A stretch of 64,000 bases of DNA, taken from the human T2T-CHM13v2.0 reference genome, Homo sapiens. The position numbers and the translations under genes are program-made. Of the stretch, positions 1 through 64,000 are shown one piece after another. The stretch lies in assembly GCF_009914755.1 (NCBI RefSeq), contig NC_060941.1; one strand, written 5' to 3'. The notes under the pieces are model-generated. The model made no database searches. It was not told the origin of the DNA and worked only from the letters and a program-made list of their open reading frames with translations. Within the stretch, counting starts at the first letter, position 1; every line of letters starts with the position of its first letter.

Positions 1-317
1 GTCCGGGTGGTCTGCTCAGGAAGCACTGCCTGGGGCTGGGCCACTCTGCCCGCTCTTCCTGGGAGGAAACATGGGCAGAGGGGCCCATGGTGGGAGGGGA
101 GAGAGTCTCTGGCTGCAGTTGTCCCACCACTCAGAGAAAAGAAGTGGCTGAAGCTGGTCCTGACTAGTGGGAGGCCTGGGAGCAGACACGGTGGCATTTC
201 CATGGAAACACAGGTGTGCAGGCCGTGTGGAGCTGGGGATGTAGGAGTGGCCAGTGCCCGGTGTCCACGGGGTGCGAGCGGGGACCCGCCATCTGGGGAG
301 GCAAACCACAGAGCTGC
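1..317 (-). other. TOM1L2: TOM1L2 3' UTR, proximal part (continues beyond window)
   Basis: Directly follows the TGA stop at 318-320; no minus-strand AATAAA in 1-317. Confidence 0.9.
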
Positions 318-466
318 TCACAGGGCGAAGAGGGCATCCTCTGACCGCTCTGGCTTCTTCCGGCCAGAAGGGTTTGAGGCTGGGGCAGGAGCCTCCATGG
401 GGGGCGAGGGGAGGTCGGGAACCATTTCAGCAGCTTTGGCTCTTTCTTCAAGGAATTTATCAAACT
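318..466 (-). CDS. TOM1L2: TOM1L2 exon 15 coding part (aa 459-507, [14 protein letters not shown]...EDALFAL*)
   Basis: Acceptor ttgcAG at 467-468, phase 1; [12 protein letters not shown] and EDALFAL are the TOM1-family C-terminus; TGA at 318-320. Confidence 0.98.
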
Positions 467-1505
467 CTGCAATACAAACCAAGGCAAGGGTCAGGGTTGG
501 TGAGGGCAGGCCACCAGAGGAAGCGCACCCTTCCACTCCCCAGCCCGTTTCCTCCTCTAGGGCAGGCATGAAGCCCACCTAGGAGCAGGTGGGTAGGGAG
601 GGGTTCGTGAGCTGCAGTGTGGGGGGAGGCTCCTGGCTGTGCCCAGTCCTCCTGCCCTGGAGGGAAAGGCTCTGGAAAACACAGCCCAGAGTGCTCACCC
701 TACCGCTGACCATTTTCCAGATCAGCACTGGGTTTTGTCCATTTTCCAGATCAGCACTGGGGGTGGGGCAGGGTAAGCTGGAGGGGCCAGCTTCTGATTA
801 AACAGGCAGGAACCATCCCACCTACCCCACCCTTGCCCACCAATGGAGGACTGAGGAGATGCTGAGGAATGCAGTGGGGAGGGGGGAGTGCCCCATTTCT
901 ATGGGCACTGAGAGCTAGGGAGCAGGGTCCTCTGAAGTTTCCCTCCCTGCGGAGCGGTCTGGCCACAGGGTCTGGCAGACCTGGGGAGAGGAGGACAGGA
1001 GCACGGAGAGGCAGATGGAGTGGGGCAAGATGAGCTTGGGGAGGCAGGATGTGAAGGGCAGGGGATGTGGGGGTGGCCATGTGGGAGAACTAAGACCCCG
1101 CTGCTCCCATCCAGCCCATCAGCTGAGGCCCAGGAGAGGCTCCTCCCTTCTGGCTCAGTGGCCCAAGGGTGCTGCTGCGCACCTCCACAAACTGCGTGTC
1201 TGAGCTGGGCTGAGCACCTGTGGGTCAGGACCAGGTGGCAATCTGCACCCGCTATTCACCAGCTCTGCAACTTTGTGGAATTGACATGTTCTTTCTGACC
1301 TGTTTCCCAATAAGCGAGATAAATCACACTTCCCAAATCAGCGTAAGACCTGGGTGGGACAAAGCCACCCGTGAAGCCCATGGCTCAGGGCCTGGCACCA
1401 GTAGGTGCTCTGGCAGCGGGGGCTCCAAGATGATGGGGGCTGGCTCCTGTGCAGCCTGCACAGAGGCAACAAAAGGGGGCTGTAAGGCCACTGGCCAGGC
1501 CATAC

Positions 1506-1542
1506 CTTCACTTGTGACACCCTCCTCCAGATCATCACCCTT
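1506..1542 (-). CDS. TOM1L2: TOM1L2 exon 14 (37 nt, KGDDLEEGVTSE)
   Basis: cacAG acceptor, GTATGG donor, phase 0-1 joins exon 15. Confidence 0.97.
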
Positions 1543-3575
1543 CTGTGGGAGGAGCAGAGAAAGTGAAATTAGGGCACTGGTCCAAGCACTGCCCGCCCAG
1601 CCACCTCTGTCTGCCCATGGCCACCCTAGGACAGCACTGCCCAGGGTAGCCTGAACAAAACTTCCTAATTTTCCCTGTTTCCAGATTTCTGTAATAGTAA
1701 TATACTGCTCTTCTTATTGGAGAAACAGAAGCTTTGTTTTTAAAAAACAAAAGCAAAAAATTCAAACATGTTTTAGGTTTTGATCCTCCAGAAAGGCTGG
1801 AAAGAAAACTCCAAAAACGGTGCAGGCTGGTTCTCCAGCCTGGGCTGCAGAGGGCGGGACCCCACCTTTGGCACTCTTGAGGCTCTAGGGAGAGGCACAG
1901 AGCAGTAGCCACAGGGGGCTGAGCCTGAGCACACACAGGGTCACGTGTGCCCAACACAACACCCACTCACTGCCAGCCACAGGGTTTCTGGGAAGACGCT
2001 GTTGACACCAATAGCTGGAAACCGCATGAGGCCTTGATGGCTCAGGGCCACAAAGCCCACAGCACAGGGCCTGTCACTCAGTAGGTACTTTGGGAGTGGA
2101 GGCTGTGCCTCCAGAAGCCATGTCCTGCAGCCTCCTGGGAGCTGCACCAGCCTCCTCCCGTGGCCCAGATTATATTACCTGCTGCTGGCTCCTCAAGGAG
2201 CCATGGAGGCTCTGTGCACTCAAAAATTAAAGTGCATCAGACTTGATTTTGTTTGGAGAACATGGTAGTGTCTTGAGCTCATGGGGTTCCCTGGGGACTG
2301 GGGAAGAGCAGCATGTGCAGGGCCTCATTGGGAAGGGGCAGGATGGGGAAGTGACAAAGCCCTGGGCTGGGCTAGGAGACCTGGGTTCCTTCCTGACTCT
2401 ACCACTGACCTGCTATGTAGCCTTACTGGACACATCCCCTCCCTGTCTGGACCCTGGGGTCCCCCTTAGAAGTTAAGGACCTTGGTCCTTCCTGCCTTGC
2501 TTCTGTGAGAGAAGCAATTTCTTTTCGAGACAGCCCCTTGGGAAAGATGTCCCGGGGTGTGTTCTTCCTCCCTGACACCCAGGCAGCTGCCTTCTTTGGC
2601 AAGGCATGTGTTTGGAAAGCTGACCTTCTGGGGAGGAGGCCCAGAGCAGCCAGAGGCCCCAACCTGAGGCCTGCTGTCCTGGTGTGGGAGGTAGCCAGGT
2701 CACCAGCCCACAGACAGCCAGGCTGACCCTGTGGTTAAAGAACTCAACAGGCTCTTCTGCCTGGGGACAAGGCCCCCTACAGAGGAGGCACCTAGGAGGG
2801 AGATGAGGTGTCTCCAGCTCTGGGGGAGAATCCAACTACCCCATGACTCTGGGCAAGCCACTTCCCAGAGTGCACTTCTTCATCCGCCACCCTGGCCCCC
2901 TACTGGGCTGCTGAGAGTGAAAGTGCTTTGTAAAGAACAGAGGGAGGGGCCAGCAGTTATCACATGCAGCCACTGCAGCTCTCCTTTCTTGGGACCTGTT
3001 GCCATTTTCAGATGCATAGTATCCTCATCTTCTAGCCCTATCTCTGAGGATGGAGACAATGGGTCTTTGGGGCAGGGGTTCTTTTACATCAAAAATCAGG
3101 AAGGGAGGAGGGGGATGACAGCCAATTAAAAACAAAAGCACTGTGTGTATACTTCACAATTAAAAAAAAAAGAAATGAAAACAAAACAAAACAAAACAAA
3201 AAACATGCTCCCCCAACACTCCCTCCCCCAAAAAACCAAAGCACGGCACATACATCTGAAATGGAAAAGATACTGGGGGGAAGGCAAGTGTGTGTTTTGG
3301 AGCCAGCTACGGCTAGGACTGTGTGGGTGAAGGAGGCTGTGCCCAAGGCCTTGCCCCCAGCACAGTTGGCCTCCGCAGGCCGGGAGGCCACTGCAGCACC
3401 CACAGCTATGGGCTGATGTCGGGGAGGAGGGGCAGCTATGGAGCTTGCCCAGACCTCCCTTCTCCACTGACCCAGACAGGGGTGGAGCCCCTGCTGATGC
3501 TCCCCCAAGGCCTGTCCTCAGAAGAGCCTCTGCCGCTCCACACCCCACAGATGAAATAGAAAAGTCGAGTCTCAC

Positions 3576-3635
3576 CAGGTCGGTCCTGAGCCACACCTCA
3601 ATGTCGTCCATGACAGATGGCTGCGCAACGGGGAT
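3576..3635 (-). CDS. TOM1L2: TOM1L2 exon 13 (60 nt, IPVAQPSVMDDIEVWLRTDL; myosin VI-binding IEVWL motif), symmetric phase 0-0
   Basis: catAG acceptor, GTGAGA donor; IEVWL corresponds to TOM1 IEQWL. Confidence 0.96.
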
Positions 3636-5267
3636 CTATGGAGGCGGCAAGCAGCGGGCCAGGCAGCCCCCACACAGCCAGCGAGGGGAGACAGAACACC
3701 GGAACAAAGGAAATCATCAACAGCAACCCCAAATAAAACCAAAATGTACACAGAGCAAAAAAACACAATTGGCACAGCACACAGGGGCAACACAGGGCAG
3801 CCACGTGTGAGATGGCAGGTGAGGAAAGCAATGAGGTGCAAATGATAAGAAGCAGGCTCCCGGCAGGGCCGGCGGTAAGGAAGGTGGCTGTACGCGTTCT
3901 TGAAATGGAGAACTTTTTGACTATGAGTGTCCACTCTCACATTGCGGGGCCTCTCAGCCCGGGGCTGCAAAACACCTTCTAACTTCAGGAAGGCGCTGCC
4001 ACGCAGGCTGATTTTGAACTCAGCCACTATGACAGTCCGCTGTCAAGCCCAACCCAGGGAAGGCCAAGTGACAGCCTGCCCAGAGCGGGGTACAGGTGCT
4101 CAGAGGGCAGGGCAGCACCAGCCCCGGGGGGATGCAGGGGGTCTGTTTGCTCCGCTGAAGAGATTTTGAAATGCGTCCTGGTGCATTTCTGAGTGGAGAG
4201 GGGAACTGGAGGAGGTGCGTGCTCCGCTGGGCTGGGTGTGGCCTGGTAGACAGAGGCAGGCACATTTTACCATCAACAGAAACACAGCAAAAACGAGGGC
4301 TCTGATGACAAAGGGGACTATGGGGCTTTAGTCTTCTTTGTGTCTCTTTAGGGGAAATTCATGAAGCAGCCCTGAAAGCAACAGCTCCCTTTAGTCTCGT
4401 CCTTTCTTCCCTGTGTTCAATGGCTGGCTGTGCTTCAGGAGTCAAAGAAACCAAGTTCAGCTGAGCACTGGGGCGCAGCAGCCAGAGCCAGGGAGGTGAC
4501 AGCTTCCAGGCATACTAAGGTGTACCACGGGGTTGCCTGAGCAGTCACCTTGCTTGGGCCCCTGTGCCAAGCACCTCAGGGACAGAGACTCTGAAAAATG
4601 CACATGGCTAAAAAGGTTTAAGTTGCCATCAAATATGACATGATAAGAAGCTCCCTAGAAGCCATGTTAATGGAATGTTGGCTCCCAGCCTAGAGAAATG
4701 AGGTGATGACCCTTAATCACCTCCTCACCTACCCTGGCTCTGGGAGGTACCCTTCCGGGGCTCACTTGCAAGACCCCTATTTCTATTACAAAAATGCCAG
4801 CTCTGTCTATAGCTGGCTTCACCCAATGCCATGATCTAGGGTAAGACTAAAGTAAAAATAAGCAGTAAAAGGAATGCATACCCCAGTGTCTATCAAATGT
4901 AAAAAATAACACGACCTTCACAAAGAAAAAGAACAAAGAACACATATCACCAGCAGTGATGTGACAACTCCAGTCCTGGGGGTTGACACCTGCTGCTGAT
5001 GGTGGGGGAGGGTGGTTTGGGGTCCCAGGTAGAGTCCAGCACTCTGAGCAGGTATCTACGATGCCACCAGAGCTCTTCACTCCCTCAGTGAGCTCAGCTG
5101 GCCCCTTGCTCTGAGGAATGTGCTCTGTGTCCTAACTTCGGACCCAATGTGGGAAGCCCACAAGAGCACTTTCAGAAAGGCCCAAGCCAGTCACTGATCA
5201 GATTAGGAAGAGTCTGTGTTGCTCATTATTTCTTTGACTTACTGGGGAGTTAAGAATGTTGAATTGA

Positions 5268-5699
<432 letters not shown>

Positions 5700-7167
5700 C
5701 TAAGGCTGGCACTTCCTTGCCCTTGCCCATCAAAAGGCAGTAGGGTACACTGCTACTCTGTGCTTGCTGGCAGGCCTTCTGCCTTGAGACATTCCTGGAA
5801 CAGGACACACCAGTTATCATGCTCTCAATGACTGTAAGTCAGAATGTGTGGCCTCTGGGAGGACGCATGCCATGCTGAGTCCCCAAAACTGAAGCTTAGA
5901 AAGTCAGCAGCATCTCCAGAGAGAAAATAGTCCCACACTAGCGGTTAGAGTGTGCACCAGCCCTTTCTTTACACCTGACCAGCTTTTGTCCACTTAGCAG
6001 AAACAGACTAGATGTCCTGAGCTTTCCAATGTGTTGCAAAAGCTACAACAAAGACATTAAGGGGTCAGGGGCCTTAAACCTTCAGATTTTTCTTGTAATT
6101 GTTTTGTTGCTGCTAAAGAACAAATCCCTTGAGGCCTGGGGTCATACTTTAATTTTCTTCTTTGGGGATAAATCTTGAGAGCCAACATGCTCAGAAAATA
6201 AACAATGACACTTAAGAAATTCCTCACCTCCTCAAAAATAACTTCCCAAAAGCTGGCTCATGGGAACCCTTTTCTTCCATGTCCTAGATTTTTCCAAATA
6301 AGTAGTATGTTTATGGAATGGCATCCTCCAGACCAAGCCCTAGAGGGCACGCTGAGGAGAGTGCACTGGGTGGGGTCCATCTGGGCCCTCACACTCACTG
6401 GTGGCAGGACCTGGGGTGAGTCGCTCCTCTCTGGACCCCACTTTCTTCACCGGAGAGCTCCTGAGTTTCTTCTATCCTAAGAAGCCTTAGAGATTTGGGT
6501 GGAGAGGCAGGAGCAGGGGACAGAGGCCTGAGCAATGCTTGGCCTCAATTTCCTCATCTGTGAAATAAGGCGATTGCTAGATTGTATTTGGCTTTCAATT
6601 CTTATGACTCAGAAACCTTAACTTTCAGGTTGGTGCTTCTGTTTTCTAATTCAGAAACCCAGGGATGTCAGAAATTATGGAAACTGACTCATTACAATAT
6701 AGAAGCCACTTGGCCTCAGGGCGTGAACCATGGTGGAGCAGGGTGATGGTTAACAGTTAAGCTTATATAACGTAAGCTTAAATTGACTTTCTTGTGGCCA
6801 GACACAAAACCTTAGCTATCTAAACCTCTTGTCCTGGTAAATAAATGCCTTGAGTATTATAACAGGGCAAAGTTCCTTCTAATAATGTAGGTGCTATCAG
6901 ACTCAGACTAAACATGTACACTGCTTGGAAAATATGAACCAAAGAAACTGTGGGAGGCCGAGGACGCGCTCCTTGTCAGGCTGATGGGAGGGAAGTGGGG
7001 CCCTGGTTGGAGCAGGGGGCACTGCGCTGAGTCTTAGGGGACTCTGTTTCTTCCCTGCAGCTTTGGGCAAGACACCAGGCCCTTAGGAGGCCTCGGTATC
7101 CTCATCTGTCAGACTAGGGGCTGGCCCAGCAGATTCCTAAGAAGGCTGTTGGCTCTGATGTGTCATA

Positions 7168-7518
<351 letters not shown>

Positions 7519-8534
7519 GACATGCCATAGTTTCAGCATTTTCTTGGGCAATGATCCAAGCTGAAGGCTGGTCTGAGGGATCTGAAGAAGCGTATGAGTT
7601 GGAAGAGAGGGACAGAAAGGAAGAAGACATGTGAAGAGAGAAAAGGAAGGAAGCTAGCAGAGGAATGCCCTCCAATAGAGACTGCTGCCTGAAGCTCAGC
7701 CCCTCTGAAGATAGGTAGGCCAGGCTGGCTTGGCTGAGGCAGTGGTTAGACCAGCCCTGCCCATTTTCAAAGTCCACAGACATCTTGGATGTCAGAAGCC
7801 ACAGGTTTTGATCTGAGTGGCAGGTGAGCCATCCTGCTGTCAGCTGATTCTCACTTGGAACTGCAGGCAGGGGCAGCTCTGCCTCAGGGATCAGGAGGGA
7901 GGGTTGCCTGCCCAAGGGGGAGAGGCATGTCTGTCTGGTACTCCAGGGGTTAGGATTATCCTTCCAGAGTAAGAGCCTTGGGGGCCTCCAGGTCTGAGGA
8001 GGGAGTCCCGCCCTCCAAACCCAAGCCTGGGTTTTGGCAGCAGCATTCTTTACTAACCTACCTCTGTTCTTGTTTTGACTTAGATTCTCTCACATGAGGA
8101 TATTTTCCTGGCTGCACCCTGCAAAAGGGAGACACCCCTAGCTGATCACCAGCCAAGAGAGGCAAAAAGACCTCACACTAGAGAGGCCAGGGAGGGAGAG
8201 CACAAGCCTAGCAGTCTCCCTGAGAGCCGCCCGGCCCTAGCCCATTGACAAGTCTCATTTCTCTTCAACCAGTAATAAGCCTGGTGGTGTCAGTTAACTT
8301 CTGTGTTGGCTATCCACACACCTGAGTCCCAGGAGCATAAGGGTTCCAACAGATGCTCCTCTGCAGCTTCCCACAGCCCCATGCCCACAAGGAAACCCAC
8401 CTGTCCAGTTTTCAATGTAACAAGAACAATTTCTGTAGCTCAGGTGTACTATTTCCAGAGAAGCTGTGAATCCCTTCCTATGTCACTTCAAGCACCACCC
8501 CACTGGGACCAAGTCTAAAAGCCTTTGATCTCAC

Positions 8535-8605
8535 TCAATAGTACAAAAAGTTTCCAAGTAAAGAATTTGTACTCAGGAGGCTTGAAAAGACTCAAGGTTT
8601 CTACA
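8535..8605 (-). other. Candidate stop-containing (poison or alternative terminal) exon in intron 12, reading CRNLESFQAS* in phase 0
   Basis: CTGAC x2 and CTAAC x4 upstream, long U tract, catAG acceptor at 8606-8607, possible GA|GTGAGA donor at 8529-8534. Confidence 0.4.
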
Positions 8606-9570
8606 CTATGGGAAATAAGGCAAAGCAATTAATATTTGTTGTAAAGAAAAAAAAAAAAACAAACTGCAGTCAGTCAGGCAAGACACCAGGTTAGCTGTTA
8701 GTTAGGTTTGTTTCTGGGAAGTTAGAGACTGGAGCTCTACGTGGGACCTGGCAGTGGCGAGGCAGTCTGTGTGGGCAGAGACAGGCACCACCACCAGCTG
8801 CCAAGGCCACCCTCAGGGGAGTTTGTGTGGGCAGTATCCTTTTTTGCAGGATTAATAGGCACAAGGGCATGTGGGCTGGATCTTCCCAATGAATGGACAT
8901 GGTTTCCAGAAGCCCTGCTGCAAAGGCCCCTGACATGTGGGCCAGAGGCCAGCCTGTCCCTGAAGAAGCAAATGAGAGGCCTGGGCCAGCACATCTCTCT
9001 AAGAATGGGCTTGGGGTCTAGTGGAGGAACTGCCTTCTCACGCAGAGCAGCAGTATGCTGCTACTATGAGAGGTGGCAGGAGACCTGCCCAGGCTGACAG
9101 CAGAGCTGTGCAGAGGGCACCAGCCCAAGCTGGGTGGCAGGCAGATGCCCCTTGCTCCCACGGCTCTGGGTGATCCTGCATGGCCCAAGTTCCTACTCAC
9201 TGGTCACGCTTTGCTCAAGCAGGTGGACCCTGTGCTGCTTGCAGTCTAGGACCTGCTGGCCTTTCCTCTGGCCACAGCCTAGCATAGCACACTATGGGCA
9301 GTTATGTATTCCTCTCACCCCACCCCACCTGGAGGGAGAGGCACATGTTTGCACTGCTTTCATCATCTTTCCTTCTCTGCATTCTCTCCAGCTCAGGCTC
9401 CATCACATGTACCACAGCTTTGGGCTCTGCTAGAGGTGAAATGGTCATCCCAAGACATACAGCCTGAGATGAGCTGACCCTCTCTCCATGCACCAGGCTC
9501 AGGCCACCTGAACAGACAAGGCAGGAGAGACCCTTGCAGGTCTGTGGGCCAGGAAAGCTCTGCTACATGA

Positions 9571-9936
<366 letters not shown>

Positions 9937-10452
9937 TGTGTATTCTTCAAGAGGTTTCAAATCATTTTGACGGACTTAGTGGATATAAGCAACTATATTA
10001 TAAAAATCTGTCAAGCCTAGGACTGCCAAATTCACAGGCACTGGGCTACAGAGGGCTTCCCTGACTGGTCAGATGCTTTGAGTCTGTTCCCTTAGAATTG
10101 TTCCCTCCCAAGCAAAAGCCACAGTAACTTGTGCTCATCCTGGAAAAGTGAATACTGCTCGGAGCTCCGGAGACAGTAAAAGGAAGGAAAGGACCCTCTC
10201 CTCATCCCTGCTAATGTCCCAGACTCTTAAGGCCTGGGGACAGGGAGGTATTTTTGGGACTGGGAATCTGTGGCTTACAGAGATTATGCAAAAATAGGAG
10301 GGGAAATTTGGCACCCCTGCCAGAAAGAAAGCGTGTGGCCTTGTACTGTCTGATTCACAAAGGCTCGGCAGGTCACAAGAGGAAGACATGAGCTGTTACA
10401 CAGGTAGGGGCTGGGGTGGACAGCAGGCTTGGCTCGGCTGGTGACTCCTCAC

Positions 10453-10539
10453 CATTCCTTGGGTTATAAGCCAGCTGTCTATGGGCTCCAGGTCAGACTC
10501 CCCACCTCTACCTCTCTTCTGGGCCGAGGACAGAAAAGT
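10453..10539 (-). CDS. TOM1L2: Alternative in-frame TOM1L2 cassette exon (87 nt, TFLSSAQKRGRGGESDLEPIDSWLITQGM); 66-nt form if the CAG acceptor at 10519-10520 is used
   Basis: Pyrimidine tract with 71-nt AG-free zone, ATG|GTGAGG donor, phase 0-0, no stop, peptide resembles exon 13. Confidence 0.72.
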
Positions 10540-10691
10540 CTCAGAAAGAAAAGTCACAGCAAGACCCATGAGAAAGAAGTCAATAGCACATATTGTGGAA
10601 ACAGAAAAGTCACTCTTCAGACGTGATCCTTTGCCACGTAAGGAAATGTGATGCCCTGCTCCCAACCTCCACCCCAGCACGTCCCCCTTAC

Positions 10692-10695
10692 CTGC
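10692..10695 (-). other. Candidate 4-nt microexon (GCAG) or recursive splice site
   Basis: tactaaacttttcttcttttttccAG-GCAG-GTAAGG on the minus strand. Confidence 0.5.
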
Positions 10696-10999
10696 CTGGA
10701 AAAAAGAAGAAAAGTTTAGTAACCAAGAATCCCAACAGGATAACACATACTCATGCCAACTACTCCCGTGCCCTTGGAAAATCTCCAGGAGATCACAGAA
10801 GGTTGACCAGAGCCGCTTCTCTCAATTACGGCTATCAGGGTTGGGAGGGGGTCAACTTTTCAAAGAACCAGCTTTTACAAAAGCAATTCTACTTTTTTCT
10901 TTTTCCTACATTTTTTTTTTTTCTCTTTTCTAGTGGCATGTGTATTCTTTTTCTAAACTCTTGAATACTAAATTTAGGTGTATTATTGCCTTTTAAAAT

Positions 11000-11684
<685 letters not shown>

Positions 11685-11759
11685 CTGGGATGACCTTTTC
11701 TTGACTGACTTGGTTGGATTTGATTTGTAGAGGTGCGGCTACACGATTTTCTCCCATTC

Positions 11760-12060
11760 ATTTTATTTTATTTATTTTTGAGACGGAGTTTCACTCTTCT
11801 TGCCCAGGCCCGAGTGCAATGGCATGATGTCGGCTCACTGCAACGTCCGCCTTTGGGTTCAAGCGATTCTCCTACCCCAGCCTCCTGAGTAGCTGGGATT
11901 ACAGGCATGTGCCACCATGCCCAGCTAATTTTGTATTTTTAGTAGAGATGGGGTTTCTCCATGTTGGTCAGGCTGGTCTCGAACTTCCGACCTCACGTGA
12001 TCCGCCCGCCTCGGCCTCCCAAAGTGCTGAGATTACAGGCATGAGCCACTGTGCCCAGCC
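11760..12060 (-). mobile_element. AluS (Sp-like)
   Basis: Alu consensus reverse complement. Confidence 0.94.
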
Positions 12061-12284
12061 TTCCCCTTTTTTATTGTGTTCTTAATTTCTCCCTTGGCCT
12101 CGTTTTCATTTCGAGGTCAGCATGGCTTGGGATGGGACAAGGTAACCTGAAATGCTGCAGGTGGGCAAGAATATGTGTAGACACACACAGACACACACAG
12201 CCCACATGCTCTGCTGCCCTGTATCGCTAAGGCTGTGGCCATGGCATTGCCCCATGGAGCAGCAAACATGAAAAGCAATCTGAT

Positions 12285-12573
12285 GGCCGGGCATGGTGGC
12301 TCACATCTGTAATCCCGGCACTTTGGGAGGCCAAGACGGGCGGAGTGCCTGAGGTCAGGAGTTCGAGACCGACCTGGCCAATATAGTGAAACCCTGTCTC
12401 TAGTAAAAACACAAAAATTAGCCGGCTGTGGTGGTGGGCACCTGTAATACCAGCTACTCAGGAGGCTGAGGCAGGACAATCGCTTGAACCTGGGAGAGGA
12501 AAGCTGCAGTGAGCCAAGATCGCGCCACTGCACCCCAACCTGGGCGCCAGAGCGAGACTCCATCTCAAAAAAA
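12285..12573 (+). mobile_element. AluS with TSD AAAGCAATCTG
   Basis: Alu consensus; flanking direct repeat. Confidence 0.94.
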
Positions 12574-14161
12574 GCAATCTGCCTACTGCTGGGTGGAAAA
12601 CCTGCTGGAGTCATCAGGACCTTTGAAAACAGGGAGCTAGTCCAAGCCACACACACAAAGGGTGAAGGGCGGGAAGTCACTCACATCTCCTGGGCTCAGA
12701 CCCAGGCCTGGGCGCTGATAATGGCAGGGGTGCAGCAGGACACACCCTGGCATGGACAAGGCAGGTCCTGGACCCAGAGTGAGGGACAAATGAGGTCAGC
12801 CTCATAGGGGCACAACAGGGCTGCTCCCAGTGCAGGCCAGGGTTGGCCACGAGGAGGGGATGTCCTCACCAGGCAGTATCCTGGTAGGCCCCTGGCTGGG
12901 CTCTCTAATGCCCACGCTGGGGCAGGTGGGAGGACATTCTAAGTAATGGGAGAATCAGAGCCATGAGCACTGCATTGATTTTGAGTGTCCCAGTCTCAGG
13001 GGTTCAGGTGGCACTGCCCACTCCTGTGGAAAGGCACGGCACTGAGGACCCAAGGCAGCCAGCTGGCTCTTCTGCGCCCTCTGGTGACCAGTGCAGAGGG
13101 ATGCATGCCCTCAGATCCACCAGGTGAAGACCAGCATGGATGAGGGAGTGAGTCCCTTCCCCCAAGAAGGAGCATCCCGTGGAAACCAGCACTGCTGCCT
13201 GCCTGGGCCCATTGGACAGGGGCTTCAGAAGGCTAAAAATTGGGACCCAGTAAGCAAACAGCCCTTTGCAAACCTTCCTGTCCAGTGGACAGATGATCAC
13301 TGCCCTCTCTAGCCCAGCTGGGGGACCCAGACAGGAGTTCCAGCTGTTGTCGGCAGCTATTCCAAGGACCCTCCTCCTCCCTGCCCCTGCAAACAGACGT
13401 GCATTCATACACATTTCTTTGTTAGGCAAAAACAAAAATCTCATGAGAAGCATTAAGACACACATTCTTTCCCCTTCAGTAATCCGAAATTGTACAGAAA
13501 GCATGGTTATGTTTGGGGAGGCCCAAACACATACCATTCCCTCCACTTCACTGTGCCGCACCCCCTCACCGCCACAGGACACCCTCCCAGCCACCACCCA
13601 ACTGCACCAGCTCTGTAAACAAACCCTGGCTCTCGAGTGCCTTCTAATGGGGTTGGTACTGCTCTGCTAGGCCAGTGACAAATGGCCATCAGAGATGTGG
13701 CTCGGGTCAGCATTGTCCTTCCTGGTGCAGGCCATGGTTTTATCAGAGCACTGACCACCCTGTGGCACTGTAACAGGTGACCATAGGAGACTTGTGCCTG
13801 GAGAACTTGGGGCCACTGTGGTAGGAACAGCAGGGGTTCTGGAAATGGACACTAATCCTAGGATTGGAACCCCAGCTTGCTGTCTGCTCTCTGGGTGTCT
13901 CAGCCTGTCTCCCACCTGCCTGGGACTGTTTTCTCTTGGGTGGATTGGGAAGCTCATGTGTGGCCTCATCTCACGGGGTGAGGTGAAGACTCAATGAGGC
14001 ACTACCTGGGTTCCACGGGGTGTCCCCCGTGGGTCTCTCCCCCAGGGTGTCCCTGCCCCCTGTGCAAGCCAGTTTCTGCTGAATTACCCAGCCAGCTTTG
14101 CCAAACCACCTGACTTTCCCTCCAGAAGACTCCAGGCAGAAAAACAGGGTTAAAGACCTAC

Positions 14162-14237
14162 CCCTTCTGAACTCTGTTTTCGATTGTCTAGTGCAGAAGC
14201 AAGTCCTCCGACAGCCTGAGGATCCTCATAGGTTACC
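14162..14237 (-). CDS. TOM1L2: TOM1L2 exon 12 (76 nt, VTYEDPQAVGGLASALDNRKQSSEG)
   Basis: tccAG acceptor, GTAGGT donor, phase 2-0. Confidence 0.97.
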
Positions 14238-15416
14238 CTGGAGATGAAGAAGCAGCACAAGCAGAGTTCATTTTCCTCCAGTGGTCATGGAGGGATGGGG
14301 TAGTGGCCTGTAATCACTTCTATCCTATGGTCCTTCCTCAGATGTCCTTGGAAAAACATTTCCTGAAACCTTGACATTGAGCAGAGGCTAAGGGCTCATG
14401 TTGTCTGTCTCCCTGCAGTGGATGCTAGGAGGCCTGGGTCCTAGCTCAGGCTGAGCCACTAATCTCTGCGATCTCAGATTTTGTGCACCTCAACATCCCT
14501 CTCTTGAGTAACAATACTGAGCATCTCTGAAGCTGAATGTCCAAAGTGCCCTAATACTCCTCAGAGGGAAGACTAGATAAACACAAAGTAACATTAATTC
14601 TTATTTTATTAGCAGCAGCCTCAGTGGCATTTGACAGGGAAGGTGGTCTCTGGGACCCGGGCCTGTCACTGATTATGGGAGGTCTTCCTCCACTCTCCGA
14701 CTCCTTTAGCTATATCTGTTTTACAATCAACCTTTGGTGGTGAAGGGTACATGGGACCTTGGGTTTCTGCTTACCCTACTGAGCCCCAAGCAGGACTCAG
14801 GGTGCTGAGTGCACCAAGATGCTGGGTCCCTGGGAAAGGTGGGAAAAAGTGTGTTTCACCCGCCTTTAGGCTGAACAGAAAGCTCAAAACATGTACAGTG
14901 CCTCCCTGAGATGTAGGAGATTCTCTCTTTTGGAATCAACTCCCTGAATTCCAGATGGCTCATCCTAGCCAGAGCTGCTATCAGAGGAGCCTCTGCTCTG
15001 ACCACTTATTTTAGTCAGGAAAATCTCGCTGTAAGGAATGGGTTCACCCTGCATGGCTGCACCCTCCTGCTTCCAAGCTTCTCCTGTGGATGAGGGGCCA
15101 GGCAGGGTGGTGTCTGCAGCAGCAGCAGCATGGGGAGAAAAGAGAAAAGCTGTCTCTTACAACTGACAGGAGAAATCACACTCCAATCAACCCCAAGGGC
15201 AGGAGAGTGTGTGTGTGTTTGGGGGGGTGGGGGAGGAGGTGGGCAGTTGGTATTTATTCAGTATCTGCATCTAATGCCAAGTCCTTACAGCCATGCTTTA
15301 AAGTTCCTGGCAGTCCTGGACATGGTAAATAAATGCCTTTTTGTGCTGGCCTGTGACCAGGCATGGGTCAATCCCCCCAATATCTTTAGAGAGCCACTAA
15401 AAGGGGCCCCACATAC

Positions 15417-15534
15417 GTCTTGCGCTGCTCAGCCAAGGAGTTTCCTCTCGTCTGGGCAAACATGTCAAAGCCGTCACGGGGATTACATTGCTGGAGTGAA
15501 CTGAGGGTGCCACTGACGCTCTCTGTCCCCAAGT
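15417..15534 (-). CDS. TOM1L2: TOM1L2 exon 11 (118 nt, LGTESVSG...[19 protein letters not shown])
   Basis: cacAG acceptor, GTATGT donor, phase 1-2; FDMFAxTR TOM1-family motif. Confidence 0.97.
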
Positions 15535-15894
15535 CTGTGGCAACAAAACAAATGGGTGGCAGATGAGAACAAAATGTAGACTGTAGATCTGATGAAGGGC
15601 CCCCAAGCTAGGACGCCAGCCAGGTGGGTTTAGGTTCCATGGGGAGGGTGGGGCGGGACTTTCCTTGGTACTCCCAGTGCACCCCATGCCGGAGGAGCCA
15701 GGGCGGGCCAGATGGGGGACAGAACAGCCACTGCCCCTCAAACTGCTCAAGGAGGCGAAAGAGTCATAACAAAAAAGAGATTGCTGGGGTGACAAGGCAG
15801 GGACTGGCGCCAGTGCACCTGCAGATTTTCCATAATGCCCTTCTCGCTTGGGCTCCTCATTAACTCAATCACAATGTCCAAGGACCTGGAACAT

Positions 15895-16230
15895 CTATTT
15901 ATTCAGCAAATATTTCTTAGGTACCCACCATGTTCAGAGCTAGATCTTGAGTAGACCAAATTGAATCTGATATGGTCCTCAGCTTCAAGAAGGTCAGAGT
16001 GGGCAAGAGACAAGCCACAGCAGTGCTTGGCTTGAGACATCAGGAAAGACTCAAAACCAACACAACAGTGGGTCTGTAAGGATAATGAGGAGGATGCTGT
16101 GGGGAGAAGGGGAAAGGCAGATAAAAAGGCACGGGGTTTGGAGGCCAGGGTGTGTGAAGTGAACAACGCTCACAGGAAAAAATTTGTGGAGGAAGTGGCT
16201 GGTAATACCTCAAATGCCAGGTAAAGGAGT
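15895..16230 (-). mobile_element. L2 LINE 3' fragment
   Basis: TATTTATTCAGCAAATATTTCTTAGGTACC resembles the L2 3' end. Confidence 0.5.
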
Positions 16231-16249
16231 GGGTGGGAAGACACTAGAC

Positions 16250-17479
<1,230 letters not shown>

Positions 17480-18066
17480 TACACTTTGAATTTTAAGTAT
17501 TAAATCTGGCAGTCATATATGCTGGACTGACTGAAGGCAGAGACATCTGTTCTGATACAGAAATAGTGGCTACAAATATACGAAATATTGAGAAGCTACA
17601 ATTACAGCAACTGATAGCCACTAGAAGTTTAACTCAAGTCAAATGAAAGGAAAGTAGACGAGAAATATTTTTTAAAAAGGAAAACAGAAAAGCAAGACAG
17701 AGGAAAGAATTTTGAGGGCCATGCTTATTATTTCAATGTTATAATTTCATTTGTTATAAATTGGTATCATCCAGTATAACCAATGTGCTAGAGTCATATA
17801 CACACTTTGAATGTACAAACTAAATGAACTGTGGAAAGTGGTGAGTTTCTTTTAAGTTCCAGACAATGGACTGCTTTAGGCTGATGGTAAAGTTCAAGGA
17901 GAGCAAATATTTCAGTGCTGCTACCTCCTGTTTCCAAGCCCTCTGTAGATATTGACAATCAATCAATCACAGACTTTTCTAAGCCCTGATGTGGCTTCAG
18001 CATCCTCCTCAAACCTGTGTTCCAAGAAGCCAAAGAGCTGAAACCTATCTGCCCTCCTTGACCTAG

Positions 18067-18728
<662 letters not shown>

Positions 18729-18981
18729 TGACCTTTCTTTAATTCATTGGAATTTCCCCCATCCCTGCTTTCCAACATAGATTTTAAACTTCAAATTTAG
18801 GGGGAAAAAAGGTATGAATTGAAGGTAAGGTGGTACAACTGGCTAGGACTCAGGAATACACTTTCACATGTATTTCCCAAAAGACTCTCTTTGGGTCTTC
18901 CAAGAAAGAAAGAGAGGTGGCCTGCAAGGGAGGCCAGTGGTAGGAAGTAGGTAGGCCCTTTTGTCCCTGTGAGACACTCAC

Positions 18982-19105
18982 CTAAGCCTGCAAGCTGGGA
19001 GGAGAGGGAAGATGGGGGCGCTGTGTTCCCCACCATTGGGCTCACCACGGCTGGAGACCCTGGCCCCAGGTCTATTAAGTTGTCTTCGGTTACTTCATTC
19101 AGTAC
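18982..19105 (-). CDS. TOM1L2: TOM1L2 exon 10 (124 nt, VLNEVTEDNLIDLGPGSP...; clathrin-box-like NLIDL)
   Basis: gacAG acceptor, GTGAGT donor, phase 0-1. Confidence 0.97.
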
Positions 19106-19561
19106 CTGTCAGAACATGAGATTGGCCATAAGCCCCAGAACCCTGGAGTCAGGCTCTGAGGTAGAAGCTGGCAAGGCAACTATGCAGGGTTCCAAGAAGA
19201 AAAGTATCAGCGCTGCTCTAGTACAGAAGCAAGGCCACTTCCCCCACCTGCCTTCCAGGTCCATGGTGGGCCTGGATGTCAGTGAGCCCTGCTCACTGCC
19301 TCCTCCCCGTCCCCACTAGAAGGAGGGGTTGCTGAGTCAACAGTGACTGTCCTGGGAGATGCAAACTTAGGGCTTGCTTGCCACCTTCCCATCAGGGGTG
19401 CCTGCTAGCTCTGCCCTAGTATCCCATCAACCAGAGCTTGCCTCTTCAATTTCCCAAATATTTCAAAACCAGTTAGAAAAACTGGAGGTCTCTCCAGCCT
19501 CCAAAACGTGGAGGGGTAGGTCTGGCCTCAGGAGATGACAGGATTCTGAAGGAATACTTAC

Positions 19562-19610
19562 TCCATTACTGGCATTTTGAACGGATCGGCCAGACCTGTA
19601 TCGTTCGAAC
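19562..19610 (-). CDS. TOM1L2: TOM1L2 exon 9 (49 nt, FERYRSGRSVQNASNG; end of GAT domain)
   Basis: gttAG acceptor, GTAAGT donor, phase 2-0. Confidence 0.97.
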
Positions 19611-22025
19611 CTAACAGGGGAAGGGAAAGCAGAAGTAAGGAGAGAGGATGCCTGTGATATGGCCCTGTGGGGTGCTCACTAGTCCTATGAAGAATCCCTG
19701 GGACCAAGACCAGCCAGTCCCACCTGGGGGCTAGGGAGTGAAACCATATATCAACTCTGCCACGGCTTCCTCTGTGTGGGGCTCCCCCTGAGAGGATCAG
19801 CTTCTCACCCAGCACCCAGAGTGGGCATCAGAAAGGGGTGGTGGCTGGCCCATCATGGAGGTCATTGTGAGTGTCCCCAGCCTCTCCTCACACACCTGGG
19901 CCCTGGAGGGAGGGTGGCTTAACCACCTTACCTTGGAGCTGCAGACTCCCTATTTCATAGGGCTGTGTTCAGGAGCAACTAGCTAGTGTTCCTAACATGC
20001 TCCCAACTCAGCCTCTGGGGAAAGGGGGTGGGGCACACATAGGGTGGGCACCAGCAGGAGGAAGGCGGACGCATGGCCCTGGCTACGGCCTGGGGAAATG
20101 CTCGCCAGTAGCTGCTACAGAGAGGCCTGGGCCAGTCATCGAAGGACTGCTAGGAGGGTGGAGTGAGTGTCCTCTGCACCCAGTCAGGCAGTGCAGGGGG
20201 AGTTGGCTTTGAGCAACTGTCGAAGGCCAGGTCATCCTCCTGTCAGGTGGGGAACGGAAGAGTAGTTATGAGGTGTGTGTTGGGGTGGGGCAGAATAGAT
20301 TATGTTCTGTATCGTATTTAAAAACTCCAAATGCCATGGGCAGCGGTAGCTAAGAGACTTTTTCCAGCTGGAGCCTTAGACACCCAGCTTTAGTGAGTTA
20401 TGCTGCTCCAGATTTGTCTCCCAACTTGCTGGGGTCAGCAGCTGGTGACAAGAAAGAGATCCCCAGGAGGAATGATCTGGGTAAGGCAGTGAGTGTCCAC
20501 TGTGGTTTTAAAAACGACTTGTGTGTTTTTTCAACAGTGGTCTACAAGGAGAACAGGAATATTAATACATCTGAAACAATTTTAATCCTGGGGTACCTTT
20601 CCCACACTCATCTTCAATGAACAATGAGTATCATCAAAGACACTCTAACCAGGATAGCACTTCCAGCCACCAGCCCCAGGCTTTGCCTCTGAATTATGTG
20701 TAATGCTTGGACTGGGAGACTCTTGGGTGAAAATACTCATATTAGTTAGCTCCTGTTATGCTTTCTAGCAGGGCTTAAATAGGTTTTATAGGTTAAACCC
20801 AAGCCCATTTACCATGGAGAAACTGGAATCACATGGCAAGACAAAGGGGCCTCGGGCTGGGAGTCAGGTCCCCTTATATCTGCTCCTGTTCTCCAACTGA
20901 TGCACTGGGGGGTCCTGGGGATGCCCCCACACTTACTGCAGAGGTTTATTCACCTGTCAGGTGGGCACAGAGCCACTGGTGTGTACTTCCGTAGTCAAAA
21001 GATGAGACAAGGCCCAAGGCTGTGACAGCCATAACAAAATCACCCTTTAGGTCCCCAAAGGGTAACGCAAATGCAAGCATCTGTCCCACTCACCCTAACT
21101 GATGCCAGGTCCTTGTCCTCCTGATGAATCCAGCAGTAGGTTGTGAGTCAGCTGGTGCGGCAGAGGGGACCAGGACCTTAAATCTGCAGGGGACTCAAGC
21201 CACTGTCCTGTCCTCTCAAGCCTCATCTTTAAGGGGAAAAGGTTGGCCTGATCATGGTCCTTTCTGGTCCTTATGCTGAGTCCTTCATGAAAGCCCAGTG
21301 TGCTCCCATCAGGTGATGAGATGGGAACTGTGCTTGCCATTATTCCTCCTATTTAAAACTAGGTCTAAATAAGACATTTTGGACTTTGTCCTGAGGGAAG
21401 GCTTTGGAAATGAAAAAGAATTTGCAGGTTTGTTACCTCAAACTCAAAAATGATTTGGCTGCAGAAAGAACTGGAATGAATGTGTGCACGCTTCCCTAAG
21501 CAGCAGCATTCCGGCACTTACACCCGCCTGCTTCCCCTGAATGCTCTAGATAACATTGACATTTGCAAAGGGAAAAGCTTTTTTTCTTTTTTCTTTTTTT
21601 TTAAGATGGGAAAGAGGAAATCCTTTTTCTTACTAGAGATTTTTTTTCCCTTTAATCCTTTTCAAATTCAAAGGATCATCAAAGGAGCAGGTGCAGAAGC
21701 TCTGGGGCCCAGAGGCCCCCAAGTGCTACCCCTCCCTGGGGCTGGGGGTGGCGGGGCAGTGGGGAAAGGCAGAGCAGCCTGAGGCTTACAAAGGGCAGAG
21801 CCTAATTCTGCACGTCAACTTCCTGCTGCTTCTGCTGCTCAGTTCCCAGGAGGACAAGAAGCATTTTTCCTGTCAGCCGGGAACAAATTAGCATCTCTGA
21901 TGAGTATTTTCCAACTCTAATCTCTCTCCCTCTCCCTCTCTTTCCTTTGTTTATGAAAGAAATCCCTCTGTTATGGCAACAATCTTTTCAAGGGAAAAAA
22001 AAAAAAAAAGAAATCCGGCTCCCAC

Positions 22026-22159
22026 CTCTCGTATCGAAGGAAGACGTTGTTGAGGTCATCGTTCACATGCAGCAGCTCCTCGGTGACCTCCTCATTGGAC
22101 ACGCGGGAGATGAGCTCCACGATGCGCTGCTGCATGGCCCGACAGGTCCTGTTGAGCTC
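22026..22159 (-). CDS. TOM1L2: TOM1L2 exon 8 (134 nt, [17 protein letters not shown]...NNVFLRYE; GAT domain)
   Basis: cctAG acceptor, GTGGGA donor, phase 0-2. Confidence 0.98.
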
Positions 22160-22249
22160 CTAGGGAACACATGCACCTCTGGGTAGCCTGCTGGGTGTGC
22201 TTTTCGTCACATTCTATCTCCTTTGAAAAAATTTGTACTGATTCTTAAA

Positions 22250-22790
22250 AGTCACAAAAGGAGTACATGCTTGTTCATAAAACCAGACATGTGCCGAATT
22301 CAAAGTAGAAGTTCCCTCTTCACTGCCTGCCCCTCCTTCCGCAGAGGAAACAAGTACTTTTTCAGCAGACAAATGTCCAGACATACTGTTGTATGTATAC
22401 AAGTACATGCTTGTACAAATCATTAAAAAATATTAAAATGTGATTCTTTCCAGATTGCTTTTTCTCAACAAAATATTCCAGACACCGTTCTCCATCACTT
22501 GGTACAGACTGCCTCATTCCTTTCTGTGTGTTTCATAATGTATCTCGCCATTCTTCTATTGCTGGACATTTAGATTGTGGTCTCTCTTTTTGTGGCCAAC
22601 CTAAATAATGCAGCAATGAACACCTGTACACACACATGCATATGCACTTGGGCAAGCACTTCCATAGGACAGGTTCCTTAGCAGGGAAATTTCTAGGTGA
22701 AAGGGTATGGTCATTTATAACATTAATTAGTAATAGTAAAAGGCCCTCCAAAAATATGACATCAGTTTACTTACACTTCCAGCAACAGCA
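22250..22790 (-). mobile_element. Old L1M fragment
   Basis: AT-rich; GGACATTTAGATTG...ATAATGCAGCAATGAACA resembles antisense L1 3' region. Confidence 0.5.
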
Positions 22791-23774
22791 GGAGTGTATT
22801 TTATGACTGCATTAGGTATATTTTGGTGGCACGTCTGCCACTTTGCCGAGACCTCAGAAGCCCAGGCAGCTCCCTGGCTGGCCGAAAGAGGAAATTCGCA
22901 CACCCCCGGTTGCCCCTGGAGCCCTCTCTACCCTTAGAAGCAACATCCCCGTGACGACAGAGCCTTAGCACTTTATGGCCTGGCTTCCATGAGCCTTCCC
23001 TGTTCCAGAACAGCAGACTTACTGATGCCCTTGTTCAAACTTGCTTACAGAGCTCCGTCAATTCCTGCCAGGCCCCTTGCCATCTCGATGCCAGACTGAG
23101 GATGCTACAGAGGAGGGAGCTGGCAACACTGCCAGGCTGGCCCCCAAGCATGTGACCAAAGCTACAAGTCCCAGTGTGCCATACAGGGTTAAAGCAGAGG
23201 GAAATGCTGTTCCCACCTACCTGGGCACTGGAGGGTGCCAGTGAGTTAAGGGGATAAGACATGAAGGATAAGTCTCTCCTTCTCACAGCTCAGCCTCAAA
23301 ACGACTTCATTTTGAAACCGTTTCTGGTAGAAGTAACTGATTTATTCACAGGAGACACGGCAATCTCTCTTTAGTTCCTCATATTGTCTCATAATCTTGC
23401 TAGCTTGGCTACAGGGTCTTCCTTCCTACCACATCATAAACTCTTGAGGGGGTGTTACCATTTATCCACTCAAGGATGCCCTCAAGCCCCGCACTGAGCC
23501 ACACACAGTGAAAAAGCCCAGTAATCATCTGCTGAACACATCACCAAGGTGGTCAATCAGCCAGTGGGGAATCAAAGGCATCCCCCCTGCATGTCCCTGG
23601 TATCCTGCAACACAGCACTCACACAGGGGCTGGGCTTCTTATCTGCCCTCCCGTCTAGACTGAAGCTCCTTGAGGGCAGAGAAGGTATTTCCCTGGTACC
23701 CATGACACATGGGAGGCTCTCCCCAAGTACTTCTGAGAGAATTAATTAATGACTCTAAAGTATTCAGAGGCCGG

Positions 23775-24415
<641 letters not shown>

Positions 24416-26458
24416 TCAGTTATCCACATACTCTCAGTCTTCTCAGCACTCTTCACTCAGAGAATGGGGAATTCTTGTTCATCCAGGATCTAATTTTCCC
24501 TCTCTAGGACTCATCCCAGGCCCCACTGAACCAGCAGTAAGCACTTATAAACATACAGACAAGTGCTAGAATTAATAAGAGGTGAATACGGGATCTTAAT
24601 TGCAGGGGACACTACTATCCAGTAAAGAGAAAACTCCACAAAATACCCACTCTCCTCTGTTGTGAATGGCTCATGTCCCCAGGCCAGGCAGGAGAGGGGC
24701 TCTCAAAAAGCTGCCTGGGCCTTGGGGCCTGCCAGACGTGGTCTGGATTGCCAGGCAATAATGGCCACAGGCGCCAATGGACACTCACAGGTCAAAACCC
24801 AGTCACAATTACTGTACACAGGAAAACCAACAACACAGGGGAAACACTCATTACAGAATGAAGCATACTCAGGAGTGATGCAGAAAACCAAGGCAGGCCC
24901 TTAACATTAAAACAAACAAAAACAAAATAAAAATGTCCAAACTTATGAAAGAAACAATCACATAGATCACGTGAAGGATTCCAACAGCCAGGACTGAAGT
25001 GAACAATTAAAATAATTATAGTATTTCTAATAGATTGTTAAAACACAGTGAGCATCTGTTCAGGGCTGACAGAGGAGCACAGATTTAGGTTAACTTTGAC
25101 AGACCATCCTCCCCTGCTTCCTAAAAGAAAAAAAGGATACTTGGCCAACACTTGGGCAGTAGATTTACCCCATACTTTGGAAGAAGCACCAGAGGGAGAC
25201 CTGGCCAAAGTGTGCAGGATGGAAAAGGGAGGCTGGGCAGTAGGACAGAGAAAAGAGGTCAAACAAACTTCTGCCTCTCTGCTCTGCCATGGACTGTTCC
25301 GGGCCACCGTGCGGGTCTCCTCCCCAGGGATGTGGACGTGCCAACACACATGAGGACCGAGCCAGGCACTGCTGAGCTCCTCTTTGCTCCAGCGCTCCAG
25401 GTGTCTGCGGAAAATCTCTGATGAGCAAAAGGATCTCAAGTCCCAGCTCAGGACCCACCCCCTCCAGCAAACAGGCCCATTACAAGAAAGTGTGGCCTCT
25501 GGGGCTTGTGGCCTAGCAGCAAGCCCTGGCTGTCCTTGGCTGGGGAGGGAGAAGGAAAAAAGTCAATCACTTCTCATGCAAACTGCAGGCCAATCACAAG
25601 GCACAGGACGTGCAAGTCAGGGGAGTGTGGCAGTAGGTTGTGGGAAACAGATCCAAGTTACCCTCCAGAAGACTGGGGTATCAGCACCTAAGGCCCACAG
25701 GCCATCTTCAAATACACCTCAGACTTTCCAGAATATAGGTGGCCTCAGGCACTTGCCACACTGCTTAAGGGCTCCTGAGAAGTTGGCCATCTGCCTGCAA
25801 TGTCCCTTATTTCCTTTTCCATCAAACAAACTCTTACTCATCCTTCAAGGCCTCAGGATGTTTCCCCACTCCAGTATTTTGTCATAAAAATTTTCAAACA
25901 TACAGCAAAACAGGAAGAATTTTACAGTGAACAGACACCATATGCCTATCACCTAGATTGTACCATTAACATTTTACAGTGACAGCTTTAACACGTACTT
26001 CCCATTTATTCATCTTCCTGTCCACATACAATGTTTTCTGGGGATCTCCCACCACCCCACCCTCCTCAAGACTCCCAAAGCATTCAACACACTCCAGTCT
26101 GTCATCAGAGCCCCTCTACAAAAACCTCCAGCAAGGGGTGACCAGCCCCCATCTGCACTCCACACAGCAGAAGCCCCGAAACAAAGAGTAGGCCTCAAGG
26201 GTGGTTCACTGGATTTAGAGGAGAACCAAACCAGATTCCTCAGTAGACTGCAGGAAGTGTCTCAGAAACATGGCTACAAATACTCCCAGCACCGGCGGCC
26301 TGATGGAAGGGAGCAGGGGTTGATGTCAGTCTCCTCAACAGAGCCCTAGCCCCAGCTGGGTGCTGGGGACGAAGCTGCAGGCAGCAAGTAGCCTGTGACT
26401 GGATACACTCTCCAAGTCTCCAGTCCTCTCCAGGCCTGCTTCTCCCTGGGTAAAATAA

Positions 26459-27266
<808 letters not shown>

Positions 27267-27660
27267 TAAAAAAACGTTTGGAAAGTGTTAGATGATTTCT
27301 GAGGCTCTAACATTGTGACCTCAGCTTGGAGGAAGAATGAGCCCCAAGGGCACAGAATGCAGTGATCTCATCAACAGTCAGCACCAGGAACATCTGCTCT
27401 GGCCTTGTGTTTGCTGCCTCTTCCCCACAGCCTTCCCACTGGGGTGGTGGGTTAGACAGCTCCCAACCCCACAGGCAGGGCCTCTATGCTCCAATCCTGG
27501 AGAAGCATCCTGATGGCTTTCCAAAGAGCTATGCTAAAGACAGGCCCAGAGACTATGACCTGGGGCTTCCACATCAGGGATTTCCAGGGGTCTCTGCACA
27601 GAGAAAGCTTTACCATCTCTTGGCTTCAGTCTTTTACACCTGTCTCAAAAAGGAAGAAAA

Positions 27661-27970
27661 GGCCATGCGTGGTGGCTCACACCTGTAATCTCAGCACTTT
27701 GAGAGGCCGAGGTTGGTGGATCACTTGAGGTCACGAGTTCAAGACCAGACTGGCCAACATGGTGAAACCCCATCTCTACTAAAAATACAAAAATTAGCCA
27801 GGCATGATGGCAGGTGCCTGTAATCCCAGCTACTCGGGAGGCTGAAGCAGGAGAATCACTTGAACCCAGGAGGCAGAGGTTCAGTAAGCCAAGATCATGG
27901 CATTGCACTCCAGCCTGGGTGACAAAGCGAGACTCCTTCTCAAAAAGAAAAAAAGAAAAAAAAAAAAAAA
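27661..27970 (+). mobile_element. AluS
   Basis: Alu consensus with A tail. Confidence 0.94.
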
Positions 27971-30900
27971 GGACAGAAGGTGAGAAGGTGAAAGGAGGGC
28001 CAGATGTTAAAGACTTTTGCTACCACAGTGCCAGCCGGCCACCTGCATGTCCTCTGTGGTGTCATCACAGCCAGACCCTCAGCAGGCTCACTTGGGAGAC
28101 TTTCCTCTGCTTCCTCCACCTCCAAATCACTCAAAGTGTGATTCTCTTTGGGCCTAAGACACCCAAGAGCCTACTGCTTGCTCAGGTCACCCTTTCCACT
28201 GTGCAACAGCCAGGACAGGAATTTCCTAAACGCTGACGACTTCAGCTTTGGCCTTCTCCCATTTCTGGTCCTCAACAGAGGGAAGAACAGCTGGTCACTT
28301 GTACAAAAGCCCTCCAACTATTAGAACACCTTGGTAAATATCCTCTTTTTTCTATCTAATTAATCCCAATGCCTTTATCTTTTCTTCAAGGGACATTCTC
28401 ATCTCTACCTCACGCAACAGTCTTTTAATCATCTTTATGGATTTCCTCTGAGCCCTCCACAAGTTTGAAGGAACACGGAATAAGGTCCTGAAGATCTGTT
28501 TTCTGTTGCTGCAAAGATGGGAGGGAGAAAAAAGTCTTTGTTGATGAGAAAGGGGAATAATGAAGCTAAACATGTAGAATAAACTAGATTTCTCTAGAGA
28601 AAATGGCCTTGGCCGTTCTGTCTTTGTTGAAATGAGACGCAAGAAGCAAGAGGAGATACACCATCTGCTACTTGGAGAAACGAGGAGGCCTCTGTTATTA
28701 TCTTATGCTGATGAACGGCCACAGAAGAACATATATTTTTGGCATCATTGTATTAATTAAAAGTTATTCATTGAAGACAAAGCTCAAAAGGCTAAATTGG
28801 GAGAGACAGAGGACACTGGATGACATAATCGCAATCTTTAAAGATCCCAGAAAGCCAAACTCAGGCTTTCTGCAGGTAAGGGCATGCACTTTAGCAGGGA
28901 CAGATGCAGTGTCTTGAATTTCGGGCCCAGACCTAAGGTTCCTTGAACAGGATGACAAAGATAGGCTTAACCACCAGATGAGAAGTGACGCAGCAGGGTT
29001 TTCAGCTGATGGAAGCTCTCCATTTTATGTCTGCTTCTTGTGAAGAACTGCCTATCCCTCCCTGTGGTGGGCTGCCAAATGCTGCCAAATGCCACATTTG
29101 TTCCATGTGGAGACTGTGCAGTGGGTGGGGCTTATGGCAATCTTCAAATATTTAAGGATCTACCCATGTGAAAGAGGAATTAGTCTTGTTCTAGTGTCTA
29201 AGAAGACAGACCAGGATCAAAGTTATAGGGAGCCACACCTTAGATCAATGTGTGAAAGGGCTTTCTAACAATAGTCACGAAAGCTAGGATTTGTGAGGCC
29301 TTGCCTAAGCCCAGCCCTGCGCCAGGCACTGCCAAGGTGCAAGTGATCACTCCAGTCTAGAGAGGAGAAGGGGGCCTGGAGACGGCTGGTGACTTACCTG
29401 GCATCGCCCAGCTCATCAGTGGGAGGGCAAGGATGGGGAGGCATTAATTCATAGGCCTGTGTAATTTGTATGCCTGCTGTGCTGCTGCCCGAAGTCTAAC
29501 CAAGATGTCCATTTGAAAGCAAGAGGGCTGCTGTGAACAGCCTGTCACTGGGGACACGCAGAAAGACCCAACAGATAAGATGCTGTGGAAGAAATCTGAA
29601 CACAGGTGTAGAACTGAACCAACTTCCTGGAAGGTCTCTCCCAACTCAGAGAGTGGAGGATTTGACGCATAGCTCAAGAGGAGGAGTTGCTGTGTTCACT
29701 CTGGGCACCCTTCCTTCCTTCTCCTCAGGCGCTCCAGCTACGCTGACAGCACAGGGTGCTAGAGTGGCCTCAGCCTCTCCTCAAATACAGCCACATACCC
29801 ATGAGTCTGCAGGCAAACAGCTCACACTGCCAAGCTTCCCTGCTGCTCTTGCTTCACTATGGGAAGCTACACCCAAAAGTGCTTTGCGATGTGCAGGAGG
29901 CAACCGGGACATAACCTGCCCACAGTTATGATCATCCTAGGGCTGACACCACCAATTATCTCTCTTCCTATTCCCCCCACCTCCTACCCCAGGAATTTAT
30001 ACTTGAACTGGGAGCAGCTTCTGTTGGTGGGAACATCTGGGTTGTTTCCATGGCCTAGCCAGCACTCTCAGCTCTGTATTCTCTGCCCCGAGCACTCTGG
30101 CTGCCCTCCAGCTTGATGGAGGGTCCTGGGGACACATTCTGATTCCAGCACTTTCTAAGCAGACAGTGGTATTTCTCCACATGGAAGGTTGGCTGTTCAG
30201 TGTGGCTCTGACCCTTGGGAGACCCTGCCTGCTGGCTTTTGACTGCCAGGGGAAGAAGGGGTGGGAAGATGTCGGCAATGGCGGAGGCGTGCAGCCAACC
30301 AGCCAGGACGGCTGTGTCTGTTCACGGCTGTCCACAGTGCTGCCCAGCTCCTGAATCTGCTGTTGCTGGAAGGACAGCCTCCCACTGGCACCGAGAGTCA
30401 TTCCTTTTCTATTTGATTTATAAGATAGCAGTGAGGGCTGGGAGGCTTGGAGTTGGAACAAAACAGAGGGAAGGAAAACGTCATGGGAAGCAACCTATTT
30501 TTGAAAGCTGTGAGCTGACGCCAGGAGATTAGGTTCTGTTTGTCTTGGCTGATGGGCTTGTTTAAAAAAAAAAAAAAATCCCAAACCCCCTCTCCCCCCA
30601 AAACACGAAGTATTCCTGCTGTCTGGGTCTGCTCTGGCTGTCTGGAAGCATCTTGGCTTTGTTCAACACACCCCCTGCTGCCAGGAGCACGGCTCTATCC
30701 AGAGCAAATCCCCCCTGTCAGCAGGAATTCCGACGCTGACACAGCACAAAGCTGCCTCAAGAGGCCTTCTCAGTTTCTGGACTGACCTCAGAATCCTGTG
30801 CATCTGGGTAACGCCTGGCCGAACCTTCCTGCAGGCTAGGAATGGAGGCCAATGACAATGCATTCAAGGGAAGCCAGGTCCCCTGGAGTGTGGCACATAT

Positions 30901-32312
30901 TCAGCTGGATCTGCTGAGCTGAGGCAAGCCTGGGCTGATGCAGGTGTGTCAGGAGTGAGGTCTGGGAACTAGGGAGAGGCCACTCAGGACTCCTCACTGG
31001 GGCTGGGCCAAGGGTACTTTTCTCAGCTTCAAGAGCAGGCTGGTGTAGTTACATGGAGACAAGTTGTTTCCCGGTCTATTTCCTGCAAAAAGCTGCAAGC
31101 TCCAGGGACCACAGCTCATGCACCTCTGTGCCCCTAGGACTGTGTTTTGTGTCAGGCCTGGAACAGGTCTCCACCCACCCTCACCCCCATAAGAGCCGAT
31201 GGCTTTGGAGTAGGAAGGGGGCACAATAAGCAGCAACTTGGGACCAGGACAGGGCCTTCACAGGCGGCAAGCATGTGCCAGCAGCAGGGTAGAAGGTGTA
31301 GCACTTGGGGACCAAGACTGACAACGGAGGGCCAGACACAAATGGCAGTATCAGCAGCAGCAGCAGGTGTATCATGAGAAACTCATGCCAGGTTGCTAAA
31401 TCAGTCTGGCTCCTGACCTGTTCCCTCAAGCATCTTGCCTCCCATTGAAAAGTGTGTGGGGCCTTGCAGTTCACAGCATCCTTCTTCCACCCTCCAGAAG
31501 GTCACTGCTTCTAAGGGCAGTACCACTGACATTTTCTGCAAATGCCAGGGTCATCTGAGGCTGGGTGTGGTGGAGATCTGGGCACTGGCTCTGGACCTGG
31601 CTGCCCTGGGAAACAGGCCTGAGGTGGGGGCCTTGACCCTGGTTTCAGGGGTAGACTGCAGGCCGCCCACTCCTGGACCCCATTCTGCCATGCCCCCAGA
31701 TCCATGGGCTGTCCAGAGGCGGGGAGGCCAGTTTGCAATGGCAAACCACAATATGCCTGGGAATCCTCAGTGTTAGGGAAAAGCATGGGAGCATCACACT
31801 TCATCTCAGTCTCAGGACACCTTGGGGGTGAGGTGCCACTACAAGGGCTCCTGTGCACAGTCAAGGTTGAACAGGCCCTCCTGCAAAATGTGATGTTGAG
31901 GGACCAAAATACAGAAATAGTACAAGCTCAACTACATTTAAAATAAACCTACAAAAAAGTCAGAAAGAAAATACATCAAAGCACCTACAGTGGTTATTTA
32001 CAGATGCTTGGGTCAAAGAAAGTTATTTTCTTTTCTGTGCTTTCTTTTTCTTTCTGTGAGCATGTATTCTACAACTGGCATTTTATAATCAGGAAAAAAA
32101 TGTTATTAAGGAAAATAAAAAAGACAGACAGTGGTACTGGCCTCTGCCTGTCCGTAGGCAACGTGAGGCTGCATGTGTGCTCACATGGACTATCAACAAC
32201 AGGGCCACTGGACCTGTCCCGCCTTGCCGCTGTGTCCCCGGGTGGGATCCTCCAACAGTGTACGGTGGAAGAGCTGCCACCACAGGCCAAGTGCTTCTGA
32301 AAGATGACTCAC

Positions 32313-32429
32313 CTGCAGCAACTCCAGATCAGATGAATCCTCCTGTCCAGGGACCATTTCTGTTAACATCTCAGACATGACTTTTGTGTTTCCTCGAACG
32401 ACGTCCAGTTCACTCCGCAGCCTGGCAAT
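32313..32429 (-). CDS. TOM1L2: TOM1L2 exon 7 (117 nt, [14 protein letters not shown]...DLELLQ; GAT domain start)
   Basis: accAG acceptor, GTGAGT donor, phase 0-0. Confidence 0.98.
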
Positions 32430-35390
32430 CTGGTGGGGGCCACGAGGAAGGAAAGCAGGAAGGAAAGGTCAGTCAGCCTGCACTTGCAATATCAGAATCA
32501 GCTTGCTCCTAGTCTAGTGACAATCCTTCTCACTGGGAGATCTGGGTTGCCTTTCTGAGTGCACACTGCAGAGGCCACCTTCTCATCTCCCTCTGGCCTG
32601 CCTGTCAGCTCTGAGAGAGCTGAATGGGCCCTGCCACCAACAGTCTGTTGTGCCTCTCTGACTGTGACACGAAAGCAGTACCACGTAGTGAAGGGCTCCG
32701 TGTCAGGAGTGCACCAAGCTGGCTCTCCGTCTCGGCTCTCCCACCACGGGAACTTGAGTAGAAGCTGAACCTCTCAGGGCTTCCGTTCCTGCTCTTTAAA
32801 ATCCAAGTGCAGGAGGGCAGGAGCTCTGAGATCCCTTCAGAGCTGAGATCCTATTCTACAAAGCTCTGAGTTATAGACTCTGCTCCTAGGAGTTTTACAT
32901 CTAAACACTAGGATCCCTCTGAGAGGCTGGGCAGTGTCAATAGCACTTTTCTGCTGCGGCAAGAATGAGAGAACAGGGGAAGACGACAGGGGAGACACCT
33001 TCCCCACCCAGCTCCCTACATGGTAACACAGCCCCTTGAAAAATACCCAAGTTGCCCATCAGCGATCCCAAAGCCTGGACCTGGGCCAAGGCCCAAGGCT
33101 CCTCTCCAGCAACAGAGACATCATACACTTTCTCCCCTTGCCCTCAGTCCTGTGCCTCAGATCTGCCCCTTCACTCCCTCAACCCCCTCGAAGGATCTGC
33201 AGAAACCACAGGGACCTTCCTTGCCCACAGTGAAATATCATAGAAGAATCTGCATAGAGGTGGCTACTGGTCCCATCACTCAGTGACAAGAGACCAAATA
33301 ACGCTGGACAGAGGTCAAGAACTGCACAGGACACTGGAGGGAGCCCTGGAAGACTCAGCAGCAACATCCAGAGCCGGACCTGAGCCTCTCTGAGCCTTCG
33401 TTTCCTCACCTACAGAAAGGTGGCACTAACCTCACCAGGCTGCTGTGAGTTTCCCATGCGGCGCCTGGCATGCAGGTATGCTCTCTACTACACACATACG
33501 GCCCTTGTTCCTGCTCAAAGGTCCAGAGAGAGGAACTGTAATGTCATTCTTCCTGCACTGTGACCCAGCTTAAGTGACAACTTCTCTCCCCAGTGAAGCC
33601 TTTTCTGACTCTCCCCACCCCATCCTGAGGTAGAAGCAACCACTCCCGCCTCCTCAGGTTCCCACTCGCTGTGCCATCTTCCACTATTGCAGCTGTAGCA
33701 GCCTCTCCTGTGTGGGTGGGCTCTCTCAGCAGACCTTTAGCTTCTTAGGGCAGGAACTCAGCTGGGTTGAGCTTTATACCCTCAGCACAGAGACAGGGAC
33801 AGGAGACCTCAATCAATGGTCTACCAGGGAGATGGTCTGGGTCCTGAGAGGCTCTTGTTAGCCTCTGGCTCTGCCTGGTGGATGATCCAGGGGTTTTCTT
33901 CAAAGTCTTGGTAGAGAGAAGAGGTTTCTGGCTAGGAAGGCCCAGGAAGGCTATGGGCAGCCACCCAGTAGACTCTGAAGCCCTGGGTCCTCTTGGCCAG
34001 GCTGGGTGCTGACCTGCCTACCTCTGCTTGCATTCTGCTCTCCAAGGGGCAACATGCCTCAGGGCTCCTGTGCTACCTATGCCCAGACCCTGCAGACCCA
34101 GCATCTTCTGGCTACTAGGAGGGCCTTCCCAAGCACCTCCCACACTTTGAGTCGGTGAAGGGGCTCAGTAACTGTCCAACTTCAAACATTTTCTGCCTTC
34201 CCTCAGAGCAGGAAGGGCACAGTTCTGCCCATAGAAGCAGGGCCAAAAGCCAGAGACCTTCTTTCCCACAGCACTTGGGTAGCCACAATGAGGACCTCTT
34301 CCATCTGCCTGTCAAGCCCACAGCTGCCTGGTGGGGTAACAAATCACTTGTTCTACTGATGGGAGACCGGGGTTAAATGTCCTGACTGAAGCCTAGAGTG
34401 AGCAGCAGAGCTGGGGGCTCACACCCAGGCCCTGGGGGCTTCAAGTTCACTCCTCCTGCTCTCACCGTACTCCCTGCTCAGAGCTAGCAGGGAAGTGTGA
34501 GGAACACGACACAACACTGCCATCCCTACACACACATTGCTATCCCTACACACACATTGCTTGACCCCTCTGCTTCAGTGAGGTTCCACAGTCATGACAT
34601 TGTCGCAAATAGTAAATAAGGATTTGGTAAATATAAACATTGGAGAGTTTTTTTTTCCCCCAAGTCTGACCAATTCTCAAATTGTAACTAATTGAAGTTC
34701 TATGGATTCTTCTAAAGAGCACTCCCCAATTCATCTAAAAAATCCAGTGTGGGGTTAAAACTGCATTAGTTTATCAGGAAGTAACCCGGGAGGGTGGGGA
34801 GTGTTTGGGATAAAAGCAGGCTTCTTGTGCTTCAGGAGGGCCTCCCTGATCAGGTCACAGGCCTCTGATGGCTGACTTTTTTTATGGGATAGATCTAAGC
34901 CTCTGCATGATAGACAAGCCCGTCACAACTCAGCTGCACGTCTATGCTTTTGGCCTCACATTCTGCCATGGTTTCCTCCCAGATCTGGGCCCTACATATG
35001 CGCCTGCTCTCCAATCAAGCCACCTGCTGCTCCGAGAGAGCAGCGTCTGCATCTCTGCATTTAAATGTCATTGCTGAGCATGCGGTCTCACCTGACAAAG
35101 CCCAACTCCTGTGTCAGGACCCTTTGCATGTCAGGTCCCCAGTGCCTCCCAGGCACCACTCAACCCTGGGCTCACAACTCTGAGCCCTTGGTTCTGCTCC
35201 CCACCACAGCCTGACCACAATCCATCATGACTTCCTCAGCATCTCTCTCCCCTGGGGATTGAGCCCTTCCATCTCTGTGTCCCTAACACCCAGCACAATA
35301 CCTGGCTTGGGAGGCCTTTGTAAGTGTCTCCCAGAAAGATGAAAAAGGATAGTCAGCTGGCTTGCCTATGGCCCCGAAGTATGCAAGTAC

Positions 35391-35549
35391 CTGTTCTGAA
35401 TTGGCTGTGATGGGGCCAGTCACACTCAGAGCTGGGGCCTGCGGTGCGGAGTAGGGAGCAGGAGGCGGCGAGGAATAGGAACCAGCACTTGTCCTCTGCT
35501 GTGATTGGGACCTGGGCATGGTCGCAGCTGGATCCACTTCAGGGACACT
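35391..35549 (-). CDS. TOM1L2: TOM1L2 exon 6 (159 nt, Pro/Ser-rich VHS-GAT linker SVPEVDPAA...TANSEQ)
   Basis: gccAG acceptor, CAG|GTACTT donor, phase 0-0. Confidence 0.96.
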
Positions 35550-36138
35550 CTGGCATGGCAACAACAAAGTCCTCTGTTTACCTGGGCTGCCTGCATAGCT
35601 GGACCTGGTACCTACCCCACCCCATGCAGCACTTCCCCAAGGCTGCCCACGAAAGGCTCAAGGCCCTGCTCCACTGCTGCCCGGGTGAGGTTCACAGAAC
35701 CCCACTGAGCCCAGGCTCTCCATCTGGGAAGTGGGGCTGCCAATGGCTCCTCCCTCTACTTACCTCTCAAGGAATGTGTGGCAGACCAATGAAAGCAACT
35801 CCAAAAGGCAGCACCGAGAGTGCTCTGTGAGCCCTCTGGTCATGGTTCCTATTATTAAGACCACCTCGGGATCCAAGTGGAGGGAGGGCGGTTATTAAGT
35901 TTTGCTAATCACAGATCTTTACTTGGTACCATAAGAATTACTTTTTTGGTCTTTACAAGTAGACTAATATAAATAGTAATTATGCAATTTACCAAATGTT
36001 TTTTGTAATTATAGGAACAACAACACTGCTCTCTGTCATTATTAGAAGAATGAAACAGGTTATGTTGATTTCACAAAGCATAGCGCGTGGTCTGGAGGGA
36101 TCATGATGAAAACAGCCTCCAGAAAGGGCAATCCCCTG

Positions 36139-36428
36139 GGCCAGGTGCGGTGGCTTACGCCTGTAATCTCAGCACTTTGGGAGGACGAGGCGGGTGGATC
36201 ACAAGGTCAGGAGATAGAGACCATCCTGGCTAACACAATGAAACCCTGTCTCTACTAAAAATACAAAAAATTAGCCAGGCATGGTGGCGGTCACCTGTAG
36301 TCCCAGCTACTCAGGAGGCTGAGGCAGGAGAATGGCGTGAACCCAGAAGGCAGAGCGTGCAGTGAGCCAAGATTGTGCCAGTGCACTCCAGCCTGGGCGA
36401 CACAGCAAGACTCCGACTCAAAAAAAAG
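36139..36428 (+). mobile_element. AluY/Sc-like with TSD AGAAAGGGCAATCCC
   Basis: Alu consensus; 15-bp direct repeat. Confidence 0.95.
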
Positions 36429-37319
36429 AGAAAGGGCAATCCCTCATGCTTGCCCTTTGGGTATCTCAGATGACCTCTTGCACATTAAAATTAAGTCGTG
36501 TTCCTACGAGAGATGTGCACAGGTGTGCTATCCTTCTCAGAGATGGGCAGTGGGGGCAGGCAAGGTGAAGTGTACTGGGATGAGGTGCCTCTCCCAGACC
36601 CTGGTGCTTTCCTGGCTCTCCCCCAGGCTAGGAGTGGAGTTGATTCCCAGCCAGTAGAGGGACTAGCTTCCTTGAGAAACCATGAGGCATGACCTACATG
36701 CTTTTAACCCTGAAGTGCCAAGCTGCCCCCTCCACGGTGCTCAAGTTACTGTTGGCACTGCAAAAGCTTTGGTGGGATGCCCCTAAAGGGACCTTCCCAG
36801 GGCTTTGATCCCAAGGCTGATGGAATCAAGGATTGAATCCAGAATCAATTCTGGATTGATGCTGAATACTCACAGCTCAAAATAAATTTTAGATCCATTT
36901 GACTTGGTACAATTGAAAAAACAGAAAGCTACTTTTTGACCCAAGAGTGACATCAAGCCCTGAGGTGCTATGGTGCTCTGAGGGACAACAGGATTCCCAC
37001 ACCAGATTCTAGGGGCCTCTGAAAAGCAGGTGCTAATGACCCTCACAGGATGGCTCCGCCCAAGTAGCCATTTCCATGAAAACCCTGAACTGATCCCTTT
37101 ATTATATTCTTCCACAGACACTGCTGCCACTTAATCACCAGTCAACCAGCTGTCTCACTCCTGCATGCCCCTTGTTATTAAAAAGGAATGCCCCCGAGCT
37201 TTAAGAAAGCATGATGACAAGCTGAATAATTCAAAGGCAGCAGCAGAAGGGTGGCTGCAGCAGCTTGGCTCACCCGTTCTGCAGTAGGTCTTTCTAGAAA
37301 GTGCCAGCTGGAAGCTTAC

Positions 37320-37454
37320 CCGCTGTGGTGTGTGTATGGGAGACAGAGCGTCCAAGTCTGCCATGGGAAATTCAACCCCTTTCCTCTTCAGCTCCTCATA
37401 TATGTGCACAACGCCGGTGAGATCAGGACTGCTTCGAAAGGCATCAGCCCATGC
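37320..37454 (-). CDS. TOM1L2: TOM1L2 exon 5 (135 nt, [12 protein letters not shown]...SPIHTPQR; VHS domain end)
   Basis: cccAG acceptor, GTAAGC donor, phase 0-0. Confidence 0.98.
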
Positions 37455-38328
37455 CTGGGATAATAGAAGGCCTGTTAGGAAGCATTTCTCAGAGCTGCCA
37501 TGGTATCTGAAAATCCAAAGTGGCCCACGTCCTCTCCCCGAGACCAGTGCTCTCCTACTTGCACATGCAAATTGCACTGGCTAAACCTATTCTGTTCCTC
37601 TCCTTCCGCAACTGCTGCCACGACACAGCTGGTGAAACCCTGGCTTTCAATGGTGCTGCTGAGCGTGAACAAAAACACAAAACTTAATTTAGCATGTATT
37701 TCCTTGGAGAAGAGACAGAGAAATAACACCTATGCACGGTGGTGCATCCTAAAAAGCAGGAATTTCCCTAATGGCAAGGAAATCAATTGCTGGGGCTGTT
37801 CAGCTGCAGGGAGTGGAAGCTGGAGCCTTGTCAGCTCAGCAGGGTGCCTGCCCTCTGTGCGGGAGCACCTCTGCCCTGAAAGCTTCTACTGGTGGAGTTG
37901 GGAACCGGCAACAAATTGAGCAGAAAGGAAAGGAGAAATTGATGTGTGACATGAAGTAAAGGCTAACTACAGGTTTCCTCAGATCAGAGACAACTAATGC
38001 TGAGCTTGTCTAGCCTAGCTCTGTCTAGCGCTGCTGCCAGTAGGTGAGATGACTGTGGTTCAAGGGAAGAAGAGCCCACTGGGAGCTAGACCCAGGCCAG
38101 ACTGGGGAGTTCACCCCCAGGGGTCCTTTTCCCAGACCCAAGCTTCTTTCATGATGTCCGCTGCCAAAAATGTCAGCACATGTGTGCCCAAATCGAAAAA
38201 TCCCAAGAAAAGCACAATCACCAGATTCCCTTCAGTGAAAACATATCACAGAGAGGAAAGAGCAAAAATTCAAGTAGATTATCATTTCTGTTGACTCATG
38301 AAACTTAAAAATTAAAAAAAAAATTCTG

Positions 38329-38607
38329 GGCTGGGTGCGGTGGCTCATGCCTGTAATCCCAGCACTTTGAGAGGCCGAGGCGGACGGATCACGAGGTCAG
38401 GAGATCAAGACCATCCTGGCTAACACAGTGAAACCCCATCTCTACTAAAAATACAAAAAAATTAGCTGGGCGTGGTGGCGGGTGCCTGTAGTCCCAGCTA
38501 CTCAGGAGGCTGAGGCAGGAGAATGGTGTGAATCCGGGAGGCAGAGCTTGCAGTGAGCTGAGATGGCGCCACTGCACTCCAGCATGGGCGACAGAGCAAG
38601 ACTCCGT

Positions 38608-38636
<29 letters not shown>
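38329..38636 (+). mobile_element. AluY-like
   Basis: Alu consensus, A tail, TSD AnTTCTG. Confidence 0.95.
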
Positions 38637-38638
<2 letters not shown>

Positions 38639-39339
38639 CTGTTCTTTGGAAGTCTTGGACTGTATCAAAAACAGAATACTCAAAGGCCTTCCCAGAAATG
38701 GCCCTTCTCATGCTGTCCCATTCACCATACATACCCAAAGGAGGAGGCAGAGCCTCCTGTGCCCATGACTCCATTGCCAAGTCTGTCATTGTCACAGAAT
38801 TTAACTGTCTCCCTCACTCCAGCAATGTGGTACAACCAATCCTGAGGCAGCCACAGAAACTCTGTCTCTAACCAACAGACCCATTTGAAGTTAAAAGGTC
38901 AGTTTCCAAAAAGCCTCCTTAATTATGACTGATGCATCTCACCAGGAACAGTACTGTCAGCCCGGCTTTCCCTGATGCACTTATTTAATTTGCATGCTCA
39001 GGGATTTAAAACTACTGGATCAGGACAGCCCCTCTTGGCCAACACTCCTTCTGGATTCTGAGGAGGGCCAAAGAAAGTGCCTCACAGAGCACTGTCTGGA
39101 AGGCCCAGCTGGAGGAGAGTAGGTTGCCCGTAGGGAGTGCCTCTGGCCCCGCCCCCACCAGCTGCGCTGGCTGCCTCCACCTGGTTCAAAATCCAGCTAA
39201 GTCCTGTGACGCCAACCTCAAAATGCCCTAGCATTTTAGTTTAGGGTGTTGACTTTAGGGTCTAAAAACCAGTTTCACAGCCCACTGTCGGAGGCTGGGG
39301 AAAAAACACATGGCAGTTCTTCCTGGCACCACTTCATGC

Positions 39340-39960
39340 CTTTGTACATGGAGTACCAACAGCTCCAGGGATTCCTTTCAATTCATCTAGCTCTCTACCC
39401 AAGCCAAATTTGAGATAATAGGAATAAAGATGAAAGAACTATGGCTCTTCTCTCCAGTTGGAGGATACTTCTTCGGGTCCACTTTCTAAGGCACTCTGCT
39501 TCCATGTTCACAGAGACAGACTGGAGTGGGAGGGAAATGCACACCCAAGTTGGGCCAATCAGATGCTCCTCCTTCCAGGAACTCAGCAGCACTAGAAGCT
39601 GGGATGTTCTCACTGGGTAGGCAGAACTGTCCTCTGTAACTCCAGGGCCATGTGCCAGCACAGGACTGGAAGCAGAGACAGCCTATGTTCTCCAGAAGGA
39701 GCAGCTAGAGTGCTCGGAGGTGCAGGCGTACAGGAGAGGATTTGGAAGGCCTTCCTGATATTTTCTGTCCCTTCCCAGGGCGGGGTGACCTGGACTTCTG
39801 GGAGACTCTGCCCTGTCATGACAAACTCTTCTCTTTGCCTAGGCAAGCTGGAGTTGGCATCTGTTATTTGCGATCAAGTAGTCTTGGCTAATCTACCCGC
39901 TTCCTACCTGCCACAATTCCAACCCTTATCTGGGACCTCTGTGCAGACTGGATGAGATGG
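39340..39960. mobile_element. Probable old MaLR LTR (MLT1J/K/L-like) fragment
   Basis: TGGGCCAATCAGATGCTC motif typical of this LTR group; ends uncertain. Confidence 0.4.
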
Positions 39961-40195
39961 CTGCTAACAGAGCAGATATTCATGATGGCAATCTCTATTG
40001 AATAGGATTCTCATGCCAACAGAGGAAAAAATGGGGTGCAGGGGCGCCTCTGAATAAATGCAGCTCTGGGTGTCTCTCATCTCTGGGTGTCTCCCATTCA
40101 TATGTGAAAACGTACAGATGGGAGACATCCAGAGATGCCATGTGTCCCTAGCATCTTCTTGGGACATGCCTCAATAATTGGGCATGGGTCAGAGC

Positions 40196-40464
40196 TGTCC
40201 CCCAGGCTGGAGTACAATGGTGGTGCCATCTCAGCTCACTGCAACCTCTGCCTCCGGGCTCAAGCAATCCTCCCACTTTAGCCTCCAGAGTAGCTGGGAC
40301 TATAAGCATGTGCCACCATACCTGGCTAATTTTTGTATTTTTTGTAGAAATGGGGTTTCATCATGTGGCCTAGGCTGGTCTTGAACTCCTGGACTCAAGG
40401 GATTCACCCACCTTGGCTTCCCAAAGTGCTGGGATTACAGACATGAGCCAACTGCGCCCAGCCC
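40196..40464 (-). mobile_element. AluJ-like, tail truncated
   Basis: Alu reverse complement. Confidence 0.9.
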
Positions 40465-43017
40465 AGACACCTTTTGAAGGCAGACACCGAGTCTCTCACC
40501 CGTGTACAGAGAAGGCAGTCAGTCAACATTTATCAGGTTAAACTGAATTCAGTTCTCACAGTTACTAAGCATCCTTATTTTCCTACTTCAGAGAACAGAG
40601 GAAAGATGGCCACTTAGGCTGTCAACAGACTGAAGTGACAGTGACAAAGGAGGGGTGCTGGAAGGCTGACCCAGCTGAGAATACTCCCTAGAGAAGATGT
40701 GGCAAGCCTCAGGAGGTCTGGCCACTCTTGGAGTGCTTAACCTGAAGCCTGAGAGCAGCACTGAGGGTGGGGGAGGCTGCCCCCTCTTAAAGCTGCCTTT
40801 TCAGAAAGCAAAGTGATGCAGCGGTGTGAGCACACTCTGAGGGCCTGTCACAGGAGCTAGCTGGTTAATGGCCAAGTGGTCAGTTCACTGGAAGCCTTCT
40901 TTTCCTGCCTGTGGCTACAAGATTAGGGGCTTGGAAGACCCAGAGGAAGGTCTAATGAGGAGAAAAAAGGAAAGAGATCAATTCAGATCTCCTTCATTCC
41001 TTTGGACCGTATACAAAACCCCAGAATAAAACCAGAAACAAACATAAACCATAACCTATTCATTTCTGTATCCCTGAAAGTTTTGACAAAGCTTTGAATC
41101 ATCAAATTTCAGACCAATAAACCATTGCTGATTTAAACTATGGGCTCTGGGATGCCTTTGGATAGAAGGGAGCTTCTGTCAGCTCCTGCTTATGCCCCAG
41201 ACCAGACTTCCTATTCCCAGTGACAGGGTCCCCAGGGAGCTGCTGTCCACACAGAATCTGGCCAGAGCCCAGCTACCAGGCTCTGACGTCTTCAAAGAAC
41301 ACACACCTCCAGTTTCTCCTGTCCCCACTCCCATCCCCACCCCAATCAGTTCACTTTCTTCAGTGGAAAGTGCATATGGTTAGACTATTGCTGGGGCATG
41401 GGGAGGGGGGCTGGAGAGGCATGACCACACTGAGGTGACTCTGCCAGGATGACTCCATTTCCGCTCCTGAAAACAATTTCAAGGGAAAGGCTCAGGGATG
41501 GCATAGAGTGGGAGCATCCTTTTTGTCTTCTCAACAAATGGGACTTAATGTAAGCAAACAAAAAGGGACACAAGCCAAAACACCAGCCAAGGCATGAGGT
41601 GAAAACATAGGGGTGAAGCTGAAAGCTGCCGGAAGGGAAGTCTTTGGTGCCCCTGGGGGTAGAAGTGAGTGTCAGCAAGCTACCAACCAGGCTGCACCAC
41701 TCTCAATGTGTCTTTCCTCCCATCCTCCCAGGGAGACCGGCTCCATCCAGAAAGGCAGATCCTGTGGTGCGGGTAAGCCGACTGAGCCCTCGCACATGTT
41801 GGTAAAAAGTACCAGAACCACACTGCTGGGTCTGTCTTTTGGCGGGTTGAGGGGGATGGGGTGGCTACGGATGGCTGGAGGGCAGCCAGAAGACAGAAAG
41901 CCCCCATACGGGAAAGGAAGGAGTACAGTGGGGAAAGGAGGGGTAGGCATCAGCTGGATTCTCTTTGCAGTTGGCCAGGGTGCTACTGATGGCAAAGGTG
42001 CCACTGGGTAGGCTGACCATGCCTGCGAATGGCACTCTGAAAGGGAATCAGAAGGTGGGCTGGGGGCAGGCAGATATGCACGGATGAGCTCTATCACCCA
42101 CTTCCCTATAGGCACAGGGGGACTTTGGAAAAGCTAGTGTGGAGCCCAACCTCCCCCTTCCCCTCAATCTGGCTGCAGCTCTGCTTCCACCATCCTCAGG
42201 GCAACCAAAGGGGCAGTGGGCTTTGGCCAGCAGCTGGTAATCAGAGCCATGGGTTCTACCTCTGCCAGGACCCCCAACCATGCCTCACAGGCAGGAGGTG
42301 TTAGGGAGGCACGTCTGTGTGGCCCCTTTACCTTGAAAGCTTTTCAAGTGCTAACACATTCGATCTACTTTTCCATAATGGAAAGGTTAAGGCTGTACCC
42401 CACTCCACCCCCAAGCCACAAACAGTCAAAAGCCAGTTTAAGTCCTTCCTGGCTGGGCCCTCACCCTCTGTCATCTGCAAACCTTTGCTTCTCCAGTTAA
42501 ACTGCAGGCTCCCTGAGGGTAGGGCCAGGACTGACCCTGTCCCACTTCTCTGAAGAGCACCAAGAAGCATCCTGATACCACGATGGTGCAGAGAAGTCTG
42601 TTACCGCTCTGGCACCCCACACTTAGCTGAACCTCCTCTCAGCCTAGCCGCATTGATATGAGAGCTGCTACCAACTCACAGGCTGGCAAGGCAGCCAGTG
42701 ACCTGTCACCTCCAACCCCATTCTTGTCTCATGGTGGGAGCAGCACTTTCTCTCCTGGGGGAATTGTCAGAGTCTCTGGGGGAGTCTTAAGTTTTCTAAA
42801 GTATATTCAACATGCAAATAAAAGTACTTTCTTTCTCAAAGGGGCTAAAAAAAGGTTGACCCAATGCAATGCTACTCCATGCTCTAATGAAGAAGATTGA
42901 AAACAGGGTGTGTGGGTGAGGATGCGAAGCAACTAACATTCTTGGGTGCTGGTGGCTGAGAACACCCAAGAGCCCAGTGGAGCCCATTCCCCACCACACA
43001 GCAACCTCACACCCCGG

Positions 43018-43100
43018 TATGAGGTGGATACATATGAAATTGCTAATATTTGGCCATTTTTGACCAACAAAGATGGCACTTTCACATATTCAACTTAATA
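43018..43100. mobile_element. MADE2-like mariner MITE (~80 bp)
   Basis: Degenerate terminal inverted repeats TATGAGGTGGATACATATGAAATTGC / GCACTTTCACATATTCAACTTAATA. Confidence 0.7.
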
Positions 43101-43139
43101 TATTCCCATTAAAAAGGAATATATATATGCTCAAGAAAA

Positions 43140-43560
43140 GTCAAGTGCTAGATGCTCATAGCAGCATTTTTCACAGTACCCCCAAACTGCAAACACCAAG
43201 TCCCCATCAACAGTGGGAGGGGTAAATAAACTGTAGTGTGTTCACACAACAGGACTTGGCACAGCAATGGCAACGAAAGACCTAGAATCACAGGCAACAA
43301 TGCGTGTGACACCCACAAACACAGCAGAGGCAACAGAGCACTCTGGATGAAGTTCAGGAACAGAGAAGACTCGTCTATGCTGTGAGAGCTCAGGCAAGTG
43401 GTCATCCGGAAGGTGGGAGGTTTTGGGTGTGGTCATATTCTGTTTCTAGATGCAGGGGCTGGTTACATGTTCAGTTTGTGAAAATTTATCAAGTTGTATA
43501 CACTTTTATGTGTGATTTCCTGTATATATATTATAATTCAATTAAAAGTTTAAAAAAAAG
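43140..43560 (+). mobile_element. Old L1M 3'-end fragment
   Basis: ATGCTCATAGCAGCATTTTTCACAGT... ending TATATTATAATTCAATTAAAAG plus A run. Confidence 0.65.
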
Positions 43561-44468
43561 AAAGGGCTAGGGATCCTGTTTATTCCATTGGTTCACCCTG
43601 TTACAGAAGCCAAGCCACCCACAGCTGAATGCTGCCTGCTGTCCTCTGCTGGGCAGCCGTTACCAAAGGTAAGAGCTCTTCAGGAACACTGCAAATCTGG
43701 AGAGGAAGAACACTCTCCAGCTGGGTTATCAACCCCCATCTAGGAGTAGCACCCTTATCTGAAGCCCATGCTTTTCACAGCTGGACCAGGAAACTGTCCA
43801 GCCAGGCAGAAGCTTGTGAGGCATCTCAAGGCCCTGTTCTGCTCAGGTCCCCATGGCCAGCACACACTGCTACTGCCAGACCAGCAGGGGGAGGCCTCAG
43901 AACATGGTGCTGGCCACTTCACACCTTGGGCTGATCTCATGGGCTCAGGATTGAGAGCAGACAGGCAAGAACCCCAAGTTCCATTTTACAGATAAGGTGG
44001 TACATGCCCACAATAAATTAGTACACCTGTCTGAGGTTAGCAGCAGGACTGGGTAAAAGCTAGGAGGAGCTGGAAAGTGTGGAGGGGTGATCCTGATAGG
44101 AAAGCTTGGAGGTGAGGGCAGGGTGTGCGGGGACAGGCATCCTCAGGGTAGAGGTGTGGGCCACAGCCAGTGAAGAAGGCTGTGTCTGCCCTCAGCCATG
44201 GTCCCCACACAGTCAGCAGGGACAGTGCAGTTCACACCCCTTGTGATAACTGTGCTTGCCATGCGGTAGGCTAGCCACCCTGCTGGGCCCGCCACCCTGC
44301 AGACAGGCCTCGGGGTCAGAAAGCTCTACCACAGGACATGCTTTGTGAGAAGAAGCCACCATTTGTTTTCCTAACATGAATTCCTGGGGGTATTGAGGTA
44401 GGGGAGTGCAGCCCCAGAAGGAAGGGCTGTGGTAGAGTGGGGTGTATGAGGAAGGTAAAGTGCATGCA

Positions 44469-44471
<3 letters not shown>

Positions 44472-44509
<38 letters not shown>
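44472..44509. repeat. (GT)19 microsatellite
   Basis: Direct reading. Confidence 0.98.
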
Positions 44510-44510
<1 letters not shown>

Positions 44511-45349
44511 AGAGGGAGACAGAGAGACAGAAGGATATTGGGTGGGCAGAACAGGGACGAGGGACAACCCTAGGGTAAACAGGGGAAGGCCTCCCAGAGT
44601 TCCTCAGAATTAACTACATTCACTCATTCATTATAAAGAAATACTGAACACCCGCTCTACACATTACACTGCTCTAGACCCTGGGGACAGCATGTCCCTG
44701 GGTTCTTAGGGAACGAAGAATGAGGCAGACAAAAGAAATGTTAGCAAAGCCAGTCTTGAAGACCACAAAAAAGGATGATGTGAGACAGAGAGTGTGTGTG
44801 CTTAAAACCAGCTGGAGGCCTCCGAGGCACCTGTGAATGAGGAGGAGGAGTCACTGCTCTGAAAGCTGGGGAAAGACCTTTCAGGCAGAGGGAAGTGAGC
44901 ACAGGGAATGGACAGAGGCTCCTCTCCAGCTGCACACCTGACCCATCTGAGAGCCCGGCCTGCCCCGGCACTCCACTTCCTGCATTCTCCGCTGCCTCTG
45001 CCTGGTTGCCTCCCTTTGCCCTTGCTGGAGCCCCACGCCCAGCCCTAGGTTTGTCTCTCCTCTTGGCTCCTGCAGGCCCTTGTCTTGCCTCTGCCACAGC
45101 ACTAATCACCCAGGCTGGATGTGCCTGTTGACTTATGTGCCTTCTGTGTCACCACGTGCTCTGTCTAAAACCCAGGTCTGCACACATCCCAGCTCAGAGC
45201 CCTTCGATGTCTTCCCACTGCCTACAGGACCAAGCATGCCTCCTCAGCATGCATGGCCACTGGCCTCTGGGCATCCTTCTGGTCCCATCTCCTGCCTGCT
45301 CCCCCACCCCAAGCCCTGCCCCCAACATTCTTCATTACACCCCCTTCCC

Positions 45350-45801
45350 CACATAGTGGTCTCTACAACATGTCCACAAATTATTTGATCCTCCTTTCTT
45401 CAAGAGATGGAGTTTATTTCCCCTACTCTTGAGGCTAGGCCTGGTGACTCCCTTCTAACAAATAGAATATAACAGAAAAAAATGGTATGTGACTTCCAAG
45501 GCTAGGTCATCAAGACCTAATCTTGATGTCCACATGGTGATAAACTCAGGTCTCTTGCCAATAGTCATCAAGGAACTGAGGCTTCCTGCCAACAGCCATG
45601 TGGGTGCACCATGGTGGAAGTGGAGCCTCCAGCTATAGTCGAGCCTTCAGACAATGCAACCTCAAGAGAGACTCCAAGCCAGAATTGCCCAGCCACCTGC
45701 TCCTGAATTCCTGGCCCACAGAAACTAAGAGATAATGAACATTTTCCGTTTGAAGGTATGTTTTGAGGTAATTTGTAACACAGTGAGTGATAACAAATAC
45801 A
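45350..45801 (+). mobile_element. MLT1 (E/F-like) MaLR solo LTR
   Basis: CCCACAGAAACTAAGAGATAAT...GGTAATTTGTAACACAG...GATAACAAATACA is the typical MLT1 3' end. Confidence 0.8.
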
Positions 45802-46349
45802 ACCCAAATATGCCAACTGCTCTCTTTGATGCGTCTGGGCCTTTGCACATGCTATTCTCCCTGCCTGTGAAGTCTCTCCCACTGACTTTTCCACCAAACT
45901 CCCCATCATTCTTCAGGGTCCAATGGAAATGTCATCTCCTCAGTGAAACATCCCTTAACACCATCCCCAGCCCCTTACCTTGCTCCGCCTGACCCAGAGT
46001 TGGCCCCTGCCCTGTGACCTCACCAAACCCGCACGTAGCTCTAACATGGTTCTTCCTACTCCAAGTTTTCTCAGAGGCCTGTTGAGGCCACCCTACCTGC
46101 CTTTGTGAGCAGCAGAGGGATGGCACCCAGAAAGCTTCAGGAAGGCTCTGTTAACTGGCTGGAGAGCCATCAATTAGAATTTCATTCCAGTGGGATGAGA
46201 ATTTTTTTTGAAGTATTTTGCACCAAATATTTTAAATGTAGAAGTCTCCATTTTTTTTTTCCTCCAAATGGTGGGAGAGCATGAGGACTCATCAATAAGA
46301 GACTTCATCTTACTCTGTTCCAACAAATTGGGCAAGGGGTCCAACCTAC

Positions 46350-46499
46350 CTGGATCAGAGCAAGCACTTTGTCCTGTACAATGGTGGGAGGGTTGTTCTT
46401 GGGAGATATAATTTTGACCAGAACACTGTCGATGAAATCTCGGTTGGCCACAAGGATGTGGAAGCGGTGGCCACAGTTCTTCACACATGTCTCCAGCAC
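46350..46499 (-). CDS. TOM1L2: TOM1L2 exon 4 (150 nt, [14 protein letters not shown]...KVLALIQ; VHS core)
   Basis: atcAG acceptor, GTAGGT donor, phase 0-0; VHS signature LETCVKNCG. Confidence 0.98.
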
Positions 46500-47337
46500 C
46501 TGATGTGGGGAGGGAAGGAAAAGGGTCACCCCAGTGGGAGCTGGAGAAGACACTGGGAACTGAGGAGCGCAGCTGAGTTTCCACCATCCCCTCTGTCTTG
46601 CTCCTAGATCAGCTTTCTGACACGTCTCCTCCAGAGCCAAACCTGCATGGCACACGCATTCCCACACTCCATTCTCCAGGGATGACAGCAGCCCCTTACT
46701 GACTGAAGTCTCCTGTCCCTGCACAATAATCAGGCAATTAGTTGGTAATTGAGGCACCAGTTTTGCATGAGAAGGATGCTAGTGTTTTAATGGGATCAAA
46801 ATGACTGAGCGGTCCCTGAAAATTAGCATTTTAACTCCTCTCTCTGGGCCTCTGGGTATAAGGCATTAGCCAATCGGACATGGGCTCTGTCACAAGAGGA
46901 GGCTGCTATGACAGCTTGAATTGCTTAGTGAGTTACTGGCCCTTATATGTGAGAAAGCAAATGCACACACACATCCCCCACTCAACCCTGCTTCTGCAAC
47001 CAAAATTGGCAATGACAAAGGATTTTCCACTCTTGACAAATGGTTTGTGGACCTCAGCTGCCAGGTGACTTTAATGTCCATGTTCAATTCAGACCCTGCC
47101 TGCTCCTCCCTTGTCTGGGAAAACAAGTGACACAGGCTTTAGCTGCTCAGAAAAGCCCAGCATACTGGTTCTGGCCAGACGGTCAGTGAGAGCTTGAACC
47201 TCAGCTCCACCACTTTCTCCCTGAATGGCCCAGGACAGATCTTTCTGAGCCTCAGCATCCTCATCTGTAAAGCAGAGATGATGAGCTCTCCCTTGCAAGA
47301 TTGTTGGAAAGATTAGCAAGAATACGTTTAAAGCATA

Positions 47338-47753
<416 letters not shown>

Positions 47754-50513
47754 TTACTGTTCAGAAGGCTGCTGTACACACGACGAAGGGGATGGCCTCT
47801 TATCCTCCCATAGGACAGGTATGTAGCCTCTTGGAATTCGGAGGTGCCAACTGGGAGTGCTCTGAACTTCCCAGCACTGTGTAAACCAACCCATAGGATT
47901 ACCTGGCCCTTCCCATGCCAACAGCCCCCAGTGCCACAGTCTACTAACTGGGGAATGCCTCCTCAAAACGATGTCACCAGCAACAGGGAACATTTCTGAC
48001 TACCTCAATTATTCTCATTTGCCCAAACTAATCCAACCACTGGTTAACTTCTGCAGCCATCCCACAGGGCTAGGTCCAAGCAAGTGGGCTTTACCTGGAC
48101 AAAACATAGCCGTAAAGAAAGGTCCATAACTGGAACACTGACTGAATGCGACTATATGCCAGGCACTATGAGAGATCCTTCCATAACATATGGAGTTTTA
48201 TCCAATTCTCACAACTAATTACTTCTCCTTAAGTGGACCTTAATATCCCATGTTTTAGAGTTAAGAGGTTTAGAAAGGTGAAGACATTGATCTAGGTACA
48301 AATTGTCAGTCAGTGCCAGAAGGAGCACAAGAGCTGTGATTAGCCTTCTCTGGAGCCCCAGTCTCCTCGCCCACCTTGAGGCCACAGGGCCATCCCTCCC
48401 TCACAGCTCTCCTCCAAGCAGCCACATCAGCTAAGAGTGCCTCAGATGACAGGCAACATGTGTTAGATTTATTGTTCCCCCCTTTGGTCCTTGAAATAAC
48501 CCTGTAAGATGGGAATCATCCCATTTTAGAGATGAGGAAGCTGAGGATCAGAGGTACCATGTAACTTAACCTAGGAGGCCAAAGCTGGGACTCCCCATGC
48601 CAGGCAGCTCCGCAGCCAGCCAGAATCGTTCCTTGCCTTGCTGCTGGCTGCACCTTAGGAGGCCCCGGGTTCCTCTGGGCTTGCCAAGGAAGATTCTGGA
48701 GGTTAGCACCCTCAGGGCCTCTGAGTGACCACAGGTTTTACTAAGCCAAGGAGGCATTTTCCTTTCTGAGTCTCTGCTTGTGCCTGATTCTGGTAACCGT
48801 GAGGTAATTGGCATTCACTCTCTTGTAGTGATCCATGGGGGCACTGAAATGAACCAGAGGGGTTCTTTCTGTTCTCAAGGGCCTTACAGGCACCCTTCTC
48901 TCTAGGATTCTCTAAAACCTTCCTCCCAACTCAGGCAGTGGGGTGTTGGGGTCAAGGCAGATGGCAAGAAGTATGCTTTATTTTGTGAGAAGCAGGTGGG
49001 AAAGGTGAGGCTGCAATTATGAGTGGGGAAGAGAATTGGAAAAACAGGCATAGGTCTGAGGAGTAGAGCAGCCTGGGGCTCCACTCCACTCTCAGAGCAA
49101 CAGTGGCAGGAACCACTGCCCGCCATTAGGGAATACATGCTTAGTTTCTCCTGCACAGCAGTCCTCAAGGTCAGTGTGTCCCAGCCTGGTCTTGGAAGTG
49201 CCCTGGACAGAGATGCATGTGCCACAGAGCAGCCCCAAAGCCTATCTGAGCAGGAGATCTAGGAGGTCCTCCCTGGGCTGGCAAGAGCCGCTTTAGGCCA
49301 CCCTGCCAAACAGGACCCTGGCAGTTTTGTCCCTATAGGTTGAAAGGCATGAAACATACAGTGGTAATTTTCCAGAATGAAGCCAAAAGCCATGGAGAAA
49401 GTAAACGGGGCCTCTAAGCAATCAGAAGTGATGTTTAAGTCCACAAATGAAGACACAAGCAGAGAGCCCCTCAGGGCTTCTTACTAACTTATTTTGGGTA
49501 AATATTAACAATTTTGGTGGGTACAGATATGAAGTCCGGAGAGGGCCACAGGAAACAGGAGGACTGAAAGTGACTAAGAGAGTAAGTGAAGCCCTATCAG
49601 CAGACGTGAGACCATGCAAAGCGCGCTAGGATGGGGCCTCAGTGTAGGGACGGCAGCCCTGCGCATTTCACAGGCCTCCCAAAGGCATGGCTGGGTTTGT
49701 AGTGAAGACCTAACCCAAGGAAAGGTCAAACAGTGTCCATCATGCCCTGCTAGAGGAAGGCAAGTAAACGCAGAGTTCACTTTAGAAAGATTTCCATCCA
49801 ACACGATTACCATGAAGTTGGGTGTGTAAATGGAGATGTTTTAGATAGCAGTAAAATTCCCTGATATATTAGAGCTCATTCCCTCGTGATATGAGTTATT
49901 GAAAGCCACTCGTTTTGGGCATCACTCCTGGTTTAGTGAATGCTGTGGCTCAAATTCTGAGAAAAAATAAAATAAAAGCTTCAACTCCCTATTTCTCAAC
50001 CAGTCTTTTCTCCTTTATTATTCAAATCCCAATTCCCTGGCAGAACTCTCTTAATAAGTTTTGGGGTTTCGCTTGGGCAAAAAATCCAAACAGGTTCTCT
50101 GCTTTAAAAGGAAACATGGTTGTTTTGGATAAATAACCTACTATTTCAAAGCCCCAGAGAAGTTGACCTGGTGACCTGTTACAGTTTCTATTTTAAGAAC
50201 TCACTGTGGCCCAGATTTTGCCACATCTGAAAAACTGTTAGTTCTCAAGACAGAAATAACACCTGAAGTCGTCTTTTTAAATTCTCTGACAGCTTTGGTA
50301 AGGGCAAAAATCTGGTCTGTTCCTTCCTGAAAAAAATCACTTGGCTGACTTTTTCAAGAGTCTTTGTAGCTATTTTCAGTTTTTACCCCATGCAAAAGAC
50401 CACTTTATGATGGCAATCCACAGCTCAGTACACCTCACTAGCTGTGAAGGCTGGGTAAACCTCCAGACCTCTCTGAGCCTCAGTTTCATCATCTGTACGG
50501 GGGAGGATAGTAA

Positions 50514-50912
<399 letters not shown>

Positions 50913-51284
50913 AACATTTTTACAAAGAGGAAACTGATATCTAGAGAAGGAGTTGGTCTCAGTCTCAGAGCAGGCTGGTGACAGAAAAGGGACCCACCCA
51001 AAACCTTTAGCTCCTCTGCTCTGGGCTTCTGTACCTGACAGCACTGCACACACCTTATCTTCTGCTCGTATACATTTACCAAATTGAAGCTCACCACTCC
51101 CTGTTTCAGAGGACAGGAAAACCCAAAGGCAATACCAGAAGGCTTTGCTGGACTCCAGTGGCCCAGGCACCAAGCCATTCAGAGGTTGTGCTAAGTGGGC
51201 AGAGGGAAGGCCCTGTGAGGGGGGCAAGGCCAGGAGCAAGGAGTTCCCCAGATGACTTCTCTCCTCAAGGAGAATAGCACTCAC

Positions 51285-51363
51285 TGTTAATGCCAGCATC
51301 ACCTCTCTGTAGTTCCGGTTCCCGTTGAGCCGCTTCTTCAGGGCTCGAATGGCATCCTTTGGC
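51285..51363 (-). CDS. TOM1L2: TOM1L2 exon 3 (79 nt, [12 protein letters not shown]...VMLALT; VHS)
   Basis: tccAG acceptor, GTGAGT donor, phase 2-0. Confidence 0.98.
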
Positions 51364-51399
51364 CTGGAAAAAAGAACAGACATATAAAGATACTTACAA

Positions 51400-51860
51400 T
51401 CCCACTTGAGGACACGATCCTACAGATATGTGAACTAGTATATATGCAAGACTATTTGCTGGCTGCAGCATGTTTGTAAATGTAAAAGACTGGGAACAAA
51501 CTGAATGTCCATCAATACACAACAGGTTAAATTAAATCATTGACACAATGGAATACTATGCAGCTGCAAAAAAGAATAAAGAAACTCATGCACCAATATA
51601 CACCAAACTCAAAGACATGTGCATAAAGTTCTTTGCATAACAGTGTACAAAGCTTGCTATTAGTTGAGTTATAGAAGGAAAGCAAACATACATAGCACAG
51701 GTGCCAGCGTAGGGAAGAGACTCTCTAGAAAGAGCTATAACAACCTGGTAACTGTGGCTGCCCCTAAGGAAGGGAACCAAAGGCGGAGGGAGGTTTTTCA
51801 CTGGACTGCCTTTTTGCAGACCTCTTGAATTCTGTATCACATGCAAGTATTATTTATTCA
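51400..51860 (+). mobile_element. Old L1M fragment
   Basis: AATGTCCATCAATA...CAATGGAATACTATGCAGC L1 3' motif. Confidence 0.6.
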
Positions 51861-52617
51861 AAACCCTAACTAACCCACTGGTGTGTGGGTACATAGAAGA
51901 GAGTTTTTCCAGAGAAACCATATGAGAGACACAGAAGAGAGCGTGCCAGGTCCTTGTGAGCCCTGGATGCCCGGCTCTTCCTGAATTCCATGGAACTCCT
52001 TTTCCCAGAGAAAGCTTAAGTGAGTCTCCTTAAAACCCAACAAGTTTTGTGTTTTTAGGTGACAGATCTGAGGTGGATTCCCAGATAAAATCTTGCAGAA
52101 TTATAGACAGTACTCAGTTCACAAATGGGCTCTGTCCAAAAGTTGGAGTGGAGCTGTTTGGAAGTTGGAGTGAGTTCTTCCTTAATTACTCTTATACCTT
52201 AGAGTCAGGATTCCCAGGCAGCCCTCTAAGTATACATATTACATGTAGGTCTTGTGTCTAACATGTAATTTAATTTATTCTAACTCAGGATTCAACAAAG
52301 CTGTGGGCCTAGCAGCTGCCCCTGGCACAAAGCCCCTGTGCTGACCTGACCCATCACCCTATGCTCTGGGGAGCCCTCAGTCCGGCTGTGGGCCAGCGCT
52401 TTGCAATCACACATGGGTTCCAGCCTTCCACTAATCTATGTGTCAATATACTGGTCTTTCCCAGCTTGCACGTTTGTTAAGTCAGGGATCTCCTATTCCT
52501 ACAGTTTTAAAACATTTATACTCTACCAAATGAAAAGGCCCCTTCAAATGTGTATGAGGAAGTTGAGGAGGGGAAAGGGTTGATGCTCTGCTAATCAGCT
52601 TAATTTAAGAGAAACTG

Positions 52618-53279
<662 letters not shown>

Positions 53280-54466
53280 TTAAAACACCCTGAATCACCT
53301 GTTTCCCATTCCCAGCTTGACATATGGCTGCCCTGTAGGAATTCTTGGCCCCTGGGTCAAAGGGCTGATGAGACAGACACAAGGCTCCATGGGGACTGGG
53401 CCCAAGGCCAAGTATGTCTGCAGTACGGCTGCCATTTCCAAAAGGGGATGCTGATTTCTGCAAATATGGGACTTAACCGGCTCTCTGCTTTGAAGGCTGT
53501 TTGTGGCATGAGAGCTGATGAAATTCAGTGGCTACTGGCCAACAGCATGGACTGATTTCCTCTCTCCAAGGCTCTGCCAAACCACTGCTGTCCCTGACCC
53601 ACAGCTGCCACACCCCTCAGTCCTCTCTTCTGTCCTCTTGAACTTCCATGGAACAGGAAAATAGGAAGAGCGCCTGAGGGCTGCAATCATTTCTGGCTGG
53701 CAGAGGACCAGCACACTCAGGGCTCTCCTGGTGTGGGGGCCACGGGGTGGGAAATCAGACAGTCAGCAGCTTCCTGGATGAGGTTTAAAATGAAAATTCA
53801 TCCATAGGCTCTGGGAAGTACTGGCCGAGAGTGATGGGTGAGCACAAAAGCAAGTATTTATCTCTCTCCCCGGGGGAAAAGCTTCAGAGAGGAGGATCAA
53901 AGTCATGTCAAAGGAAACACAAAGTTTCAAGAAGCTGCAGCAGATTAGATAGTGTGGAGTTGGAAACCAGGAGAAGAGACAGAAGCATGTGTCAAGAGCC
54001 AAGATGGAGCAGAAAGAAAGGATCAGGAAGAATCAGTGGCCTGTGTTGAGATGGCATCAAGCCCTAGCAGCTTTCAGGGGAAAGGTCAGGCTCCTCAGGC
54101 AGTGCTCACAGCCTCGTGATTTGGCCTCTGGGCCATGATCAGGCTCCTCAAAGTCTCCCTGGACCCTAGACTTATAAGAACTCTTCCCTGATCCCCAAAC
54201 AAGCCTCCTGTCATCCCTCCAGCCACAGCCTTTGTATCTTTGTCCTTCAGCTTCAGGACTACTCTCTGGAAAAGCTTTCTCCTCATCACCCCCAAGGAGG
54301 ACATGGCTGCCCCTCTTCTGTCACCCTGAACATGCCCTCCCCATTATTATCTTGCTCTATTGCATGTCTTCAGTTCCTCCTCTGTGCCCTCTCCAGCTTA
54401 GAAGATAGAACACAAAGATTCTATGAGCTGAGGAGGGTCCAGAGATGGCCATGTAAATGACCCAGG

Positions 54467-54930
<464 letters not shown>

Positions 54931-56030
54931 CCTGAAGGACTGTCATCAAGGCCTTAGGCATCAGCATTCCTCAGGCTGATGGTGACCTCAGCTCTGGACA
55001 TTAGGGAAAGCCCAAGGAGAGGCCTTTCGGGCAGTTTACCAATCTGCACCCACCAGGACCACAGCCTCCCATTGGTAAAGTATTGCACAAATACAAGAAG
55101 TGCAGGCAGCACTTCAGTGGCTGCGGCCAGGTGAGCCTGTGCTTGCATCCTGCATGTGCCCTTCCAAGCTGTGCTGCAAGGCCTTTGGCAAGTGACCAAA
55201 CTACTCAGCCTCAGTTTCCTTAACACTGAAACAGGCTGTCACTACCATATAGAACTGTTGGGGGTAGGGGGCGCTGCTTGTGATGATGCACTGCAGGGCT
55301 GGACACAGGGCCTGCAGGGCGTGGCACATGCCAAGTGCTCACAGACAGCAGACAGGGTAAGGGCAGTGAATCCACCAAGATAGTCACCAAGACTGGGCAG
55401 ATAACTGACACCCAAATGAAAGTGATGACAAAAGTCATGGGCAATGGAAATCTTTAAAGTGAAATAGTACATCCACATAGATATAGTATGGATATGAAGA
55501 TACAGTTATGTAGCCAGATACATCATATATATTTACTCCTTTAATCCTTGTAACAACCCTATGAGATAGGTATTATTGGCAACCCCATTTTATAAGTGAG
55601 GAAATGGGACACAGACACAGGGAGATGAAGTAACTCACACAGGCTCGCACAATAAGCGAGTGGTGACCTAGAATTGCTCCAGCCTGTGGTGTCCACCTTC
55701 CTCCCCTTCATCCACCTGCCTCATCTGGCTGATACCCTGGCACTCTGTAAGACTCCAGTCTGGTGTCACTTCCTCCAAGAAGGCTTTGCTGCCAAAAGTC
55801 CCAAGGCTGACCACTGCCACTGCACTAGTCTCCGTAGCTATATATAGCTTCTCTCTCTCTCCCTGCCCCCCACCCAGCACTCGTTATGCATATGTTTATA
55901 TGCCTGCATTCCTCATCAGACTGTGAGTACCTTAGAGACTTCATTCATTTATTCACTTATTTAACAAATATTTATTAACAGCTAATCAAATGCATTGTGC
56001 TAGGTGCTAGGGACAAAATGTTGAGTAATT

Positions 56031-56463
<433 letters not shown>

Positions 56464-56681
56464 TCATATAACAGAGGACTTGTCCAAATCAGGAGGGGAA
56501 GGGGTTAGGGAAATGAGATTCAAACTGAGAGATCCAGTGAATGACGGGATCTACTTAGTGAGAGAGGTGACGAGAACAGAAGGGACAGCAGGTCAGAGGC
56601 CTTCAGGGAGGGCACAAAGGGGTGGGTGGGGTGCCCTACTGTCAGTCCAACTTGTGGGAGTTTCTTTCACTCAGGAAGAGA

Positions 56682-56822
56682 TTATTATTATTATTATTAT
56701 TTTTAAGATATGGGGTCTCACTACATTTCCTAGGCTGGTCTCAAACACCTAGGCTCAAGCAATCCTCCTGCCTCAGCCTTCTGAATAGGTGGGACTACAG
56801 GCATGAGCCACTGCACCTTGCT
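56682..56822 (-). mobile_element. FLAM/Alu monomer with (ATT)n tail
   Basis: Single Alu arm. Confidence 0.8.
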
Positions 56823-57879
56823 AGGAAGAGATTTTGAGACACCTCACAGCAGAGGCAACAAGAAAACATTCTCAGGAATCACTGAGGTGCTCTCACTCAA
56901 AAAGGTAGCAACAGGAGCTTTAGCCACTTGAAGAGAAAGATGTGTGTGACCAGCCTTCTGGGAATTGAGGATTTGAAAAAGAAGGCATTGGCCCCTTCAG
57001 AATAAGGAAGCTCCTGGGGTTCCTGGGCTTCCTGCCCTCAAGCCATAGAGATATTTGAGCAATTCACTGGAAAATAAGAGTTGCCAACATATTTGTATAT
57101 TGCTCAAATCTGTAGAGAATTTCAAGCTGGGCCCAGGAATATGGAAAATTCAAGGAGCTGAAAGATCAGCAGGGTTGAAGAGCTCAAAGTGGAGCTGCCG
57201 AGGGGTCTGGGGCTCCTCATGAGGGGCCTGGTTAGGGTTTTTAACCTAAGTGCCTGCGAAACCCCTGAAGGCTTGTTAGCAAGGGAGCAACTTGGTCGTT
57301 GTGCAGCAGGAAGGGGTAGGAGGGAAGGGGTCGAAGCAGAGGTCCACCTCTAGGGTAAAGTGCAGACACCAGAGAATGCAGCACCTGACCTTGACTACCT
57401 TTCCAGCCGGATTCCAGACCCTCCCGCTCCCCCAATGTCACCCTGTCTATCCTAGACAGCTTGTATCCCTTGACACACTGGCCCTTTTGATGCCACCCTT
57501 GGCTACGGGACACATTTCTCCTGCCATCCTGGAAGACAGCCCCTCCAGGAAGCATTGATACCCACCTTTCCCTCTGGGACCATGGCATCAGGGACAGGCC
57601 TTGGCCACAGCCCTTGCCAGTCCTGCCAGGTGAGCGTTCAAGGGCAGGCTGGAACATTCACCTTGGCATCCCGTAGCTGCTATACCTCCACCCCTGGGGG
57701 TCAGTAAACATGGCCAGATGACTGGACAAACAAGTGAATGAGTGGCATGTTAGGAGGACGTGAGGAAGGTAGCCACTCGGAGCCCAGTGACGATGGGATT
57801 AGAGATGTGTAGTCCCTAACAACTATTTGTGAGTCACGTCTGTGTACCAGGCACCAAGCTGATCACCTATATTTAGCTG

Positions 57880-59368
57880 GTGAAAATATGCCACCTTTCA
57901 CCAAAGACTCCCACGTTTTCATCCAGTGCAGGCCACTGCCCCCAACTCAAGTTCCCTGTGCAGTTCCCTGTCACATCTTCCAGGAGCCTGGCTGGCAGCA
58001 AAGATCTACTGCTGATCTCTGCTCCCCAGCCTGCTCCACCTCAGGAAACAGCAGCTCCATCCCATGGTTGTTCAGGCCCCAAACCTTGCAATTTCCCTTA
58101 ACTCTTCATTCCTGTCTTATGTCAGCCAATTCCATTGGCTCTACCATCTAACACATTCAGAATCCCATCACTTCTAATCATCATCTCACACCAGTATTAC
58201 TGTGATAACCTCCTCACTGGGTTTTCTTTCTTCTTTTTTCTTTTTAGAGACAGGGTCTTACTCTGTCGCCCAGGCTAGAATGCAGTGACACCGTCCTGGT
58301 TCATCACAGCCTCGAACTCCTAGGCGTAAGCAATCTTCCTGCCTCAGCCTCGTACAGTGCTGGGATTGCAGGTGCATGCCACTATGCCAGGCCATCGCTG
58401 GGTTTTCTGCATTGTCCTTGGCCTGCCCCCAGTCAGGCCACTCTGAACACAGTAGACTGAGTGATCTCTTTCCAATAAGAGTGGGACCACACCACTCCTC
58501 TGCTTGAATCTCCAAAAAGGTTGAAGCCAGAGTTGCTCTGGTTCTACATGGCCCTGTGTTATCTGGGTCCCCAGTATGTCGGTAACTTCCTCTCCAGGTA
58601 CTCTCTTCTTTGACCACTCTGCTCCGGGCCCATTAGCCACCTTGCTATTCCTCAAACACATCAGACACCCTCTGTCCCAGGACTTCTGGGTTTGCTGTTC
58701 CATGAGCCTTGACAGTTCTTCCCTTGTATAATCCTCACCCCCTACTCCCTCATCTCCTTCAAGTCTTTGTTCAATGTCACCTTCTAAATGAGACTTTTCT
58801 GTTGTTTTGTCTTCTCTTTTCTTTTTTTTTTTTTTGAGACAGGGTTTTTCTCTGTCACCAAAACTGGAGTACAGTGGCATGCTCATGGCTCACTGCAGCC
58901 TCGACCTCCTGGGCTCAAGTGATCCTCCCACCTCAGCCTCCCAAGTAGTTGGGACTACAGGTGTGCACCACCACGCCTGGCTAACTTTTGTATTTTTTGT
59001 AAAGACAAGATTCAACCGTGTTGCCCAGGCTGGTCTCGAATTCCTGGGCTCAAGCAACTGGCCCACCTTGGCCTCCCAAGGTGCTAGGATTACAGATGTG
59101 ACCCACCGAGCCCAGCCAAGACTTTTCTTGATCACTCTATTTAACATTGCTAATTCCCAGCCTCCTCTCTCCCCATCTCCCTTCCACAGTCTTGTCCTCA
59201 TCTGACCAGGTTATATGTTTAATTATCTTGTTTATGGCCTGCCTCCCTACTACTCTAGACTGGCCGCTCCCCAAGGGGAAGGAATCTATCTTGTTCACTG
59301 CTGTGTCCTCAGTATTTACAATAGGGCCTGGCACAAGGTAGTCATTCGAGAAATATTTGTTGCATGAA
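57880..59368 (+). mobile_element. L2 LINE 3' portion interrupted by an Alu monomer (~58222-58392, minus) and an AluJ (~58806-59117, minus)
   Basis: Ends GGCCTGGCACAAGGTAG...AAATATTTGTTGCATGAA, the L2 3' terminus; Alu consensus inserts. Confidence 0.75.
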
Positions 59369-60135
59369 AGCAGGACCAAGCTTGAGAGGCTGGTCCCCAG
59401 TTCACACATGGCAAGGCTAGAGTGACAGTGCTGAGATGCCAGCCCAGGGATGCCTGAGTCCCAGCTGCTCTCCTTGCCACTCCTGAAAATGGTTTAAGAG
59501 GGCATGGCTACAGTAAAGTAAGTGTTAGTGGTATGGACAGAGGGCTAAATACAGACCAGTTTGGAAGAAGTACAAATAGAGTGCAGCTGTAAAACAAAAG
59601 AGGATTCAGGAAATAACAACAGGAACGGATCCAGCAGTGCAGGAATGCAGGAGGGGCAACGTGTTCTAAGTCCACTCATGCCGCTTTCCCACTCCCGGCC
59701 GTGTCTGCCCCATGCCCTGGACCTCCCTCCATGGACACGGTGGTGCTCTCTGACTCCTGGCAAACCAGGGCAGAGACAGGCTGTGAAGGAGAGGCAGAGG
59801 CCAGGGAGGAGGGGAGGGACGAGGTGACACTTGGGCTGCAGAGACTAATGGCCACTGGGAACCAAGTAATCAAGCAGCTTCATTTCCACTTGTGATTAAA
59901 AGCAGGTGATTAAAGGAGGTCATCCCTGTTCTACCTCCAAGCACTGCCATTGGGCAAGTGGGGGAGGGATGAAGACAAAAAGGACAGATAATTCAGAGTG
60001 TCAGCTTATTCGATGCCAAACCAAACATACTAGGAACAAAACAAAAAATAAAACCTGCCACCCTTAGGCCCTGACAAGCTTTGAGTGGCCCCTAAAAGCT
60101 CAGAGAGGCTTCCCAGGAGAGGGGGGCACACGTAC

Positions 60136-60220
60136 CCTTCCTCCGTCTCATTGATGATGTCACAGATCTCCATATTCAACGTCCAATCCTCACTTTGCAG
60201 GGAGCCATCTGTTGCCTTTT
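60136..60220 (-). CDS. TOM1L2: TOM1L2 exon 2 (85 nt, [27 protein letters not shown]; VHS N-terminus)
   Basis: cacAG acceptor, GTACGT donor, phase 1-2; VHS motif [14 protein letters not shown]. Confidence 0.98.
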
Positions 60221-60509
60221 CTGTGAAATCAGAGAGAAAATGGGTTTACATTTCTCCTGGAATAAGTGGGCCTTGGCAGGAAATGGGAAGAGACCAGAAC
60301 CACCACATTCTTCTCCCAAGCAGATGGGCTGAGCCAACAGAGCCATTCTAGGAGTGCTATTATCACAAGAGAACACCCGGGAAAGGTCCTGGCCTGAGGG
60401 CTGATGTTATAACGAGGTTCTTCATTCACCAAACTCTAGACTGAAAAGCTTATGACAGGCCTAAGCCATCAAAAATCACCCCAAACATGAGGATATTAGG
60501 TTTATGAAC

Positions 60510-60740
60510 CCGTAGAGTCTGGAGCCAAACTACCTAGGTTCAAATACAGGCTCCACTACTTACTAGTTGTGTGGTCTTGGGTAAATTACTTAACTTCTAG
60601 GTGCCAAAGCTAGTGAAAACAACAGTACTTACCTGATATATTTGTTATGAAAATTAAATGGGTTGATATACATGAAACACTTAGAACAGAGCCTAGCACA
60701 CAGTCAGTACTATACAGGTATTTGCTATTGGGATTATTAA
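60510..60740. mobile_element. MIR
   Basis: GGTTCAAATACAGGCTCCACTACTTACTAGTTGTGTGGTCTTGGGTAAATTACTTAAC MIR core; similar MIR fragments near 1230-1410, 47200-47340, 50420-50610, 55530-55680. Confidence 0.8.
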
Positions 60741-60884
60741 AAATCAATTGCAGTAGTTAAAAACTACATTTCAGATAAGGGGGAGAAAGAAAGGACCATT
60801 GGTTATCAAGCCACTGTAGGTGTGGTGTTGGGTGTTTCATGTACATTATTTTATCTCATCCACAAAATGACTTTCTGACCACTC

Positions 60885-62780
<1,896 letters not shown>

Positions 62781-63094
62781 ACCACCAAAAAAGACAGAAA
62801 AATTATACATAGGTCAATGGACTGCTGGGTCAGGGAGTAGCAGGGTGGGGATCAGAGATCATTTGGGTCTGTAGCCTCCTTTGACGGGAAACCCGGGGCC
62901 CGCAGAAGAAAAGGGAAAGGTCCAGGAGCTCAGGATTGTCAGTGGCAGAGCCAGGACTACAGCCAGGGTCACTTGACTCCCTTCCCCCTCTGGGATGTGA
63001 GCTCTGTGAGGGCAGGGACTAGGTCTGTCTTGCCTTCCACTGGGTCCCCAGTGCCCAGCACTTGGCAGTAGTGCAATGCATTTACATCAGATGA

Positions 63095-63567
<473 letters not shown>

Positions 63568-64000
63568 TGATGGTTGGGGAGGTAGATCATTTGGCTGTTT
63601 TCTTCTCCATTCTCACCAAAAGGATGTTGCTGAATGCAAAATGCTAAAACCAGTCCTCTTTTGCCTTCTGGTGTTGGCTGCTTCTGAAGTCACTATATTT
63701 AACATCAAAGTGTAGAAAGCGGCAGCCAAAAAGCCAAGCCGCTGGATTGCGAGGCTCCTCCAAACAGGGCTGCCTTAGGTTTCAGAGAACATAGGAGGGT
63801 GGGTGGGCAGAAAAACCATGCTCAGAGCCAGCACTATCACTGCTGTCAGCGTCAAGGCTTCAGGGCATCCTGGCCTGGGTCCTACCCCAGGCGAGAGAAA
63901 ATGCCATGGCAACGGCATCAGGATGCTATGCTGCTCTTGCACTGAAGATTTAATGGGAGCCGTATCTGATTACCCGAGCTCAGGCCTGCCCTGCCCTGTC

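What the first reader, a model, noticed from the sequence alone, without database searches (positions are those of the whole stretch)
3638..3856. 219-nt AG-exclusion zone before exon 13 points to a distant branch point
On the minus strand there is no AG dinucleotide from 3856 to the acceptor at 3636-3637 (checked base by base; roughly 1e-6 by chance at 1/16 per position). The acceptor has a poor local pyrimidine tract. yUnAy candidates (CTCAT 3831-3835, CTCAC 3819-3823 and 3807-3811) sit at the far end, followed by a long UG/U-rich tract. Long AG-exclusion zones with distant branch points are a known signature of tightly regulated exons. Any variant creating an AG here would be expected to disturb splicing.
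Basis: partly seen in the sequence, partly recalled or inferred. Interest (0 to 1): 0.7.

Follow-up and report, generated by a model that had tools for sequence, protein, structure and literature searches.

The report
Distant-branch exon carrying cilia-exit motif
A 219-base stretch without AG precedes an optional exon of the human TOM1L2 gene that encodes the motif reported to bind the cilium's export complex (BBSome); with no adenine where a branch point normally sits, the intron likely branches unusually far upstream, a known but uncommon design.

Summary
The minus strand has no AG for 219 nt before TOM1L2 exon 13, the longest such run in the window (next 141). The exon is a 60-nt in-frame cassette, switch-like in human (PSI 20-100, mean 89) and broadly alternative in chicken (VastDB rows). 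It encodes EVWLR, the published BBSome-binding motif needed for ciliary receptor exit. Two divergent orthologous read-through ORFs keep the zone conserved and adenine-poor; the TOM1 paralogue has only a 30-nt zone. The branch site is unmapped. That nearer site is kept in both orthologues, whereas -185 is not. An upstream optional exon carries a second W-L motif and was never clearly found without exon 13. Verdict: new member of the known long-AGEZ/distant-branch class. The link to ciliary trafficking was not found in print and is inferred.

The parts
3638..3856 (-). AG-exclusion zone, 219 nt, 16 A only; 15 YGCY and 8 UGUG motifs
   Evidence: YGCY: 0.02% of 219-nt windows reach this count, shuffle p 0.003; UGUG shuffle p 0.0005
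3857..3858 (-). first upstream AG, bounding the zone (-223/-222)
   Evidence: altered in P0210, compatible with a UGAY in P0211 (inferred from codons)
3831..3835 (-). candidate branch site CUCAU, A at -197
   Evidence: codon kept in P0210, apparently not in P0211
3819..3823 (-). candidate branch site CUCAC, A at -185; most Watson-Crick pairs to U2 (4 of 6)
   Evidence: -2 U lost (Ser to Pro) in both P0210 and P0211
3807..3811 (-). candidate branch site CUCAC, A at -173
   Evidence: kept in P0210, undecidable in P0211
3734..3768 (-). U-richest part of the zone (about -133 to -99, with a U7 run)
   Evidence: sliding table (11-13 U per 20 nt)
3713..3720 (-). nearer candidate branch site UUGAUGAU, A at -82 and -79: the last adenosines before the A-free run
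   Evidence: both A kept in P0210 (Asp-Asp) and P0211 (Met-Ile)
3683..3713 (-). pyrimidine tract -78 to -48 (26 of 31 pyrimidine) directly behind the -79 A
   Evidence: read from the sequence
3640..3713 (-). 74-nt run without adenine (-78 to -5), covering the whole normal branch window
   Evidence: longest on the strand, expected 2.5e-5 per window
3667..3671 (-). G5 tract (-36 to -32) between the pyrimidine tract and the acceptor
   Evidence: kept in part in P0210, apparently lost in P0211
3618..3680 (-). predicted hairpin over the 3' splice site (-45..-29 paired with -3..+18); not more stable than shuffles
   Evidence: pair probability 0.55-0.98 by context; z -1.1, p 0.16
3636..3638 (-). acceptor UAG of exon 13
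3576..3635 (-). TOM1L2 exon 13: 60 nt, phase 0-0, 20 residues, cassette exon
   Evidence: VastDB HsaEX0066459; skipped in 37 of 103 classifiable database isoforms
3585..3599 (-). codons for EVWLR, the published BBSome-binding motif
   Evidence: translation; Shinde et al. section 8
10453..10539 (-). upstream optional exon (87 nt; 66- and 63-nt forms from internal acceptors), phase 0-0, with a second I-x-x-W-L motif; likely an ancient tandem duplicate of exon 13
   Evidence: mouse 63-nt row; sturgeon entry P0001

Best explanation
TOM1L2 exon 13 is an optional in-frame exon preceded by a conserved 219-nt AG-free, adenine-poor zone, and its intron likely branches at distant adenosines (a cluster at -173 to -211, probably shared with a nearer site at -82/-79), after which the spliceosome would scan to the first AG. 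Shown: the zone, the absence of any adenosine from -78 to -5, cassette behaviour in human and chicken, and that the exon encodes the published BBSome-binding motif. Inferred: selection removes AG so that scanning reaches the true acceptor. Also inferred: the space between branch site and exon holds UG/YGCY elements for repressors (MBNL/CELF type; motif assignments recalled) that skip the exon in some cell types, giving a TOM1L2 that keeps its myosin VI site but would lose BBSome binding.
For: No A in -18..-44 against 2-10 at 14 other acceptors. Four yUnAy motifs lie within 50 nt of the zone's 5' end, where mapped distant branch points lie; 8 of 9 long-AGEZ exons in Corvelo 2010 used distant sites, often several (passages). 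AG is still absent upstream of -79 (0 in 142 nt, shuffle p 0.026), which a branch at -79 alone would not require. Zone conserved in P0210 (58 of 70 aligned codons identical) and P0211 (42 of 61), with 1 and 0 aligned K/E/Q residues inside against 8 of 52 and 2 of 18 upstream. Human exon PSI 19.95-100, mean 89.33, 90 samples, SwitchAS; chicken 60-nt exon PSI 3.91-100, mean 56.94, 59 samples, PanAS. YGCY 15 and UGUG 8 exceed shuffles. The motif is in the exon; in Shinde et al. its deletion abolishes BBSome but not MYO6 binding. The TOM1 paralogue exon has a 30-nt zone and a normal tract.
Against: No lariat maps the site (searched files cut at 4 million characters). The far motifs are weak (2-4 of 6 Watson-Crick pairs to U2) and -185 and -173 are followed by U-poor sequence (20-30% U). 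-185 loses its -2 U in both orthologues; -197 looks lost in one; P0210 has a Glu codon near -209 that may be GAG, i.e. an AG inside the zone. The -82/-79 site is better conserved and has its tract adjacent. Gooding 2006 estimate that only one-half to one-fifth of zones of 100 nt or more mark distant branch points. Taggart 2017 found distal sites contribute only moderately in three minigenes. No binding or knockdown data for any regulator were found. I could not see which human samples skip the exon.
Confidence: 0.58

Rival explanations
1. The working branch point is at -82/-79, with the tract at -78..-48 and a G-rich spacer to the acceptor; the far 142 nt are AG-free only because they are an adenine-poor UG/U-rich regulatory element.
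For: Both adenosines are kept in P0210 and P0211 while the far motifs vary. The tract (26 of 31 pyrimidine) follows at once. Given composition, the far part's lack of AG is only p 0.026. One of Corvelo's long-AGEZ exons (MBNL1 exon 8) branched at -51/-64.
Against: The motif pairs with U2 mostly through G-U (2 Watson-Crick of 6). It leaves unexplained the cluster of four yUnAy just inside the far boundary and the adenine depletion upstream. Use of both sites is compatible with the best explanation.
Confidence: 0.27
2. The intron branches at a non-adenosine base in the normal window, and the conserved zone is purely a binding platform for regulators.
For: Non-A branch points occur (Mercer 2015 passages; rows with C or T). 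The last 20 nt before the acceptor are 75% pyrimidine.
Against: Branch points are predominantly adenosine. The local tract has only 4 U. It does not explain why AG is avoided for 219 nt.
Confidence: 0.1
3. The zone is a neutral low-complexity stretch whose lack of AG follows from base composition.
For: Composition explains much of the effect (shuffle p 0.009). Gooding describe a long zone caused by a repeat.
Against: No tandem repeat, single copy, conserved in two divergent orthologues. It ends exactly at a conserved alternative acceptor and is the extreme of the window for both AG and A.
Confidence: 0.05

Closest known systems
Long-AGEZ / distant-branch-point exons (Gooding 2006 PMC1431707: PTBP1 exon 11, TPM1 exon 3, GABBR1 exon 23; Corvelo 2010 PMC2991248: MBNL1 exons 6 and 9, CLK1/CLK3 exon 4, HTR4)
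   Same: Zone of 150 nt or more, yUnAy candidates near its 5' end, alternative exon downstream, several candidate sites.
   Different: Branch site unmapped. No strong CURAY motif and no U-rich tract adjacent to -185/-173. The zone is UG/YGCY-rich, not PTB-type (UCUU/CUCU 4 against 10.5 in shuffles). The upstream donor is 6.6 kb away, so there is no steric mutual exclusion.
TOM1 exon homologous to exon 13 (G000:C22:35803732-35803791)
   Same: Same length, phase and I-E-x-W-L motif; Shinde report that TOM1 also binds the BBSome.
   Different: Zone of only 30 nt with a normal tract; no row for this human exon among the TOM1 rows of VastDB Table S4.
Tandem duplicated, mutually exclusive exons (Martinez-Gomez 2022 PMC9741552)
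   Same: Two neighbouring phase 0-0 exons share an I-x-x-W-L motif (shuffle p 0.019 within TOM1L2, 0.005 against TOM1's exon).
   Different: They are co-included, not exclusive: 113 of 114 entries bearing the upstream exon also carry exon 13, and the other has a garbled copy. TOM1/TOM1L2 were not found in that paper's text or held supplement (only 15,271 characters held).
G-tract-separated acceptors (REPA; bioRxiv 10.1101/363804, seen as search listing only)
   Same: A G5 tract lies between a pyrimidine tract and the AG of an alternative exon.
   Different: Its positional definition was not read, so membership was not tested; the G5 looks lost in P0211.

Membership tests
Long-AGEZ / distant-branch-point exon | AG-exclusion zone of 150 nt or more before a verified acceptor | tested here: met
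   219 nt; acceptor in RefSeq (hub table) and VastDB
Long-AGEZ / distant-branch-point exon | No good branch adenosine in the conventional position | tested here: met
   no A from -78 to -5
Long-AGEZ / distant-branch-point exon | Branch motif near the 5' end of the zone | tested here: met
   yUnAy at -211, -197, -185, -173; weak, 2-4 of 6 Watson-Crick pairs
Long-AGEZ / distant-branch-point exon | Pyrimidine tract adjacent to the distant motif | tested here: inconclusive
   75-80% pyrimidine behind -211 and -197, 60-65% and U-poor behind -185 and -173
Long-AGEZ / distant-branch-point exon | Zone not caused by a repeat and kept in orthologues | tested here: inconclusive
   no repeat; conserved and A-poor in 2 of 2 divergent read-through ORFs, but seen only through translation, with one possible GAG near -209
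Long-AGEZ / distant-branch-point exon | Exon alternatively spliced | tested here: met
   VastDB rows for human and chicken; database isoforms
Long-AGEZ / distant-branch-point exon | Branch point mapped more than 100 nt upstream | not testable with these tools
   no record for this intron end; searched truncated files
Mutually exclusive duplicated exon pair | Exactly one of two homologous exons per transcript | tested here: not met
   both, exon 13 only, or neither: 29, 37 and 37 of 103 (one of the 29 scored by eye); upstream exon alone in 0 clear cases of 114
MBNL/CELF-repressed exon | Clustered YGCY or UG motifs upstream of the exon | tested here: met
   15 YGCY, 8 UGUG; motif-to-protein assignment recalled
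MBNL/CELF-repressed exon | Binding (CLIP) and change on knockdown | not testable with these tools
   listing showed no relevant paper; no CLIP data at hand

The most novel reading that the evidence does not exclude
The zone is the control element of a splicing switch that sets how many BBSome-binding motifs TOM1L2 carries: none (both exons skipped), one (exon 13) or two (upstream duplicate plus exon 13). Cell types could thereby turn ciliary receptor retrieval off or up while leaving myosin VI binding intact. The duplicate predates the TOM1/TOM1L2 split, since TOM1 has a matching candidate 54-nt exon.
Probability: 0.3. Interest if true: 0.72.

Novelty: new member of a known kind. Interest (0 to 1): 0.47.

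Why it matters
TOM1L2 is the adaptor that hands ubiquitinated receptors to the BBSome for removal from cilia, and that needs the motif in this exon (Shinde et al.). A conserved, switch-like skip of exactly these 20 residues would give cells a splicing-level control over Hedgehog and ciliary receptor signalling. I did not find this link stated: searches (listings only); 0 hits for 'splic' in the Shinde preprint; 0 for 'splic', 'exon' and 'BBSome' in a 2026 TOM1-family review. It also marks about 200 intronic bases where variants far from the splice site could matter. The splicing architecture itself is a known class.

Tried and rejected
Myosin VI motif: I first took exon 13's IEVWL for the myosin VI site (recalled). 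Hu 2019 passages say the IEXWL motif of Tom1 is not directly involved, and map binding to 437-463; Shinde agree. Rejected. Mutually exclusive pair: rejected. RNA structure as the cause: the whole region folds no better than shuffles (z +0.89); the hairpin over the acceptor has z -1.1; two long-range helices between the far cluster and the exon (I3 and I9) have pair probability 0.01-0.06. PTB-type tract: UCUU/CUCU not enriched; no UGCAUG or ACUAAY in the zone. U2 duplex energies of 6-12 pairs were all zero or positive and were not used; only pair counts were. Branch-point tables: Taggart S1 and Pineda & Bradley File S1 were cut at 4 million characters and say nothing. Taggart S5 and Mercer Data S2 hold no chr17 row beginning 17754. 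Mercer's high-confidence set covers about 17% of introns, so absence is weak; Mercer Table S1 was too large to read. Gooding's supplements gave no TOM1 name (the larger file is probably cut). PDB sequence searches with the two short exons gave only chance-level hits. Orthologous DNA was not obtainable; only translations were seen. A TCGA event TOM1L2|39513|ES could not be tied to an exon. No complex prediction was run.

Full report
Observation. The minus strand has no AG for 219 nt between 3858-3857 and the exon 13 acceptor at 3637-3636. This is the longest AG-free run on either strand of the window (next 141), and the other 14 acceptors have zones of 15-71 nt. Independent-base and Markov estimates give 1e-8 to 2e-9. 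The zone is also the adenine-poorest 219-mer (16 A, mean 52), so with its own bases shuffled the chance of no AG is 0.009. The empirical yardstick is 165 of 67,334 exons with a zone of 150 nt or more (Gooding 2006, PMC1431707; parts 1-2 of 8 read). It is not a tandem repeat, is single-copy and matches no Rfam family.

Anatomy. The other 14 acceptors have 2-10 adenosines in -18..-44; this one has none. An adenosine branch must therefore lie at least 79 nt upstream. There are two groups of candidates. The far cluster (-211, -197, -185, -173) sits just inside the boundary AG and makes 2-4 of 6 Watson-Crick pairs with the U2 box read from L012; the sequence behind -211 and -197 is 75-80% pyrimidine, behind -185 and -173 only 60-65%. 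The nearer site UUGAUGAU (-82/-79) is followed at once by a 31-nt tract with 26 pyrimidines, then a G5 run and a C-rich, U-poor end. The zone holds 15 YGCY and 8 UGUG (shuffle p 0.003 and 0.0005, among 14 motifs tried), and PTB-type motifs are not enriched. A hairpin over the acceptor is predicted but is no more stable than shuffles.

The exon. It is 60 nt, phase 0-0, and encodes 20 residues including EVWLR. Shinde et al. (bioRxiv 10.1101/2022.09.23.509287; passages and section 8) define EVWLR as the BBSome-binding motif, separable from myosin VI binding and needed for GPR161 exit from cilia; my numbering differs from theirs by one. Hu 2019 (PMC6673701; passages) exclude the equivalent Tom1 motif from direct myosin VI binding. 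VastDB Table S4 (Tapial 2017, PMC5630039; rows, section 5) lists this exon as HsaEX0066459: 90 samples, PSI 19.95-100, mean 89.33, SwitchAS. A 60-nt chicken TOM1L2 exon, orthologous by length and flanking intron sizes (my inference), is PanAS (59 samples, 3.91-100, mean 56.94). No mouse row for this exon appeared. Of the 120 proteins listed (of 1417 matched), 17 lacked the exon-14 anchor and were dropped. Of the other 103, 37 skip exon 13, 37 include it alone and 29 include it with an upstream optional exon (one scored by eye). A first pass with stricter anchors classified 83 with the same pattern. These are annotation models, many projected between species, so they are not independent.

Conservation. 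A chance open frame across the zone found five proteins; a profile search added none. Three are 96-99% identical and uninformative; two unnamed ones, P0210 and P0211, are divergent. A frameshift-tolerant alignment, which favours matches, gave 58 of 70 and 42 of 61 identical codons inside the zone. K/E/Q residues numbered 1 and 0 inside against 8 of 52 and 2 of 18 upstream. So the zone is conserved and stays adenine-poor. This sees AG only in part, and P0210 has an unaligned Glu near -209 that could be GAG. Both adenosines of -82/-79 are kept in both. The TOM1 paralogue exon has a 30-nt zone with a normal tract, so the long zone is not shared with TOM1.

Mapped branch points. Mercer 2015 Data S2 (PMC4315302) has a chr17 row at 17,752,200, which falls on the conventional -27/-28 adenosines before exon 14 and calibrates my hg19 offset (exon coordinates confirmed). 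It has no row for the end of the intron before exon 13. Taggart 2017 Table S5 (PMC5378181) has none either. Taggart S1 and Pineda & Bradley File S1 (PMC5959240) were cut before they could answer. The site is therefore unmapped, and uncut supplements may hold it.

Mechanism. Best reading (0.58): branching at distant adenosines, likely several, then scanning to the first AG, as described for this class. In Corvelo 2010 (PMC2991248; passages) 8 of 9 long-AGEZ exons used distant sites, often more than one, and such exons are skipped more often (43% against 28.6%). The intervening UG/YGCY sequence would bind repressors; that step is inferred from recalled motifs, and no data were found. Main rival (0.27): the branch is at -82/-79 and the far part is only an adenine-poor regulatory element. 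Lesser rivals are a non-A branch (0.10) and neutral composition (0.05). The claim that any new AG is harmful holds only downstream of the site in use (Bryen 2022, PMC9284458; abstract).

A second motif. The optional exon at 10453-10539 is also phase 0-0 and ends in a similar I-x-x-W-L motif (shuffle p 0.019 against exon 13, 0.005 against TOM1's exon). It occurs as 29, 22 and 21 residues, is low-inclusion in mouse (mean PSI 6.46) and is present in a sturgeon entry. Of 114 entries bearing it, 113 also carry exon 13 and one has a garbled copy, so the pair is not mutually exclusive. TOM1 has a matching candidate 54-nt exon with a CAG acceptor and GTGAG donor, the best of 9 candidate frames in that 7-kb intron (score 33, next 16). 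I could not check its annotation or expression. Whether the second motif binds the BBSome is untested.

Verdict. A real, conserved, non-canonical acceptor of a known class (new member; branch site not mapped) in front of a functionally pointed cassette exon. The link between its skipping and ciliary trafficking was not found in the searches made (listings and term counts, not whole texts; most subscription papers are outside the library). Interest 0.47.

Noticed in passing
window 10453-10539 (-): Optional exon with a second I-x-x-W-L motif, three acceptor forms (87, 66, 63 nt), conserved to sturgeon; never clearly found without exon 13 in 114 database entries.
   Followed up: partly
L009, G000:C22:35802208-35802261 (+): Candidate 54-nt in-frame TOM1 exon homologous to the TOM1L2 optional exon (both end in QGM before a GTGAG donor); annotation and expression not checked.
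   Followed up: partly
window 1540-1545 (-): Exon 14 acceptor is a NAGNAG (CAG AAG); VastDB lists both positions, so one lysine is optional.
   Followed up: no
window 1569-1570 (-): Mercer 2015 maps a conventional branch A here (-27/-28) for exon 14, in contrast to exon 13.
   Followed up: yes
window 46350-46499 and 37320-37454 (-): Further in-frame skippable exons: the 150-nt one is low-frequency alternative in VastDB; 462-residue database isoforms fit loss of the 135-nt one by length.
   Followed up: no
G000:C22:35800707-35802098 (L009): AG-free runs of 682, 246 and 216 nt in a TOM1 intron; the part seen is AC-rich simple repeat ending about 110 nt before the candidate exon, so likely repeat-caused.
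   Followed up: no
window 14159-14162 (-): VastDB's upstream donor coordinate is 3 nt off my converted exon 12 end; probably an assembly indel within the 10-kb intron.
   Followed up: no
P0145, P0146, P0189: Database isoforms that read from exon 13 into the downstream intron (open for 169 codons in human), suggesting retention or an alternative end.
   Followed up: no

What the first reader, a model, noticed from the sequence alone, without database searches (positions are those of the whole stretch)
10453..10539. Hidden in-frame exon encoding a second myosin VI-type IxxWL motif
The peptide DLEPIDSWLITQ aligns with exon 13 VMDDIEVWLRTD (L/M, E/D, I, D/E, W, L, T). Both exons are phase 0-0 with GTGAG donors, suggesting exon duplication or a tandem motif. 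It is absent from the canonical 507-aa protein and would give 536 aa. The first AG after a 71-nt AG-free zone is a rare GAG acceptor, and a CAG 21 nt further gives a 66-nt in-frame variant. It also contains an RGRGG arginine-methylation-like motif. I recall this peptide in some predicted isoforms, so the exon may be annotated; I know of no described function for it.
Basis: partly seen in the sequence, partly recalled or inferred. Interest (0 to 1): 0.8.

Follow-up and report, generated by a model that had tools for sequence, protein, structure and literature searches.

The report
Ancient TOM1L2 alternative exon, second WL motif
This is a real, already annotated and very old alternative exon of the trafficking adaptor TOM1L2 that adds a short tryptophan-leucine helix just before the motif known to bind the ciliary BBSome complex, not a myosin VI motif as first thought.

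Summary
Window 10453-10539 (- strand) is an 87-nt, phase 0-0 cassette exon of TOM1L2 with a GAG acceptor, in-frame CAG and AAG acceptors 21 and 24 nt further in, and a GTGAGG donor. It is annotated in human and other vertebrate isoforms.

It is ancient. Its core EPIDxWLxxQGM occurs in named TOM1L2 isoforms from bichir and sturgeon to human. A homologous exon occurs in TOM1 of a teleost and a salamander. Its W lies 21 residues before the next exon's W in 151 of 152 stored proteins.

The neighbouring DIEVWLR is the published BBSome-binding motif, and mutating it leaves MYO6 binding intact. The MYO6-binding helix lies in the last two exons.

AlphaFold2 gives three helical islands in the disordered tail: the exon core, the BBSome motif and the MYO6 motif.

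Best reading: an isoform-specific binding motif, most plausibly a second BBSome contact. This is untested. RGRGG is not conserved, and exon duplication is unproven (p about 0.005-0.02). I found no paper describing the exon.

The parts
10453..10539 (-). Alternative cassette exon, long form (87 nt, 29 aa, TFLSSAQKRGRGGESDLEPIDSWLITQGM), using the GAG acceptor
   Evidence: Found spliced between ..SSEG and IPVAQ.. in named human proteins P0014 and P0016. 44 of 98 retrieved proteins carry the long form.
10453..10518 (-). 66-nt (22 aa) form from the in-frame CAG acceptor. A 63-nt form (10453-10515) uses the adjacent AAG (NAGNAG).
   Evidence: AGs at +21 and +24. 41 of 98 retrieved proteins have the 22-aa form and 4 of 98 the 21-aa form.
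10453..10494 (-). Conserved core DLEPIDSWLITQGM. The invariant P and W lie in a predicted short helix.
   Evidence: LEPIDSWLI[TA]QGM in 98 of 98 proteins. EPIDxWL in 63 of 64 further vertebrate hits. P53 and W57 invariant over 34 sequences that include TOM1. AF2 helix 53-60 with block pLDDT 84.
10540..10612 (-). Acceptor region: pyrimidine-rich tract (75-80% pyrimidine), 71-nt AG-free zone, branch-point-like TTGAC and CTCAT at -41 and -30
10447..10452 (-). Donor site GTGAGG
3576..3635 (-). Constitutive exon IPVAQPSVMDDIEVWLRTDL. Bases 3585-3605 encode DIEVWLR, the published BBSome-binding motif.
   Evidence: translation. (Shinde et al.: EVWLR / VWLR motif, interacting region of 30 aa, separable from MYO6 binding). 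M72, D74, E76, W78 and L79 invariant.
405..464 (-). [20 protein letters not shown]: the MYO6-binding helix of TOM1L2. Its first residues come from exon 1506-1542.
   Evidence: aligns to PDB 6j56_C residues 8-27, E 0.0017. (contact residues). F97, F100, L101, R104 and A105 invariant.
14162..14237 (-). Upstream constitutive exon (..VTYEDPQAVGGLASALDNRKQSSEG) to which the cassette is spliced

Best explanation
The stretch is a genuine alternative cassette exon of TOM1L2. It has been conserved since before the TOM1/TOM1L2 duplication. It inserts 21-29 residues into the disordered C-terminal domain.

The N-terminal half of the insert is a variable basic/glycine linker. The C-terminal half (EPIDxWLxxQGM in TOM1L2; xxDWMxx[QRK]G[ML] in TOM1) is a short amphipathic helix-forming linear motif. 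Its tryptophan is invariant and sits exactly 21 residues before the tryptophan of the BBSome-binding motif DIEVWLR.

Most likely it works as an isoform-specific protein-docking site. The best candidate is a second W-L contact for the BBSome. Exon-including TOM1L2 (and TOM1) would then bind the BBSome bivalently or with altered affinity, tuning retrieval of K63-ubiquitinated receptors from cilia. The MYO6-binding helix further downstream would be untouched.

Shown here: the exon, its frame, its annotation, its conservation, the fixed spacing and the helical propensity. Taken from print: the identity of the two neighbouring motifs. Inferred and untested: that the exon motif binds anything, and that the partner is the BBSome.
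For: Exon anatomy and frame.

Annotation as a cassette in human and many mammals:
- 98 proteins at E<=10 among 100 candidates, and all 98 carry LEPIDSWLI[TA]QGM.

Deep conservation:
- One search gave 679 proteins at E<=10 among 8000 scored candidates, of which 120 were listed.
- Named exon-bearing TOM1L2 isoforms come from primates, rodents, a golden mole, marsupials, birds, turtles, lizards, tuatara, frogs, a caecilian, bichir, sturgeons, paddlefish, gar and teleosts.
- TOM1 isoforms with a homologous insert come from Cololabis saira (P0234) and Pleurodeles waltl (P0103).

Spacing and invariance:
- W-to-W spacing is 21 in 151 of 152 stored proteins that have both motifs. The exception, P0084, lacks IPVAQ.
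- Over 34 aligned sequences the only invariant columns of this region are P53 and W57 (exon), P65, M72/D74/E76/W78/L79 (BBSome motif) and E96/F97/F100/L101/R104/A105. Of the last six, F97, F100, L101, R104 and A105 correspond to MYO6 contact residues named.
- So invariance here tracks mapped contact residues.

Structure prediction:
- AF2 on the 144-aa fragment P0056 gives three helices in an otherwise coil chain: 53-60 (exon core; block pLDDT 84, the highest of the chain), 72-81 (BBSome motif) and 94-109 (MYO6 motif).
- The TOM1 fragment P0111 gives the same three islands.

Resemblance to the BBSome motif:
- Both match hydrophobic-x-x-W-[LM].
- The profile-profile alignment puts W on W. Score 13.5, reached by 4 of 200 column permutations.
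- Shinde et al. propose a W-L dipeptide as the common BBSome-binding motif of TOM1L2 (VWLR) and TOM1 (QWLS).
Against: - No binding data exist for this exon. The mapping by Shinde et al. used a short isoform and NP_001076437, the protein of the selected 507-aa transcript, which lacks the exon. The exon is therefore dispensable for BBSome binding in vitro.
- The resemblance to the BBSome motif is weak statistically: p about 0.005-0.02 and hhalign probability 19.7%.
- The conserved flanks differ. Conservation runs C-terminal of W in the exon (WLxxQGM) and N-terminal of W in the BBSome motif (MDDIExWL).
- TOM1 versions have W-M, not W-L, and lack the I-D of TOM1L2.
- Conservation figures come from sequences retrieved by similarity to the exon, so divergent or exon-less lineages are under-sampled.
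- Most retrieved isoforms are computer-predicted models.
- AF2 helical islands indicate propensity, not binding.
- A 2025 preprint (10.1101/2025.04.24.650332, passages read) questions whether TOM1L2 and the BBSome form the main intraciliary adaptor.
- I have no data on the tissues or level of inclusion.
Confidence: 0.35

Rival explanations
1. The exon encodes a docking motif for a partner other than the BBSome, for example another endosomal, clathrin-adaptor or ciliary protein. The W-L resemblance to the neighbouring motif would then be convergent or coincidental.
For: The exon's own conserved signature, P-x-x-x-W-[LM]-x-x-[QRK]-G-[ML] followed by IP, differs from MDDIExWL. The resemblance tests are only marginal. 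The exon is not needed for BBSome binding in the published assays. The helical island and the invariant W argue for a binding site without naming the partner.
Against: No known motif class was matched. The LIR core [WFY]xx[LIV] is not met (W-L-I-T in TOM1L2, W-M-V-R in TOM1; read). No solved structure resembles the peptide (best hit E 0.59, an unrelated bacterial protein). The fixed 21-residue register with the BBSome motif in 151 of 152 proteins suggests the two act together.
Confidence: 0.35
2. The exon acts within the molecule or as a spacer. Its helix would pack on or compete with the neighbouring BBSome-binding helix (autoinhibition or masking), or it would simply change the linker before that motif.
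For: Invariant spacing and an invariant connecting segment, QGM-IPVxQ (P65 invariant; G62, M63, I64 and Q68 at 33 of 34; V66 at 31 of 34). There are two adjacent short amphipathic helices.
Against: pTM is only 0.20-0.27, so no confident tertiary packing can be claimed. I did not inspect helix-helix contacts. A pure spacer would not need an invariant W and P across about 430 My (the age is recalled, not from a call).
Confidence: 0.12
3. One reading: the exon adds a second myosin VI-binding motif of the IxxWL type.
For: TOM1L2 does bind MYO6 and the exon lies in the same C-terminal domain. No experiment has tested this exon against MYO6.
Against: The template motif DIEVWL is not a MYO6 motif. 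By my residue count Tom1(392-437) holds it, and that fragment shows no detectable binding to the MYO6 cargo-binding domain. The 30-aa BBSome-interacting fragment does not bind MYO6, and motif mutants keep MYO6 binding. The MYO6 contact residues F, F, L, R and A all lie in the last two exons. The exon shows no similarity to the crystallised peptide 6j56_C.
Confidence: 0.04
4. The exon is splicing noise or an annotation artefact with no protein-level function. Conservation would then reflect an intronic regulatory element.
For: The first acceptor is a weak GAG. Most supporting proteins are predicted models. I could not see expression data.
Against: The frame, the phase and a 12-residue peptide core are kept from ray-finned fishes to human and in the paralogue TOM1. 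In unnamed genomic read-through ORFs the exon core is identical while the intron-encoded tail diverges (P0002 against P0003-P0009). Spliced unnamed records (P0056, P0006, P0111) join the exon to the next exon.
Confidence: 0.04

Closest known systems
BBSome-binding motif of TOM1L2/TOM1 (EVWLR, minimal VWLR; QWLS in TOM1), Shinde et al., bioRxiv 10.1101/2022.09.23.509287
   Same: Both lie in the same protein and the same disordered C-terminal domain, 21 residues apart. Both have a W followed by L (or M) with a hydrophobic residue three positions before W and acidic residues upstream. Both are predicted as short helices.
   Different: The exon motif is conserved C-terminal of W (WLxxQGM), while the published motif is conserved N-terminal of W (MDDIExWL). 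The TOM1 exon has W-M. The exon was absent from the constructs used to map BBSome binding, and its binding is untested.
Tom1 myosin VI-binding motif (residues 437-463; PDB 6J56), Hu et al. 2019, PMC6673701
   Same: It is also a short segment of the TOM1-family C-terminal domain that becomes helical on binding. Like the exon core, it shows up as an AF2 helical island with invariant contact residues.
   Different: The sequence class is different (FxxFLxxRAxAA...LPxL) and it lies in different exons (the last two). The exon peptide shows no similarity to it.
Alternative exons that encode short linear motifs in disordered regions and rewire interactions (general class; recalled from the literature, no call)
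   Same: It is a short, frame-preserving cassette in a disordered region that carries a conserved motif flanked by a variable linker, with several acceptors.
   Different: Here the motif duplicates the key dipeptide of an adjacent constitutive motif at a fixed register, and the exon is shared by two paralogues. Tissue regulation is unknown.

Membership tests
Annotated, conserved alternative cassette exon | Usable splice sites, frame-preserving length and no stop | tested here: met
   AG acceptors at 0, +21 and +24; GTGAGG donor; 87, 66 or 63 nt, all multiples of 3; phase 0-0.
Annotated, conserved alternative cassette exon | Present in deposited or annotated isoforms and absent from others | tested here: met
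   The hub table lists 10453-10539 under other transcripts. P0014 and P0016 (human) contain it. The selected 507-aa transcript lacks it.
Annotated, conserved alternative cassette exon | Peptide conserved across species | tested here: met
   EPIDxWL in 63 of 64 further vertebrate hits, from bichir to mammals.
Annotated, conserved alternative cassette exon | Measured inclusion in tissues (spliced reads, PSI) | not testable with these tools
   No RNA-seq resource was available. The only indirect support is the spliced unnamed records P0056, P0006 and P0111.
Myosin VI-binding motif (Tom1 MBM) | Helix carrying the contact residues F444, F447, L448, R451, A452, A454, A455, L458, P459 and L461 | tested here: not met
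   The exon peptide has none of this pattern. There is no match to 6j56_C, whereas the last exon matches it.
Myosin VI-binding motif (Tom1 MBM) | Binding to the MYO6 cargo-binding domain | not testable with these tools
   MYO6 sequence could not be obtained as one chain. For the look-alike DIEVWL motif the published result is negative.
BBSome-binding motif (W-L dipeptide, VWLR/QWLS) | W-L dipeptide in the TOM1/TOM1L2 C-terminal domain | tested here: met
   S-W-L in human. W invariant, with L at 30 of 34 and M at 4 of 34.
BBSome-binding motif (W-L dipeptide, VWLR/QWLS) | Sequence relatedness to the mapped motif beyond the dipeptide | tested here: inconclusive
   score 25, reached by 293 of 20000 shuffles and 22 of 4691 genomic 29-mers; hhalign probability 19.7%, with 4 of 200 permutations reaching the score.
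BBSome-binding motif (W-L dipeptide, VWLR/QWLS) | Direct capture of purified BBSome, lost on mutation of the motif | not testable with these tools
   This needs a bench assay. The published assays used constructs without the exon.
Tandem exon duplication | Significant similarity of the two exons at peptide or DNA level | tested here: inconclusive
   Only peptide-level tests were run, and they were marginal. The lengths differ (87 against 60 nt). The phase and the GTGAG donor are shared. I made no DNA-level comparison of the two exons.
RGG/RG arginine-methylation motif | Conserved clustered RG/RGG repeats | tested here: not met
   Human has RGRGG. The aligned position of the second R is K in 24 of 33 sequences, and the neighbouring columns are variable.
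LC3-interacting region (LIR) | Core [WFY]-x-x-[LIV] (motif recalled, not from a call) | tested here: not met
   W-L-I-T in TOM1L2. W-M-V-R, W-M-T-S, W-M-M-A and W-M-I-K in the TOM1-type forms.

The most novel reading that the evidence does not exclude
The cassette is an ancient switch shared by TOM1L2 and TOM1. It would turn a monovalent BBSome adaptor into a bivalent one, with two W-[LM] helices held 21 residues apart, and so define a cilium-dedicated isoform of an otherwise endosomal ESCRT-0-like protein. Published mapping of the TOM1L2-BBSome interface would then have missed half of the interface, because only exon-less constructs were used.
Probability: 0.25. Interest if true: 0.65.

Novelty: new member of a known kind. 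Interest (0 to 1): 0.45.

Why it matters

An isoform that carries a second W-L helix next to the BBSome-binding motif could change affinity, stoichiometry or partner choice. It has been kept for the whole history of bony vertebrates and in both paralogues. It was absent from the constructs used to define the interface.

This gives a cheap, specific experiment: peptide pull-down of the BBSome with and without the exon, with a W-L to A-A control. It also gives a reason to check which tissues include the exon.

It corrects a tempting mislabel as well. The W-L motif class in TOM1 proteins belongs to the BBSome, not to myosin VI.

Tried and rejected
1. MYO6 reading. Rejected on the published mapping and the PDB alignment.

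2. Own-genome search with the exon peptide. It found only the exon itself.

3. Paralogue TOM1.
- A look-alike in the homologous TOM1 intron (L007:8409-8462, MGGGCGKSLSDWMVRQGM, cag|..|gtgagc, phase 0-0) scored E 0.026 in a 10-kb locus.
- 14 of 300 dinucleotide shuffles of the 7065-nt intron reach its 19.2 bits, so it is weak on its own.
- A search with it found no named TOM1 isoform (2 unnamed ORFs among 12 candidates).
- It gained support only later, from the unnamed spliced record P0111 and from fish and salamander TOM1 isoforms.

4. Alternative last exon by read-through. The frame stays open past the donor (..QGMVRSHQPSQACCPPQPLPV*). This form was seen only in unnamed genomic ORFs and in a few models that look mis-predicted (P0051, P0057, P0137, P0174). 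I rejected it as the main form.

5. Literature.
- Searches found no description of the exon.
- (peptide string) found 0 papers.
- (TOM1L2 with splicing-factor names) returned nothing useful.
- PMC12569832 and PMC4675533 mention TOM1L2 only in passing.
- The journal version of Shinde et al. (PMC10133032) is not held. bioRxiv supplements are closed, so their Figs S7-S8 were seen only as cited in the text.

8. The residue numbers in Shinde et al. (386-DIE-388) differ by one from my count for a form lacking the 50-aa exon (387). I identified the motif by its letters, not by number.

Full report
**1. What is there**

On the - strand, window 10453-10539 reads TFLSSAQKRGRGGESDLEPIDSWLITQGM. I joined the annotated TOM1L2 exons in silico. 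The stretch enters and leaves in phase 0. It lies between exon 14162-14237 (..KQSSEG) and exon 3576-3635 (IPVAQPSVMDDIEVWLRTDL, also phase 0-0), and it keeps the frame to the normal stop.

- The acceptor is a GAG, and it is the first AG after a 71-nt AG-free, pyrimidine-rich zone.
- A CAG 21 nt inside the exon and an AAG 24 nt inside give 66- and 63-nt in-frame forms.
- The donor is GTGAGG.

**2. It is annotated and used as a cassette**

A word-indexed search of 5.8 billion proteins used a 40-aa translation spanning the exon. It returned 98 proteins at E<=10 among 100 candidates. Among them were 'TOM1-like protein 2 isoform X1 [Homo sapiens]' (P0014, 491 aa) and a 483-aa human entry (P0016). 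In both, the exon sits between ..SSEG and IPVAQ.. and the normal C-terminus follows.

All 98 carry LEPIDSWLI[TA]QGM. By exon form they divide as follows:
- 44 have the 29-aa form.
- 41 have the 22-aa form.
- 4 have the 21-aa form.
- 9 are read-through or odd models.

**3. It is ancient and shared with TOM1**

I ran a full HMMER scan of 1.84 billion cluster representatives with P0056, an unnamed 144-aa spliced C-terminal fragment that carries the exon. It gave 78 hits at E<=0.001. Several divergent representatives show two tryptophan motifs 21 residues apart. Some of these have TOM1-type sequence, for example P0103, P0111, P0133 and P0156.

A profile of nine exon segments (A2) then found 679 proteins at E<=10 among 8000 scored candidates, of which 120 were listed. 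Named exon-bearing TOM1L2 isoforms come from:
- primates, rodents (Marmota, Sciurus, Dipodomys), a golden mole and marsupials;
- many birds, turtles, lizards and the tuatara;
- frogs and a caecilian;
- bichir, sturgeons, paddlefish, gar and teleosts.

Named TOM1 isoforms with a homologous insert come from Cololabis saira and Pleurodeles waltl.

Among the 64 new proteins, 63 have EPIDxWL and all 64 have W[LM]xxxG[ML]IP. Across all stored proteins that have both motifs, the W-to-W distance is 21 in 151 of 152.

The human TOM1 gene holds an intact look-alike in the homologous intron (L007:8409-8462). On its own it is weak: 14 of 300 shuffles match its score, and no named isoform was found. It does match the unnamed spliced record P0111.

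The exon therefore predates the TOM1/TOM1L2 split.

One caveat applies to all these figures. The sets were retrieved by similarity to the exon, so they show where the exon exists, not where it is missing.

**4. What the neighbouring motifs are**

It is not.

Hu et al. 2019 (PMC6673701; passages read):
- They map the MYO6-binding motif of Tom1 to residues 437-463, with contacts F444, F447, L448, R451, A452, A454, A455, L458, P459 and L461.
- They report no detectable binding for Tom1(392-437), which by my own residue count holds the DIEQWL stretch.
- The crystallised peptide (PDB 6j56_C) aligns to [20 protein letters not shown] of the last TOM1L2 exon. It aligns to neither W-L exon.

Shinde et al. 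(bioRxiv 10.1101/2022.09.23.509287; section 8 and passages read):
- They map a 30-residue BBSome-interacting region, with EVWLR (minimal VWLR) as the BBSome-binding motif.
- They note QWLS in TOM1 and propose a W-L dipeptide as the common determinant.
- They state that mutating or deleting this motif abolishes BBSome binding but not MYO6 binding.
- Their constructs were a short isoform and NP_001076437. The latter is the protein of the selected 507-aa transcript, which lacks the cassette, so the cassette appears not to have been tested.

**5. How similar are the two W-L exons?**

The resemblance is modest:
- The ungapped 12-residue match scores 25. That score is reached by 293 of 20000 shuffles and by 22 of 4691 random genomic 29-mers.
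- A profile-profile comparison built from 34 vertebrate sequences aligns W on W, with score 13.5 and probability 19.7%. 4 of 200 column permutations reach that score.
- Conservation lies C-terminal of W in the exon (WLxxQGM) and N-terminal of W in the BBSome motif (MDDIExWL).

Exon duplication is therefore neither shown nor excluded. The shared feature is hydrophobic-x-x-W-[LM] on a short helix.

**6. Is the exon core a binding motif?**

Over 34 aligned sequences that include TOM1 forms, the invariant columns of this disordered region are:
- P53 and W57 of the exon;
- P65;
- M72, D74, E76, W78 and L79 of the BBSome motif;
- E96, F97, F100, L101, R104 and A105 of the MYO6 motif.

Of the last six, F97, F100, L101, R104 and A105 correspond to contact residues named by Hu et al..

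AlphaFold2 on P0056 with that alignment gives a coil chain (mean pLDDT 61.7, pTM 0.20) with three helices: 53-60 (exon core, block pLDDT 84), 72-81 and 94-109. The TOM1 fragment P0111 gives the same three islands.

It is established knowledge (recalled, not from a call) that such confidence islands in disordered regions often mark segments that fold on binding.

The N-terminal half of the exon is variable. The human RGRGG is RGKGG or other sequences in most species. This argues against a conserved arginine-methylation site.

**7. Best explanation and rivals**

The exon most likely supplies an isoform-specific docking helix. Because it repeats the W-[LM] feature of the adjacent BBSome-binding motif at a fixed register, the BBSome is the best candidate partner (confidence about 0.35).

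The rivals are:
- an unknown other partner, about equally likely (0.35);
- an intramolecular or spacer role (0.12);
- the MYO6 reading (0.04);
- a non-functional exon (0.04).

None of these can be settled without binding and expression data.

**8. Novelty**

The exon is already in gene annotation. In the searchable library I found no paper that describes it or its peptide. Searches (TOM1L2, myosin VI, isoform; TOM1L2, alternative splicing, exon; TOM1L2, BBSome; TOM1L2 isoform/splice/exon/transcript/variant) turned up none. One search (peptide string) found 0 papers.

Subscription papers, the journal version of Shinde et al. and bioRxiv supplements could not be seen.

It is a new, uncharacterised instance of a known kind: a motif-bearing alternative exon in a disordered region. 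It yields a specific, testable hypothesis for ciliary trafficking.

Noticed in passing
L007:8409-8462 (+), in the TOM1 intron on contig C22 of the own genome: Human TOM1 holds an intact candidate cassette exon, homologous in position, phase and ending (..QGM|GTGAG) to the TOM1L2 exon. It is 54 nt, reads MGGGCGKSLSDWMVRQGM, and has a CAG acceptor and a GTGAGC donor. No named mammalian TOM1 isoform with it was found. An unnamed spliced record (P0111) and TOM1 isoforms of a teleost and a salamander carry the counterpart.
   Followed up: partly
window 10515-10560 (-): Three in-frame acceptors (GAG at 0; CAG and AAG at +21 and +24, a NAGNAG pair) are all represented in annotated isoforms of different species. 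The long TFL[SF]S form also recurs in birds, marsupials and one teleost. A 9-nt direct repeat, GACTTTTCT, straddles the first acceptor, so the intron-encoded residues read TFLSE just before the exon's TFLSS.
   Followed up: partly
window 10396-10452 (-): The frame stays open for 18 codons past the donor (VRSHQPSQACCPPQPLPV, then a stop). Intron retention would therefore give a truncated protein lacking both the BBSome and the MYO6 motifs. This form was seen in unnamed genomic ORFs and in a few predicted models (P0002, P0051, P0057).
   Followed up: no
window 318-466, 1506-1542 and 3576-3635 (-): In the disordered C-terminal domain, most of the columns invariant over 34 vertebrate TOM1L2/TOM1 sequences belong to the published BBSome motif or match named MYO6 contact residues; apart from P53 and W57 of the exon, only P65 and E96 fall outside them. 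This is a useful internal control for reading conservation here.
   Followed up: yes
Proteins P0043 and P0045 (Trachypithecus), P0190, P0199 and P0204: Several predicted isoforms read through the donor of the exon after DIEVWLRTDL (..VRLDFS.. or ..VRPF..) and lose the MYO6 motif. They may be model errors or a second truncating event.
   Followed up: no
Protein P0196: A 529-aa TOM1L2-like protein of Platysternon megacephalum is named 'alpha-2A adrenergic receptor' by its source, although it carries VHS and GAT domains and the TOM1L2 tail. The name is probably wrong.
   Followed up: no
window 3585-3605 (-), compared with bioRxiv 10.1101/2022.09.23.509287: The paper numbers the motif 386-DIE-388 in its short isoform. 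Removing the 50-aa exon 46350-46499 from the 507-aa form gives 387-389 by my count. This one-residue offset is unexplained.
   Followed up: partly

What the first reader, a model, noticed from the sequence alone, without database searches (positions are those of the whole stretch)
10686..10721. Strong acceptor, GCAG, strong donor: 4-nt microexon or recursive splice site
The minus strand reads TACTAAAC-TTTTCTTCTTTTTTCC-AG|GCAG|GTAAGG: a near-consensus branch site about 21 nt upstream, an unbroken pyrimidine tract, then a donor 4 nt later. As a microexon it shifts frame. With exon 14 it gives SSEG-AEG* (stop 29 nt before the last junction, predicted to escape NMD). With exon 13 it gives ADPRCAAICHGRH* (59 nt before, borderline). 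With the 87-nt exon it gives ADFSVLGPEER*. If the second AG is the acceptor it is a zero-length AG|GT ratchet point. Standard aligners would miss a 4-nt exon or call it an insertion.
Basis: partly seen in the sequence, partly recalled or inferred. Interest (0 to 1): 0.78.

Follow-up and report, generated by a model that had tools for sequence, protein, structure and literature searches.

The report
Strong unused-looking splice-site pair in TOM1L2 intron
A very strong splice acceptor sits four bases before a strong splice donor deep in a human TOM1L2 intron, but such pairs are as common genome-wide as chance predicts and nothing available shows that this one is used.

Summary
It reads TACTAAAC, then a 16-nt unbroken pyrimidine tract, then AG|GCAG|GTAAGG. 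The three translations and the stop-to-junction distances (29, 59 and 152 nt) all reproduce.

Within the window the site is exceptional. By a crude matrix its acceptor ranks 2 of 5141 AGs and its donor 5 of 3454 GTs. No composite this good appeared in any of 60 shuffles.

Across the whole genome the architecture is not enriched. Y12-AG-N4-GTAAG occurs 464 times against 523 for a reversed-pattern control. The stricter Y16-AG-NN-AG-GTAAG occurs 10 times against 10. Chance therefore accounts for one such site.

The site is missing from the supplied RefSeq exon table. It is also missing from a published catalogue of 36,870 conserved intronic AGGT sites, which lists four TOM1L2 sites, all in intron 1.

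RNA data and cross-species alignments were not available, so use of the site cannot be tested here.

Best reading (0.58): a chance-born latent splice-site pair that is used at most at low, stochastic levels.

Not excluded: a recursive site that feeds the weak GAG acceptor of the 87-nt alternative exon 152 nt downstream, or a frame-shifting 4-nt microexon.

The parts
10714..10721 (-). Branch-site-like TACTAAAC; likely branch A at 10716
   Evidence: Read. The A is 20 nt from the first AG and 24 nt from the second. That it matches 6 of 7 positions of the yeast-type consensus TACTAAC is recalled, not computed.
10698..10713 (-). Unbroken 16-nt pyrimidine tract TTTTCTTCTTTTTTCC
   Evidence: No AG lies between the branch A and the first AG. 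It contains TCTT/CTTCT words; reading these as PTB-type motifs is recalled.
10696..10697 (-). First acceptor AG (cCAG|G)
   Evidence: Crude matrix score 12.57, rank 2 of 5141 sense-strand AGs. This is above every annotated TOM1L2 acceptor in the window.
10692..10695 (-). GCAG: the putative 4-nt exon. Its last two bases are the second acceptor AG, which forms AG|GT.
   Evidence: As an acceptor the second AG scores 10.09, rank 8 of 5141.
10686..10691 (-). Donor GTAAGG (CAG|GTAAGG)
   Evidence: Crude matrix score 7.40, rank 5 of 3454 sense GTs. The U1 5'-end duplex is -11.5 kcal/mol, rank 9 of 3454.
10626..10685 (-). G-run-rich stretch just after the donor
   Evidence: It holds 4 GGG in 60 nt, and 2.5% of 60-nt tiles of the sense strand reach this. 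Reading G-runs as intronic splicing enhancers is recalled knowledge.
10540..10691 (-). 152-nt stretch that would be a short intron between the candidate donor and the GAG acceptor of the 87-nt exon
   Evidence: One search gives length 152, GC 0.48, and yUnAy words 29, 40 and 99 nt from its 3' end. Its use as an intron is inferred, not shown.
10453..10539 (-). Annotated alternative 87-nt exon (in frame). Weak acceptor ctgag|A; donor ATG|GTGAGG.
   Evidence: The hub's RefSeq table lists it. Acceptor rank 553 of 5141, donor rank 24 of 3454. The in-frame insertion is shown.
14162..14237 (-). Exon 12, the upstream exon. It ends ...GAAGGG at phase 0; donor GGG|GTAGGT.
   Evidence: Donor rank 144 of 3454.
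3576..3635 (-). Exon 13, the normal partner of exon 12 across the 10,526-nt intron

Best explanation
This is a latent (cryptic) composite splice site. A near-ideal 3' splice site (branch site, 16-nt pyrimidine tract, CAG) happens to lie four bases before a strong 5' splice site. It sits in unique, non-repeat sequence of the 10.5-kb intron 12 of TOM1L2.

It most likely arose by chance and has no dedicated function.

Inferred behaviour. U2AF/U2 and U1 can each bind, but they cannot both sit comfortably on a 4-nt 'exon', so the pair is poorly defined as an exon. If the acceptor is used at all, this happens at a low, stochastic level. The products are then either re-spliced from the adjacent donor or degraded as frame-shifted, PTC-bearing mRNA: second AG leaves no trace, first AG leaves +GCAG.

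Shown: the sequence anatomy, its local rank, its genome-wide background rate, and its frame consequences. Inferred: factor binding, steric exclusion, low usage, and lack of conservation.
For: - Genome-wide, Y12-AG-N4-GTAAG occurs 464 times (236+228) against 523 (265+258) for the reversed-pattern control. Y16-AG-NN-AG-GTAAG occurs 10 times against 10. Sites of this build are therefore no commoner than composition alone gives. The window shuffles predict about the same rate, 0.01 per 64 kb.
- For comparison, the classical contiguous recursive motif Y12-N-CAG-GTAAG is enriched, 177 against 121. This site does not match it.
- The hub's RefSeq table (17 transcripts) lists only 10453-10539 as an extra exon in this intron.
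- Table S1 of Zhang et al. 2018 holds 36,870 AGGT sites in introns of at least 5 kb, with 3' splice-site strength at least 5 and PhastCons at least 0.5. It lists 4 TOM1L2 sites, all in the 64.7-kb intron 1. No row lies between the RAI1 rows and those.
- A 4-nt exon shifts the frame in all three splice contexts.
- Exons of 51 nt or less tend to be skipped, possibly through steric hindrance (passage of Li et al. 2015).
- No TOM1L2 entry was found in the supplements searched: Hoppe 2023 (3 files), Kelly 2015 (2 files, 1 not searched), Li 2015 (5 files, 1 not searched) and MicroExonator mouse (7 files).
- Kelly et al. 2015 favour stochastic splicing at any site with acceptor properties (passage). 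This fits occasional use without function.
Against: - Locally the site is extreme. The acceptor ranks 2 of 5141 and the donor 5 of 3454, above all annotated acceptors and all but one annotated donor of the gene in the window. The composite score is 19.98, against 14.68 for the next independent one. None of 60 shuffles reached it.
- The context looks like real splicing signals. The branch site sits at -20, no AG intervenes, G-runs follow the donor (top 2.5% of tiles), and a short 152-nt interval leads to an annotated alternative exon that has a weak GAG acceptor.
- The region is single-copy, so it is not a repeat by-product.
- The conservation argument is indirect. I could not compute MaxEntScan, so the absence from Table S1 could reflect their strength filter or an annotated-site filter rather than PhastCons.
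- The negative supplement searches are weak. Li et al. dropped candidates under 6 nt. The mouse tables may not carry gene symbols. Three supplement files could not be searched or were cut.
Confidence: 0.58

Rival explanations
1. A working recursive (stepping-stone) splice site. Exon 12 is first joined to the second AG (10693-10692), a zero-length exon, which removes the first 3.5 kb of the intron. The rebuilt donor GGG|GTAAGG then splices in one of two ways. It can go to exon 13, which leaves no trace. Or it can cross the short, G-run-rich 152-nt interval to the weak GAG acceptor of the 87-nt exon. The site would then help decide whether that exon is included.
For: - The AG|GT sits behind a strong tract and branch site. 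The second AG ranks 8 of 5141 as an acceptor.
- The rebuilt donor scores 4.04 against 2.71 for exon 12's own donor. Its U1 duplex is -9.7 against -10.0 kcal/mol.
- A downstream donor at 10452 could define an 'RS exon' of 239-243 nt, as in the vertebrate model described (passages).
- The 87-nt exon's own acceptor is poor, rank 553.
- The intron, at 10,526 nt, passes the 5-kb threshold of Zhang 2018.
Against: - The first AG lies closer to the branch site and scores higher (12.57 against 10.09), so it should usually win. That gives +4 nt rather than zero.
- The site is absent from the conserved-AGGT Table S1 and from the Hoppe 2023 supplements.
- No paper holds both 'TOM1L2' and 'recursive splic'.
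- The build is not enriched genome-wide.
- High-confidence vertebrate recursive sites lie in introns of hundreds of kb (Table 1).
Confidence: 0.2
2. A true 4-nt microexon, GCAG, spliced into a share of mature TOM1L2 mRNA. It would probably be joined first to the 87-nt exon across the 152-nt intron. The result is truncated or NMD-targeted transcripts, that is, a poison microexon.
For: - The first AG is the best non-repeat acceptor in the window and keeps the full CAG|GTAAGG donor.
- Removing the 152-nt interval first would give a 91-nt exon with strong sites (inference). That a comparable route is known for a 6-nt troponin T mini-exon is recalled.
- Aligners lose sensitivity below 8-10 nt, so annotation could have missed it.
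Against: - It shifts the frame in every context, whereas microexons are mostly multiples of three and conserved.
- There is no TGC between the branch site and the AG. That neural microexons depend on such a motif is recalled.
- It is not in the RefSeq table.
- No Tom1l2 entry appears in the 7 MicroExonator supplement files.
- The four 'TOM1L2' + 'microexon' papers gave one listing, which is unrelated.
- AG-GCAG-GT occurs 3 times in this intron. A random 4-nt insert has a 0.148 chance of a spurious AG..GT match here.
Confidence: 0.07
3. A non-catalytic regulatory element. The tract and donor would act as a sink or decoy for U2AF, PTB-type proteins or U1, tuning use of the 87-nt exon 152 nt downstream without being spliced themselves.
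For: - The site lies close to an alternative exon with a weak acceptor.
- The tract holds TCTT/CTTCT words.
- U1 pairing is strong.
- That decoy splice sites are a known kind of element is recalled.
Against: - No binding data are available.
- There is no sign of conservation.
- The local RNA is not structured: z = +1.20, and 180 of 200 shuffles fold at least as well.
- The idea is hard to tell apart from no function at all.
Confidence: 0.1

Closest known systems
Vertebrate recursive splice sites (YAG|GT with an 'RS exon'; Sibley et al. 2015 as described in PMC5126111, and Zhang et al. 2018, PMC6110456)
   Same: - The site has an AG|GT junction behind a pyrimidine tract and branch site.
- A 5' splice site is rebuilt after ligation to the upstream exon.
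- A downstream donor could define an RS exon.
   Different: - Here the tract is followed by two AGs 4 nt apart, so the favoured first AG leaves 4 nt.
- The site does not match the contiguous motif Y8-N-CAG-GTRAG.
- The intron is 10.5 kb, not hundreds of kb.
- It is not in the conserved catalogue.
- No usage data exist.
Microexons (3-15 nt, up to 30 or 51 nt; PMC4317164, PMC7821500, review PMC13149111)
   Same: Very short sequence flanked by canonical AG and GT with strong signals, and easily missed by aligners.
   Different: - It has 4 nt, is not a multiple of three, and gives a premature stop in all contexts.
- No conservation or inclusion evidence is available.
- No TGC lies upstream of the AG (the criterion itself is recalled).
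Pseudo-exon acting as NMD exon and as zero-length exon (Grellscheid and Smith 2006), and dual-specificity splice sites (Zhang et al. 2007). Both were seen only as titles in the reference lists of PMC5126111 and PMC4482092; the papers are not held.
   Same: An intronic element whose acceptor and donor can give either an NMD-prone insertion or traceless re-splicing, and an AG|GT that could serve as either kind of site.
   Different: Those cases were shown by experiment. Here only the sequence is known, and I could not read those papers to compare details.
Stochastic use of intronic acceptor-like sites (Kelly et al. 2015, PMC4482092)
   Same: A deep-intronic site with strong acceptor properties, where low-level joining to the upstream exon is expected without dedicated function (passage).
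   Different: No TOM1L2 entry appears in the 2 supplement files that could be searched; 1 file was not searched.

Membership tests
Recursive splice site (vertebrate) | AG immediately followed by GT (AGGT), 3' and 5' splice-site motifs juxtaposed | tested here: met
   gcAG|GTaagg at 10693-10690 on the minus strand.
Recursive splice site (vertebrate) | Strong 3' splice site (tract, branch site). Zhang 2018 require MaxEntScan of at least 5. | tested here: inconclusive
   The crude recalled matrix gives 10.09 for the second AG (rank 8 of 5141) and 12.57 for the first AG (rank 2). MaxEntScan itself could not be run. The purines AGG separate the tract from the second CAG, so the contiguous motif fails.
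Recursive splice site (vertebrate) | A usable 5' splice site is rebuilt after joining to the upstream exon | tested here: met
   GGG|GTAAGG scores 4.04 against 2.71 for exon 12's native donor. U1 duplex -9.7 against -10.0 kcal/mol.
Recursive splice site (vertebrate) | Long host intron | tested here: inconclusive
   The intron is 10,526 nt. That is above the 5-kb cut-off of Zhang 2018. It is far below the 172-875 kb of the sawtooth-supported sites (Table 1).
Recursive splice site (vertebrate) | Evolutionary conservation of the site | tested here: inconclusive
   No alignment of other species was available. Indirectly, the site is absent from Table S1 of Zhang 2018 (PhastCons at least 0.5), which lists 4 TOM1L2 sites, all in intron 1. 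The absence could also come from their strength or annotation filters.
Recursive splice site (vertebrate) | Splicing intermediates: exon-to-site junction reads, lariats, sawtooth read density | not testable with these tools
   No RNA data are held. There is no TOM1L2 entry in the Hoppe 2023 supplements.
Microexon | Very short sequence flanked by canonical AG and GT with good splice signals | tested here: met
Microexon | Observed inclusion in transcripts | not testable with these tools
   It is not in the hub's RefSeq table. There is no Tom1l2 entry in the MicroExonator supplements (7 files). Li 2015 dropped candidates under 6 nt, so its silence says nothing.
Microexon | Usually frame-preserving (a multiple of three) and conserved | tested here: not met
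   It has 4 nt and gives a premature stop in all three contexts. The rule is as stated. It is a tendency, not an absolute criterion. Conservation was not tested.
Dual-specificity splice site | The same AG|GT is used as an acceptor in some transcripts and as a donor in others | not testable with these tools
   The motif is present. Usage is unknown.

The most novel reading that the evidence does not exclude
The site is a short-intron recursive 'stepping stone' that controls the 87-nt alternative exon. Exon 12 is first spliced to the strong acceptor at 10696/10692. The adjacent strong donor then removes a 152-nt, G-run-rich mini-intron, which is how the exon's very weak GAG acceptor gets used.

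The choice between the two AGs, 4 nt apart, would then decide the outcome. The second AG gives the in-frame 87-nt isoform. The first AG gives a +4 poison isoform reading ADFSVLGPEER*, with the stop 152 nt before the last junction. That would make the site a built-in switch between productive and unproductive splicing in a 10-kb intron.
Probability: 0.1. Interest if true: 0.55.

Novelty: new member of a known kind. Interest (0 to 1): 0.2.

Why it matters
If the site were used, it would add a frame-shifting 4-nt exon or a recursive site in a short intron to TOM1L2. It would also give a mechanism for including an alternative exon that has a GAG acceptor. And it would illustrate what standard aligners and annotation miss.

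As it stands, the main value is as a calibration. A site that looks outstanding inside one 64-kb window belongs to a class that is no commoner in the genome than a composition control. Motif strength alone should therefore not be read as function.

Tried and rejected
- **Open reading frame.** The stretch 10453-10695 (243 nt) is open in the exon-12 frame. This suggested a longer coding exon. But 18 of 420 stop-free runs in this intron are at least 81 codons long (longest 220), so it is not evidence.
- **RNA structure.** Folding 10620-10780 gives z = +1.20, and 180 of 200 shuffles fold at least as well.
- **Known RNA families.** Rfam on 9000-12500 gives 23 matches at E up to 1, all below gathering score. 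Most are SRP-like or miRNA-like hits on Alu-type repeats beside the region, and none overlaps the site.
- **Repeat origin.** The 36-mer and the 501-nt surroundings are single-copy in the genome. Inside the window only low-complexity matches appear.
- **U1 protection against premature polyadenylation.** The nearest downstream AATAAA words are about 1 kb away, at 9652 and 9644, next to an Alu. This gives no specific support.
- **87-nt exon as a duplicate of exon 13.** The peptide similarity score is 25, and 4.85% of 2000 shuffles reach it. That is too weak.
- **Papers not held.** Sibley 2015, Irimia 2014 and Grellscheid and Smith 2006 could not be read, so their site lists and details remain unseen.
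- **Literature searches that found nothing on this site.**
  - 'TOM1L2' + 'recursive splic': 0 papers.
  - 'TOM1L2' + 'microexon': 4 papers, 1 listed, unrelated.
  - 'TOM1L2' + cryptic/poison exon terms: none of the 25 listed papers contained TOM1L2.
  - 'TOM1L2' + 'alternative splicing' + 'isoform': 32 papers, 25 listed, none about this intron judging by title or abstract start.

Full report
**Observation**

On the minus strand, which is the sense strand of TOM1L2, the window reads ...ggTTACTAAAC TTTTCTTCTTTTTTCC AG GCAG GTAAGGggg.... The coordinates are:
- TACTAAAC at 10721-10714;
- an unbroken 16-nt pyrimidine tract at 10713-10698;
- the first AG at 10697-10696;
- GCAG at 10695-10692, whose last two bases are a second AG;
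- GTAAGG at 10691-10686.

The likely branch A (10716) lies 20 nt before the first AG and 24 nt before the second. No AG intervenes.

The site lies in the 10,526-nt intron between exon 12 (14162-14237) and exon 13 (3576-3635). It is 3,466 nt below exon 12's donor and 152 nt above the acceptor of the annotated alternative 87-nt exon at 10453-10539.

I rebuilt the coding sequence from the annotated exons. Only one frame is open, with 1 stop, the terminal one. Exon 12 ends at a codon boundary.

- with exon 14, SSEG-AEG*, the stop ending 29 nt before the last junction;
- with exon 13, ADPRCAAICHGRH*, 59 nt;
- with the 87-nt exon, ADFSVLGPEER*, 152 nt.

Without GCAG the 87-nt exon is in frame.

**Signal strength within the window**

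I scored sites with crude position matrices recalled from memory. They are used only for ranking inside the window and are not MaxEntScan.
- The first AG is the second-best acceptor of 5141 sense-strand AGs. The only better one is the poly-T of a masked repeat at 5545.
- The second AG ranks 8th.
- The donor ranks 5th of 3454 GTs.

Both signals beat every annotated TOM1L2 acceptor in the window and all but one annotated donor. Pairing with the U1 5' end is -11.5 kcal/mol, rank 9 of 3454.

The sum of acceptor and donor scores, for pairs 0-12 nt apart, is 19.98. The next independent pair scores 14.68. None of 60 dinucleotide shuffles of the strand reached 19.98 (mean maximum 12.51, sd 1.73, largest 17.39). 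The 60 nt after the donor hold 4 GGG, which 2.5% of tiles reach.

**Is it more than chance?**

Locally yes. Genome-wide no.

The window's own assembly (3.1 Gb) could be searched with patterns:

| Pattern | Matches | Reversed-pattern control |
|---|---|---|
| Y12-AG-N4-GTAAG | 464 (236+228) | 523 (265+258) |
| Y16-AG-NN-AG-GTAAG | 10 | 10 |
| Y12-N-CAG-GTAAG (classical recursive motif) | 177 | 121 |

The 464 matches agree with the rate from window shuffles, 0.01 per 64 kb. This site is one of the 10 matches to the stricter form. The tool warns that its counts may be lower bounds.

The classical contiguous recursive motif is moderately enriched, so the method can see selection where it exists. 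The present site does not match that motif, because AGG separates the tract from the second CAG.

A scan of many windows is therefore expected to turn up sites like this one by chance. The patterns were also chosen after seeing it.

**What else is there**

- The 36-mer and the surrounding 501 nt are single-copy in the genome.
- Within the window they match only low-complexity runs.
- Rfam finds only sub-threshold hits, mostly SRP-like or miRNA-like matches on the flanking Alu-type repeats (9656-9935, 11011-11683, 11778-12059, 12286-12500). Nothing overlaps the site.
- The local RNA is not unusually structured (z = +1.20).
- The 243-nt stretch from the first AG to the 87-nt exon's donor is open in frame, but long open runs are common in this intron (18 of 420 are at least 81 codons). 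I do not count this as evidence.

**Evidence on use and conservation**

No RNA reads and no other vertebrate genomes are available here, so the decisive tests could not be run. The indirect evidence is as follows.

- *Annotation.* The hub's RefSeq table (17 transcripts) has no exon at the site.
- *Zhang et al. 2018 (PMC6110456; passages and parts of supplement 1 read).* They listed all AGGT sites in introns of at least 5 kb that are not annotated splice sites, have a 3' splice-site MaxEnt score of at least 5, and have PhastCons of at least 0.5. That gave 36,870 sites. The table is sorted by position. It holds 4 TOM1L2 rows, all in the 64.7-kb intron 1. Nothing lies between the last RAI1 row and those rows. 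So this AGGT failed one of their filters. Given the tract, the conservation filter is the most likely one. I could not compute MaxEntScan, and the stored file is cut, though only after the TOM1L2 rows.
- *Hoppe et al. 2023.* Lariat-supported sites; no TOM1L2 in 3 supplement files.
- *Kelly et al. 2015.* None in 2 files; 1 file not searchable.
- *Li et al. 2015.* None in 5 files, 1 not searchable. They discarded candidates under 6 nt according to the 2026 review, so this is uninformative.
- *MicroExonator, mouse.* No Tom1l2 in 7 files. I did not check whether the tables carry gene symbols.
- *Full-text searches.* No paper links TOM1L2 to recursive splicing. None links it to a microexon of its own.

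**Mechanism**

The anatomy allows three products once exon 12's donor pairs with this acceptor.

- *First AG.* It is nearer the branch site and scores higher. It leaves GCAG with an intact CAG|GTAAGG donor. The result is +4 nt and a premature stop.
- *Second AG.* It leaves nothing and rebuilds GGG|GTAAGG. That scores 4.04 against 2.71 for exon 12's own donor, with a similar U1 duplex. This is the recursive case.
- *Donor at 10452.* Either acceptor could also pair with this donor to define a 239-243-nt exon.

From recall, two AGs this close compete, with the proximal one favoured.

Simultaneous recognition of an acceptor and a donor 4 nt apart is expected to be hindered. Exons of 51 nt or less tend to be skipped, possibly through steric hindrance. 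A 4-nt exon would therefore need ordered splicing. For example, the 152-nt interval could be removed first, giving a 91-nt exon.

All of this is inference from sequence.

**Verdict**

The interpretation cannot be decided here.

I put most weight (0.58) on a latent composite site that arose by chance and is used at most at low, stochastic levels. That reading is in line with the view that any site with acceptor properties is occasionally spliced.

The remaining readings are:
- a working recursive or stepping-stone site, 0.20;
- a non-catalytic decoy, 0.10;
- a true 4-nt microexon, 0.07.

If real, it would be a new member of known kinds (recursive sites, microexons), not a new kind. Interest is low (0.2) unless RNA data show use.

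AG-GCAG-GT occurs three times in this intron (13921, 10697, 7373), though only this copy has a tract and a good donor. By the MicroExonator formula, a random 4-nt insert has a 0.148 chance of a spurious AG..GT match in an intron of this length.

Noticed in passing
window 10540-10541 and 10453-10539 (minus strand): The annotated alternative 87-nt exon uses a GAG acceptor (ctgag|ACTTTT), which ranks only 553 of 5141 AGs by the crude matrix. Its donor ATG|GTGAGG ranks 24 of 3454. How such a weak acceptor is used is unexplained.
   Followed up: partly
window 18982-19011 (minus strand), 3' end of exon 10: Inside exon 10 a pyrimidine-rich stretch and a CAG lie 6 nt before the exon's own donor (cttccctctcctcccagcttgcag|GCTTAG|gtgagt). 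This is the second-best independent acceptor+donor composite in the window, at 14.68. The exon ends in TAG|GT, the YAG-ending form that Hoppe 2023 discuss as a distal exonic recursive site.
   Followed up: no
window 10453-10539 versus 3576-3635: The peptide of the 87-nt exon (…SDLEPIDSWLIT…) weakly resembles that of exon 13 (…SVMDDIEVWLRT…). The local score is 25, and 4.85% of 2000 shuffles reach it. This could be an old exon duplication or chance.
   Followed up: partly
window 5541-5568 (minus strand): The top-scoring acceptor of the window is a 22-nt poly-T followed by AG|ACAGAG, inside a masked repeat (5265-5585). From recall, this looks like the antisense-Alu form known for exonisation.
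   Followed up: no
window 60632, 29397 and 35763 (minus strand): Deep-intronic donors score as well as or better than the candidate's: TATCAG|gtaagt, TGCCAG|gtaagt and TGAGAG|gtaagt. None has a strong acceptor within 12 nt upstream.
   Followed up: no
window 9656-9935, 11011-11683, 11778-12059 (minus strand); 12286-12500 (plus strand): Sub-threshold Metazoa_SRP, mir-1268, mir-3135 and mir-1285 Rfam hits mark Alu-type repeats. They bracket a unique stretch of about 1 kb that holds both the candidate site and the 87-nt exon.
   Followed up: partly
outside the window, TOM1L2 intron 1 (hg19 chr17:17810845-17875575): Table S1 of Zhang et al. 2018 lists four conserved putative recursive AGGT sites in TOM1L2 intron 1 (hg19 17847791, 17830351, 17830094, 17822684). 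By offset from exon 2 all lie beyond window position 64000.
   Followed up: no
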